Below, in pieces: positions 1-50,253 of a DNA stretch of 50,253 nucleotides. The stretch is from Fibrobacteria bacterium (GTDB lineage: Bacteria > Fibrobacterota > Fibrobacteria > UBA11236), in contig JAYTSD010000030.1 of assembly GCA_043745805.1 (NCBI GenBank), positions 1 through 50,253 of the forward strand. The letters are read 5' to 3'. How positions within the stretch are numbered: the first letter of the stretch is position 1; each line of letters opens with the position of its first letter. The position numbers and the translations under genes are program-made. The notes beneath the pieces were generated by a model that saw nothing but the letters and a program-made list of their open reading frames with translations, searched no databases and was not told the origin of the DNA.

Positions 1-147
1 CAGATGGGAAACGAATAAAACAAGAAATGGACTCTTGGATATGAGTCTAAAACAAGATTACCAACATAAAAAGTGTAAACATTTTTTAGGACTTGACCAC
101 ACCCACCCGTGGGGGGCGAGGCGGGGGAATAAAAAATCCACCCCGAT

Positions 148-1536
148 TTACTCACAACGAAACTTGGAACTGCCTTCAGGAATTTGATCTGGATAATTTC
201 CATCAAAGCAAGCGGAGCAAAAATTTTCTTTGCCATGCGGAGCAACGCCTTTAAGTCCCTCAATGCTTAAATAGCAAAGGCTATCGGCACCCAGTAACTT
301 GGTGGTTTCCTCTAAAGTTAAGTTACCTGCAATAAGTTCGGTTTTGGAGGGAAAGTCCATGCCATAAAAACAGGGATTAATCACCGGCGGCGAACTAATG
401 CGAATATGCACTTCTTTAGCACCGGCATCGCGCAACATCTTGGTTAAGATTTTTAAAGTGGTTCCGCGTACAATGGAATCATCTACTAAAACAATGCGTT
501 TATCTTTAAGCACTCCATTAATAGTATTGAATTTCAATTTTACTTTTTGTTCGCGTACATTCTGCGAAGGATCGATAAAGGTGCGGCCTACATAATGATT
601 ACGCAATAAGCCAATGTCGAATTTAATTCCGCTTTCTTGCGCATAACCGAGCGCCGCCGTATTGCTGGAGTCCGGCACGGAAACTACCACATCAGCCACC
701 ACAGGATGTTCTTTAGCTAAAGCCTTTCCAATTTTGCGACGAATTTTATCGCAGCTTTCTTCAAAAATTCGGGAATCGGGACGAGAGAAATACACAAATT
801 CAAAAATACAATGCGCACGATGCGGCTTGGTGATGAAGATTTGTGATTCTAATCCATTACTATCAATGCGACATAATTCACCGGGTTTAATATCGCGGAC
901 ATAACTTGCGCTTAATAAATCGAGCGCACAAGTTTCCGAAGCGACTACCCATGTTTTATCCAAACGACCTAAGCATAATGGCCTGAAGCCAAAGCCATCG
1001 CGAGCGATAAATAATTCTTTAGGGGTAAGAAATACTAAACAAAAAGATCCGGTAACTTGCTGCAAGGATTCCGCAATCGCATCCATCAAGGATTCTTTTT
1101 TGGAGCGAGCAATTAAATGCAATATTATTTCGGTATCGGATGTGCTTTGAAAAATGTGACCATCGTCTTCCATGCCTTTGCGGATTTCTGGAGCGTTTAC
1201 AATATTGCCATTATGCGCAATCGCTATAGGCCCACGCTTGGTGGAAAATAATAGTGGCTGGGCATTATTAATATTCGAAGTGCCTGCGGTAGAGTAACGT
1301 ACATGTCCAATAGCGGCTTGGCCCGACATAGCTTTAATTTCTTTTTCATCTTGATTGAGTTCAGTGACAAGGCCCATGCGTTTTAAGATGGTGATATTTT
1401 CTCCATCGGCTGTGGCAACGCCCACACTCTCTTGTCCACGATGTTGCAAAGAGTATAATCCCATCACGACTCGGCGGGTAACTTCCGGTCCACCAAAAAT
1501 GCCCATGATGCCGCATTCTTCTTTGATTCTTTCCAC
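148..1536 (-). CDS. purF: Amidophosphoribosyltransferase (Fe-S/propeptide type)
   Basis: Propeptide then Ntn-Cys (EE|CGIMG); LQHRGQES, GHVRYST, AHNGN and PRPP-binding VLVDDSIVRGTT motifs; Fe-S cysteines in HCIFE, PCFYG and CSACF; GTG start. Confidence 0.97.
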   Translation of the reverse strand: MERIKEECGIMGIFGGPEVTRRVVMGLYSLQHRGQESVGVATADGENITILKRMGLVTELNQDEKEIKAMSGQAAIGHVRYSTAGTSNINNAQPLLFSTKRGPIAIAHNGNIVNAPEIRKGMEDDGHIFQSTSDTEIILHLIARSKKESLMDAIAESLQQVTGSFCLVFLTPKELFIARDGFGFRPLCLGRLDKTWVVASETCALDLLSASYVRDIKPGELCRIDSNGLESQIFITKPHRAHCIFEFVYFSRPDSRIFEESCDKIRRKIGKALAKEHPVVADVVVSVPDSSNTAALGYAQESGIKFDIGLLRNHYVGRTFIDPSQNVREQKVKLKFNTINGVLKDKRIVLVDDSIVRGTTLKILTKMLRDAGAKEVHIRISSPPVINPCFYGMDFPSKTELIAGNLTLEETTKLLGADSLCYLSIEGLKGVAPHGKENFCSACFDGNYPDQIPEGSSKFRCE

Positions 1537-1635
1537 TTATTCGCTCCTCATTGAGCGAGTAAATATAGCATTCGGGCAGCAAACCCGCTTTTTTATGGAC
1601 TCAAATCTCTCCATGCTCTACAATAAATTCAACTT

Positions 1636-2559
1636 ATGCGTTCCTCCTTTAATGATAACAGCCGAATTGTGGCTATTGGTGACTTACACGGTAATTATTC
1701 AGGGTTTAGGCAAATTCTTTTGCATTGCGGAATTATTGATGAACAAGATAAGTGGATAGCCGAGCGCACTCATTTGGTGCAATTAGGCGATATTTTGGGG
1801 CGCGGTGGTCAACCCGGTCGGATTTTTAGCCTTTTGAAAAAATTGGAAACCGAAGCCATTGTACATAATTCGCGCGTGCATGTGCTTATCGGTAATCATG
1901 AAGCGATGTCCATGGGTGGACTTTTCACCTATATCACCGAAGAAGAGATGGAAGATTTTGCAGATGAATCACATCTATTACCTTTCGAAAAGGTGAAGGT
2001 TCGTGCCAAACCTGGAGTGCATGAGCCTGAGCCGATTAATCGTAAAAAGTGGGCTTTAGAAAATTGCAAAAAGTTTCAGCGTTGTCTTTCGCCTAATGGG
2101 AAAGTCGGTAAATGGTTGGCTTTGCATAATTCCGCCATTAAAATCAATGGAACGCTTTTTGTGCATGGTGGTTTAACTCAAGATTTTGGTTATCAACCGC
2201 TTGCTATTTTAAATAAAAAAGTGCGCATAGAAATTCGTAAGCAACGTAGTGGACATGCCTTTGTGCATGATGGCTCTTTGCTTTCGAATCATGGGCCACA
2301 GTGGAATCGCGAGTATATCACACAGTATGGTGAGGAAAAAAAGCAAGAACTGAAAGAGATTTTGCAATTTCACCGTTGCAACCGCATGGTGGTAGGTCAC
2401 ACGCCGACTTCCATCATTGACAAAAGTAAAACCGGTCAAATTCTTCCCCTCTACGATGGTCAGTTTTTTTGCATTGATACGGGCATTGGAAAAACCTATG
2501 GCGAACATTTAAGCGCTATACATATCGATAGCAATAATATTCATTTCGTTTATCCTTAG
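1636..2559 (+). CDS. Metallophosphoesterase, Shewanella-like (Shelph) protein phosphatase
   Basis: GDLHG, GDILGRG, GNHE, FVHGG, VGHT and IDTG motifs. Confidence 0.85.
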   Translation: MRSSFNDNSRIVAIGDLHGNYSGFRQILLHCGIIDEQDKWIAERTHLVQLGDILGRGGQPGRIFSLLKKLETEAIVHNSRVHVLIGNHEAMSMGGLFTYITEEEMEDFADESHLLPFEKVKVRAKPGVHEPEPINRKKWALENCKKFQRCLSPNGKVGKWLALHNSAIKINGTLFVHGGLTQDFGYQPLAILNKKVRIEIRKQRSGHAFVHDGSLLSNHGPQWNREYITQYGEEKKQELKEILQFHRCNRMVVGHTPTSIIDKSKTGQILPLYDGQFFCIDTGIGKTYGEHLSAIHIDSNNIHFVYP

Positions 2560-2612
2560 GTTTTATCTAGCCCTGAACCTTGCTATATTTTCCTCTTTCA
2601 TGCGAGGTTTTT

Positions 2613-2927
2613 ATGGTTGCCCCAAACGATGATTTGGAAGAAAAGAATCAACACAGTATTAATATTGAATTGCCCGAAGCTGCCGCCGAAGGGATTTATT
2701 CCAACTTGGTTTTAGTGAGTCACAGCTCTTCGGAATTTGTGATCGACTTTGCCAGATTATTGCCTGGCCCACCAAAGGGTAAAGTCTATGCGCGCATTAT
2801 TATGACGCCCCAACATGCCAAATCTTTAATCGCCACTTTGCAAGATAATATGACGCGCTTCGAACGTAACTTCGGACCGATTATGCCTTTTCCAGGCGGC
2901 AATCCTTCCAATGAATTTGATTTATAG
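2613..2927 (+). CDS. DUF3467 family protein
   Basis: AEGIYSNL..SHSSSEFVIDF..ARIIMTPQHAK pattern; start moved to ATG 2613 behind a GAGG RBS. Confidence 0.85.
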   Translation: MVAPNDDLEEKNQHSINIELPEAAAEGIYSNLVLVSHSSSEFVIDFARLLPGPPKGKVYARIIMTPQHAKSLIATLQDNMTRFERNFGPIMPFPGGNPSNEFDL

Positions 2928-2935
2928 GAATTAAT

Positions 2936-3535
2936 ATGAAAGTGGTTTGTCTCGATTTAGAAGGTGTGCTTATCCCTGAGATTTGGGAGCATGTAGCACG
3001 CCGCACTCAAATTGCTAAACTCAATTTGACCACGCGCGATGTGAAAGATTATAGTGAACTCATGAATCATCGTATTGAGATTTGCTATCATCATGGCTTA
3101 ACCTTAAGCACTATTCAAGAATACATTGCGGAACTTGCCTGTTACGAGGGTGCGCGAGTTTTTTTAGATGACTTACGGAGTAAATATCAGGTAATTATTT
3201 TGTCGGATACATTTTATGAATTTCAATTTCATTTTATGAAACTTTTAGGTTACCCGACTTTGTTTTGCCATACTATTAGTTTTAATGAAACCACGCAAAA
3301 AATTGAATTTGCTTTGCGCCAACAAAATTCCAAAAAAGAAGCCGTACTTGCTTTGCGATCTTTGAACTTTAAAGTTTGTGCGGCAGGTGACTCCTATAAC
3401 GATATACATATGCTAAAAGAAGCTCATGTGGCTAGCTTTTTCCGCGCTCCTACTAGCATCAATCAGGAATTTCCACAATTTGGAAATATTCAAAGTTACC
3501 CTGAATTAACAGCTTTTATTGAAATGAATTTGTAA
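2936..3535 (+). CDS. thrH: Phosphoserine phosphatase / homoserine phosphotransferase (HAD)
   Basis: CLDLEGVLIPEIW, TTRD, ILSDTFYEF and AAGDSYND motifs. Confidence 0.92.
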   Translation: MKVVCLDLEGVLIPEIWEHVARRTQIAKLNLTTRDVKDYSELMNHRIEICYHHGLTLSTIQEYIAELACYEGARVFLDDLRSKYQVIILSDTFYEFQFHFMKLLGYPTLFCHTISFNETTQKIEFALRQQNSKKEAVLALRSLNFKVCAAGDSYNDIHMLKEAHVASFFRAPTSINQEFPQFGNIQSYPELTAFIEMNL

Positions 3536-3544
3536 AATAATAGG

Positions 3545-4417
3545 ATGGAAATTCAAACTCCTCCCAAACAATTATTGCGGACTTGGTTACAATCAAGAAT
3601 TAATGCCGATGCTTTTGTTTGGCTTTCCGAAAAAATTTCTCTCATTGAAAAAGAATCCAGCGATAAAATTTTTTATTCCAGCTTTAGTGCGGTGATTCGC
3701 TTTACTGGAAAAGCGGAATTAAAACTTTCCGCCGAAGAAATCGCCGATGCAAAAACCACTTTAGCGGGTTGGGCACCTCAGTATTGGACCTTAGCCGAAG
3801 CGGCACGCGCTTGTATTTTACTCGCCTTGCCTGCGAGCAATGCCCAAACATTTGGAAACTTGCTTCAACAAACTTTACAAACCGCCGACATGGGCGAAAG
3901 CTTGGCTATATATAAAGCCTTGCCATTATTACCTTATCCTGAAACTCTGATAGATAAAGCTACTGAAGGTGTACGTAACAATATGAAGTCAGCTTATGAA
4001 GCGGTCGCTTTGCATAATCCTTTTCCAGCACAATATTTTGCCGAAGGCGCGTGGAATCAAATGGTGGTGAAAGCTTTGTTTGTGGATTCTCCATTGCGTG
4101 ATGTGGTGGGCTTGGATGCGCGCGCGAATATTACTCTCAAACAAATTCTTGTGGATTTAGCCCATGAACGCTGGGCTGCGCAGCGCCTCGTAAGTCCAGA
4201 GATTTGGCGTTTAGTCGCCCCCTTCGCCAATGAAATGGACATTTTAGATTTGCAAAAAGTTTTGCAAAACGGAAATGCCTTAGAACAAAGCGGCGCAGCT
4301 TTGGCTTTACACTTTTGTCCTTTAGCCAATGCCAAAAAAATCTTAGTGAACTATCCGAATTTCGTCGAAGCCATACAAAACAAAAAAATGTCTTGGGAGA
4401 ATTTACCTTATGTCTGA
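3545..4417 (+). CDS. eboA: EboA domain protein
   Basis: EGVRNNM..EAVALHNPFPAQYF.E.AWNQMVVKALF..LAHERWAAQR.V pattern; overlaps a TatD/EboB gene. Confidence 0.85.
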   Translation: MEIQTPPKQLLRTWLQSRINADAFVWLSEKISLIEKESSDKIFYSSFSAVIRFTGKAELKLSAEEIADAKTTLAGWAPQYWTLAEAARACILLALPASNAQTFGNLLQQTLQTADMGESLAIYKALPLLPYPETLIDKATEGVRNNMKSAYEAVALHNPFPAQYFAEGAWNQMVVKALFVDSPLRDVVGLDARANITLKQILVDLAHERWAAQRLVSPEIWRLVAPFANEMDILDLQKVLQNGNALEQSGAALALHFCPLANAKKILVNYPNFVEAIQNKKMSWENLPYV

Positions 4418-5339
4418 TAAAAATTCTGATGTCAATATTCCAGCAAAAATTCGTCGCTACATTGATCCTCATGTGCATATGATTTCACGCACAACCGATG
4501 ACTATCAATTGATGGCGGCGGCTGGTGTGGTCGCGGTGATTGAACCGGCTTTTTGGGTAGGACAACCGCGTACCACCATTGGTACCTTCAGCGATTATTT
4601 TGCTTCGCTTGTAGGCTGGGAACGTTTTCGCGCTTCGCAATTTGGCATTCACCATTATTGCACCATCGGCCTTAATTCCAAGGAAGCCAATAATGAAGCC
4701 TTGGCGGAACAAGTCATTGATTTGTTACCTCGTTTTGCCGGCAAAGAAGGCGTCGTTGCAATTGGTGAAATTGGTTATGATGAAATGACTGCTCTAGAAG
4801 AAAAGTTTTTTCGCATTCAATTAGATCTCGCGAAAGAAATGAAAATGCCGGTGATGGTGCATACACCGCATCGCAATAAAAAGGTCGGCACCACGCGCAG
4901 TATGGATGTTTGCGTAGAACATGGCTTAGCTCCGCATATGGTAGTGATTGATCATAATAATGAAGAGACTTGCAAAGAAGTTTTGGATCGTGGCTTTTGG
5001 GCCGCCTTTACTATTTACCCCAAAACCAAAATGGGTAATAAGCGCATGGTGGACTTGGTGCAAAAATATGGCAGCGAACGCATCATTGTGGACTCCAGCG
5101 CAGATTGGGGCATTTCGGATCCCATGGCGGTTCCTAAAACGGCACAACTCATGCTCGACAGCGGTATCTCCGAAGATACGGTGCACGCTGTATGTTACCG
5201 TAATGCTTTAAAGGCCTATGGCCAAAGTGGACAATTTAATGAAAGCGATTGGCTTAATGCGCAAACACCGGATCAAAAGCAATTGTTCGAAGGCAATAGT
5301 ATTTTGCGTGGTGAAAAAGATGCGCGAGAAATTTCGTAA
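4410..5339 (+). CDS. eboB: TatD-family metal-dependent hydrolase (EboB-like)
   Basis: DPHVHMISRTTDDY, IEPAFWVGQPRT, GEIGYD, VHTPH, DHNNE and DSSADWG motifs. Confidence 0.85.
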   Translation: MSDKNSDVNIPAKIRRYIDPHVHMISRTTDDYQLMAAAGVVAVIEPAFWVGQPRTTIGTFSDYFASLVGWERFRASQFGIHHYCTIGLNSKEANNEALAEQVIDLLPRFAGKEGVVAIGEIGYDEMTALEEKFFRIQLDLAKEMKMPVMVHTPHRNKKVGTTRSMDVCVEHGLAPHMVVIDHNNEETCKEVLDRGFWAAFTIYPKTKMGNKRMVDLVQKYGSERIIVDSSADWGISDPMAVPKTAQLMLDSGISEDTVHAVCYRNALKAYGQSGQFNESDWLNAQTPDQKQLFEGNSILRGEKDAREIS

Positions 5340-5372
5340 TTAGAGGAACGCCTTCCCCTGGCCTCGGCTTCA

Positions 5373-5479
5373 CGGTTACTTCGACAAGCTCAGTGACCGA
5401 GGTACAACAGACTCAGCGACCGTAAACTTTTCGGACACTTAGCTTGTCGCTCCGGTCACTGAGCCTGTCGAAGTGACCG
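5373..5479. repeat. REP/BIME-like palindromic repeat cluster between convergent genes
   Basis: CGGTTACTTCGACAAGCTCAGTGACCG (5373-5399) and its inverted copy CGGTCACTGAGCCTGTCGAAGTGACCG (5453-5479), 25/27 complementary, with two degenerate inner copies. Confidence 0.8.
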
Positions 5480-5528
5480 AAATATGCAAGTTAACTCGCG
5501 TTTTCCTCGTTCACCCCTTATTGTGTTT

Positions 5529-8500
5529 TTAATGTGCGAATTTCTGCTTTTTCTCTTTGCGTTTTTCCCAAGTATAATACAGCGTAGGCACTACCACTAA
5601 GGTTAACAAAGTGTTGAAAAACAAACCCCAGAAAATCGCATACGCCATAGGTTCCCACCACATTTGCGATTCAGAACGTGTCACGAAAGTTAAATGGGTG
5701 AAATCAATACCTTTACCTGTGGCCATTGGCAATAAACCAATCATCGCCGTGATAGCCGTTAAGATAACCGGACGTAAACGTGTAGCACCGCCTTCAATTA
5801 CTGCTTCGCGCAAAGGATGGCCCTGCGCTCTAAGATGATTGATAAAATCGATTAATACGATACCATTCTTCGCCACCACACCGGCTAAAGCGATAATCCC
5901 AATACCCGACATTAAAATGGAAAAGGTCACATGCACCATGAGTAACCCCCAGAATACGCCTCCTAAGGAAAGAATAATTCCAATGATTACTAAGAAAGGT
6001 TGTGATACCGAGTTGAATTGGAAAACCATGGTTAAGAAAACCAAAGCCATAGCGATTAAAAAAGCCTTACCCAAAAACTTTTGCGTGTCTTCTTGATCGC
6101 GATTACTGCTACCATTTTGAATATTATAACCAGGTATAGCTTGAACTTTTTTAGCAGCCATTAAAGCAGCGGCCTTAGGTTTACTTTCATCCTTGGTGCC
6201 AGGCGTTAATTCAGCCCATACTTGAATAGTACGTTGACCATTTAAATGACGAATATTTGCCAAGCTCGCTTTTTGTGTTACCGTAGCCATGGACGACAGA
6301 GGAATCATGGATCCTTCTTTAGAAACCGTAATTTGATCGAGTACCGAAAAGGATTCGCGCGTCGCAGGATCTAGACGTACCATAATATCGTATTCATCTT
6401 TTCCTACCCGATACTTAGCTGTTTCCACACCATGAATGGCACCGCGCACGGCCATAGCTACATCACTCGCGGACAAACCCATATTCATGGCTTGTTCACG
6501 ATTCACATCAATACTAAGCTCTGGACGAATAGGATCATAATCCCAATTGATATTAACAATACCCGGAACTGTGGCTAATTGTTTTTTTAAGCTATCGGCA
6601 AGTGAAGCCAGTATATTAAAATCGTTTCCTACAATTTCAAAGGATACAGGATAACCTTGCGGTGGACCTTCCGCTTGTTTTTTAACACGTACTTTCCATC
6701 CGGGTAAAAGTTGCGGAATATTATCTTGCATCCAAGTCATGGAAATCCAAGAAGGTACCTTGCGACTTTCATATTCTTCAAAGGAAACATCTACATAACC
6801 GCGATGGCTTTCCGGTTGACGATCGCCACCAGGCATATCCACTTTTCCAAAACCTACCACGCCCGAAAGGCTCTTGACATCAGCAACTTCCTTGGGCATC
6901 GTTAATAATTTGTTTTCCACAATCTTTAAGGCCGAATCGGTGGAACGAACATCAATCCCCAATGGACCTTCTATTTCAGCTGCCACTACTGCTGGTTCAA
7001 TATTAGGGAAAAATACTGCCCCGGTTCCAAATACACCGTAACACACAATGCCACCCACTACAAAGAGAGCACATAACCCAATAATTACCAAAGGTCTATC
7101 CACGAAGCGATGCAAAATATTACGATAATGTTTTTTGATTTTTTCAAAGCCTTGGCTTTCATGTTCCATGCCCTTTGCGGCTTTTGCCGTCATAAATAAA
7201 GAGGCAAAAACGGGATTAAAAACAAAGGCGACGAATAATGAACCTGTTAAAGTAATAGATACAGTAATAGGTAAATATTTCATGAACTGACCCATCATAC
7301 CCGGCATCCATAAAATCGGTAGAAAGGCTACTACTGTGGTTATGGTAGCGGTAGCTACAGGAATAGCTACTTCAGTGGTTCCATCAATGGCCGCTTGTAT
7401 ACGTGTTTTACCCATTTGCAAATGCCGGTATATATTTTCTACTACCACAATCCCATCATCTACAAGCATACCCAAAGAAATGACCAAAGAAAATAACACC
7501 ACCATATTGAGGGTAACACCCATGGAGTCCAAAACCAAAAAGCCCATCATCATACTAAAAGGAATTGCTGTACTGATGAAAAAACTATTACGAAATCCTA
7601 AGAAAAAGGATATCAATGCCACTACTAAAATCAAACCAGTAATAATATGGTTTTGTAATTCATTCACCATATGGCGAATTTTTACACTTTCATCGAAGGT
7701 ATAATCGATAGTAGTTCCTGCGGGCCAACTGCTCTGAAGTCCGGCTACCACCTTCTTAGCTTCATCCACTAATTGAATAATATTCGACCCTGTGCGTTTA
7801 GTCACCGAAATAGCCAAGGAATTTTTCCCATTTAAACGAAAAAGTGTTTTTCGTTCGCGAGAGTAACCAAAACTCACTTTGGCTAAGTCACTCACTCGCA
7901 CTGCTTTACCTTTTTCGTTGCGCACAATGATATTGCCAAAAGCTTCAGGGCTTTTTAATTCACCCGTCAATTGCAAGGAAAAGCGATTTCCTGCTGCGCG
8001 CAAAGTTCCACCCGGTACATTACGATGTTGACCTTGCACAGCTTTCACAATATCATTAATACTCAAATCATATTGACGTAACTTGGAAGGGTCGGCATCT
8101 ATGGCTAATTCTTTTTCTTGCTTGCCCGTAATTTGCGCATCAAGCACCCCGGGTAAGGCTTTTATCTTATCCTTTAAATCTTCTACTACTCTATCTAAGC
8201 GTTCATTTCCGTATTCCGCCGAAAGCGACATTACAAATATGGGAATATTGGAAAAATTTAATTCTTGTACGCTAGGTTCCTTTGCATCTTGCGGCATATC
8301 TGCTTTGGCTTCATCGACTTTATCTTTAACCCGACGCAAGCATGTTTCTACAGGAATGTCAGGATTAAATTCCACGGCTACGCTGGAAAATCCATCACCA
8401 CTTTGACTGGTGTATTTTTTTAGTCCATCCAGGCCTTCTAATTTGTCTTCGATCTTTTGTGTCACTAAATTTTCCATGTCTTCGGGAGAAGCGCCAGGAT

Positions 8501-8645
8501 AAATTACATTCACAAAAATTAAAGGGATTTTTATTTCTGGAGCCGATTCACGCGGAAGAAATACATAAGAGACCGCTCCAGCTAAAAGAATAATAGCTGC
8601 CAATACCAAAATGGTTACTGGATTTTTAACCGCAAAACGCGTCAT
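5529..8645 (-). CDS. RND efflux transporter permease (AcrB/AcrD/AcrF family)
   Basis: About 1040 aa; LGMLVDDGIVVVENI, RLRPVILTAITAMIGLLPMA; start at ATG 8645 after a GGAAAGGA RBS. Confidence 0.95.
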   Translation of the reverse strand: MTRFAVKNPVTILVLAAIILLAGAVSYVFLPRESAPEIKIPLIFVNVIYPGASPEDMENLVTQKIEDKLEGLDGLKKYTSQSGDGFSSVAVEFNPDIPVETCLRRVKDKVDEAKADMPQDAKEPSVQELNFSNIPIFVMSLSAEYGNERLDRVVEDLKDKIKALPGVLDAQITGKQEKELAIDADPSKLRQYDLSINDIVKAVQGQHRNVPGGTLRAAGNRFSLQLTGELKSPEAFGNIIVRNEKGKAVRVSDLAKVSFGYSRERKTLFRLNGKNSLAISVTKRTGSNIIQLVDEAKKVVAGLQSSWPAGTTIDYTFDESVKIRHMVNELQNHIITGLILVVALISFFLGFRNSFFISTAIPFSMMMGFLVLDSMGVTLNMVVLFSLVISLGMLVDDGIVVVENIYRHLQMGKTRIQAAIDGTTEVAIPVATATITTVVAFLPILWMPGMMGQFMKYLPITVSITLTGSLFVAFVFNPVFASLFMTAKAAKGMEHESQGFEKIKKHYRNILHRFVDRPLVIIGLCALFVVGGIVCYGVFGTGAVFFPNIEPAVVAAEIEGPLGIDVRSTDSALKIVENKLLTMPKEVADVKSLSGVVGFGKVDMPGGDRQPESHRGYVDVSFEEYESRKVPSWISMTWMQDNIPQLLPGWKVRVKKQAEGPPQGYPVSFEIVGNDFNILASLADSLKKQLATVPGIVNINWDYDPIRPELSIDVNREQAMNMGLSASDVAMAVRGAIHGVETAKYRVGKDEYDIMVRLDPATRESFSVLDQITVSKEGSMIPLSSMATVTQKASLANIRHLNGQRTIQVWAELTPGTKDESKPKAAALMAAKKVQAIPGYNIQNGSSNRDQEDTQKFLGKAFLIAMALVFLTMVFQFNSVSQPFLVIIGIILSLGGVFWGLLMVHVTFSILMSGIGIIALAGVVAKNGIVLIDFINHLRAQGHPLREAVIEGGATRLRPVILTAITAMIGLLPMATGKGIDFTHLTFVTRSESQMWWEPMAYAIFWGLFFNTLLTLVVVPTLYYTWEKRKEKKQKFAH

Positions 8646-8727
8646 GGTTATTTCCTTTCCAAAAATCCACCTCAAGCCATTGGGGCCAAGGCGTAATTAT
8701 GATTGATGGCATTCCTGCCTTAATGGC

Positions 8728-9768
8728 CTAGTTTTTAATTGACATTCCATCCGAAACTTGGAAGCCACCTGTTACAATTAAATTATCATCCGCTTTCAAA
8801 CCGGTTAACACCTGTACGGTATTGCCTTCGGAGCGACCTAAAGTAACCGGTACTTGTTTAGCTTTTCCTTCGACATATAACATCACAAAAGTTCCCTCTT
8901 GTAAACGCAGTACCGCTTGAGAAGGAACCATAATGGCATCTTTAAAGGTTTTACGTAAAATGCGTGCACGACCAACCATACCCGGTCTTAGTTTTAATCC
9001 CGTATTTGGAATTTCAATTCTAGCCGTAACGGTTCGGTTACGTGATTCGACTGCCTTATCCAAGCTTTTTAATTTTCCGTAAAAAACCTTTGTGGTGTCT
9101 TGAATCAAGTAAAATGCTGCCTTTTCACCCTCAGTAAAATCACTGCTTTCATTTTCGGGAATAGCTACTACCGCTTCAAGTTTATCGATGCTCGATAAAC
9201 GCACTGTTGGCATTCCAGGACCAATGGTTTGAAATTTCTCAATAGTTCGGCTCACCAAAATACCGGTGAAAGGAGCTTGGCAACGGCTGTCTTCATAAGT
9301 TCTTTGCGCTTGTAAATAAGCTACACGAGCGGCTTGATAACCCAGATTAGCATTATCCAAAGCGGTTTTGCCGACAAAGCCCTTGTCCACATTGGTTTTC
9401 ATTCTTTCGACTTCGTTTTTGGCGACATCGACTTGGGATTGCGCTTGCATGACTATAGCTTGAAAACGATTGCTTTCAATATCACACAATGCTTGACCTG
9501 CTTTAACGGCACGCCCAACTTCTAAAACATTGGTGACACGACCGCCCATGCCACTGGTGAGCACGGCATCATTCGCTCCACGTAAATCAGCGCTATAATT
9601 ACCCCAGTCTTCAAATGAAGAGACGGTAACTTTTGCGCTAACAATATGCACTCCTTGAGTGGATTCCAATCCAGCATCTGGTTTTTTTTCTTCATCCTTT
9701 TTTTTGCATCCCAAAAATGCAATAGATGCAGTCGTAATGGCTAAGAGAACTATGTGACGGGTATTCAT
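8728..9768 (-). CDS. RND periplasmic adaptor (membrane fusion) lipoprotein
   Basis: Lipobox FLGC; APFTG, LRPGM and VLTGL motifs; lies between the TolC and RND genes. Confidence 0.93.
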   Translation of the reverse strand: MNTRHIVLLAITTASIAFLGCKKKDEEKKPDAGLESTQGVHIVSAKVTVSSFEDWGNYSADLRGANDAVLTSGMGGRVTNVLEVGRAVKAGQALCDIESNRFQAIVMQAQSQVDVAKNEVERMKTNVDKGFVGKTALDNANLGYQAARVAYLQAQRTYEDSRCQAPFTGILVSRTIEKFQTIGPGMPTVRLSSIDKLEAVVAIPENESSDFTEGEKAAFYLIQDTTKVFYGKLKSLDKAVESRNRTVTARIEIPNTGLKLRPGMVGRARILRKTFKDAIMVPSQAVLRLQEGTFVMLYVEGKAKQVPVTLGRSEGNTVQVLTGLKADDNLIVTGGFQVSDGMSIKN

Positions 9769-9776
9769 AAAACCTC

Positions 9777-11123
9777 CTAAAATAAATCTTTGCCTAAGGC
9801 TAGTTTAAGCGCCGCAATAGAGCGAACGCGTTGGTATCGCGCAAATAAAATACCGAATTCGGCATCGCGCAAATTTGTTTCTGCTGTGAGTATGTCATTA
9901 ATTTGTCCTTTGCCTGCGGCAAAGTCTTCAGCTAATAATGCACGTGCATCGGTAGCGGCTTGCAAACCTTCTATAGCAGCACTTAGGGCCGAGTCCGAAG
10001 CATTTTGTTCACTCAAGTCACTGGCAATTTCAATACGTACCATGTTCAATGCTTTACTCTCGGTATATTCTAAGTTACGGGAGTCGGATAAGGTTTGTTT
10101 CGCTCGCGCGGAATTACCGAAACCATCAAATATTTGCCAATTCAAGCCTATTCCAAATTGCCAATCTAAATTGTCTTTGTTAAACAAATCTTTAGTCTTA
10201 TAAGCCAATACGCCATACTTGCCTTGAAAACCTAAGCTCGGCAAATACAACATATTTTGAAATTTGGACGCTTCTCTTAAAAAATCTTTTTGTAAATGCA
10301 AAGCTTTTAAATCTGCACGATTTTTTAAAGCTTCACTCACACCTTGTTCGGCATTAATATCTGTGATGGGTTGCATAGCAAAAGAGGCTGCAGTATCCAT
10401 TTCACTTACTGCATCAATAGGCTGTCCAATCAATCGATTAAAACTCATGCGAGCGGCTTGATAGTCTCTTTCTGCACGAATACGTTGTGGCTCAAGTGCT
10501 TTAGTAGAGGAAACTGCCAGTAAAACTAAGGACCTTTGACCTGCACCCATTTTGAAATTTTGTTGTAAATAATCCACCAATTTTTTTTGTCTTTGCAAAG
10601 AGGCTTCCAAGGTTTCCCAATGAGCCTTTGCTAAAACCACTCCAAAATAAGCGTCCAAAGTTTGTATTTGTAATTCTTGTAATGAACGCGTAAGCGTAGC
10701 CTCTTGAGACTTATCATATATGCCAGCCATCTTAATTGTTTGCCCTAAACGGCCAAAGGAGTAAAGGCTTTGATTAACTTGAGCGCCATAAGTAAAAGAA
10801 TTCATGGTCATATATTTTGAAGGGATTTTTCCATTTGAATCTGGCATACTTGGAATGAACGGCGGAAATGGTGACTGGCTGCGTCCTGCCGAACCATAAC
10901 CTGTTACATTTGGGAAAGCTCCCGACCAAGCTTCTTGCTTACGTGCTTCGGCATTAAGCTTTTTCTCTTGCGACATTTTCGCTTCTTCGCTGTTTGCTAA
11001 AGCTTGTTTCACGGCTTGTGACAAATTCAAAGTTTCCGCAGTAAGTAAAGTCGGTAATAAAACCGCTCCACCGAGGAATAATTTCGAAAGGATTACAGAA
11101 AAAGAAAATCTATGGTTTTGCAT
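9777..11123 (-). CDS. TolC-family outer membrane efflux protein
   Basis: Signal peptide, LNLSQAVKQAL, two OEP-like halves, GLNWQIFDGF; operon context. Confidence 0.92.
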   Translation of the reverse strand: MQNHRFSFSVILSKLFLGGAVLLPTLLTAETLNLSQAVKQALANSEEAKMSQEKKLNAEARKQEAWSGAFPNVTGYGSAGRSQSPFPPFIPSMPDSNGKIPSKYMTMNSFTYGAQVNQSLYSFGRLGQTIKMAGIYDKSQEATLTRSLQELQIQTLDAYFGVVLAKAHWETLEASLQRQKKLVDYLQQNFKMGAGQRSLVLLAVSSTKALEPQRIRAERDYQAARMSFNRLIGQPIDAVSEMDTAASFAMQPITDINAEQGVSEALKNRADLKALHLQKDFLREASKFQNMLYLPSLGFQGKYGVLAYKTKDLFNKDNLDWQFGIGLNWQIFDGFGNSARAKQTLSDSRNLEYTESKALNMVRIEIASDLSEQNASDSALSAAIEGLQAATDARALLAEDFAAGKGQINDILTAETNLRDAEFGILFARYQRVRSIAALKLALGKDLF

Positions 11124-11721
11124 GGTATTTGATCCTGGCTTTATCGGTCAATAGGCCTTGAAAAAGGACTTTAATAATGGTGTCAAAAACGAGTGCCGGC
11201 TGAAAGGGTAACTCGGATAATACATTTGGATTTAGTGTGCTTTGTACCACATTGGTATATATAATTAAAAAAAGTTCCGCATCAATATCTTCTCGAAAGA
11301 TTTTTTTCTTTATTCCCTCACGAATGAGATCACCAAAATAAGTTTTAATACAATGTTTGCGATGTTCTTCCACTTGTTGCCAAATTTGTGGCATGCTGCG
11401 TTTCAAATCGTAAACGAGCGCACTGCTAAATTTACTGTATTCCGAAACCAAATCCGCAATAATATTTTGAAAGCGTTCCAAAACATCTAGTTTGGGATCT
11501 TTGTAAATCAACAGCATACGCTCATCACATGCCAGTAAATAAGCGCTAGCCACGTCTTGTAATAACTCTTCTTTACTCGCAAAGTATTGATAAAGCGTTT
11601 TTTTGCTCATCCCTAATTGGGTGGCGACCTGTTCCATGGTTACTTGACTAAAGCCAAATTGGAAAAACAAAGACCGAGCCGTCTCTAATATGCGTTGTTT
11701 ATTTTCTAGCTCAGGTGTCAT
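11110..11721 (-). CDS. TetR/AcrR family transcriptional regulator
   Basis: RILETARSLF..GF..VTMEQVATQLGMSKKTLYQYFASKEELL HTH. Confidence 0.95.
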   Translation of the reverse strand: MTPELENKQRILETARSLFFQFGFSQVTMEQVATQLGMSKKTLYQYFASKEELLQDVASAYLLACDERMLLIYKDPKLDVLERFQNIIADLVSEYSKFSSALVYDLKRSMPQIWQQVEEHRKHCIKTYFGDLIREGIKKKIFREDIDAELFLIIYTNVVQSTLNPNVLSELPFQPALVFDTIIKVLFQGLLTDKARIKYHAKP

Positions 11722-11740
11722 TAGATTTCACTATTCCCAT

Positions 11741-11872
11741 GGAAACTTAAATAGTTTATCTAGTTTCCGACATATTGTCAAGGTATTAACCTTTTTATTC
11801 ATTTTTTGACCCTAATTTTCAGAATTTATTAAAATTTATGAAACAGAAACTTATTTGGTTTCTAAAGTTTCC
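11741..11872. promoter_or_regulatory. Two putative TetR operator palindromes GAAACT-N14-AGTTTC
   Basis: Copies at 11742-11767 and 11846-11871 with identical half-sites and spacing, upstream of tetR. Confidence 0.65.
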
Positions 11873-11956
11873 CCATACTTTGGCCATAATTTCCCCATTG
11901 CATATCCCAAGAAAACATCCTGTTTCGGGCCATACAAGATTTTGCTGGACAAGCGC

Positions 11957-11995
11957 TTCAATTAATCGTATATTCACGATATAAGATTAATTGAA
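11957..11995. promoter_or_regulatory. Putative ArsR operator (overlapping inverted repeats)
   Basis: Perfect 11-bp IR TTCAATTAATC (11957-11967) / GATTAATTGAA (11985-11995), plus ATCGT-N6-ACGAT (11965-11980), just upstream of arsR. Confidence 0.6.
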
Positions 11996-12012
11996 AAACA
12001 GGCAGTAAATTT

Positions 12013-12348
12013 ATGGCGATAAATAAAAAAAACGATTTTACCGAAGCGGATTTAGTCATGGCCGAATTTGCAAAGGCTCTTTCACATCCCGCACGTATAG
12101 CCATTGTAAGAATTTTGGCCGAAAAAAATACTTGCATTTGCGGAGACTTGGTAGAAGCTTTGCCCTTGGCCCAAAGCACCGTAAGCCAACATTTAAAGGC
12201 ATTAAAAGAGGCTGGTTTAATTCAAGGGGAAATCGATGGGCCGCGCTCATGTTACTGCTTAGACTGGAAAAATTTGCAAAAACTCTGGTCACGCATGCAA
12301 AAGCTTTTTTCACATTTAGATAAAGATCATCAACGTTCATGTTGTTAA
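12013..12348 (+). CDS. arsR: ArsR/SmtB metalloregulator
   Basis: [35 protein letters not shown]-terminal CC; first gene of the ars cluster. Confidence 0.92.
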
Positions 12349-12360
12349 TAAGGAGAAATT

Positions 12361-12492
12361 ATGTCTGTAATCTTGGAAAAATTTAAATCTCTTTGGATTA
12401 GAAAATCTTCAACCTGCTGTTGCACTTCTGATTGTAGTTGTACTAACTGTTGTAAATCAAATTATTGCGATGTGCCATGTGGCTGTAAATAA
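12361..12492 (+). CDS. Small cysteine-rich metallothionein-like peptide, 43 aa (MSVILEKFKSLWIRKSSTCCCTSDCSCTNCCKSNYCDVPCGCK)
   Basis: Translated by hand (below the ORF-track cutoff); AAGGAG RBS at 12350-12355; fills the arsR-aquaporin gap; 10 Cys in the last 25 residues. Confidence 0.75.
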   Translation: MSVILEKFKSLWIRKSSTCCCTSDCSCTNCCKSNYCDVPCGCK

Positions 12493-13156
12493 TTCCTTAA
12501 AAATCTTTATAAGCGAAGCCATTGGCACCGCTTTATTGTTGGCAGGTATTGTCGGTTCCGGTATTATGGGTGATACCCTATCTAACGGTAATGCGGGAAT
12601 TGCTTTGCTAGCAAATTCCTTAGCTACCGGCGCTTTGCTGGTTGTGCTCATTTTACTTTTTGAATCGATATCGGGCGCGCATTTTAATCCGCTCGTTTCC
12701 GCCATGGAAGTTTTTATGGGACAAAAATCTAGGAAACAATTTTGGGTTTACTTATCGGGACAAACGCTCGGTGCTTTTGCAGGGGTTGCCGCAGCGAATA
12801 TTATGTTTGCTAAACCACTATTTTTTGCATCACAACATATTCGCGCCGGTTGGCCGCAATGGTTCAGTGAATGTATCGCCACCTTTGGATTATTCGGCGT
12901 CCTCATGGGATGCAGTCGACGCAAACCACAAGCCATTCCTTATGGGGTGGGAGCTTATATTCTCTCTGCCTATTGGTTTACCTCTTCGACTTCATTTGCG
13001 AACCCCATAGTTACTTTGGCTCGCACCGTCACAGATACCTTTACCGGCATTCGTCCTCAAGATGCACCTTGTTTTATTGTCTCACAAATCATAGGCGCAA
13101 CCTTAGCCATCTTGATTTTTAATTGGTTAATTCCCAAAAAACCAACCGTACCCTAA
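12479..13156 (+). CDS. MIP/aquaporin family channel, AqpS-like (arsenite conduit)
   Basis: GSGIMG, ISGAHFNPLV, AYWFTSSTSFANPIVTLAR, DTFTGIRP; ars context; start is GTG 12479 or ATG 12470. Confidence 0.9.
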   Translation: MAVNNSLKIFISEAIGTALLLAGIVGSGIMGDTLSNGNAGIALLANSLATGALLVVLILLFESISGAHFNPLVSAMEVFMGQKSRKQFWVYLSGQTLGAFAGVAAANIMFAKPLFFASQHIRAGWPQWFSECIATFGLFGVLMGCSRRKPQAIPYGVGAYILSAYWFTSSTSFANPIVTLARTVTDTFTGIRPQDAPCFIVSQIIGATLAILIFNWLIPKKPTVP

Positions 13157-13186
13157 AAGTTACCTTCCATTTTAAAGGATTTATTT

Positions 13187-13573
13187 ATGAAAAAATTACT
13201 TTTCGTTTGTATTGAGAATTCTAATCGCAGTCAAATGGCCGAAGCCTTTGCAAAAATTCATGGTGCCGGCCTTGTGGAAAGCTTTAGTTCGGGTTCTAAG
13301 CCCTCAGGCATTGTTAATCCTAAAGCCATAGCGTCTATGGCTGAACTGAGTTATGACTTAAGCAAGCATGGATCGAAATCTCTTACTGAAATTCCCGATG
13401 TAGAATATGATGCCGTGGTGACTATGGGTTGCGGTGATGCTTGCCCTTTTGTAAAAGCGAAACGCCGTAACGATTGGCAAATCCCCGATCCAAAACATAT
13501 GGAACCCGAGCAGTTTCGCGAAATCAGAAATTTAATTGAAAACAAAGTGAAAGTTTTACTAACAGAAATTTAA
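13187..13573 (+). CDS. arsC: Arsenate reductase, LMW-PTP fold
   Basis: P-loop CIENSNRSQMAE, TMGCGDACP, WQIPDP. Confidence 0.9.
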   Translation: MKKLLFVCIENSNRSQMAEAFAKIHGAGLVESFSSGSKPSGIVNPKAIASMAELSYDLSKHGSKSLTEIPDVEYDAVVTMGCGDACPFVKAKRRNDWQIPDPKHMEPEQFREIRNLIENKVKVLLTEI

Positions 13574-13585
13574 CTTAAAGCGCGA

Positions 13586-14971
13586 TTAACGCGTAATAGT
13601 AAATGATCCATTCGATAAACCACTAATATATTTACCGTCCTTGGTTGTTAGCCTTACCATACAATTACTCGAAATCTGCAATGTAGAATCACTAGGCGAA
13701 AGCACGCTAGGCAAAGTCCAAGAATAATTATTTTCGACTCCAGTCATAGATACGGCGGTGTCAACTAATGCCCAAGTGCTTCCTCCATTGATAGAAAGAT
13801 CGATTCGTACCGAAGTGGCTATATCATACCTCCATCGGATGCTGGATATACTATTGGTAAATAAAGTATCACCAAGCCGAGGACTTATAATATTAATTGT
13901 GCTTACCTGAGGATTTATTACCGCTAATTTTATGGTATCGCTACTACTTAAAATCCCATCTGATACGGTTAATTGGAAAATATAATTACCCTCAGCAGAA
14001 AAGTTTACGCGCGTGTTTAAATTTTCTGGGGTATGAATGATTGCAAAATTTGGCCCGCTAATTTGTGACCATTGTTGTGTAATATTATGTGGCAAAGGAA
14101 GAGTGTCATCGCTTACGAAACCAACTAACATAAAGGTGGAATCCGATTTGTTTACGATTTTATCTATGCCTGCATTTACCTTAGGAGCTTGATTAACACC
14201 GGGTTTTACAACGATTGTGGTTTCAATAGGTGCTCCAGTAGTATCCGTAAGTGAATACGATTTATTGACTTGAGTATCTAAGTATTGTGACAATTTGTAA
14301 ATCTCACCCGTAGGTGATATCACGCGCGCGATATATTTTCCCGTAGGTAATCCATACATAGTAATGGTGTTTCCACTACCTTGTGCCTGATATGGGGTGC
14401 CTTGTATGTAGACATGAATGTTACCTGCTGGAATTTTACTTCGGTCAATAAGTAGTATCACCGATTTTAATGCCTTGGCTTGGATTTTATATTTTCCAAT
14501 TGGATTCCCAATGGAATCTTCAAATTGATTACTATTTTTATTATAGCGTATATGAAAAATTACATTGCCGGAATTTGCATCGCTCGCTAAAACAGCATTA
14601 AAGCGAATAAGGGAATCACCTGCAATGGAAAAAGCTGACTTTTTATTGAGAGTTATTTTTTGTGTTAAGGCCTGTATAGCGGGATTTATATCTGAAGCTG
14701 AAAAATAAACTTTGGCGCTATTAATGGTTATTTGTTTAGCGAGAGGAATTGAATTATTAACTGGATTTAAATTTTCAGCATAGAGACTTACGCTACCCGA
14801 CAAGCGAATATTTAATCCACTTTCATCATGGAAAGTAAAAGCCAATTGAGGATTGTCCACTCCGGAGCTTCCTCCGTCTGCAAGTGGATTTTTGGAGCAA
14901 TTAATAAAAATACCAATGGAAAGTATTACTAGCAGGAATATTAGGCTACATGCCTTTTTCCCCGTAAGCAT
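13586..14971 (-). CDS. Putative lipoprotein with PKD/Ig-like domains
   Basis: Hydrophobic signal ending IFINC; NQAPKVNAG.D..WSQISGP..GNYIFQLTVSDG (PKD-like); IISP..IRW..IDLSINGGSTW (Ig-like). Confidence 0.7.
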   Translation of the reverse strand: MLTGKKACSLIFLLVILSIGIFINCSKNPLADGGSSGVDNPQLAFTFHDESGLNIRLSGSVSLYAENLNPVNNSIPLAKQITINSAKVYFSASDINPAIQALTQKITLNKKSAFSIAGDSLIRFNAVLASDANSGNVIFHIRYNKNSNQFEDSIGNPIGKYKIQAKALKSVILLIDRSKIPAGNIHVYIQGTPYQAQGSGNTITMYGLPTGKYIARVISPTGEIYKLSQYLDTQVNKSYSLTDTTGAPIETTIVVKPGVNQAPKVNAGIDKIVNKSDSTFMLVGFVSDDTLPLPHNITQQWSQISGPNFAIIHTPENLNTRVNFSAEGNYIFQLTVSDGILSSSDTIKLAVINPQVSTINIISPRLGDTLFTNSISSIRWRYDIATSVRIDLSINGGSTWALVDTAVSMTGVENNYSWTLPSVLSPSDSTLQISSNCMVRLTTKDGKYISGLSNGSFTITR

Positions 14972-14972
14972 T

Positions 14973-15815
14973 TTAGTGAGCCTTTGAATTGGGAAATAGC
15001 TGCATATTTAAAGTATAGAGACGATCTTCTTTTTCATCTTTATCAATAATTTCTCGCAACTCTTCTTGGAAAGAACGGATTCGGTCTTTAATGGTTTGAA
15101 ACCCTTTTTCTGAAACAGAAAACATTAAAGCATTGTATTGACGAGAATTTGCGGGCACTTTTTCAAAAACCTCTTGCGACATGTCAATTAGTTCCAAAAT
15201 ATGTTGCTTAGCAGCCATGGCTTGCACATCTTTTTCCGTGGAAATATGCTTATTCGTTACCTTATAACCCGCAGCAGTTTTTTTTATTAAATCCAACTCT
15301 AATAATAATTCAATAGATTCTTCCACCTGAGCCGTGGTAAGGGCGGGAAATATTTTTCCAGCTATCATTTGCGGATGGCGTTGCTTTTCATCAATACAAA
15401 AATAATTTCGCACAGCAGAATAATACCATTTAGAATAAAATTTGTACTGGGTTGCATTCACTATTTGTGCTTTTGAACTACGAAATTTACTTAATGACGC
15501 AAAAAAATGATTCTTTTCCACCATGCCTTTGGCTTGATTAAATTGCACGAGCAATTCAAAATAGGAATACTCTCTTTCATTCAGCTGCATGGCCTTGCCA
15601 AACTTAATTCGCAAATTAGCACTTAAATTTCTTCGGCCTTTCACAATTGCTGGCCAGAGACTAGAACAGGAAACCGGTAAACCGATTTCGCGCGCAAAAT
15701 TTCTTTGCGAAAAATTAATATTAATGGATTTTTGATATTCAAAATAATCACGCATATAATCGCGATAATTTAAATACTGCATGACCTGCGGAGCATTTTT
15801 AAATTTGGCTTCCAT
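14973..15815 (-). CDS. TIGR02147 family protein (HTH-like N-terminus + DUF4423)
   Basis: YLNYRDYMRDYFE..FSQRNFAR, GRRNLS, YFELLVQFNQAK, YSKWYYSAVR, LYTLNMQLFP. Confidence 0.88.
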   Translation of the reverse strand: MEAKFKNAPQVMQYLNYRDYMRDYFEYQKSININFSQRNFAREIGLPVSCSSLWPAIVKGRRNLSANLRIKFGKAMQLNEREYSYFELLVQFNQAKGMVEKNHFFASLSKFRSSKAQIVNATQYKFYSKWYYSAVRNYFCIDEKQRHPQMIAGKIFPALTTAQVEESIELLLELDLIKKTAAGYKVTNKHISTEKDVQAMAAKQHILELIDMSQEVFEKVPANSRQYNALMFSVSEKGFQTIKDRIRSFQEELREIIDKDEKEDRLYTLNMQLFPNSKAH

Positions 15816-16080
15816 GTTTCAAGTATAACACCTAAAGTAAAATTGAAAAGGCACATCCTTTGAAAAGTGAGGACATTTTGGACTATATATTTTTGAGGTT
15901 TTTTTATTTCATCTTCATTTTTTATGATTTTTCTTTGATTTACTTAGTAAAATGATGATTTTTTTCGTTTAACCTAGTTTTTAATGAGGACAAAATATCC
16001 TCGTATTTGTTGTCCCTTGCGCTTTGTTCTGCGCTCACTTGCGAGTATTCTTAAATCAGTAACACTAACTCGGAGGAATT

Positions 16081-17166
16081 ATGCGCAAACCCTTTCTATT
16101 CAACTCTTCATTAATTGGATTAGCCTTGGCGGGCTCTATACTAATTGGATGTCAAAATATTTTAGACAATACTAATGCAAATCAAAATCAAACTAACGCC
16201 ACAACACCTGATAATATCGCCTTACGATTGGTAGAAAAGACCACACCTTCTTGCGTGGAAATGAAAGCTAAACTCACTTTAAATCCCAGCGATACCAGCA
16301 CCCTCAAAACCAAATATTTGTCCCAGTGTATTGAAAACCATACGAGCGACAGTACCCATGTAAAGGATTCTTCAAGCATTACCCGGCCTGATGCCAAAAC
16401 TCAATGCGATTGGATCAAATTTACTATTGATGGTGGTAAAGTAGATTTCAAAAATCAATTTGCTTATTACTGCAAAGATGAATGTTCCAAATGGGAGAAA
16501 GACGGAACAGGAAAAAATGTACGTTATTGTTTAATTAAAGAAATAAAGCTTTCCGACTCCTTACCTAAACCTATTCCTCATGATACCACCATTGTCCCTC
16601 CAAAACCAGATTCCACTAATTTACCCAGTTGCGATTCGCTGCGCATGATGTTGAAACATGCAGGAAATGACTCCACTTATAAAAAAATGTTACTTGCGCA
16701 AATGTCGTTAAAACATTGTATTATCGACACAGTTATTGTTATTCCTCCTCCAGTACCCCATTATACTTGCGATACCTTGAGAATACTTTTGAAAAACGCT
16801 GGAACTAATTCCGAGCTCATTGCTAAACTCAAAGCACAAATGCTTGCCCAACATTGTACCATGGACACGGTTATTGTTACTCCTCCTCCAGTACCGCATT
16901 ATACTTGCGATACCTTGAGAATACTTTTGAAAAATGCTGGAACTAATTCCGAGCTCATTGCTAAACTCAAAGCACAAATGGTCGCCCAACATTGCGTCAT
17001 GGACACAGTTATTGTTACTCCTCCCCCAGCACCACATTATACTTGTGATTCATTAAGAGTGATGCTAAAAAATGCAGGAACAAATACTGAGCTTGTCAAT
17101 AAAATCAAATTGCAAATGAATACACAGCATTGTGTAACGGATACACTTATTGCACCCCAAAAATAA
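16081..17166 (+). CDS. Uncharacterised lipoprotein with four 46-aa Cys-pair repeats
   Basis: GGAGGA RBS, lipobox ILIGC, tandem repeats, downstream terminator. Confidence 0.8.
   Translation: MRKPFLFNSSLIGLALAGSILIGCQNILDNTNANQNQTNATTPDNIALRLVEKTTPSCVEMKAKLTLNPSDTSTLKTKYLSQCIENHTSDSTHVKDSSSITRPDAKTQCDWIKFTIDGGKVDFKNQFAYYCKDECSKWEKDGTGKNVRYCLIKEIKLSDSLPKPIPHDTTIVPPKPDSTNLPSCDSLRMMLKHAGNDSTYKKMLLAQMSLKHCIIDTVIVIPPPVPHYTCDTLRILLKNAGTNSELIAKLKAQMLAQHCTMDTVIVTPPPVPHYTCDTLRILLKNAGTNSELIAKLKAQMVAQHCVMDTVIVTPPPAPHYTCDSLRVMLKNAGTNTELVNKIKLQMNTQHCVTDTLIAPQK
16630..17163 (+). repeat. Intragenic 138-bp tandem repeat, about 4 copies (last one partial)
   Basis: Unit-initial Cys codons at 16630, 16768, 16906 and 17044; copies 2 and 3 nearly identical in DNA. 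Confidence 0.95.
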
Positions 17167-17196
17167 ACATCTTCGTTTACTTTCCCCCGCGCAACC

Positions 17197-17229
17197 GCCC
17201 GATCCATATATGGGTCGGGTTTTTATTTT
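17197..17229 (+). terminator. Rho-independent terminator
   Basis: GCCCGATCCATATATGGGTCGGGT hairpin followed by TTTTATTTT. Confidence 0.8.
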
Positions 17230-17248
17230 CATGAAAGTAAAATATTAA

Positions 17249-18790
17249 TTATTCTAGTAAATTTAAAATTCCCATTAAGGGAACCATAGCCCAACTGGGT
17301 CGATTATGAATTTCATAACGTAATTCATAAAATGCTTTTTCAAGAACAAACGCTTGTAACCAAAGTTCTCTTTGTGCCATGATTTTATTGTGCTTGGTGT
17401 TTTGATTAGCGCTAGTTTTTTTGGGCAGTAAACTGGTTTTATCCATAGCCGAAAAATAAGCCCCTAAAAAGGCTCTTTGAAAGGATTGAAACCAAAATTC
17501 ACTCCAAGATGAAAGCTTGGGATCCGATCCCGAATCGATCCAAGCACTCTGCGCGGCATAATGAAACGAGCGTAGCATTCCCGCTACATCTTTCAAAGCA
17601 CTTTGTTTTTCTCTACGATCTGCAAAATTTCTTAAGGGTTCGCCTTCAAAATCGATAATGACAAAATCTATTCCATTAAAAAGCACTTGTCCCAAATGAT
17701 AATCGCCATGTACACGAATTTTTTGCGAAGCGGTGAGTTCGGTATTAAGTTCCGCTGCGGCATTTAATACGCCCTTCATTTTGTGTGCTTGCTTTAAAAT
17801 AAATTGTGCTTTATCTTGCATTGACTTGGGCCACTTGGGCATGGCCAATCGCATATCTTTAAGCGTTTGATTGACCGTTAAAACAAAGTTTTTCTGCGCG
17901 GCTTGTTCCGATGCTGGCGTAAATTTTTCAGGCTTGAACGCTTTACCTTTTAATTTTTGCAATGACATGTGCAGTTCTGCTGTTCTTTGTCCTAATAAAT
18001 GCACTAGGGCCAAATCCTTATTGGCAATAGGCTCAGGACCTTCTGAAGCTTTATTGGCTTTTTGCAAATATTTTTTTGCCATGCCTAAAAACAGTTCCCA
18101 AGCATTTTCTCGATGAGGGATATTTTTTGATAATAAAGCTACAGTGAAAGGTTTTTGCTCAGCATTTTCCATTTCCAATTGCGCCACAAATTTTGGTATA
18201 CAGGATAAAGTAGTTTGTTCACTTAAGGCTTGTAGCAATTCCGGTTCAGGATTTATTCCTAATTCTACGCGACGATAAATTTTCAGAAAATATTCTTTCC
18301 CATAAATAATGCCCGAATTACTTTGATCCACGCTACTTAAACGTGACGTTTTGGGTAATTTATTTGGCGGCTCTTCCAATAAAAAAGCTAATAAGGCTTG
18401 GCGGAATTCTTGAGAAAATAATGCGTCGACAAAAATTCCTTTTGCATTTTCAACTTGATACGGCGCTATAATTCCATGGGGAAAGGTTTGGGAAAATTGC
18501 TCTTCCACTTTACCTTGCAAGGCAGCAATAGGTAACACATAAGTTTCGGTAACTTTTTTTTCAAATTCACATTCTAACAATAAAATATGGAAATTTTCTT
18601 GATGATGAAAAGTGTAGCTCTGTATTAGTTTTATGCCTACTAGCTTTTTGCCTTTGGCACTGTACCAACGTGAGGCCAATAAAAAACGCTCAAAAATCGG
18701 TTTCCACAGCTTGGGCTTTTCTGCTATACTGGCTAGCAAGTTTTCGGGTTTTACCGATATTGTGGAAATGTTTTTGGATTGGCTAGCCAT
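17249..18790 (-). CDS. Maltokinase-like protein (Mak/Pep2, TreS C-terminal type)
   Basis: RWYSAKG, DQSNS, LKIYRR, LGQRTAELH, RVHGDYHLGQVL, IIDFEGEP, DVAGMLRSFHYAA, LEKAFYELRYE. Confidence 0.88.
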   Translation of the reverse strand: MASQSKNISTISVKPENLLASIAEKPKLWKPIFERFLLASRWYSAKGKKLVGIKLIQSYTFHHQENFHILLLECEFEKKVTETYVLPIAALQGKVEEQFSQTFPHGIIAPYQVENAKGIFVDALFSQEFRQALLAFLLEEPPNKLPKTSRLSSVDQSNSGIIYGKEYFLKIYRRVELGINPEPELLQALSEQTTLSCIPKFVAQLEMENAEQKPFTVALLSKNIPHRENAWELFLGMAKKYLQKANKASEGPEPIANKDLALVHLLGQRTAELHMSLQKLKGKAFKPEKFTPASEQAAQKNFVLTVNQTLKDMRLAMPKWPKSMQDKAQFILKQAHKMKGVLNAAAELNTELTASQKIRVHGDYHLGQVLFNGIDFVIIDFEGEPLRNFADRREKQSALKDVAGMLRSFHYAAQSAWIDSGSDPKLSSWSEFWFQSFQRAFLGAYFSAMDKTSLLPKKTSANQNTKHNKIMAQRELWLQAFVLEKAFYELRYEIHNRPSWAMVPLMGILNLLE

Positions 18791-18793
18791 GAT

Positions 18794-19939
18794 TTATAAT
18801 TCCACCCAAGTTGCACCATTTTTTGCGCTCTCTACAGCTTTCACCACAAATTGCATGCCACGTAAACCATCATATACATTAGGGTAATCGCCCACCAAAG
18901 GTTCTCCTGCTTTAAGACGACGAATGTCTTGAATGGCCATTTTATAAATATTCGCAAAGGCTTCAAAATAGCCTTCGGGATGCCCATTAGGAACTCGTGT
19001 GCCTTGTTTAGCCGCCTCAGACATATAACTATGTCCAGTGCGTAAATGTTGCCAAGGCTTATCCTGCTGTTTAAAAATCAAAGTGTTCGGCTCTTGCTGT
19101 CCCCATTCCAAAGAAGCTTTGCTGCCATAAATACGAATGCGCAAATTATTTTCTTCGCCGCAAGCGATTTGCGAAGCCGATAAAATGCCTTTGCCGCCAT
19201 TTTCTAAGCGTAACAATATATTTGCATCATCTTCTAATTGCCGGCCTGCCACAAAGGACGTGAAATCCGCGCAGAGGGATTTTATTTTTAATCCCGTTAT
19301 ATATTCCACCATATTTTCGCCATGCGTACCAATATCTCCCACGCAACAAGAGATGCCGGCCTTGTTAGGATCCGTGCGCCATGCGGCTTGCTTATTGCCC
19401 ATTTTTTCCACAGCTTCCATCAACCAGTCTTGATGATACTCTACCACTACTTTGCGAATATCTCCTAATTCACCGCGCTTAACAATTTCTCTCGCATGCC
19501 GTACACAAGGGTAACCTGTATAGGTATGGGTTAAAGCGAATATTAATTTTTTTTCTTCGACGATTTTAATTAATTCTTTCGCTTCTTCAATGGTGAAAGT
19601 CATCGGCTTATCACACACCACATTAATGCCATTTTCCAAAAACTTTTTTGCGACTGCAAAATGCAAATTGTTAGGTGTAGCCACAATCACAAAATCAATG
19701 CCATTTTTGAGCTGACATTCTGTTTCGGCCATGGTAATATAGCTTTCATAGCCTCTTTCGATATACCAAGCTGCGGCACTTTCCATTGCTCGAATTGGAT
19801 CGGAAGATAAAGCACAAGCCTGTATTTCCGCTTGCCCATCTAACTCAGCAGCAATACGATGTACCGCTCCAATGAAAGCGCCTGAGCCTCCCCCAACGAT
19901 GCCGGCCCTTAATTTTCTCTTATATATTTCATGGCTCAT
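18794..19939 (-). CDS. Gfo/Idh/MocA family oxidoreductase
   Basis: GIVGGGSGAFIGAVHR, ATPNNLH, CDKP, WRTDP..GDIGTH, GHPEGYFEAFANIY. Confidence 0.93.
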   Translation of the reverse strand: MSHEIYKRKLRAGIVGGGSGAFIGAVHRIAAELDGQAEIQACALSSDPIRAMESAAAWYIERGYESYITMAETECQLKNGIDFVIVATPNNLHFAVAKKFLENGINVVCDKPMTFTIEEAKELIKIVEEKKLIFALTHTYTGYPCVRHAREIVKRGELGDIRKVVVEYHQDWLMEAVEKMGNKQAAWRTDPNKAGISCCVGDIGTHGENMVEYITGLKIKSLCADFTSFVAGRQLEDDANILLRLENGGKGILSASQIACGEENNLRIRIYGSKASLEWGQQEPNTLIFKQQDKPWQHLRTGHSYMSEAAKQGTRVPNGHPEGYFEAFANIYKMAIQDIRRLKAGEPLVGDYPNVYDGLRGMQFVVKAVESAKNGATWVEL

Positions 19940-19972
19940 AATTGCTCTTGATGTTAAAAATGCAAAAAAATT

Positions 19973-20013
19973 TGTTTACAAACATTATTCTGATCGTAAC
20001 ATAAACGTTACGA
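19973..20013. promoter_or_regulatory. Putative operator palindromes upstream of the oxidoreductase
   Basis: TGTTT-AC-AAACA (19973-19984) and TCGTAAC-N6-GTTACGA (19994-20013). Confidence 0.4.
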
Positions 20014-20082
20014 AATTTCTCGATTTATTTTTTTCACTTAATTAGTGTTTTTAAAACTTTAAGTTCGTTTTTAGGATCTTTT

Positions 20083-21330
20083 TTATGATCGATAAGCTTC
20101 ACGGCCATAGCCTTGTACCGGAATACCTTGTGCTGCCAATACTTCATGCTGTAAGGCATACATACAAGCAGCCGCTTCATCGATAGCTCTTGTGAAAGCT
20201 AAAGAACCTTTTAAGATGGGTGCTAATTTTGCCTTATCCTGAATACGTGCTTTGGGATATTCATGTTCTACCACCAAATAAGTATTCTCCGCATCGATGT
20301 TGAGCAATTCACGAGCGGCGAGTTGATGATCAAGCCAATCCACCGAACGATTTTGCAAATAGGCTAATGGATCATGCTTTGCTGTCCCAGGCAATTCATG
20401 TTCAGCCAACACGACTTGCTTTTTCCAAGCATTACCGTGATCGGCTGGGTTTTCTGAAGGCTTTCCATTTTTCCAATCGCCGCGTTCCAAAGTTTGACCG
20501 CCATAACCCCAAGCGGAAACACCGCGCGAATCTACTACTTGACCTTTAACATGAAAACCTGCGATTAAAAAATTATATCCGGTGTCTTTTAAGTATTGAA
20601 ATAATGAACGCGTATCTTGTCCCATTAATATGGCATGAGAGGGATCATAATGGATACGAAATTGATTTCCTACACCATGCTTTTCACAAATTTTATGTAA
20701 GGCAATCCAAGGGCCTGGCGCATAGGCAATATTATTATGCCAATTGTCTAGCACAGTCCAGCCGGGCATAGGGCATTGTTCTACGCGATAAGTTAAGCCA
20801 CGCGTTTTCGCTTCTTTAAGCAAAGGTACAAAGGTTTCTTCGAACATAATCAAGTTTTGATCCATAGAGAGTTTTTGATTGCGTCCTACAAAACCACATA
20901 CCGCATCGGTTCCCAGTAACACCGCCGCGTCAAAGACCCGTAACATAAAATCCATCTTTTTTTGGCGAATCACATTATCTTCATGCAACATATTATCGAA
21001 ATAACCCAAGTCCGAAAGACCCACTCCCGTGGCCTTCATAGCCGCTTGCACGCGTGTCGCACGTTCTTTATTAAAAGGTTGACGAAGGTCCAAGGTATTC
21101 GCCACAGGGTCCAGCAAAGCTTCGGCAGGAATATCGCTTTCCGAAGGATGTAAAGCGGATGACAATTGAATATTAGGAGAATTAATATCCTTCGAAAATT
21201 GCAACCAATCTTCAATGGCTAAATCGGGATCCGCATCACGTTTGGCGCGTGGAGTTAACTCTTGCAAAGCAGCGGTAAGCACGCTGAGCTTCATAGTTTT
21301 AGGAGCAAAACTTTGTACTGACATAAACAT
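20083..21330 (-). CDS. Sugar phosphate isomerase/epimerase family TIM-barrel protein
   Basis: [26 protein letters not shown] and VEHE metal-ligand pattern. Confidence 0.8.
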
Positions 21331-21542
21331 TTCCTTCCCCTCTTTTCAAGTCAATGAAAAGAATAGCTAATCAACCTTTTAAACTCTTATTCCTCGTTGA
21401 GGAAACAGGTCATATATAGCTTTTTTGATAATGCAGGGTCAAGCTTTGAGCCTAAACTTCCTAGGGAAAACTCGTCGAAAGTATTTTTGGTTGAGATTTA
21501 AAAAAAGTGGGTGTTCACAATATTAGCGGTAAACTTGCCTAG

Positions 21543-22223
21543 CTATTCCTGATTTTTTTTGCTCACCAGATGCAAATATTGAAATGTTAAAAAACTTCGA
21601 AAGGGCCAATAATCCATTAAACTCGCTAAACAATCAAAGGGACAGCTGCTTTCGCGTACTCTTAAATTGCGCTTTTCTTTAATCGATAAAAGTCCAGCCT
21701 GATCGATCATTTCTAAAGTGTTTTTGTGAGTAAAAAATCGTAGATGAGTCGAATCGTGAATACCCCGTTTACGATAGGGCCAGCGCCTAAATAAAATCAA
21801 ATCAACCAGCGTTGTGTAATGTCCAATATTTGGAACACTAAGCACCACTTTACCTTTGGCAGATAATAAGGAACTGGCCTGCTTTAATATTAACCAAGGA
21901 TCAATTAAATGCTCGAGCACATCTCCGAAGAGAATTAAGTCGTATAAATGGGGGTGTGCAAAAGAAAGCAAATCCGTTTGGTTCAAATCACCCTGCCAAA
22001 CTTTTTCCAAATGATTTTCAGCTTGTAAAGCCATAGCCGGATCATATTCTATTCCAGTAACAATAGAACCATATTTTTGTTGAAAAAAAGCTCCCATTTT
22101 TCCGGTAGCACAGCCTACATCTAATACTGTTTTGGGTTGGAAATCAATTAAATCCAATATATCTGTTCTAAGTCCAGTATACGCAGAGTTAAAGTTGCAG
22201 CCTGTTTGTTCGCTAACCTTCAC
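21543..22223 (-). CDS. Class I SAM-dependent methyltransferase
   Basis: VLDVGCATG, GDVLEHL.DP, SVPNI, GIHDSTHLRFFT. Confidence 0.9.
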   Translation of the reverse strand: MKVSEQTGCNFNSAYTGLRTDILDLIDFQPKTVLDVGCATGKMGAFFQQKYGSIVTGIEYDPAMALQAENHLEKVWQGDLNQTDLLSFAHPHLYDLILFGDVLEHLIDPWLILKQASSLLSAKGKVVLSVPNIGHYTTLVDLILFRRWPYRKRGIHDSTHLRFFTHKNTLEMIDQAGLLSIKEKRNLRVRESSCPFDCLASLMDYWPFRSFLTFQYLHLVSKKNQE

Positions 22224-22225
22224 TT

Positions 22226-23311
22226 TTAAGCTTCAACTTGTTTTAATAACCGTTCCATAGGCTTTAATGTACCGTGTAAGGAAAAATAATTCTCGAAAAT
22301 TATGCGGGTATTTTGTTCCAGTTTTTTGCCAAAGATGCTGTTCTCACACAAAACTTTAATTTGCTCACATAAAGCTTCTGCATTTGCAGCCGGAACTAAA
22401 ATCAAATCTGTTTGATCCTGAAAATAATGCCTAATCGCTTCGGAATCCCTAGTAATCATGGCTTTTCCCATGGCCGCACATTGTACTATTTTATTGGGAA
22501 CCACATTCCCCGCTTTCACCGTATCCCCAAAAATACCTAAGCAAATATCCGCTTGCTGAATTTTAAGAGCTAATTCTTCCGGAGTCATCCAATCTAAAAA
22601 TCCAACATGGGTGAGTTTTAACTGTTGCGCTAATGCTCGCATTTGTGCATAAGTTTGTCCTTTGCCTATCAGGGTAAATGCCATGTTACTATTGTCTTTT
22701 AAAATTTCCGCGGCTTTTAATATGGTATCAATTCCTTGCAGAGGGATATAACTTCCATAAAATAAAATTTGCGTTTTGTTTTGTACCATAGAAGAATCAA
22801 CTAGGGTGACTTTTTTGCGTAAGTGAAAAATATTTTCATCCACTCCAACAGGAATAATGGTAAAGGGTTGCGACAAATGATATTTGTGATAAAAGTAATG
22901 TTTATGCTCCGCAGTATCGAAAATCAAATAGTCGGCAAAAAAACAACCCGACCAATCTTGCCATAAACAAATCCATGCTTGTAATCCACCGCGTTTATAA
23001 AGCTGGCGATCTTCGATACGTGTATTATAACGAGAAATAAAAGGATCGAAAACAATTTTTTTATGCGTTAATAACGCGAAAAGCTTTATCCAAGGAACTA
23101 AGCGATGGCCACCCTCCGTGATCCAAATACAACTTATTTGGCGATGAACTTTAAGATATTTCCACGCTAAAATGAAATGCCGCCAAGGAAACGCCGCGCG
23201 TGAATGGCAAAGTATGATTTCTCTTCCGGTTAATGCAATCAATTTTTGTATGCATTGATTACGTGGATAATCTAATTCATGATGCCCCAATACGCAGATT
23301 TTATTAGGCAT
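22226..23311 (-). CDS. Glycosyltransferase family 4 (GT-B)
   Basis: LFYGSYIPLQGID, ADICLGIFG, VPNK..AAMGK. Confidence 0.88.
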   Translation of the reverse strand: MPNKICVLGHHELDYPRNQCIQKLIALTGREIILCHSRAAFPWRHFILAWKYLKVHRQISCIWITEGGHRLVPWIKLFALLTHKKIVFDPFISRYNTRIEDRQLYKRGGLQAWICLWQDWSGCFFADYLIFDTAEHKHYFYHKYHLSQPFTIIPVGVDENIFHLRKKVTLVDSSMVQNKTQILFYGSYIPLQGIDTILKAAEILKDNSNMAFTLIGKGQTYAQMRALAQQLKLTHVGFLDWMTPEELALKIQQADICLGIFGDTVKAGNVVPNKIVQCAAMGKAMITRDSEAIRHYFQDQTDLILVPAANAEALCEQIKVLCENSIFGKKLEQNTRIIFENYFSLHGTLKPMERLLKQVEA

Positions 23312-24773
23312 GATAAGTATTAAATTTTTTCCAGTAATGCTTAGTAATTAGTCCAAAAATGATTAATGGCAAAGTAAAAAGTATTACCCTTAATCCTAGA
23401 TGCAAATTATTGAAAGATTGGATAAGGGCGAAAGGAGCAAAAATAATGAGGCTCAAAAACATTGGCCAAATATAATTCCACTGTACAAACCAAGATTTAG
23501 TAAAAATTCTTAATCCAATAAATACCGTTAATCCGCCTACAAAATTCGATAAGCCTATGGCGAAGGCCGCCCCTTCTAAGCCCCAATGCGGAACCAGCAA
23601 AAAATTTAAGGTCGTGCTCAAACAAAAAAATATCCCCTGGGAAACGGGTATCATAAAGCTTTTACCCATTCCCATAATAACTTGACCGGAAAAAGCTCCG
23701 ATATTATTGATCAATATAAAGAATACGGCAATCAAAAGAGCAATATTTCCTTGCGCATAAGTTGCACCAATTAGACTTAGTAATTCTTTACCAAAAAAAT
23801 AGGCAAAATAAAATATAGGGATTTGTACACTCGTCACTAACCAAGTAGCATAATTAAAGTTTTTCATTTTTTCAGTTTGCAAATCATCGCCATGTTTTGA
23901 AAAGACAGCCAGCATAATGCCATCAAAAGATTGACGTAAAGACCGCAGGGTATTGGCTATCATAACAATAATGGAATAAACCTCTACTGCTTCAATACCC
24001 GCATATTTTGCGAGTAATATTACATCCATGCGCGTCGCAAAACTCATTACAAAATCAGTAGTAGAAAGTGGTAATGAGAATTTTAAAACGCGTGACGGCG
24101 GAAAAATCGACCAAGACCAATTTTCCCATTTAATATGGTAACAGCGTATGCAAGCGACAATGGAAAAAACAAAGCCGAGTAAGTTTCCAATAAAATAAGG
24201 CCATGCTAAGCCATAGGGTTTCCAAAAGGTCCAGGCTAAAAAAATTGCTGGACCATAAATGGTAAATGGCAAAATAAAATTACGGACAATTAAACTATAG
24301 CCCAACATTTTTTTATTGATGAACGCTTGCGTCATCAATAAGGTTCCTGCTTGCAACGGTAAAGCCAACAAAAACAACATCAGTTTACCCAAGCCGATTT
24401 GTGGAATATTATGCGTCCACAAACCTTTACCTGGTAACCATTCTAGTTGTTGCAAAAATAAAAACCCAACAATAAGCAAGGACAAAGTGAATACCAAATT
24501 AAAGATGCGGGAAAAGTTTTGAATATATTCTTTATCGTCGGCACATTTGGAATAGTACCAGATAACGCCTCTATCCAGTCCTAGAGAAGCCAAACGCAAA
24601 AGTAGGAGAATTAAGCTTTCATAATATTTAAAAACGCCCCATTCCCCACCAGCATAGGCTTTAGCACAAACCAAAACCATTAATGGTTCCAAAATTTTGG
24701 AACCATTATCGAGAAACATAAAGCGTGAGCCTTTGTTTATAAACTGCCTAGATTCGGAATGCGCGGTGGCCAT
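23304..24773 (-). CDS. Oligosaccharide flippase (Wzx/MOP family)
   Basis: Many TM segments, SLGLD, RMDVILL, LNFLLVPHWGLEGAA; start set at ATG 24773. Confidence 0.85.
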   Translation of the reverse strand: MATAHSESRQFINKGSRFMFLDNGSKILEPLMVLVCAKAYAGGEWGVFKYYESLILLLLRLASLGLDRGVIWYYSKCADDKEYIQNFSRIFNLVFTLSLLIVGFLFLQQLEWLPGKGLWTHNIPQIGLGKLMLFLLALPLQAGTLLMTQAFINKKMLGYSLIVRNFILPFTIYGPAIFLAWTFWKPYGLAWPYFIGNLLGFVFSIVACIRCYHIKWENWSWSIFPPSRVLKFSLPLSTTDFVMSFATRMDVILLAKYAGIEAVEVYSIIVMIANTLRSLRQSFDGIMLAVFSKHGDDLQTEKMKNFNYATWLVTSVQIPIFYFAYFFGKELLSLIGATYAQGNIALLIAVFFILINNIGAFSGQVIMGMGKSFMIPVSQGIFFCLSTTLNFLLVPHWGLEGAAFAIGLSNFVGGLTVFIGLRIFTKSWFVQWNYIWPMFLSLIIFAPFALIQSFNNLHLGLRVILFTLPLIIFGLITKHYWKKFNTYHA

Positions 24774-24775
24774 GT

Positions 24776-26710
24776 TTATTTTAAAATATTCTCTGGGCAT
24801 TGTTTACCCAAACGTTGACAAAGTTCAAGACGACCTTTAATCGCATGAATATGCTTGCGAATCCAAGGTACTTGTTGCTCTCGCTGAGTTTTATCTTCCC
24901 AGAGGTTATGATCTTCTATGGGATCCATTTGCAAATTATATAAACGAGGGCTATGTACATTATTCATAATGAATTTAAAATTTCCATTTTGCACGTAACA
25001 GCCTTCAAAGCTCCAAGCCCTTATTTCACAAGTATTCTGCGCACTTAATACCCTTACGCTATCCCAGCCCGGTTGCCATAAACTATGTCCCAAATATTTT
25101 CCACGAAAAGGTTCCACATTTAATACACCCCAAAAATCTAATACGGTAGGGGTTATGTCTAAATTTTGTACCGGAGAATTTTTCCATTTTAACTGCATAG
25201 CTCTTAAGTTTTTAAACTGCTCGATCTCCATCGCTTGAGCAGGGTAACTTATCCAATACGGTACCCGCATAGCTTCCTCATAGTAACTCGCTAATCGCCC
25301 TAAGTTTCTTGCGTGTACATTTTCGCCATGATCAGCGGTTCCATAGATTAAGGTGCTGGATAGTAAATCTTCTTCTTGAAGAATATGATATATTTCAGCA
25401 TTCACACTATCCAAGTAGTGCACTGCCGTTTGATATTTCGCAAGAGATCCATCGGGATAAGGATTCTTACCTGGGCCTCCATAATATGGATAATGGGTGG
25501 CATTAAATTGTATAACACCAAAAAATTTCTGCCCTTGAGCTTTTAATAATTTCAATTCTTTGCGCAATGAATCTAAAGGTAAGGCATCCGCCACACCCAA
25601 ATCATTATCGCGTGGACGATGGAAGGAGCGACGTGTTACTACATAATCTACATGGTTGCCCAAAAAGAATTCATCAAAATGTTCCCATTGCCAATCTTGA
25701 CAAGTGATCAAAAAGGTTTTGAATCCCAAAGCATGAGCCACATTGAATAAAGTGGGGTAACGGTGAAAATCATAAGACGTCATTTCCGGTGCCACACCAG
25801 TTAAAATACTGGGAACGCTTACATTGGTAGCTCCCGAATTAGTCCACGCCTTAGAAAAAACCGTGGTTAAGCTATCGGCAAAAATATTTTGTAAACGCGG
25901 AGCAATAACTGTGGCATTTAAGTTATTGATAAATCCAGTTTGCGGCACAAAAGCATCACTGCGCAAACTTTCATTTATAATTAATAAAGTATTAAAAGGA
26001 TTTTGCGTTTTGATTCCAATTATGTCTAGTCTATGCGGCGTTTGTAAATTAGTTTTATTCCCGCTTTGCATAAGCACAAATTGATAAAGCCCTCTCATCC
26101 AATTAGCATCAAGGGGTAATGGATTTTGAAATCGATGCCAACCAAGCGCCATTCCACCACTAATAATAGTGTTAAGTAATAGGAATCCTATCAATCCTAA
26201 ACGCCAAACCTTGGGTAATTTTTCTGTCCACCGACTTAAGTAAAATCCACTTTTACGAAAATGCCAAACCGTAATTAAAGGCCCTAGAATTAATGTCAAA
26301 ATACATATTGGGGATAAAACACCGGCGACCATGCTCCAGGCATTTAAAGGTTCATTGACTGCAAACTCTAGTACATGCACCGTAGGGTAATGAAAAAATT
26401 CTTTTAGATATCCCATACTTATAATGATCGCCATCCACAAATGTACTGCAATGAGTAAAGTGGCTATAGACTTCGCATAAATAATTTGTCGCCATTTCGA
26501 ATGCTCTTGATTTTTAAAATAGCGTAAAGCTTCTAAAAACAATAAGGCCATAGTCCATGCGGAAAAAGAAAACCATAAACCCGTGAGATATACACGCCAC
26601 TCGGGAGTTTCCCAAGTCATAAATACTTTATGCTTTTCGGCCATCCAATCCAACAAACTCAGTAGGGCAGGCAAAGACAGCACGTATGCTGAACGAAATA
26701 GAAAAACCAT
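24776..26710 (-). CDS. Membrane-anchored sulfatase-like / phosphoethanolamine-transferase-like enzyme
   Basis: N-terminal TM helices; INESLRSD, catalytic Thr region GATNVSVPSILTG, THYPY, ADHGE, DITPTVLD, LYNLQMDP.E. Confidence 0.8.
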   Translation of the reverse strand: MVFLFRSAYVLSLPALLSLLDWMAEKHKVFMTWETPEWRVYLTGLWFSFSAWTMALLFLEALRYFKNQEHSKWRQIIYAKSIATLLIAVHLWMAIIISMGYLKEFFHYPTVHVLEFAVNEPLNAWSMVAGVLSPICILTLILGPLITVWHFRKSGFYLSRWTEKLPKVWRLGLIGFLLLNTIISGGMALGWHRFQNPLPLDANWMRGLYQFVLMQSGNKTNLQTPHRLDIIGIKTQNPFNTLLIINESLRSDAFVPQTGFINNLNATVIAPRLQNIFADSLTTVFSKAWTNSGATNVSVPSILTGVAPEMTSYDFHRYPTLFNVAHALGFKTFLITCQDWQWEHFDEFFLGNHVDYVVTRRSFHRPRDNDLGVADALPLDSLRKELKLLKAQGQKFFGVIQFNATHYPYYGGPGKNPYPDGSLAKYQTAVHYLDSVNAEIYHILQEEDLLSSTLIYGTADHGENVHARNLGRLASYYEEAMRVPYWISYPAQAMEIEQFKNLRAMQLKWKNSPVQNLDITPTVLDFWGVLNVEPFRGKYLGHSLWQPGWDSVRVLSAQNTCEIRAWSFEGCYVQNGNFKFIMNNVHSPRLYNLQMDPIEDHNLWEDKTQREQQVPWIRKHIHAIKGRLELCQRLGKQCPENILK

Positions 26711-26728
26711 TAAAGAAAATTAAAAAAA

Positions 26729-28204
26729 CTAATAAGGTGCATCTACTGACAAATTCAATTGTATTCCATGTGAGCCATGAAATCCCAATTGCGTGCGGAA
26801 TAGAAAAATATCGGGACGCCTTACACGAATACCAAATCCCCAGGAATTTTTATACCCCAAATAATCAATACGCTCTATACTTTTTCCCACATTACCATAT
26901 TCATCAAATAAAACACCTTCTACTAAACGCATAACCGGAAAACGATATTCTGCTCCTGTAGATACCGACGCATAATCCCTAAAACGCGCTCCACCATAGC
27001 CACGCATCGGCGTATCATTTCCAAGCGTAGACAAGCCATAAACCGGCATATGATTACCAGCCACCTCATAACTTTGCGCAGCATAAAAATGGAAAGCAAT
27101 CACTTTGCGATTAAATATTTGTTCTCTTAATTTGGAATATTCCATATTCTCTAAAAACTTTTTCATGCTTAAATTCCCGCGCTTGCGTTCTTCCTGAGGA
27201 GATATTTCATAAGTTTCTGCTCCTAGTTTAAAGTATTTCGTACCGAGCATTTCCCAACCATGATAATCATGTTGCGCATTCGTGTAATGATAAGCCCATC
27301 CGAAACTAAAATTCGATCCTGAAAGTGGAATATTTTCATTGCTACGTGTATCACGACTAATGCCAAATCCCATAGACTGATCCCACCATGCTTGATTCAA
27401 TCCACGTAATTGCGGATCTATTTGCCCACTGTCATTACGAAAAAAATCGCTCGTTAATTTATTCCCCGGCTGCGGAGGCGATTCGCTATATAAATTATCC
27501 CGAAAACTTGTGCCCATGGTAGCGGAAAATTTTTCGAATAAAAGATGAGAAAGTTGTGCCCCATAGACATAGGAGGTATCTGCATAATACCAATACCCAC
27601 CATCTCCAGGTTGACGTACCGAATAATTTTTGATGTGATTTAAAGCAAATGAAATTTTAAAAGAAAAATCGGTTCCAATCACATTTTTCATCGTTAAATA
27701 TGTGCGAAATCTTGTATCTCCATTTACATAAAAGTTTAATCTTGATACCAAAGATTCCGTGGGTCGACTAAAAATCGAATTGTGACGAAAAGTAAGTCCC
27801 GTGTTTGAGCTCGTACCCGTCGCTAAATTCAAAGTGGGATAAATCATCATTTGATTTTTTTCACCAAAGCTAATGAGTTGAATGGTTCTATCAATGACAT
27901 TTTCATTTATCACATACCGCAAAGGTGCCTTGGTGGGATAAATCAAAACATTAACCGCTGGCACTAAAAATGTTTCTACCGGCCAAGTCAATATTTGCAA
28001 AACGGGATTCGCTAAATATTCATATATAATATTTTGATTTGCAGGATTAACACTATCCGCAGAAATTGATGTGGAATCAATAGGAGTCGGTAAACGTGTT
28101 TTACCCATAGCACTGACATTTTCCGCAGCTTCAGTTAAAATAACCGCAGATAAAGCCATGTAAAGGGCGCAAAGGAAAGTCTTGCTCCGAAGGAAACTAT
28201 GCAT
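26729..28204 (-). CDS. Omp85 (BamA/TamA-like) beta-barrel protein without evident POTRA domains
   Basis: Signal peptide, RDTRSN..P.SG, LG...MRGY...RFRD, AEYRFP, WGFGIR. Confidence 0.75.
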   Translation of the reverse strand: MHSFLRSKTFLCALYMALSAVILTEAAENVSAMGKTRLPTPIDSTSISADSVNPANQNIIYEYLANPVLQILTWPVETFLVPAVNVLIYPTKAPLRYVINENVIDRTIQLISFGEKNQMMIYPTLNLATGTSSNTGLTFRHNSIFSRPTESLVSRLNFYVNGDTRFRTYLTMKNVIGTDFSFKISFALNHIKNYSVRQPGDGGYWYYADTSYVYGAQLSHLLFEKFSATMGTSFRDNLYSESPPQPGNKLTSDFFRNDSGQIDPQLRGLNQAWWDQSMGFGISRDTRSNENIPLSGSNFSFGWAYHYTNAQHDYHGWEMLGTKYFKLGAETYEISPQEERKRGNLSMKKFLENMEYSKLREQIFNRKVIAFHFYAAQSYEVAGNHMPVYGLSTLGNDTPMRGYGGARFRDYASVSTGAEYRFPVMRLVEGVLFDEYGNVGKSIERIDYLGYKNSWGFGIRVRRPDIFLFRTQLGFHGSHGIQLNLSVDAPY

Positions 28205-28261
28205 CTTAAAGGTATTGTATAAAAAAAGGCTGCGAAACAGTAGTAAATAACGCTTTATCCA

Positions 28262-28801
28262 TTACATAAAATGCAAGGGCAGGAGTTTAGCAATCACAAA
28301 GCTGAGTATGCCCAATAAGGCGCCGGCTGCAATATCGGATAAAAAATGTACGCCAAAAAACACTCTTAACAAACCTAACCCTAAAGGAATGAATAGAGAG
28401 TAATAGAATAATTCGGGAATAAAGGTGGCTAGGCTTAAAGCCACTGCCAAATTATTCATGGTATGTCCCGAAGGAAATGAATATTTATCTAATGGAGGCA
28501 CTTTAGCTTCAATGCCCAAATTCAAATGATGCGGCCGTTTGCGTTTAAAACCAAGCTTAATCGGCCAATACAAAATAAGACTGACGGCAAGCGCCACTAA
28601 ACATTGAATTAAAATGGTCTTAAAATCCGGCCAAGATTTATTCATCCATAACAGAAAAGCAATCAATAACCAAATCCATCCATCGCCTGTCCGCACGATA
28701 AATTGTAGCAAGCGGAAAATGGGTTTAGGTAAATGCACAGCTTGCAGTGCACGCAAACAACGCATATCCCAATGTTGAATTTTTGTAAAAAATTTTTGCA
28801 T
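28262..28801 (-). CDS. PAP2 family membrane phosphatase
   Basis: KLGFKRKRP, SFPSGH, RVFFGVHFLSD. Confidence 0.92.
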   Translation of the reverse strand: MQKFFTKIQHWDMRCLRALQAVHLPKPIFRLLQFIVRTGDGWIWLLIAFLLWMNKSWPDFKTILIQCLVALAVSLILYWPIKLGFKRKRPHHLNLGIEAKVPPLDKYSFPSGHTMNNLAVALSLATFIPELFYYSLFIPLGLGLLRVFFGVHFLSDIAAGALLGILSFVIAKLLPLHFM

Positions 28802-28820
28802 GAAAAGTTAAAGAAAAAAA

Positions 28821-29687
28821 TTATGGGGACTTAGACGATTTTTCGAAAAAGCTTAATGTCTGTGCTAAAATAGTTTTTACCGAAGGATTAAACCCATATT
28901 CATCAATAACAATGGCTTGGGTTTTAAATGGGTTCCATACCACTTCATATTTATAGCGATTTCTTTGGCCATGCGCGTATTTTTCAGTATCCGTCCACAC
29001 CAAATGTGGCGTGCCACAAAGCGATGCCAAATGCATAGGACCGGATGAAGGACCCAAAACTAATTTCGCCGAAGCCATGAGATCAAGCGTTTGCGATAAA
29101 GGAATATCGCGATAATCCATAAAATCAGCGTCCAAGTCTAAGGTCGCGGAACGCAAACCAATGCAAGCTAATTTCAAACCCGCTTGCTTAAACGATCCCA
29201 AAAGTTCTTGCCAATTTTCTTTACTCCAATTGCGATCACCACCAAAATTTCGTCCGCGTGGATGAAAGACAATATCGCATTCCCACTCTTTTTGTTGTTT
29301 GCCATAGCGAATAAATTCTTGTCGCTCCAAGGGCTGAAAACCTAAAGGGGATAAATGGTCGGCACCATCGGGAATCTCCGCTAAAATACTTTCCATTTCT
29401 TCAGGTTTTTCCATTTTGTGTAGGCTATTACATTCTGCCACGCCACGCAATTGATGAAACACAAAATCGTGAGAAAAATCCGCATATAAAGCTTCATTGC
29501 CTTTGCGGCAAGAAATAATGGTTTTGGAATATTGTCGACTCAGCTTGCGCACAAAGCCTTGCCAATGCATCAGCTCCCAGCCGAATTCCCCTACCCAAGG
29601 TCCGGCAAAAAGCGTCTTGCTTTGTTTTCCCCAGCTGCGCAGGAAATTAGGCCGCAACCACCAACTGATATAATCGCGATATAGCAT
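28821..29687 (-). CDS. Glycosyltransferase family 9-like protein
   Basis: VFHP, RNWSKENW, LVLGPSSGPMHLASLCGTP. Confidence 0.7.
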   Translation of the reverse strand: MLYRDYISWWLRPNFLRSWGKQSKTLFAGPWVGEFGWELMHWQGFVRKLSRQYSKTIISCRKGNEALYADFSHDFVFHQLRGVAECNSLHKMEKPEEMESILAEIPDGADHLSPLGFQPLERQEFIRYGKQQKEWECDIVFHPRGRNFGGDRNWSKENWQELLGSFKQAGLKLACIGLRSATLDLDADFMDYRDIPLSQTLDLMASAKLVLGPSSGPMHLASLCGTPHLVWTDTEKYAHGQRNRYKYEVVWNPFKTQAIVIDEYGFNPSVKTILAQTLSFFEKSSKSP

Positions 29688-29791
29688 GGACAGATAAAGT
29701 TAGTTGTTCGTGAAGGAGTGGTAAAGTCATGGCTTTTGTTACTTTTGCATTTCGGGTTAAAGGCTTTAAGCCAAGCAAACAATTTTAGGCA

Positions 29792-30139
29792 ATGGCGGTG
29801 GTGGTGGAACAAATAACCATACAAGAAGCGCAAGACAAAGTGGATAGCTGGATTAAAGAATTTGGTGTGCGTTATTTTTCTGAACTCACCAATACGGCCA
29901 TACTTATGGAAGAAGTGGGCGAAATGGCGCGTATCATGGCGCGCACTTATGGCGATCAGAGTTTTAAAAAAAGTGATTTGGCGAAAGAGCTTCCCGATGA
30001 AATGGCGGATGTCCTTTTCGTTTTGATATGCTTAGCTAATCAAACGGGTATTAATTTAACCGAAGCCTTTGTCCGCAATATGGAAAAGAAAACCCAGCGC
30101 GATGCGGATCGCCACAAAAATAATCCCAAGCTGCAATGA
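29792..30139 (+). CDS. MazG-like nucleotide pyrophosphohydrolase (YpjD-like)
   Basis: LMEEVGEMAR, DEMADVLFVLICLANQTG. Confidence 0.9.
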   Translation: MAVVVEQITIQEAQDKVDSWIKEFGVRYFSELTNTAILMEEVGEMARIMARTYGDQSFKKSDLAKELPDEMADVLFVLICLANQTGINLTEAFVRNMEKKTQRDADRHKNNPKLQ

Positions 30140-30145
30140 GGGCGA

Positions 30146-31240
30146 ATGTCTAGCATTTACGGAAATCTTTTTAAAATCTCCACCTTCGGCGAAAGCCATG
30201 GCAAAGGCGTGGGCGTTGTGGTAGAAGGCTGTCCCGCTGGTTTGGAAATCAGCGAAGCGGAAATTCAAGCTGAACTTAATAAGCGTCGGCCGGGGCAAAA
30301 TAAATTAACTACGCCACGGCAAGAAGCTGATCAAGTGGAAATCCTTTCCGGCATTTTCGAAGGCAAAACCACCGGCACTCCTATCGCCATGTTAGTGCGC
30401 AATGAAGATCAACGCTCGCATGATTATTCCGATATGGAAACTTTATACCGTCCTTCCCATGCGGACTTCACCTATGATGCTAAATATGGTTTTCGGGATT
30501 ATCGCGGCGGTGGACGCTCTTCCGCGCGTGAAACCATAGGGCGCGTCGCCGCAGGCGCGATTGCTAAAAAAATTCTCGCCTTAGCCGGACAAACTGAAAT
30601 CATCGCTTATGTCGCGCAAGTCGGTAACATATACGCTACTCTCGATGCCTCGCAAGTGACCTCGGCCCAAGTGGAAGCCAGCATGATCCGTTGTCCCGAC
30701 ATAGCCGCATCAGCCTTGATGGAAGAAGCCATTGCTGCGGCGAAAAAAAATCGCGACTCTTTAGGCGGAGTCATAGAATTATGGATTAAAAATTGTCCAT
30801 TAGGTTTAGGCGAGCCGGTATTTCATCGCGCCGAAGCCGAATTGGCGCGCGCTTTTTTATCTATTCCTGCTACTAAAGGTTTTGAAGTGGGCAGCGGCTT
30901 TGCAGGCACTCGTTTACGCGGTAGCGAGCATAATGATGCTTTCATAACCAAAGAGGGACGTATCGGCACGGTTACCAATCGTTCCGGCGGAGTACAAGGT
31001 GGCATCACCAATGGCGAACCCATTTTTTGCCGCATCGCTTTTAAACCCACCGCAACCATTTCTTTGCCGCAACAAACCGTCAATAAACAAGGGGAAAGCA
31101 AAACCCTCGAAGCCAAAGGCCGTCACGATCCTTGCGTATTACCTCGTGCCGTCGTGATTATCGAAGCCATGGCCGCTTTGACTTTGGTGGATTTATTCTT
31201 AGAGCAAAGAGCTAGAGCGGGTTTGTTTACCCTACAATAA
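30146..31240 (+). CDS. aroC: Chorismate synthase
   Basis: [45 protein letters not shown]. Confidence 0.98.
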
Positions 31241-32053
31241 TTCTTTACGCCCTAATTTCCATAACAAAAGCTTATCCAACATCGCATTGCTTAAAAACCG
31301 TCTGGCCCGCCGGAATTTTTTCGCTTCATGCCCCACCGCAATACGCACCGGCGCTTTGGGATTTTCCAAAGTTTCCCGTATCACCTGCGCTACTCCAGCG
31401 CCATCAATTATGCGAGTGTCACTATCGCGCGTAAAGTCCAAAAAGGGTTTTAATCTTTCGCCATAGGGTGTGTGTACATCGCTAATAGGCTTTAGGCGAT
31501 TATGGAATTCGCTGCGCACCCATCCGGGTTCCAAAATATGCACGCGCACCTTATAGGGCGCTAATTCATAACGTAATGACATAGAAAAACTGGTGAGCGC
31601 TGATTTGCTGGCGCAATATTCTGCTTTAAAAGGAAATTGCAAATCGTGTACGATAGAGCCGAGTTGAATAATGATGCCAGTTTTTCTTTCACGCATGGAA
31701 GGAATAATTTTTTTAACCAGAGCCACCACAGAGAAATAATTCACTTCAAATAATTCTCGTGCAAATACTAAAGAGGTATCTTCCACAGCACCCAATTCAC
31801 CCATGCCGGCATTATTAATGAGCACATCGATTGCGCCTAATTTTTGTATGGCTTCCGCATACCCTTTATCGATTGAAGCTGGATTATGCATATCCATTTC
31901 AATTAAAGGGAAAGGTAAATTAGGCCCCAATTTGATTTGTGTCGCTGCTAAATTGCGCGTTGTTCCGAGTACTTGATAGCCATTTTGAGCCAATAATTTA
32001 GCGGTCGCCAGACCTATTCCCGAGCTTGCGCCCGTGATTAAAACGCGCTTCAT
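31232..32053 (-). CDS. SDR family oxidoreductase
   Basis: [21 protein letters not shown] overlap with the upstream TPR gene. Confidence 0.92.
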
Positions 32054-33849
32054 TTCCAAAAATCAGCGTCGAGAAAATGCACCATATCGCAAAGACGATG
32101 GTTTTCTGGCAAAGCTTCGCGACGCATACGTACCATACGTACTTGGGTTTCCTTATTGGAAAATTGCGCCATGAATTCAAAAGTATCGTCAGTTTCCCAT
32201 ACCGCACCTTGAAAGCTACGGTAACCTGTGCAATTTGCTTCGCCCGTACCTTTACCTTCACCAGAAATTTTTGCTTTAAGGCGTATCATATGTCCGAATA
32301 CATCACCCGAATGGCCGGTGCTATCTGTTACGAAAACGCGCACTCCCCAAAGTCTATTTTCTCTAAAGCCTAATAAGTATTCATGTTTTACACCTTCATA
32401 CTCAAATACATCCAGCAAATTCCCATTTGGTAATTGTCTAAATTTTTTACGAGGATAAGCGCGCATCACCTCTTCGCGCGGGCTACCCCAAGCCGCAGTA
32501 TAAGTTCCAAGTAAAGCTAAATCCGGCAATTGATATTGTTCTTCATCCTTATTTTGTTGCGCGGATTTAATCTCTTTAATTTTTAAAGAATCTTGCTGCA
32601 CAACCTGTTCCACTTTTTCACCTAATGATTTTGCTTCATGTAACCAATCGGCCATGATAACTTGTCTTAACTCTTTAAGGCCTTCTATGGTACTATCGTA
32701 TTTATAACCTGAATCCAAACTTTCATGCGCAATACCGAGTAAGCCACGTCGCGCATAAGCCTGCCCTAAAGCCATCCACAAGGTGGCCTGACGAGGATAT
32801 TTATGCGCCAAAGGTTCCAAAACGGAAATCGCAAATAAAGCTTCTTCTTTGCTTGATACCATTTTACTTTGCTTATGTAAGCGTGTAGATGCTTTTAATC
32901 CTAAAGTGCGTTTAGCGACTTGTACATTAGTGTCCTCCGGATTTTTGCGTAAAAGAAGATTATAGATCTTACGCGCGCCTAATAAATTTCCTTCGCCTTC
33001 AAGTAATAAAGCCTTTACCAATTGTAGTCGCGCCGTTTTGATTTCTTTACCTTCAGAAAAAATGATTACTGCTTCGGCACTATCCTCTTGGCCTTCTGCA
33101 TAAAAAGCATAGGCAAGTTCATCATACGGCACTTTAGGAAAAAATACTCCAGATCCATCTCTTTCATCGGCACTGGCTTTCGGTTCATTTTCAATCAAGC
33201 TTATCGCCTTGCGAAAATGCCGCTTGGCTAAAGTAAATTCTTCGCGCTGAATGTCTAATTTTCCTAAAGCGATTTGTGGGAAAACAAATTGCGGCGCTCT
33301 TAATAGAGCTGCTTCATAATTTCTTCGTGCCTTTTCCCCATTCCCACGCGCGTCTTGATAAACCCCAAGCGCATACCATAGCCATGGATAATTGGGATCT
33401 TCAGCCATGGCTTTTTGTGACCATACAAAAACTTGTGAGGTATCTTGCAAGTTACTAGGAAATCTTTTGATCAAAGTGAAAATAGCTTGCACATATACCG
33501 GCATGCAGCGCTTATTAGATTCGGAAATTTCCTTCCAAATTTTTAAAGCTTCATCCGTTCGACCCGCGTCTCTGGCGGTAAGAGCTTGATAATATTTTTC
33601 TTTAAAGGGGGATTTTAATTTGTCGATAAAAACGGAATCGCTCAATTCTCGACCCATGGGTATTTCCACTTTGCCGGCCAATCCAAAAGGCACTTCGTAT
33701 AGCACTAGGGATTTCGGCTTTAAATGGAATAACGCAAATAAAGCGATCAGGCTCAAGCATAAAGTAACGAAGCCGTATAAAGCATAGCTCTTCTTTTTGG
33801 TTAATTTTATCTTGAACTTAATACTCTTCCTCAACTTCGAATAATTCAA
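32050..33849 (-). CDS. Membrane-anchored TPR-repeat protein with uncharacterised C-terminal domain
   Basis: One TM segment, TPR-like helices (WYALGVY..G..EKARRNYEAAL; WMALGQAY); start uncertain (TTG). Confidence 0.7.
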   Translation of the reverse strand: MNYSKLRKSIKFKIKLTKKKSYALYGFVTLCLSLIALFALFHLKPKSLVLYEVPFGLAGKVEIPMGRELSDSVFIDKLKSPFKEKYYQALTARDAGRTDEALKIWKEISESNKRCMPVYVQAIFTLIKRFPSNLQDTSQVFVWSQKAMAEDPNYPWLWYALGVYQDARGNGEKARRNYEAALLRAPQFVFPQIALGKLDIQREEFTLAKRHFRKAISLIENEPKASADERDGSGVFFPKVPYDELAYAFYAEGQEDSAEAVIIFSEGKEIKTARLQLVKALLLEGEGNLLGARKIYNLLLRKNPEDTNVQVAKRTLGLKASTRLHKQSKMVSSKEEALFAISVLEPLAHKYPRQATLWMALGQAYARRGLLGIAHESLDSGYKYDSTIEGLKELRQVIMADWLHEAKSLGEKVEQVVQQDSLKIKEIKSAQQNKDEEQYQLPDLALLGTYTAAWGSPREEVMRAYPRKKFRQLPNGNLLDVFEYEGVKHEYLLGFRENRLWGVRVFVTDSTGHSGDVFGHMIRLKAKISGEGKGTGEANCTGYRSFQGAVWETDDTFEFMAQFSNKETQVRMVRMRREALPENHRLCDMVHFLDADFWK

Positions 33850-33986
33850 TTATAACATGGAATAAACTGAAAATTCTATTTCTGATTGCAGTGGAGCAAA
33901 AATTTAGGAACTATATTGTGGCAGATTAAAAACAAAGAAGTACAAAAGTGAACAGAAAAGGTTAAAACCCGCTTTCGAAGGCTTTA

Positions 33987-34817
33987 TTAATCTTCCTCAA
34001 CAAAGGGCAAAAGCTTGTCTTTGCTTTCTTTGGAGCGCAATAGTTTTCTCAAAGATTTATTTTTGATTTGCCTCACGCGTTCGCGAGTGAGCTTTAGCTC
34101 TTTACCAATTTCATCCAAAGTAAATTCGCGTGAATAGTTGATGCCGTAATACATACGCAAAACTTTTTCTTCACGTTCCGACATTTGGCCCAGCACGGAA
34201 TCAATAACCCTAGAAAGCTCGGCTTTCTCATTATCCGTATGTTGGCTGCCTTCATTCCCTAATACATCGAGCAAAGTGGTTACAGCATCGCGAGCATCGG
34301 AGTCTGCACCAATAGGCGCATTCAAGGAAACGTCAGCGATTTTTTCCATGATTTCAGCAATTTCTTGTTCGCTGTCGGCAAACTCTTCTTGCGAAATAGT
34401 TTTTTCATAATCGCCGCCATTATGAATTAAAGCTTTTTTAAAACGATTGACTAAGGCTAATTTATTAGGAGGCACACGCACGGCGCCCACTTGTTCAAAA
34501 AGCGCTTTTTGAATGCTTTGACGTATCCACCACACCGCATAGGAAATGAATTTTACTTCGCGAGCCGGATCATAGCGTTTGGCCGCTTTATACAATCCTA
34601 AATTGCCTTCATTGATTAGCTCTAATAACGATAACCCTTTGCCTTGATAACGGCGAGCAATTGAAACTACAAAGCGTAGATTTCCCAAAATAAGCTTATG
34701 CATAGACTTGGCATCGCCATTTTTGGTACGCACCACCAAATCCTTTTCCTGTTCTGGCGTAAGCACAGAATGCCGGTAAAGGTCTCTAAAATACAGTTGT
34801 TCGTTTTGATCCGCCAA
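33987..34817 (-). CDS. RNA polymerase sigma-70 factor, RpoD-like, without region 1.1
   Basis: NLRFVVSIARRY, LINEGNLGL, KFISYAVWWIRQSI, TLDEIG...LTRERVRQI; TTG start. Confidence 0.93.
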   Translation of the reverse strand: MADQNEQLYFRDLYRHSVLTPEQEKDLVVRTKNGDAKSMHKLILGNLRFVVSIARRYQGKGLSLLELINEGNLGLYKAAKRYDPAREVKFISYAVWWIRQSIQKALFEQVGAVRVPPNKLALVNRFKKALIHNGGDYEKTISQEEFADSEQEIAEIMEKIADVSLNAPIGADSDARDAVTTLLDVLGNEGSQHTDNEKAELSRVIDSVLGQMSEREEKVLRMYYGINYSREFTLDEIGKELKLTRERVRQIKNKSLRKLLRSKESKDKLLPFVEED

Positions 34818-34982
34818 AAATGATTACCCTTGTCAAATTATCCGACGAAGTTTCTAAGAATACAAGGTTAATCATCCCAAGAGGAAGAATCAAGGCCTCA
34901 ATATCCAAAGATTAACCCAAAGATTATTTTCTTGTTAAATCGTGTACTAGAATATCAGAAAAGATTTGGAATTCTAAGTGTT

Positions 34983-35282
34983 TTAGGGAACTATTTTTTT
35001 TAAAAAATCATAACTAAAAATTCCGGTGGCATGCCCATCGCTCCAGTGAATGCCCATAGCATATCGACCTACCGAAAATAAACGTGTAGGTTTTATATCT
35101 GCAGGAATTTTCGCCTCATCCAAAATTTTTTCACCAGACCACTCATTAACACAAACCGCACAAGGACAAGCGCTACGCAAAGAACGCAGAGAAAACTCCG
35201 TTTGTGTCGCATCATTCCAACGAATCAATAAAACATTGTCTGCTTTTTTAAATATTCCTATCGGAGCTACAACTTTAAGCAT
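34983..35282 (-). CDS. DUF971 (gamma-butyrobetaine hydroxylase-like N-terminal) protein
   Basis: LRSACPCAVC, VGRYAMGIHWSDGHATGIFSYDFL; ATG 35282 overlaps the mrp stop. Confidence 0.9.
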   Translation of the reverse strand: MLKVVAPIGIFKKADNVLLIRWNDATQTEFSLRSLRSACPCAVCVNEWSGEKILDEAKIPADIKPTRLFSVGRYAMGIHWSDGHATGIFSYDFLKKIVP

Positions 35283-36405
35283 TTTGGCCTTTATATTCAG
35301 GTAATGACTCCCAGTTAAAATCAAATTCGGCTAAAATATCGCCCTGGGTAGCGCCCATAATAGCAAGCTCTGAGGCAATGGCCCCAGCGATTTGCTTATA
35401 CATACGACTAGATTCACAATTAGGATTTTTTTCCACAATTGGCGTACCCATATCGCCACCCTCACTCACTTCGGGTTCAATAGGAATTTCTCCCAAGAAT
35501 GGAAGCCCCAAGCTTTGCGCTATGCGTTGGCCGCCACCTTGACGGAATATATAATGTTTTTTGGAACAATTATCACAAATAAAATAACTCATATTTTCGA
35601 TCACGCCTAAAACCGGTACCGAAACTTTTTGAAACATTTTCAAACCCTTTTTCGCATCCAATACACTAACTTCTTGTGGCGTGGTAATAATCACGCCACC
35701 CGATATTGGTGCGGTTTGCGTTAAGGTTAATTGTACATCTCCTGTGCCTGGTGGCATATCAATGAGCAAATAATCCAACTCACCCCAAACCACATTATGC
35801 ACAAAGTTTTGAATCATTTGCGAGACCATAGGTCCACGCCAAATCACTGGTTTTTCATCATCCGCAAACATGGCCATAGAAACAATTTTGATTCCATTCA
35901 CCACTACGGGATGCAATTTTTGTTTGTCATCGAGCACAGGTGCTTCACGCACTTTAAACATGATGCTCATGGAGGGCCCATAAATGTCGGCATCTAATAT
36001 GCCCACTTTCGCTCCGGTTTGCGCTAAGGCTACCGCCAAGTTCGCCGTGGTCGTAGATTTGCCTACGCCTCCTTTACCAGAAGCCACCGCAATAATATGC
36101 CGTACATCTTTTAAGAGTTCGGTTTTACGTCCCAAGGCCGTGGCCTTAGTTTGCGCCGTCATATTCGCACTCACCGAGGTTACCCCTGGAATAGCATTCA
36201 CTAATTCTACACATTGTCTTTGTAAATCTTCTTTTACCGGGCAAGCGGGTGTGGTAAGCTCCACATCAAATTTTATCACGCCACCTTTAATGACGAGATT
36301 TTTTACAAAATTTAATTCTACAATGTTTTTATGTAAGTCCGGATCTTGCACATTTTGTAATGCTTGCAAAACCTGTTCTGGAGTAATCTCAGCCATAATT
36401 TCCAT
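35275..36405 (-). CDS. apbC: Mrp/NBP35/ApbC Fe-S cluster carrier ATPase with N-terminal DUF59 domain
   Basis: VQDPDL..LTTPACP (DUF59), SGKGGVGKST, DADIYGPS, WRGPM, DMPPGTGD, ENMS..CDNC. Confidence 0.93.
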   Translation of the reverse strand: MEIMAEITPEQVLQALQNVQDPDLHKNIVELNFVKNLVIKGGVIKFDVELTTPACPVKEDLQRQCVELVNAIPGVTSVSANMTAQTKATALGRKTELLKDVRHIIAVASGKGGVGKSTTTANLAVALAQTGAKVGILDADIYGPSMSIMFKVREAPVLDDKQKLHPVVVNGIKIVSMAMFADDEKPVIWRGPMVSQMIQNFVHNVVWGELDYLLIDMPPGTGDVQLTLTQTAPISGGVIITTPQEVSVLDAKKGLKMFQKVSVPVLGVIENMSYFICDNCSKKHYIFRQGGGQRIAQSLGLPFLGEIPIEPEVSEGGDMGTPIVEKNPNCESSRMYKQIAGAIASELAIMGATQGDILAEFDFNWESLPEYKGQNA

Positions 36406-36620
36406 ACTTCAAAGCTTTGAAATATAGCCATTCCAAGTGTTATCGTCTTAAACACTTTTGATACAATTTTTACCCAACATTTAAGCTGCATTTAATGATA
36501 CAGTATTAGCGTGAAAAAAAGATGCCAATTCAAGTTCGCAGTTTTAACTTTTTCGCTTGCAAAAAAAAACGAGTTGCAACGACTCGAGTTATTTTTAGGA
36601 AGAAATAGTAAGGGGATAGC

Positions 36621-37916
36621 ATGAGTCATGATCGCAAAGTAGCTGTAGTCGGTTTAGGTTATGTAGGTTTACCGATTGTAGTAGCCTTCGGCAAAACTCA
36701 AAAAGTAACCGGCTTCGACATTAACACCACCCGCGTTGCGGAATTAAATAGTGGCCTAGATCGCAATCGCGATATCTCCAAAGAAGATTTAAGCACCGGT
36801 CAAGCGCTTTACACCGATGATCCCGCCAAATTAAGCGAAGCCAATTTTATTATTGTAGCCGTTCCCACGCCGGTTAATGATGCGAATCGCCCCGATCTTA
36901 CTCCCTTGCTTAAAGCCTCGTATACCGTAGGCAAAGCCTTGCGCAAAGGCACTATTGTGGTTTTTGAAAGCACAGTTTACCCTGGAGCCACGGAAGAAGA
37001 TTGCGTGCCGGTTTTAGAAAAAGCTTCGGGTTTAATTTGTGGAAAAGATTTTACCGTAGGCTATTCGCCCGAACGCATTAATCCAGGCGATCATGAACAT
37101 ACTTTCACCAAGATTATGAAAGTCGTTTCCGGACAAGATGCCGCTACCTTAGATATTGTGGCCGACGTCTATTCTTCCGTAGTTAAAGCCGGCGTGTATA
37201 AAGCGGCCAGCATCAAGGTTGCAGAAGCCGCAAAGGTTATTGAAAATACCCAACGTGATGTAAATATTGCATTGATCAATGAACTCTCAGTTATTTTTCA
37301 TCGTATCGGCATTGATACCATGGACGTATTAGCCGCGGCGCGTACCAAATGGAATTTCTTGCCTTTTTCTCCCGGATTAGTAGGCGGACATTGCATTGGC
37401 GTGGATCCTTATTATCTCACCCATAAAGCCGAGCAATTAGGATATATTCCGCAAGTTATTTTGTCCGGTCGCCGCATCAATGATGGTATGGGAGCTTTTG
37501 TCGCCGAACAAATTGTGAAGCTCTTATTAAAAAAAGGCAAGGTCAATTTTAATTCCGGCGCACCCGTAGTGACCATACTCGGCTTAACTTTTAAAGAAAA
37601 TGTGCCCGATTTGCGTAATACCAAAGTAACCGATATTATCACCGAATTAAAAAAATATGGTTTGGAAATACAAGTAACGGATCCGGTATGTTACCCTGAT
37701 GAAGCCCAACATGAATATGGCTTAACTATTGTTCCCGAAAAGGATTTAAAGCCTGCCGATGCCGTTATTTTAGCGGTGGCACATGACGCGTATAAAGAAA
37801 AAGGCTGGGGTTTTATGCAAATGCTTTTAACCAATGGCACGGGTGTAGTGGCAGATATTAAAAATCTCTTGCCGCGCGAACAATTGCCTGCGGGCATTGA
37901 GTTGTGGAGACTATAA
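36621..37916 (+). CDS. Nucleotide sugar dehydrogenase (UDP-GlcNAc/GalNAc 6-dehydrogenase, TviB/WbpO-like)
   Basis: GLGYVGLP, ESTVYPG, YSPERINPG, GLVGGHCIGVDPYY, TFKENVPDLRN. Confidence 0.92.
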   Translation: MSHDRKVAVVGLGYVGLPIVVAFGKTQKVTGFDINTTRVAELNSGLDRNRDISKEDLSTGQALYTDDPAKLSEANFIIVAVPTPVNDANRPDLTPLLKASYTVGKALRKGTIVVFESTVYPGATEEDCVPVLEKASGLICGKDFTVGYSPERINPGDHEHTFTKIMKVVSGQDAATLDIVADVYSSVVKAGVYKAASIKVAEAAKVIENTQRDVNIALINELSVIFHRIGIDTMDVLAAARTKWNFLPFSPGLVGGHCIGVDPYYLTHKAEQLGYIPQVILSGRRINDGMGAFVAEQIVKLLLKKGKVNFNSGAPVVTILGLTFKENVPDLRNTKVTDIITELKKYGLEIQVTDPVCYPDEAQHEYGLTIVPEKDLKPADAVILAVAHDAYKEKGWGFMQMLLTNGTGVVADIKNLLPREQLPAGIELWRL

Positions 37917-37919
37917 GCA

Positions 37920-38360
37920 TTAAATAGCAAGTATTCGCAGGCGCTTATTCTTTTTAGCATAAGCTTGTATGCGATTATCGGCGGTTACCAATAAAGCGTC
38001 TATCACTATCGCAGTTGCGACTAACATTCTATCTGCAGGATCGGGATGAAAACCATCTCCCAATTCAGTAGACAAAATCGCACTCTCTGGATTAAGCGGA
38101 AGCAATTCTAATCCCGGTGCTTGCAAAGCTTTTTGTATCCAAAGCCTAGGGCCTTCTTGAAACTCCAAACGATTTTTGGAAGCAAGCATGGCCACTTCCC
38201 AAACCGATATAATGGATATGCGTAACAAATTAAGTTTTTGATAACGTTGCAAAGCCTGAACGGCGGAGGAACCTAAAGCAGAAGCTTTCCCTTCCATCGC
38301 CCAAATCCAAACATGTGTGTCTAATAATAAAGGCTGTTCAATTCCTTGCCAGTCAGCCAT
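37920..38360 (-). CDS. vapC: PIN-domain VapC toxin
   Basis: LLDTHVWIW, ISVWEV, HPDPADRMLVATA, LVTAD. Confidence 0.9.
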   Translation of the reverse strand: MADWQGIEQPLLLDTHVWIWAMEGKASALGSSAVQALQRYQKLNLLRISIISVWEVAMLASKNRLEFQEGPRLWIQKALQAPGLELLPLNPESAILSTELGDGFHPDPADRMLVATAIVIDALLVTADNRIQAYAKKNKRLRILAI

Positions 38361-38586
38361 TGGCTTCCCATTCTGATTCTAAAGCATGAATAATGTCGCC
38401 CTTAATTTTAACACTGCCTTTCATCCATCCCATAAAGGATCGCGATGATTTTTTGAACTCCTCCATCGGAACTAATCTGGCAATCGCTTTTCCGCGTTTG
38501 GTGATAATCACCTCGCCACCTTTTTCCGCCACATCATCCATTAATTGCAAACATTTAGCTTTGAATTCACCCGCCTTGATTTCCAT
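38353..38586 (-). CDS. Phd/YefM family antitoxin
   Basis: AGEFKAKCLQLMDDV....EVIITKRGKAIARLVP; overlaps vapC. Confidence 0.92.
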   Translation of the reverse strand: MEIKAGEFKAKCLQLMDDVAEKGGEVIITKRGKAIARLVPMEEFKKSSRSFMGWMKGSVKIKGDIIHALESEWEANG

Positions 38587-38597
38587 AAATCCCTTTC

Positions 38598-38625
38598 ATG
38601 ACCATGATAATATAACCATAGTCAT
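38598..38625. promoter_or_regulatory. Putative TA autoregulatory operator
   Basis: ATGACCATG-N10-CATAGTCAT inverted repeat (1 mismatch) just upstream of the antitoxin start. Confidence 0.6.
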
Positions 38626-38749
38626 ATACCTATTGTCACTTAAATATTTGGATTTAAAAAGACGGGTTAGGGCTTGCCTTAAGTTTTTTAGAATTTTATG
38701 CTTTAATGCTTAAATTAAATTTTTTTATGTCCAACTTCCCTCTTTTAGA

Positions 38750-39772
38750 ATGGGCTCTATGCCAAAAACCATTTTAGTCACCGGAGCCGCCGGATTTATC
38801 GGCTTTCATCTTTCCAAATTATTACTCGGTAAAGGTTATCGTGTTTTGGGCATTGATAATTTAAACGATTATTATGATGTCAATATTAAACTGGCCCGTT
38901 TAGAAATTCTTAAAAAAAGCGCGGATTTTCAATTTGAAAAAGTCGACTTAGCCGATAAAACCAAAATTATGGAATTATTTGCCACGCATAAACCGCAAAA
39001 GGTGGTGAGCTTGGCCGCGCAAGCTGGTGTGCGTTATAGTATTGAAAATCCCCATGCTTATATTGAAGCCAATATCGTCGGCTTCTTAAATATTTTGGAA
39101 GCTTGTCGTTTTCATACTGTAGAACATTGCGTATATGCTTCCAGCAGCTCGGTTTATGGAGGTAACACGCAACTTCCTTTTTCTATTCATCATAATGTCG
39201 ACCATCCAGTTAGTCTTTATGCGGCCACCAAAAAAGCCAATGAACTCATGGCTCACACTTATAGCCATCTCTTTCAAGTGCCTACCACCGGACTACGATT
39301 TTTTACGGTTTACGGCCCTTGGGGACGCCCAGACATGGCTTTATTTAAATTCACCAAAAATATTTTAGCGGGCTTGCCCATTGATGTTTATAATCATGGT
39401 AATCATCGCCGCGACTTCACCTATATCGATGATATTGTCGAAGGCGTATTTCGTGTGATGGAAAAACCCGCTACCGCTAATCCTAATTGGTCTAGTGATC
39501 ATCCCGATTGTGCGACCAGTTCTTCCCCTTATCGCGTTTATAATATCGGCCATAATGAACCTGTGGAATTGCTGCGCTTTATCAAAGCCATTGAAGATAA
39601 TTTAGGCAAAAAAGCCATTCTCAATTTATTGCCTTTGCAAGCGGGCGATGTACCCGATTCACATGCAGATGTAGATGATTTAATTCGCGATGTAGGCTTT
39701 AAGCCGCAAGTAGCGGTGGAAGAAGGTATTCCCAAATTTTTAGAATGGTATAAAAGTTATTTCAAAGCCTAA
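38750..39772 (+). CDS. NAD-dependent epimerase, UDP-glucuronate 4-epimerase type
   Basis: [47 protein letters not shown]; start may be 38759. Confidence 0.92.
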
Positions 39773-39845
39773 CTTACCTTGCTCACTTTGTCCTATTTAT
39801 TTTTATTTTGGAAAATGAGACACAGTTAAGATACAATAGCATACC

Positions 39846-41588
39846 ATGAAGGTTATTGTATTGCCAAGAATGCCTTTGTATAGCTCAATGCGATTATTAT
39901 TTGATCGACTAATTCCCGCGCTTAAAAGTATAAGTTGCATGGGTTTACTGAGCATTTTTCCGCAAACGGTTTTTTCCCAAGCCATACTATCCGAACAAGC
40001 TTTAGCGGAAAAAATCGACAATCAATCTTTGCAGCATGCCAAGGCCTACTTCTCTTCCACATGGCCCAAAGCCTTTGCGGAACTTTGTCCCGAAGAAACG
40101 GATAGTAACACGGATATTACCTCCCTAGATACTATGAGCTGTGCACAAGAAAAAACCATTACCAATTGGAAAATCTCCTCCTCCATTGGAAATCAAGCGG
40201 CAAAGTTAAAATATCCTTTGGGCACTCCTTTTGAAACTTACAATGGCAATTGGGTGTCCTATAAATTAAATCCCGAACTTGGACAGGCTTGGGAAAGTTT
40301 ACCAGCACTTGTGCAAACCGAATGGCAATATCAGTTCGCTCCGCAATTCTTTTTTTATTTTCGTATGAATTTAAAACGTGATTTGGCCGCTTGGCATGAT
40401 GACGCCGCAGGATGGAATATCCCTTTTACTCAAAGTGAAGTGAATCTTAATGAACCTTCCCGAGGCTATATGCAATGGGCTAATAGTTACTCCAATATTA
40501 TTTTTGGACGTTTCCCCATTCATTGGTCGCCCAGTTTAGAATATGGTACGACATTAACCTCCTCGGTACCGTATCATGACGGTTTAATGTGGAACTTAAC
40601 TTTTCCGCATTTACAATATCATTTTTTAATCTCTAGTATGAATCCGCGTCTCGAAGGCACGCCCGATTCTGTGGGAGAAAATTTTCCTTTGGGATCCGAA
40701 GAATATCGCCAAAGGCATTATAGCAGCTTGGCAGGAAATGCTCATAATCGTATTTATACAGAACATATTAAAACCTTAATCGCCCATCGTTTGCAGTGGG
40801 GATGGCGTTTTTTGGAATTAGGCATAACCGAACTCTACATGATTGGAGGCAAAGTTCCGGACTTAAGGGATGCCAATCCATTGGTTTCCTTCCATAATAA
40901 TTTTAATGAGGGCTATAGCAATACGGGAGTGGGCTTAGATGGAAAGGTATATATTGGAAAAGGCCTAAGTTTATTTGGTGAAACATTTTTAGATGATGTA
41001 CAGTACAAACCCACCGAAGGCAATGATCAATCCCCATCCATTTTAGGATTTATGTTAGGAGCGAATCATTTTATAAAATGGAAGGCTGTACAAATTAGGC
41101 AAAGCTTGCATTATATCAAAACCGATCCCTTTCTCTATAATTTTTGGCAACCTTATAATACACTCTATTCACGGCATATTTTAACCAGCAATACCAATCA
41201 TCAAGATTCCTATTTCGTCGATAAATATGTGATTGATTACCCTATCGGTTATTTTCGAGGGGCCGATGCGGAAGATATTTGGTATAAAATTTCGGCGACA
41301 TTTCCTTGTAAGTGGACTTCTAGTTTAAAATTGGGCATACTTTCTCAAGGTAAATATGATGCTTATACACCTTTCGAAGAATATTTTAAAAATTCAACAA
41401 CCACTTCCTCTCCGCTGAACGAAGAGGAAATTCGCTTCGAATGGGCCAATACATATGCTTGGAAATATGGACTTAGCGGAAAAATCAATTTGAATTGGCA
41501 AAGCCTAGAAAACCTTAATCATCAAACGAACAGTAGCGCTAATCGCTTTTCTCTTTCCTCAGCATTAACTTGGACTATTCCTTATTAA
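39846..41588 (+). CDS. Capsule assembly Wzi-like outer membrane beta-barrel
   Basis: FGRFPIHWSP, AHRLQW, LGITE, FGETFLDD, PIGYFRGADA; aromatic C-terminus; capsule context; start uncertain. Confidence 0.65.
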   Translation: MKVIVLPRMPLYSSMRLLFDRLIPALKSISCMGLLSIFPQTVFSQAILSEQALAEKIDNQSLQHAKAYFSSTWPKAFAELCPEETDSNTDITSLDTMSCAQEKTITNWKISSSIGNQAAKLKYPLGTPFETYNGNWVSYKLNPELGQAWESLPALVQTEWQYQFAPQFFFYFRMNLKRDLAAWHDDAAGWNIPFTQSEVNLNEPSRGYMQWANSYSNIIFGRFPIHWSPSLEYGTTLTSSVPYHDGLMWNLTFPHLQYHFLISSMNPRLEGTPDSVGENFPLGSEEYRQRHYSSLAGNAHNRIYTEHIKTLIAHRLQWGWRFLELGITELYMIGGKVPDLRDANPLVSFHNNFNEGYSNTGVGLDGKVYIGKGLSLFGETFLDDVQYKPTEGNDQSPSILGFMLGANHFIKWKAVQIRQSLHYIKTDPFLYNFWQPYNTLYSRHILTSNTNHQDSYFVDKYVIDYPIGYFRGADAEDIWYKISATFPCKWTSSLKLGILSQGKYDAYTPFEEYFKNSTTTSSPLNEEEIRFEWANTYAWKYGLSGKINLNWQSLENLNHQTNSSANRFSLSSALTWTIPY

Positions 41589-41659
41589 CCCCCTGCCTTT
41601 AAGAAGTAGAATATTATGTATTTGATAAACCCCTTATTTTTTTGTATTTAAATGCCTCT

Positions 41660-43966
41660 ATGATAAGCACTTACAAGAATCTGTTCGCCTTTATTTTAAT
41701 CCTTTGTCCCTTGCTCCTTGGAGCGCAAAACTTGGAAGACAAGGTTGCCGAAGCCCGCAAATTGCAAGCGCAAGGGTTAACCAATGTGGATGCTTCACAA
41801 ATCGATTCCTTAGTGGCACAAAGACAATTACAAGAGGAAAAAAAAGGCAAAATCACTAATAAAAAACAAATCGAAAAAGCCGTTACCGATTCTTTAATTG
41901 CAGGGCCCAAGGGTAGCCGTAACAGCAAAAAAATGCGCACGAAGCGCGATTCTACTTTTACAAAAAATAAGGGTAAAGGAGATTTAAACGATAGCTTAGA
42001 CGATGAAGAAATTGAAATGTCTAAACGTTATGAACAAAGAATTTTTGCCAATAGCCCAGGAAGTCTTTTCGGAAGTTATGGTAAAGCCGTAGGAAAAGAT
42101 TATGTGCTCGGGCCAGGCGATGAAATTCTTGTGGCCTTATGGGGTGATAAAGAAAAAGAATATTCACTTACTTTGAATGAACAAGGCAGTGTTTTTTTAG
42201 AAGGCGTAGGGCTGGTATCCTTACGTGGTAATAATATTACCGAAGCGGAAAAAAAATTAAAAGAACACTTATCCAAAATCTATTCCGGTATTAATCGCGG
42301 CACGGCCCATGTTGATGTTTCACTAGGCAAAGGTGGTCCCATAAAGGTTTTTGTTTTGGGTGAAGTAAAATTACCTGGCGGTTATGTTTTCAGCGGCAAT
42401 ACCAGCATTATGTCGGCCATGTATTTTGCGCAAGGCCCCAGCGATATTGGAACCGTACGTAACTTACAACTTACCCGTTCCGGCAAAAAATATTCCTTGG
42501 ATTTGTATAAATACTTAATTCGCGGTGAAAGCTTAACTCCCGATGTATTGCAAGATGGAGATATTTTATTTTCCGCACGTGCCGATGCCTTAGTGGAAAT
42601 CACGGGCGATGTAGGCCGTCCCGCTACTTACGAATTAAAAAAGGGCGAAGGTATAAAAGAACTCTTAGAATTTGCGGGTCGCTTAAACTCCACCGCCGCT
42701 AATCAAAAAATGACTTTAAAAAGAATTTTTCCTAATGGTCGTATGGATTTTATTGATTTGCCTTCGCCGCAAGACATTTTAAGCGGAAAAGAAAAAATTG
42801 AATTACAAGATGGCGATGAAGTTTTAGTAGAGAAGTCCACTGAGCCCAGCCGCGATTTTGTTACCGTAAGCGGTCCGGTGAAATACCCTGGAACTTATGG
42901 CTTATTAGGTTTAAAAAACGTGAATGATTTGGTTGCTAAAGCGGGTGGTTTACAAGAGGATGCATTTTTAGGTCGCGTACATGTGGTCCGCATTAAACCC
43001 AATGGTTCAAGTGAGCTCTTTGCGTATAATTTAGATAGCACGCAAGTTACCGATACTATTTCTATTCAACCTCGCGACAATGTGATTTTGTATAGCATAA
43101 AGGATATGTATTTACCCGATAGCGTAGAAATTGCCGGAGCCGTTTTTAATCCTGGCAAATATGAATATAGTCGTGGAATGTCAGTGAAAGATTTAATCAT
43201 GCGCTCAGGCGGATTTTTACCGCATCATGAACGCGGTAAAATACTTATTGCACGCAGCGAAGTACATGAACAAAGGGTATCAAACGTATTACTCGATGTG
43301 GAAGATGGTTTAGGAAAAAGCGGCGAAAACTTTTTGCTGAATCCCGATGATTTTGTGCAAATCCCTATTGATCCACGTTATTACAAAAAAGAAATCGTGG
43401 ACTTGGAAGGCCTCTTCGTTCATCCTGGCAAATATTCCTTACAAACCCCTGGTGAGTCCTTAGCCTCGGTAATTGCTCGCGCTGGCGGATTCCGTGAGGG
43501 CGCTTATGTGGAAGGTGGTAGACTTTATCGCAAAAAAAATAAAGTGGGCCGAATTGGTTTGGAAATCAAAGATGCCGTGAAAAATTCTTCCAGCAAAATG
43601 AATATCCCTTTAGTAGGAGAGGATAGCATTTATATTCCTGAAAGATTGAATACGGTTAAGGTGGTGGGTGAAGTTGGGTTTGAAACCAGCGTATTATTTG
43701 AAAGTGGCGCCAATGCAGAGTATTACATTGAAAAAGCGGGAGGATTTACTCGTCGCAGCGAGAAGGATAAAATTGTTATTGAATATGCTAATGGGGAAAC
43801 CAGTCGCGATGGTACCTTTAATCGTAAACCGGATGCCGGTACGGTAATTTATGTTCCTCAAGGGCCAGAGCCAAAACCGATTGATTGGTTGACGGGGACG
43901 CAGGCTATTTTGGCGCTGGTGACTACGCTATTGACAATTGTAGTGATTTCGAATCAGCTGAAGTAA
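41660..43966 (+). CDS. Polysaccharide export protein with multiple SLBB domains (Wza/KpsD-like)
   Basis: DYVLGPGDEI poly_export motif, repeated G.V..PG.Y...AGG units, C-terminal helix. Confidence 0.9.
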   Translation: MISTYKNLFAFILILCPLLLGAQNLEDKVAEARKLQAQGLTNVDASQIDSLVAQRQLQEEKKGKITNKKQIEKAVTDSLIAGPKGSRNSKKMRTKRDSTFTKNKGKGDLNDSLDDEEIEMSKRYEQRIFANSPGSLFGSYGKAVGKDYVLGPGDEILVALWGDKEKEYSLTLNEQGSVFLEGVGLVSLRGNNITEAEKKLKEHLSKIYSGINRGTAHVDVSLGKGGPIKVFVLGEVKLPGGYVFSGNTSIMSAMYFAQGPSDIGTVRNLQLTRSGKKYSLDLYKYLIRGESLTPDVLQDGDILFSARADALVEITGDVGRPATYELKKGEGIKELLEFAGRLNSTAANQKMTLKRIFPNGRMDFIDLPSPQDILSGKEKIELQDGDEVLVEKSTEPSRDFVTVSGPVKYPGTYGLLGLKNVNDLVAKAGGLQEDAFLGRVHVVRIKPNGSSELFAYNLDSTQVTDTISIQPRDNVILYSIKDMYLPDSVEIAGAVFNPGKYEYSRGMSVKDLIMRSGGFLPHHERGKILIARSEVHEQRVSNVLLDVEDGLGKSGENFLLNPDDFVQIPIDPRYYKKEIVDLEGLFVHPGKYSLQTPGESLASVIARAGGFREGAYVEGGRLYRKKNKVGRIGLEIKDAVKNSSSKMNIPLVGEDSIYIPERLNTVKVVGEVGFETSVLFESGANAEYYIEKAGGFTRRSEKDKIVIEYANGETSRDGTFNRKPDAGTVIYVPQGPEPKPIDWLTGTQAILALVTTLLTIVVISNQLK

Positions 43967-44081
43967 TTACCTTCTTAAGAAATGCAGCTTTCTCTATGCC
44001 ATTTTTATGGTAAATTTTCTATTTTCGTCACCGTTCAGTAATTCTAAATTCTGAGCACGTGAATTAAGAAAGGTTTGATAA

Positions 44082-45137
44082 ATGGCAAATAAAGTCGCTT
44101 TAATTACAGGCGTTACTGGACAAGACGGCTCCTATTTAGCAGAGTTGCTAATAGAAAAAGGTTATGATGTTCATGGTATTATCCGTCGAACTTCTTTATT
44201 TAATCGAACCCGAATAGAAGATGCTCGCGAAGAAGCAAAAAAAGCCGGAAAGATATATGAGCTCCATTATGGAGACTTAGGAGATTCTAGTAGCTTAAAT
44301 CGTATTATTGCCGCAACTCGACCCGATGAAATCTATAATCTTGCGGCCCAGAGCCATGTTCAAGTTTCTTTTGATTCACCCGAATTTACAGCAGATGTGG
44401 ATGCTACTGGAGTATTGCGTTTACTCGAAGGTATTCGCAGCAATAAGTTAAACTCTCGATTTTATCAGGCTTCTACTTCTGAGCTTTACGGAAAAGTGGT
44501 AGAAACACCGCAAAGTGAAACTACTCCTTTTTACCCTCGCTCTCCTTATGGAGTCGCAAAACTCTACGGTTTTTGGATTGTCAAAAATTATCGGGAATCG
44601 TATGGAATGCACGCTAGCAACGGCGTTTTATTCAATCATGAATCTCCCCGCCGCGGTGAAAACTTTGTGACTCGTAAAATCACTCTTTCTCTCGCAAAAA
44701 TTAAAGCCGGTTTGCAAAGCAGCTTACGTCTTGGAAACATGGATGCAAAACGTGACTGGGGTTTTGCACGTGATTATGTAGAGATGATGTGGATGATGCT
44801 TCAGCAGCCAACACCCGATGATTATGTTGCCGCTACCGGTGAAACTCATACTGTCCGAGAATTCATTGAAAAAGCTGCTCCGTATGCCGGTTTCGATATT
44901 GCATGGGAAGGTGAAGGAGTTAATGAAAAAGGGCGCGACAAGAAAACTGGAAAACTTGTTGTAGAAATTGATCCTAAATTTTTCCGCCCAGCTGAAGTTG
45001 AATTATTGTTAGGAAATCCTAGCAAAGCAAAAAAGCAACTAGGTTGGGAACCCAAGGTAAAATTTGAAGGTCTAGTTGAAATTATGATGAAAGCGGATTT
45101 GGAAAATTTTTCCAAATCCGCTTTCATGCATCCATAA
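44082..45137 (+). CDS. gmd: GDP-mannose 4,6-dehydratase
   Basis: [55 protein letters not shown]. Confidence 0.97.
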
Positions 45138-45400
45138 GCCTTTGAACAGGTCTTATTTGCAAAAGTGAACCAGTGTGGCTTGTACGAAACGGTACATTTT
45201 TTAGGACTATTATCTGGTCAAGCAAAGTCTAATGCTTATGCCAAATCGGAAAATCAATGAATGAGGCTGGCAAAAAGCTATATGATGCTAAATACACGAT
45301 GAAAAAGTTCCACGAAAATATGGCTCAGGTATTTAGCTCACTTTCATAAATCAAAAATTAATACAACTAATAAAATTTAGTTTTGATATAATGGGTAGTT

Positions 45401-46228
45401 ATGTCTTTATTTTCTAATCAAGATGATGTTTCTGGAATTATTTTCTTGCACATACCCAAAACTGCTGGGACAACCATTAGCCATATTTTAGCATATCAAT
45501 ATTCTAAAAAATCCATTCTTCAAATCAATTATCCTAAACAAGTCGAACTTTTAAATTCATTTTTAGGCGATATAAATAATAAACCCATCCGAACTTATGT
45601 TTTTAAAGGACATATGAGCTTTGGACTTCATACACATCTGAAGTTTCCAACTACTTATTTCACATTTTTAAGAAGCCCTATCGAGCGTATAGTGTCACAT
45701 TATTATCATGTACTGGGAAAACCCAACCATTATCTACACGAAACTGTAAAGAAAAATCAAATGGATCTTTGCTCATACGTGGAAAGTGGTATCAGTACGG
45801 AGCTGGATAATGGACAAGTAAGACTTTTATCAGGCTTAGATTCCGAAACGCACGATGTTCCATTTGGAGCCTGCTCAAATGAGATGCTAAATCGAGCAAA
45901 GAGTAATATCGAAAAATTTTTCCCAATTGTTGGTATTACTGAGAGATTTGATGAATCCATTCTTCTGCTGCAAAAAACCTACAAATGGAATACTCCCTTT
46001 TACAAAAAAGGGAATGTCAATCCTTCCCGACCCCATCTGAGTTTAATTTCTGAAAAAGAAAAAGCTGTCATTAGGAAACATAATAAACTTGATGAAGAAC
46101 TCTATTCCTTTGCCATTGATAGATTAAATAAAGAATTGGTGTCACAACATCAACCTATATCCACATTTAAAAGTGCAAATAAAATTTTAGGCCCTCTTGC
46201 TCAATTAATAGGAAGAATCAAAACTTAA
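45401..46228 (+). CDS. PAPS-dependent sulfotransferase (Sulfotransfer_2-like)
   Basis: 5'-PSB loop FLHIPKTAGTT, 3'-PB motif FLRSPIERIVSHY, VGITERFDES, N.LD.ELY. Confidence 0.85.
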   Translation: MSLFSNQDDVSGIIFLHIPKTAGTTISHILAYQYSKKSILQINYPKQVELLNSFLGDINNKPIRTYVFKGHMSFGLHTHLKFPTTYFTFLRSPIERIVSHYYHVLGKPNHYLHETVKKNQMDLCSYVESGISTELDNGQVRLLSGLDSETHDVPFGACSNEMLNRAKSNIEKFFPIVGITERFDESILLLQKTYKWNTPFYKKGNVNPSRPHLSLISEKEKAVIRKHNKLDEELYSFAIDRLNKELVSQHQPISTFKSANKILGPLAQLIGRIKT

Positions 46229-46303
46229 ATGCTTAAGCGCATAATGATGAATCACCGTTTTTATTGATTCAATTAATTTCTCTTTAAAAGAAGTAAGTGC
46301 ATA

Positions 46304-47842
46304 ATGAAAATTATAAAGCAGATTATAGCATTTGAGTTCTTATTTTTATTAATAATCAATTTTAGCGAAGTTTTTGCGGAAACGGTAAAACCAAATCTAG
46401 ATATTCCGGCAAATAGTCGGTCCATAGAAACATTACGTCGTATTCAAACTCATTCTGCTCTTTTATTTAACAGCCAAGCTTTTCCACAAAGTAACTATTC
46501 TGTAGAAAAATATTTGCAGGGTAAGGATTTAACTTCGTCGGATTCAGCAATTCTTTCATTATCGTTAATTGGTTTTCGAAATCCCCTTATTCAATGGACA
46601 GATTCTGTTAGTTTACACTCATTATATTTTTCTCCAGCCATAAATTTGGCTTGGCATAATGAAACGCAACCTGATTCAAATGATGGCGCTAGGCTTGTGG
46701 GTTTTGGAGGTACTCTTTATGGCAATCTTAATCCTCATTTAACATTTTATAGTCATGGATTTATTTATTCTGAATTTACCGATAAAGCTCAATTTACTCA
46801 TCAATTCAGCTCTGAATATGGAGAAACTTATTCAGTAGAAAAGGGTGCTAATGATAGTTTACTTAAAAACCGAACTTATAATCGCTTTGAAAGTTATGTG
46901 TTGGCAGGTTTTTCATGGATTACTCTAAAATTAGGTAGAGACCGTGTTCATATGGGGCCAGGTTATTTTTCATCCTTAATGGCCACAAGGGATACTCCAC
47001 CTTATTATCTTCTAGAAGCACGTATTGATTTTGCTTCTTGGTTAACCTTAGACAATTATTTATTACGTATGACAGATACGCGACACGATATTCAAAAATA
47101 TGCGAATCTTCATCGTTTTGAATTCAAACCTTCCACAACTTTAAGTTTAGCTTTTCAAGATATTGTGATTTACCAAGATCGCGATCCAGATTGGCGTTAT
47201 ATCCTACCTCTTGTACCCCTCACTTTTACGGAATCTGATATTGGTGGGCCAGACAATGCGGCAATGGGATTCGATTTTCTTTATGCAGGAATTAAAAATT
47301 TTTCTCTGTGGGGTGAATTATTCATTGATGACCTAATGGGTCCAACTTCATTCTTTAATGATTTTTGGGAAAATCGCTGGGCAGGATTAGCGGGCGTTCA
47401 AGTAACCTCCCCGCTACCTAAATTTGATGCAGACCTTGTTATTGAATATAGCCATGTGGAACCTTGGACTTACAATGGTCGTAAACCCCAAACTAGCTTT
47501 AAACAATTTAATGTCCCTAGTGCCAGTAAATTGGGGCCAGATTCACGCACATGGGATATACAACTTTCTTATCGACCTATAAAATGGATAGAGATTAAAG
47601 AAGGCGCTAAGTTTTATGATAAAGGGTTAGAGCGCGCAGGTACTTTGGGAGTGATTCACAATGATGCTGTTGACGGACTAACCAAAAATTGGTTAAATGG
47701 AAATGTTTATTCTCAAAGAATATGGACTCAGAAAATCAATTTTCATTTGCGCCAATTTTTATCTACAAGTCTAATTTGTGATATGGATTTTGGAGACATT
47801 AAAAAAAATCAGATGGCCATTGATTTTATCGCAACTTGGTGA
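46304..47842 (+). CDS. Second capsule assembly Wzi-like protein
   Basis: Signal peptide, LGRDRVHMGPG, HRFE, DNAAMGFD, WGELFIDD, LGPDS; C-terminal W. Confidence 0.75.
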   Translation: MKIIKQIIAFEFLFLLIINFSEVFAETVKPNLDIPANSRSIETLRRIQTHSALLFNSQAFPQSNYSVEKYLQGKDLTSSDSAILSLSLIGFRNPLIQWTDSVSLHSLYFSPAINLAWHNETQPDSNDGARLVGFGGTLYGNLNPHLTFYSHGFIYSEFTDKAQFTHQFSSEYGETYSVEKGANDSLLKNRTYNRFESYVLAGFSWITLKLGRDRVHMGPGYFSSLMATRDTPPYYLLEARIDFASWLTLDNYLLRMTDTRHDIQKYANLHRFEFKPSTTLSLAFQDIVIYQDRDPDWRYILPLVPLTFTESDIGGPDNAAMGFDFLYAGIKNFSLWGELFIDDLMGPTSFFNDFWENRWAGLAGVQVTSPLPKFDADLVIEYSHVEPWTYNGRKPQTSFKQFNVPSASKLGPDSRTWDIQLSYRPIKWIEIKEGAKFYDKGLERAGTLGVIHNDAVDGLTKNWLNGNVYSQRIWTQKINFHLRQFLSTSLICDMDFGDIKKNQMAIDFIATW

Positions 47843-47914
47843 AAGCATATTTTGCTTTCTTAAATGAGGAATCGCCATCTACAAGCTTTTTCAACCGAAG
47901 CGTTCATATTACAA

Positions 47915-49021
47915 CTACTGAAATAATTCGTAATACTGTTTTGCTATTGCAGCGGGAGAATAATGTGCTCGGATCTTTACTATTTCTGAAGCTTGTTTTT
48001 TATGCGCTGCCGGATTATCTAACACAATTTTTATTTCTCTAGCCATTTCATCAATATCTAAAGGATTTTTTAAATACTTTGCCATCCCCAAGGTTACTTC
48101 AGGAATAGATGTTAGGTTAGTAGTTATGACGGGCAACCCAAAACCCAACGCTTCTACAGGAGGTAATCCAAAACCCTCAAATAAAGAGGGAAACACGAAA
48201 AGTTCAGCGCCCTCAAAAAGTTGGGCTAAACCTTCATTCGAAATATGTCCGGTAATTTTTACAGCATTCTCTAAACCCAATTCCTTGACCAATTTGCGCA
48301 AATCAGGACAGTTATTAGAACCTATGAGACCTTCCGGGAGTTGTCCCGCTAAAACAAGATTTACGTCTGGAAAAGCTAGTCTTACTTTTTGAAATGCACG
48401 AATTAATGTCGTTAGATTTTTATGCGGATAATGAGTGGCAACACTTAAAACAAAACGCTTTTGCACCGTTTCATTTTGAGAACCATCAGGTTTACCTAAA
48501 CGATCCCAAGAAACAGGAATGGGAATAACCTTAATTTTTTTCCCCCATCTTGAACCATAAATATTTAATAGATCGCGTTTCACATGTTCTGAAGTGGCAA
48601 TTACGGTATCCGCCCATATAAGCGTTAATAAATGAGCTGTTCTGAGCCAAACTCTTTTTTTAACGGAAAAATTCTGTGGCATGTGCCAATATTGAGCATC
48701 ATGAATAACAGTTACAATAGGACATGATTTGAACCAAGGAGGGGTAAAATAATTGGAAAAAATCATTCCCCGCACTTTATTCCCGTAACGTATATAAGAC
48801 CAAGCCTCTCGAAAGAAACGATTGCTACTATTAAGTCCCGAATGTGTTAAAGATAATTTTTGTGAGCAAATGTCATATGATGATGCGTGGCCATATAGTT
48901 TTATGCTTTCGTCTTTGGGCAATATTTGCAAGAATCCTTCAATCAAATTCTTGGCGTGGTATTCTGTTCCCCCCACTTTTCCTGGGTAAATAAATTCTGT
49001 GGAAATGCCTATAGGTTTCAT
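47915..49021 (-). CDS. Glycosyltransferase family 4
   Basis: TVIHD, PHKNL, FVFPSLFEGFGLPPVEA. Confidence 0.92.
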   Translation of the reverse strand: MKPIGISTEFIYPGKVGGTEYHAKNLIEGFLQILPKDESIKLYGHASSYDICSQKLSLTHSGLNSSNRFFREAWSYIRYGNKVRGMIFSNYFTPPWFKSCPIVTVIHDAQYWHMPQNFSVKKRVWLRTAHLLTLIWADTVIATSEHVKRDLLNIYGSRWGKKIKVIPIPVSWDRLGKPDGSQNETVQKRFVLSVATHYPHKNLTTLIRAFQKVRLAFPDVNLVLAGQLPEGLIGSNNCPDLRKLVKELGLENAVKITGHISNEGLAQLFEGAELFVFPSLFEGFGLPPVEALGFGLPVITTNLTSIPEVTLGMAKYLKNPLDIDEMAREIKIVLDNPAAHKKQASEIVKIRAHYSPAAIAKQYYELFQ

Positions 49022-49195
49022 TTGATTGATCTCATGTGTCCGATGATCTTTCTATAATTTAAAAAGAATTGTTCTCTAATACTCGATTCGAATTTCAGTT
49101 TTTGCCCTCAGGATTTTCTAGTGTAATAAAACTTTTTAACATGACAAGTCATACTAAATTAAACTAATAGATTTTGCTGATGTTCATCAGGGTCA

Positions 49196-50002
49196 TTATC
49201 TTTTACGAAGAATTTTTAACTTACTCACTTGCTTTATCGCATATAACTTTATGAGCAAGAAAAGAAATATCGGATTAGTTTTAAAATAGCGCTTCCACAA
49301 TCTTCTTGGATCTTGCATTAATCGCCAGATCCACTCCAATGCAAATTTTTGTGCTAGTCTGGGGGCACGTTTCAATTCTCCTGCATGATATGCGAATCCT
49401 GCGCCAATTCCAATAAGTAAAGATTCTGGATAAAAGTTATGATTCGCTTTCATCCAATATTCTTGTTTTGGGGCTCCAAAACAAACCCAAATATAATCGG
49501 GTTTACTTTCTAAAATATTTCGACGCATAGATTCATCCTCTGCGCTAGTCATTTGGCGAAACGGAGGAGAATACATTCCAGCAATATGTAGCTGTGGAAA
49601 TTTGGTTATTAATGTTTTTTTCATAGAGGTTAAAGTCTGCGGAGAACCTCCAAGAAAATAATGCCGACGCTTTTGGCATAAGGGCGAAGCAAAAATTTCT
49701 TCCATAATATCAGGTCCCATAACTCTCTCTATATCAGTCACTCCAGATAACAAACCATACATAATGATTGGTTGACCGTCGGCAATAGTGAGAAAAGAAT
49801 TATTTTGGATTTGTCGCAATCTTGAATCCCATCGACTCTCTATAGTAGAGTGAACATTCGAGACGCATACATAATTGTTACTACTACGCAATTGAAAAAA
49901 CGCCTCCATTGAAGAGGCGAGGTTTTCTAAATTAATCGCCGAAAATAAAACAGAATCAACTAAGTAACGCGAACGATTCTGTGCTGTTTCAAAAATTTTC
50001 AA
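49196..50002 (-). CDS. WecB/TagA/CpsF family glycosyltransferase (GT26)
   Basis: ADGQP, RVMGPD, SPPFR, GAPKQE, RAP..LEWIWRL.QDPRRLWKRY; start uncertain. Confidence 0.92.
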   Translation of the reverse strand: MKIFETAQNRSRYLVDSVLFSAINLENLASSMEAFFQLRSSNNYVCVSNVHSTIESRWDSRLRQIQNNSFLTIADGQPIIMYGLLSGVTDIERVMGPDIMEEIFASPLCQKRRHYFLGGSPQTLTSMKKTLITKFPQLHIAGMYSPPFRQMTSAEDESMRRNILESKPDYIWVCFGAPKQEYWMKANHNFYPESLLIGIGAGFAYHAGELKRAPRLAQKFALEWIWRLMQDPRRLWKRYFKTNPIFLFLLIKLYAIKQVSKLKILRKR

Positions 50003-50115
50003 GAAGATTCAAGGTTTCATAAAAATTAAGTTTTTGAATTGGTATCAACTCTAGTGAGATTAGTAAATTTCATTACCCTGGTCAATCTACTACAAATGAA
50101 ATATTATCTCTCAGT

Positions 50116-50253
50116 TTAATATAAATCCAATCGACATTTCCATAGAATTTGAGGGTATCTCATCGGGACTCTTTCGCGAAATACGCCGCGGCTTTTTTTA
50201 GGATGTCTCGTTCTTCTTCTGCTCTTAACAATTCTTTTTTAAGCCGAAGATTT
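50116..50253 (-). mobile_element. IS3-family transposase remnant (OrfA C-terminus, truncated OrfB), runs off the window
   Basis: Minus-strand translation ...NLRLKKELLRAEEERDILKKAAAYFAKESR* (stop 50160-50162); AAAAAAAG frameshift site at 50199-50192; -1 frame KSRGVFRERVPMRYPQILWKCRLDLY* stops at 50116. Confidence 0.85.

Follow-up and report, generated by a model that had tools for sequence, protein, structure and literature searches.

Genomic Context of a Small Cysteine-Rich Open Reading Frame

The DNA under study (50,253 nucleotides, the whole of which we call the window) carries on its forward strand an arsenic resistance locus containing arsR (12013..12348, encoding a 111-aa protein that matches HTH_5 at 1.3e-14 and NF033788 at 7.7e-21), a MIP-family gene for an AqpS-like arsenite channel (12470..13156; PF00230, 9.7e-20) and arsC (13187..13573), which encodes an arsenate reductase of the low-molecular-weight phosphatase type (LMWP-type; PF01451, 1.9e-18; TIGR02689, 5.7e-25, under the curated cut-off). 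The NCBIfam name matched by ArsR denotes a generic metalloregulator subfamily, and the protein bears a CxC motif in its DNA-binding region, a CYC motif and a C-terminal CC. Upstream of arsR, a consensus match alone picks out a sigma-70-like promoter, TGGACA-17-TATATT (11946..11974, forward strand; 10 of 12 positions), whose -10 element is overlapped by an operator-like palindrome, ATCGTATATTCACGATAT (11965..11982, strand unassigned), with an ATCGT-N6-ACGAT core that we regard, from a whole-genome motif count, as a putative ArsR site. The open reading frames (ORFs) of the wider neighborhood, from 8728 to 17166, encode an efflux adaptor (8728-9768, named from its own sequence alone), TolC, a TetR regulator, ArsR, the MIP channel, ArsC, a lipoprotein, a TIGR02147 protein (of a Fibrobacter paralogous family, which suggests an origin in Fibrobacterota) and a repeat lipoprotein.

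Between arsR and the channel gene lies a further ORF on the forward strand (12361..12492, ATG to TAA), whose 43-aa product, translated directly from the window sequence, is MSVILEKFKSLWIRKSSTCCCTSDCSCTNCCKSNYCDVPCGCK. A Shine-Dalgarno sequence, AAGGAG (12350-12355, forward strand), begins 1 nt past the arsR stop codon (12346-12348) and ends 5 nt upstream of the ATG, which is itself spaced 12 nt from that stop. At its other end, the small ORF overlaps the channel gene by 23 nt, the channel ATG at 12470 being in a different frame, and reading of the window sequence revealed no Shine-Dalgarno-like sequence upstream of either this ATG or an in-frame GTG at 12479. Because a promoter-like site precedes arsR, a scan of 11700-13800 returned zero terminator-like sites and no Rfam family matched the ars region of the window, the four genes (arsR, small ORF, MIP channel and arsC) look like one operon.

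The peptide is divided into two dissimilar parts. Residues 1-18 (beginning MSVILEKFKSLW) are basic and aromatic, with I4, L5, F8, L11 and W12 set against K7, K9, R14 and K15, and residues 19-43 form a Cys-bearing part in which all 10 Cys fall within residues 19-42 (CCC at 19-21, CSC at 25-27, CC at 30-31, C36 and CGC at 40-42); His is absent throughout. An AlphaFold2 model has low confidence (pLDDT 53) and contains a helix at residues 4-11 only, and a predicted complex of peptide and channel was uninformative (score 0.00). A lipoprotein or signal peptide was considered and rejected, as the sequence read before the first Cys contains no hydrophobic core.

These features bear out much of the first-pass annotation of this DNA, which had described an uncalled 43-aa ORF between arsR and the aquaporin gene (recovered here with the same start, stop and sequence), an AAGGAG ribosome-binding site 5 nt before its ATG, 10 Cys and no His in the last 25 residues, a basic N-terminus (a basic and aromatic segment that is conserved across the relatives described below) and an end overlapping the aquaporin start. 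That the ORF was missing from the ORF track is also consistent with the absence of the exact protein from a collection of 15 billion proteins.

To place the Cys content of the small ORF against its genomic background, Cys residues were counted in 25-residue windows across every stop-to-stop frame that reaches 25 aa or more in the genome (3.95 Mb, 40% GC). Among these 84,343 frames the small ORF is the sole one to reach 10 Cys, with three frames at 9 and seven at 8 as the runners-up. The window derives from a metagenome assembly of sediment, and the ORF is also contained in four DNA sequencing runs from one sediment study, two of which may be its source, with zero differences, and hence without polymorphism. 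The 43-aa ORF is a genuine gene, beyond what chance would supply.

Related Small ORFs in Neighboring Genomes

To survey homologous loci, the channel was searched for in 41 related genomes and then in all 32 genomes of the bacterial family (ortholog at E<=1e-30 in 19), and arsR was searched for across the same family (found in 29 of 32); the ars loci were read by script and by eye, and members were recognized by eye. All tallies include one genome of genus g3 that is flagged as unpublished (G021), which is counted among the genomes searched and among those without the peptide. Small ORFs of the same build occur in 9 of the 32 family genomes, namely in the single genome of the window's genus (g1) and in 8 of 12 genomes of the sister genus g4, and in none of the 19 genomes representing the other four genera.

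All nine ORFs lie on the strand of arsR, behind a Shine-Dalgarno sequence, and encode a basic and aromatic N-terminus followed by a Cys-rich tail; one or more vicinal CC pairs occur in 9 of 9 (CCC, CC and two CxC in the window peptide). In five genomes the gene directly downstream is the MIP channel: besides the window's genome (G000; 43 aa, 10 Cys), these are G018 (MKFLNRLFGRK..., 53 aa, 13 Cys), G007 (MKFLNRLL..., 31 aa, 7 Cys), G012 (MSLWKRIFGGK..., 57 aa, 14 Cys including a run of eight) and G003 (MKSLFSWLKS..., 31 aa, 4 Cys forming two CC pairs). In three genomes the next gene is ACR3: G014 (MNTIKSWFRNL..., 33 aa, 6 Cys), G047 (MNFLKKLFRF..., 63 aa, 10 Cys) and G020 (MNFWKKLF..., 74 aa, 6 Cys). 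The ACR3 proteins of G014 and G020 match TIGR00832 at 1.3e-131 and 4.6e-127, respectively, both over the equivalog cut-off, and that of G047 was identified from its translation alone. The ninth member, G016 (MKPIQSLWNRL..., 27 aa, 6 Cys), is a stand-alone gene upstream of arsR-MIP. The four g4 genomes without the peptide comprise one in which the contig ends 66 nt upstream of arsR (G046), one that is 84% complete and in which neither arsR nor the channel was found (G022), one in which an ArsM-like gene comes after arsR (G024) and one in which ars genes are present together with arsD (G010).

The homologous loci, to which the first-pass annotation had looked for corroboration, thus give a divided answer, with look-alike ORFs in 8 further genomes but none in the other four genera. 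Likewise, its placement of the peptide between arsR and an aquaporin gene holds for the five genomes in which MIP comes next; with ACR3 next in three others, the peptide is not tied to aquaporins.

We delimit the family by a Shine-Dalgarno site 5-6 nt before the ATG, a length of 27-74 aa, a basic/aromatic stretch of 10-15 N-terminal residues that is free of Cys in residues 1-8, one or more CC pairs in the tail, location on the arsR strand and a position adjoining arsR and an As(III) exporter; the window ORF shows all of these traits (Shine-Dalgarno site, length, N-terminus, CC pair, and arsR and exporter context). A profile hidden Markov model (HMM) of eight members scores the window ORF, which is part of its training set, at 3.3e-11, and scores G020, the sole member outside that set, at 0.036 over the N-terminal 18 residues only. 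A counting filter, defined after the members were seen and illustrating specificity only, matched 4 places in the 7.9 Mb that the two strands of G000 make up, the small ORF among them, and picked out 7 of 9 members from 0.24 Mb of ars loci of the family.

Translation Signals and Conservation at the Amino-Acid Level

A purine-rich, Shine-Dalgarno-like site stands 5-6 nt before the ATG in all nine members (AAGGAG in six; CAGGAG, GGGGGG and AAGAAG in the other three). The junctions with the exporter gene are mostly tight: in G007 and G012 the stop codon shares an ATGA with the next start, and the gap is 6 nt in G003, 10 nt in G018 and 56 nt (to ACR3) in G020. The variety of junctions (23- and 4-nt overlaps, 6-, 10- and 56-nt gaps and one gene standing alone) led us to reject a programmed frameshift that would join the small ORF and the channel in one product.

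The N-terminal segments follow a common pattern, in which large hydrophobic or aromatic residues stand at positions 3/4 and 7/8 with Lys/Arg between and after them; the window peptide is four residues longer, with hydrophobic or aromatic residues at 4, 5, 8, 11 and 12. The pattern looks like one face of an alpha-helix, an amphipathicity that we judged by reading the sequences. Over the first 8 codons after the ATG, pairwise comparison of the eight g4 members finds most differences at third codon positions (150 of 224), fewer at first positions (119 of 224) and fewest at second positions (98 of 224). In the pair G047 and G020, codons 2-8 differ by 4 synonymous changes and 1 amino-acid change, and in G018 and G007, codons 2-7 encode identical residues with two codons changed.

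Cys richness does not depend on base composition and is kept from 33% to 68% GC: at 33% GC, the window ORF encodes 7 of its 10 Cys by TGT, and at 51-68% GC, the g4 ORFs encode 55 of their 66 Cys by TGC. A database relative of the G047 peptide (P0004, 76% identical) retains all 10 Cys and the first 18 residues, the differences being confined to three non-Cys positions of the Cys-rich part and to an Ala/Lys/Pro-rich spacer, which also carries a 9-residue indel. The N-terminal motif and the Cys residues are conserved at the amino-acid level, and we infer that the ORF is translated.

Two further proposals of the first-pass annotation fare well against these data: translational coupling is favored by the ATGA junctions, the 6- and 10-nt gaps and the 23-nt overlap in the window, and the selection on the protein for which it had proposed to look is visible in the excess of position-3 differences (150 against 119 and 98) and in the retention of Cys at 33-68% GC.

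Tail length (27-74 aa) and Cys number (4-14) vary so much among the members, G020 having just 6 Cys in 74 aa, that a fixed metal site cannot be defined.

A Presumed ArsR Operator and a Stand-Alone Gene

The motif ATCGTATATNNNCGATAT, with at most one mismatch allowed, has a single occurrence in the whole genome that contains the window. The exact motif lies just upstream of arsR in most ars loci of the bacterial family and was found in none of 160 loci from other lineages; G014, G010, G020 and G047 each contain the motif once.

G016 is informative in this respect. Its small ORF stands outside the operon, 325 nt upstream of arsR, and has downstream of it a hairpin (-27.9 kcal/mol, z = -4.25) with a U run; this terminator ends about 290 nt before arsR. 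The genome contains exactly two copies of the motif, one 32 nt upstream of arsR and the other 77 nt upstream of the small ORF, and the stand-alone gene is therefore equipped with a presumed ArsR operator of its own. Membership of the small ORF in the ArsR regulon, as the first-pass annotation had supposed, is supported by this second copy of the predicted operator as well as by position within the operon.

Searches beyond the Bacterial Family

The family has next to no annotation. Pfam gave no match to the window peptide at E<=1 or to four other members at E<=5; NCBIfam gave none to the window peptide at E<=1 and, in a further scan, none at E<=0.01, the PDB contains no sequence match to the peptide, and the ESM Atlas offered no usable neighbor (best score 0.75). 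Exact sequences of 7 of the 9 members are absent from the 15-billion-protein collection, which holds only the two longest, those of G047 (as a 'hypothetical protein') and G020. An alignment of six members found nothing at E<=10 in a word-indexed collection of 5.8 billion proteins, and a profile of eight members, searched against 1.84 billion representatives, recovered only P0001, which is one of the profile's own members; a search with P0001 in turn led to one close relative, P0004.

HMM scans of genomes extended the family no further. Across the order (39 genomes) they yielded 14 extra places (E 0.02-1) and across the phylum (296 genomes) 8 extra places (E 0.03-0.08), all outside an ars context; the phylum scan, in which only 22 candidates were scored in each genome, missed three known members and is hence insensitive. 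No comparable ORF was present upstream of the channel at 80 AqpS-type loci of named genomes from other phyla or at 80 such loci of metagenomes, and in the metagenome scan the window's channel had no close relative (best 61% identity). One filter match did occur among the AqpS-type loci, at L075, 2.2 kb from the channel. As the ORF was not found in 4 of 12 g4 genomes, in 19 genomes of other genera or at 160 AqpS-type loci of other lineages, AqpS-type channels evidently work without the peptide.

We found no description of a peptide of this kind in the open full-text literature, to which the search was confined (subscription journals being outside its scope). In a 2018 review of ars genes, a search by term for 'metallothionein', 'cysteine-rich', 'small protein' and 'peptide' returned none of them (PMC6205960).

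A Candidate Membrane-Proximal Arsenite-Binding Mini-Protein

Several lines of evidence can be brought together in a functional proposal. As(III) is bound by three thiolates, and the As(III) sites of ArsD and ArsR consist of a vicinal Cys pair plus a third Cys. According to passages of the 2018 review, AqpS-type channels let As(III) made by ArsC exit down its gradient, and ACR3 pumps As(III) out (PMC6205960). Given these exporter roles, the thiolate chemistry and the presence of a CC pair in 9 of 9 members, we read the peptide as a probable ArsR-induced, membrane-proximal As(III) binder.

We hypothesize, with moderate confidence, that the small ORF encodes an ArsR-controlled, membrane-proximal, As(III)-binding mini-protein that is co-produced with the exporter. 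The suggestion of As(III) binding and of membrane association comes from the composition of the peptides. The first ~15 residues would fold into an amphipathic helix, basic and aromatic, by which a cytoplasmic protein probably rests on the inner face of the membrane, and the Cys-rich tail would probably bind As(III), at three thiolates per metalloid, with a capacity of up to ~3 As(III) per peptide. On the appearance of As(III), ArsR would release the operon; the small ORF would be translated from its strong Shine-Dalgarno sequence, and ribosomes finishing it would restart on the overlapping channel gene that has no such sequence, so that peptide and channel would be made together. The peptide could then hold As(III), including that produced by ArsC from arsenate, beside the exporter, where its own thiols would buffer the metalloid locally and protect those of the cytosol; it might also donate As(III) to the channel or pump.

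The biochemical suggestions of the first-pass annotation (As(III) binding, tethering to the membrane and transfer from ArsC to the channel) are plausible. Direct hand-off of As(III) to the exporter is the speculative part of this proposal. Two unrelated exporter folds are served, the tail is variable and most AqpS and ACR3 genes elsewhere stand without the peptide, all of which speak against a specific hand-off, and a cytoplasmic sink for As(III) beside a bidirectional channel would not obviously help efflux. Among the 32 family genomes, only G010, a well-assembled g4 genome with ars genes but without the peptide, yielded ArsD (PF06953); that ArsD should appear only where the peptide is missing is a weak hint, being a single case.

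A bolder version of the proposal, which we think rather unlikely, is that these peptides are the first arsenite chaperones for ATP-independent exporters, a membrane-tethered thiolate relay that would capture As(III) at the inner face of the membrane and feed it to the structurally unrelated MIP and ACR3, with the 89-aa protein of genus g3 (described below) as an independent invention. To our knowledge, the only arsenite chaperone known is ArsD, which serves the ArsA ATPase. If such a relay were true, a passive channel would gain an effective direction.

The micro-protein is a candidate answer to the question of how As(III) reaches ACR3 and AqpS-type channels without harm to cytosolic thiols, and it illustrates that gene callers miss functional small genes even in well-studied resistance operons. 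If the peptide does bind As(III) at the membrane, it could also serve in biosensing or bioremediation, as a short, genetically encoded tag that brings its own membrane anchor.

Alternative Explanations

Two alternatives survive best, and we regard each as unlikely. The first is that the small ORF is a regulatory upstream ORF, which loads ribosomes onto the exporter gene that has no Shine-Dalgarno sequence or tunes its translation, for instance by stalling at Cys codons, the peptide itself being inert. This would suit a channel start that is placed inside the small ORF without its own Shine-Dalgarno sequence, the ATGA overlaps of G007 and G012 and the attenuator-like combination of a strong hairpin and U run after the G016 ORF. 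However, the G016 ORF is monocistronic, with its own operator and a terminator ~290 nt short of arsR, so that there is nothing for it to couple to; the gap to ACR3 in G020 measures 56 nt; the window operon has neither a terminator-like site nor an Rfam match; and the N-terminal motif and Cys are conserved as amino acids over very different GC contents. A role in coupling and a working product are, moreover, not mutually exclusive. Classical attenuator leaders were considered separately and rejected, in the window because there are zero terminator-like sites in 11700-13800 and the ORF overlaps the next gene, and in G016 because, even with a terminator after the ORF, arsR lies ~290 nt further on behind its own operator.

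The second is that the peptide deals generally with soft metals (Cu, Cd, Zn, Hg) or redox stress, as a thiol-rich buffer or a metallothionein, and simply rides in an operon of the ArsR/SmtB type, as smtA does. Cyanobacterial metallothionein genes are controlled by ArsR/SmtB regulators (e.g., smtA under SmtB), and this precedent adds to a Cys-rich composition typical of metallothioneins and to an ArsR regulator whose NCBIfam name is merely that of a generic metalloregulator subfamily. Against it, arsenic-specific partners (ArsC, an AqpS-type MIP or an ACR3 above the equivalog cut-off) accompany the gene in 9 of 9 loci, genes for metal ATPases and CDF proteins are absent from these nine loci, and the window peptide has no His and no match to a Pfam metallothionein.

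A third alternative, which we hold to be quite unlikely, would make the peptide an As(III)-sensing regulator of the exporter, altering the gating or stability of the channel or pump when loaded with As(III), as a trans counterpart of the N-terminal domain of plant ACR3. Such a sensor would plausibly be made together with its exporter, as this peptide appears to be; plant ACR3 is described, in part of one report, as controlled by a Cys-rich As(III)-binding N-terminal domain (PMC13674352), and AqpS-type channels, in passages of the 2018 review, as bidirectional and sensitizing cells to outside arsenite (PMC6205960), so that gating would be useful. It is difficult to reconcile with one type of peptide serving two unrelated exporter folds (MIP and ACR3), with tails too variable for a specific interface and with a gene that in G016 stands alone.

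The weakest readings can be treated briefly. A functionless chance ORF is very improbable: although the ORF is short, has no database relatives and went uncalled by gene callers, it is the top Cys outlier of its genome (84,343 frames) and recurs at 9 loci with Shine-Dalgarno sites, a pattern of substitutions by codon position and, in G016, operator linkage. Least credible of all is a RiPP precursor whose leader and Cys-rich core are processed by a modifying enzyme, for although the order of parts, with a C-terminal region rich in Cys, Ser and Thr after an N-terminal segment, is reminiscent of SCIFF-type and thiopeptide precursors, NCBIfam and Pfam gave no match, no maturase lies within ~3.5 kb on either side, core length and pattern are not conserved and an ars context is found in 9 of 9 genomes; the first-pass annotation had already discounted this reading for want of a nearby maturase, a judgment to which the lack of a match to precursor models can be added.

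Comparison with Known Systems

Among characterized proteins, the bacterial metallothioneins SmtA/BmtA and MymT are small Cys-rich metal binders, which the new peptides resemble in size and Cys content. In the zinc cluster of SmtA, His ligands stand beside Cys, and SmtA is under a repressor of the ArsR/SmtB family. The window peptide differs from these proteins in having no His ligands, in an arsenic rather than a Zn/Cd/Cu context and in what appears to be a membrane-type N-terminal segment; the Cys pattern of the new peptides is, unlike that of bacterial metallothioneins, not conserved, and the Metallothio_Pro (SmtA/BmtA) profile matched neither the window peptide nor four other members.

The short basic aromatic helices of the MinD/FtsA type, which lay soluble proteins on the cytoplasmic membrane, offer a likeness for the N-terminal segment. 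The resemblance, drawn by analogy, would lie in the spacing of hydrophobic and Lys/Arg residues in the nine peptides, with the difference that in the peptides the putative helix is N-terminal; no MinD scored above cut-off in the window's genome.

ArsD is described in part of the 2018 review as a soluble protein of ars operons that passes bound As(III) to the efflux system (PMC6205960), and the new peptides share its CC pairs; the window peptide contains the ArsD-type motif of a vicinal Cys pair and a nearby third Cys, a likeness of motif only. In contrast, ArsD has ~120 aa and a thioredoxin-like fold and serves the ArsA ATPase, whereas the new peptides have 27-74 aa and no predicted fold and precede the ATP-independent exporters MIP and ACR3. 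The ArsD profile (PF06953) did not match the peptides, and the same library detects the true ArsD of G010 at 1e-48.

In the liverwort Marchantia, a Cys-rich N-terminal segment attached to the arsenite exporter MpACR3 binds As(III), as stated in part of the report concerned (PMC13674352). That domain is eukaryotic, is fused to its transporter and, in the same part of the report, controls trafficking from Golgi to plasma membrane, whereas the bacterial peptide is a separate gene product (PMC13674352). In Exiguobacterium, excerpts of one study mention an uncharacterized small Cys-rich protein beside acr3 that was suggested to matter for arsenic resistance (PMC9671657); this protein, which we liken to the new peptides by its description, was assigned to the DnaJ/Hsp40 Cys-rich domain superfamily and comes from the Firmicutes (PMC9671657).

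A second small Cys-rich protein of 89 aa is encoded within the bacterial family itself, between arsR and the MIP gene in 2 of 15 genomes of genus g3, with a Shine-Dalgarno sequence and with a stop codon that runs into the start of the MIP gene. This protein contains four CC pairs, ends in CC at its C-terminus and matches nothing in Pfam or NCBIfam; it differs from the 43-aa type in having no basic N-terminal segment and a middle part that looks helical.

Set against these systems, the proteins encoded by the small ORFs are a new, lineage-restricted family of a general kind already known, that of Cys-rich, metal(loid)-binding small proteins, and what sets the family apart, as read from its sequences, is an N-terminal segment of the putative membrane-helix type, predicted ArsR control and apparent translational coupling to arsenite exporters.

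Translation and candidate regulation of the ars operon

The MIP gene, which encodes an AqpS-like arsenite channel, is devoid of a Shine–Dalgarno-like sequence, and its start codon, whether the ATG or a GTG at 12479 in the same frame, falls within the small ORF encoding the 43-aa Cys-rich peptide (window 12470-12492); translation of the channel probably depends on ribosomes that have completed this ORF. Upstream of arsR, an 18-nt palindromic motif (ATCGTATAT-N3-CGATAT, window 11965-11982) is kept across the bacterial family, occurring as a single copy in the genome of the window and as two copies (L129 1016-1033 and 1469-1486) in G016, a relative in which the peptide gene stands alone before arsR-MIP. 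This palindrome is a candidate ArsR operator for the clade. The 36-nt stretch surrounding it (window 11963-11998) also has 4-mismatch matches in other short contigs from the same sediment runs.

Immediately upstream of the operon, a divergent efflux cluster (TetR, TolC-like outer-membrane factor and membrane-fusion protein; window 8728-11721) occupies the opposite (-) strand. Also near the operon are a TIGR02147 (Fsuc_second) family protein (window 14973-15815, -; match at 4e-71), which we take to be a lineage marker indicating Fibrobacterota, and a 361-aa lipoprotein-like ORF (window 16081-17166, +) that comprises four tandem repeats of ~46 aa with two Cys apiece (...PPPVPHYTCD.LR..LKNAGTN.EL..K.K.QM..QHC..DT.I...) and found no match in NCBIfam.

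Other cysteine-rich and arsenite-handling proteins in the family

In two of the 15 genomes of the sister genus g3, the slot between arsR and MIP is occupied by another Cys-rich small protein, apparently unrelated to the window peptide (L131 1847-2116 in G009, where it is 89 aa long; also L259, G017:C216). This protein has four CC pairs, a C-terminal CC and a helical-looking middle part, and returned no match in Pfam or NCBIfam; its gene has a Shine–Dalgarno site and a stop that overlaps the MIP start. The arsenite metallochaperone ArsD is encoded by only one of the 32 family genomes, G010, from which the Cys-rich peptide is absent; there the gene order is arsR-arsC-arsD (L125, G010:C3, oriented 1501-2625; ArsD match at 1e-48), and a MIP-arsC pair sits elsewhere without arsR.

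A C-terminal CC is usual among ArsR proteins of this family (RSCC in that of the window). The arsR ORF of G020 (L141 533-1015), where the peptide gene precedes ACR3, is ~50 residues longer and ends in ...CGLDGCC; in G047, whose peptide gene likewise precedes ACR3, arsR is separated from that gene by a distinct ORF (L140, oriented 1910-2130), preceded by a Shine–Dalgarno sequence and ending in ...CGVDGCC. In several relatives, a gene for an ArsM-like methyltransferase adjoins arsR (L014, L115, L116, L121, L137), mostly on its downstream side but upstream in L121. The ArsM-like N-termini carry CC-x3-CC type motifs (e.g., ...CCAPSCCGG... and ...CCEPGCC...), reminiscent of the paired cysteines in the small peptides.
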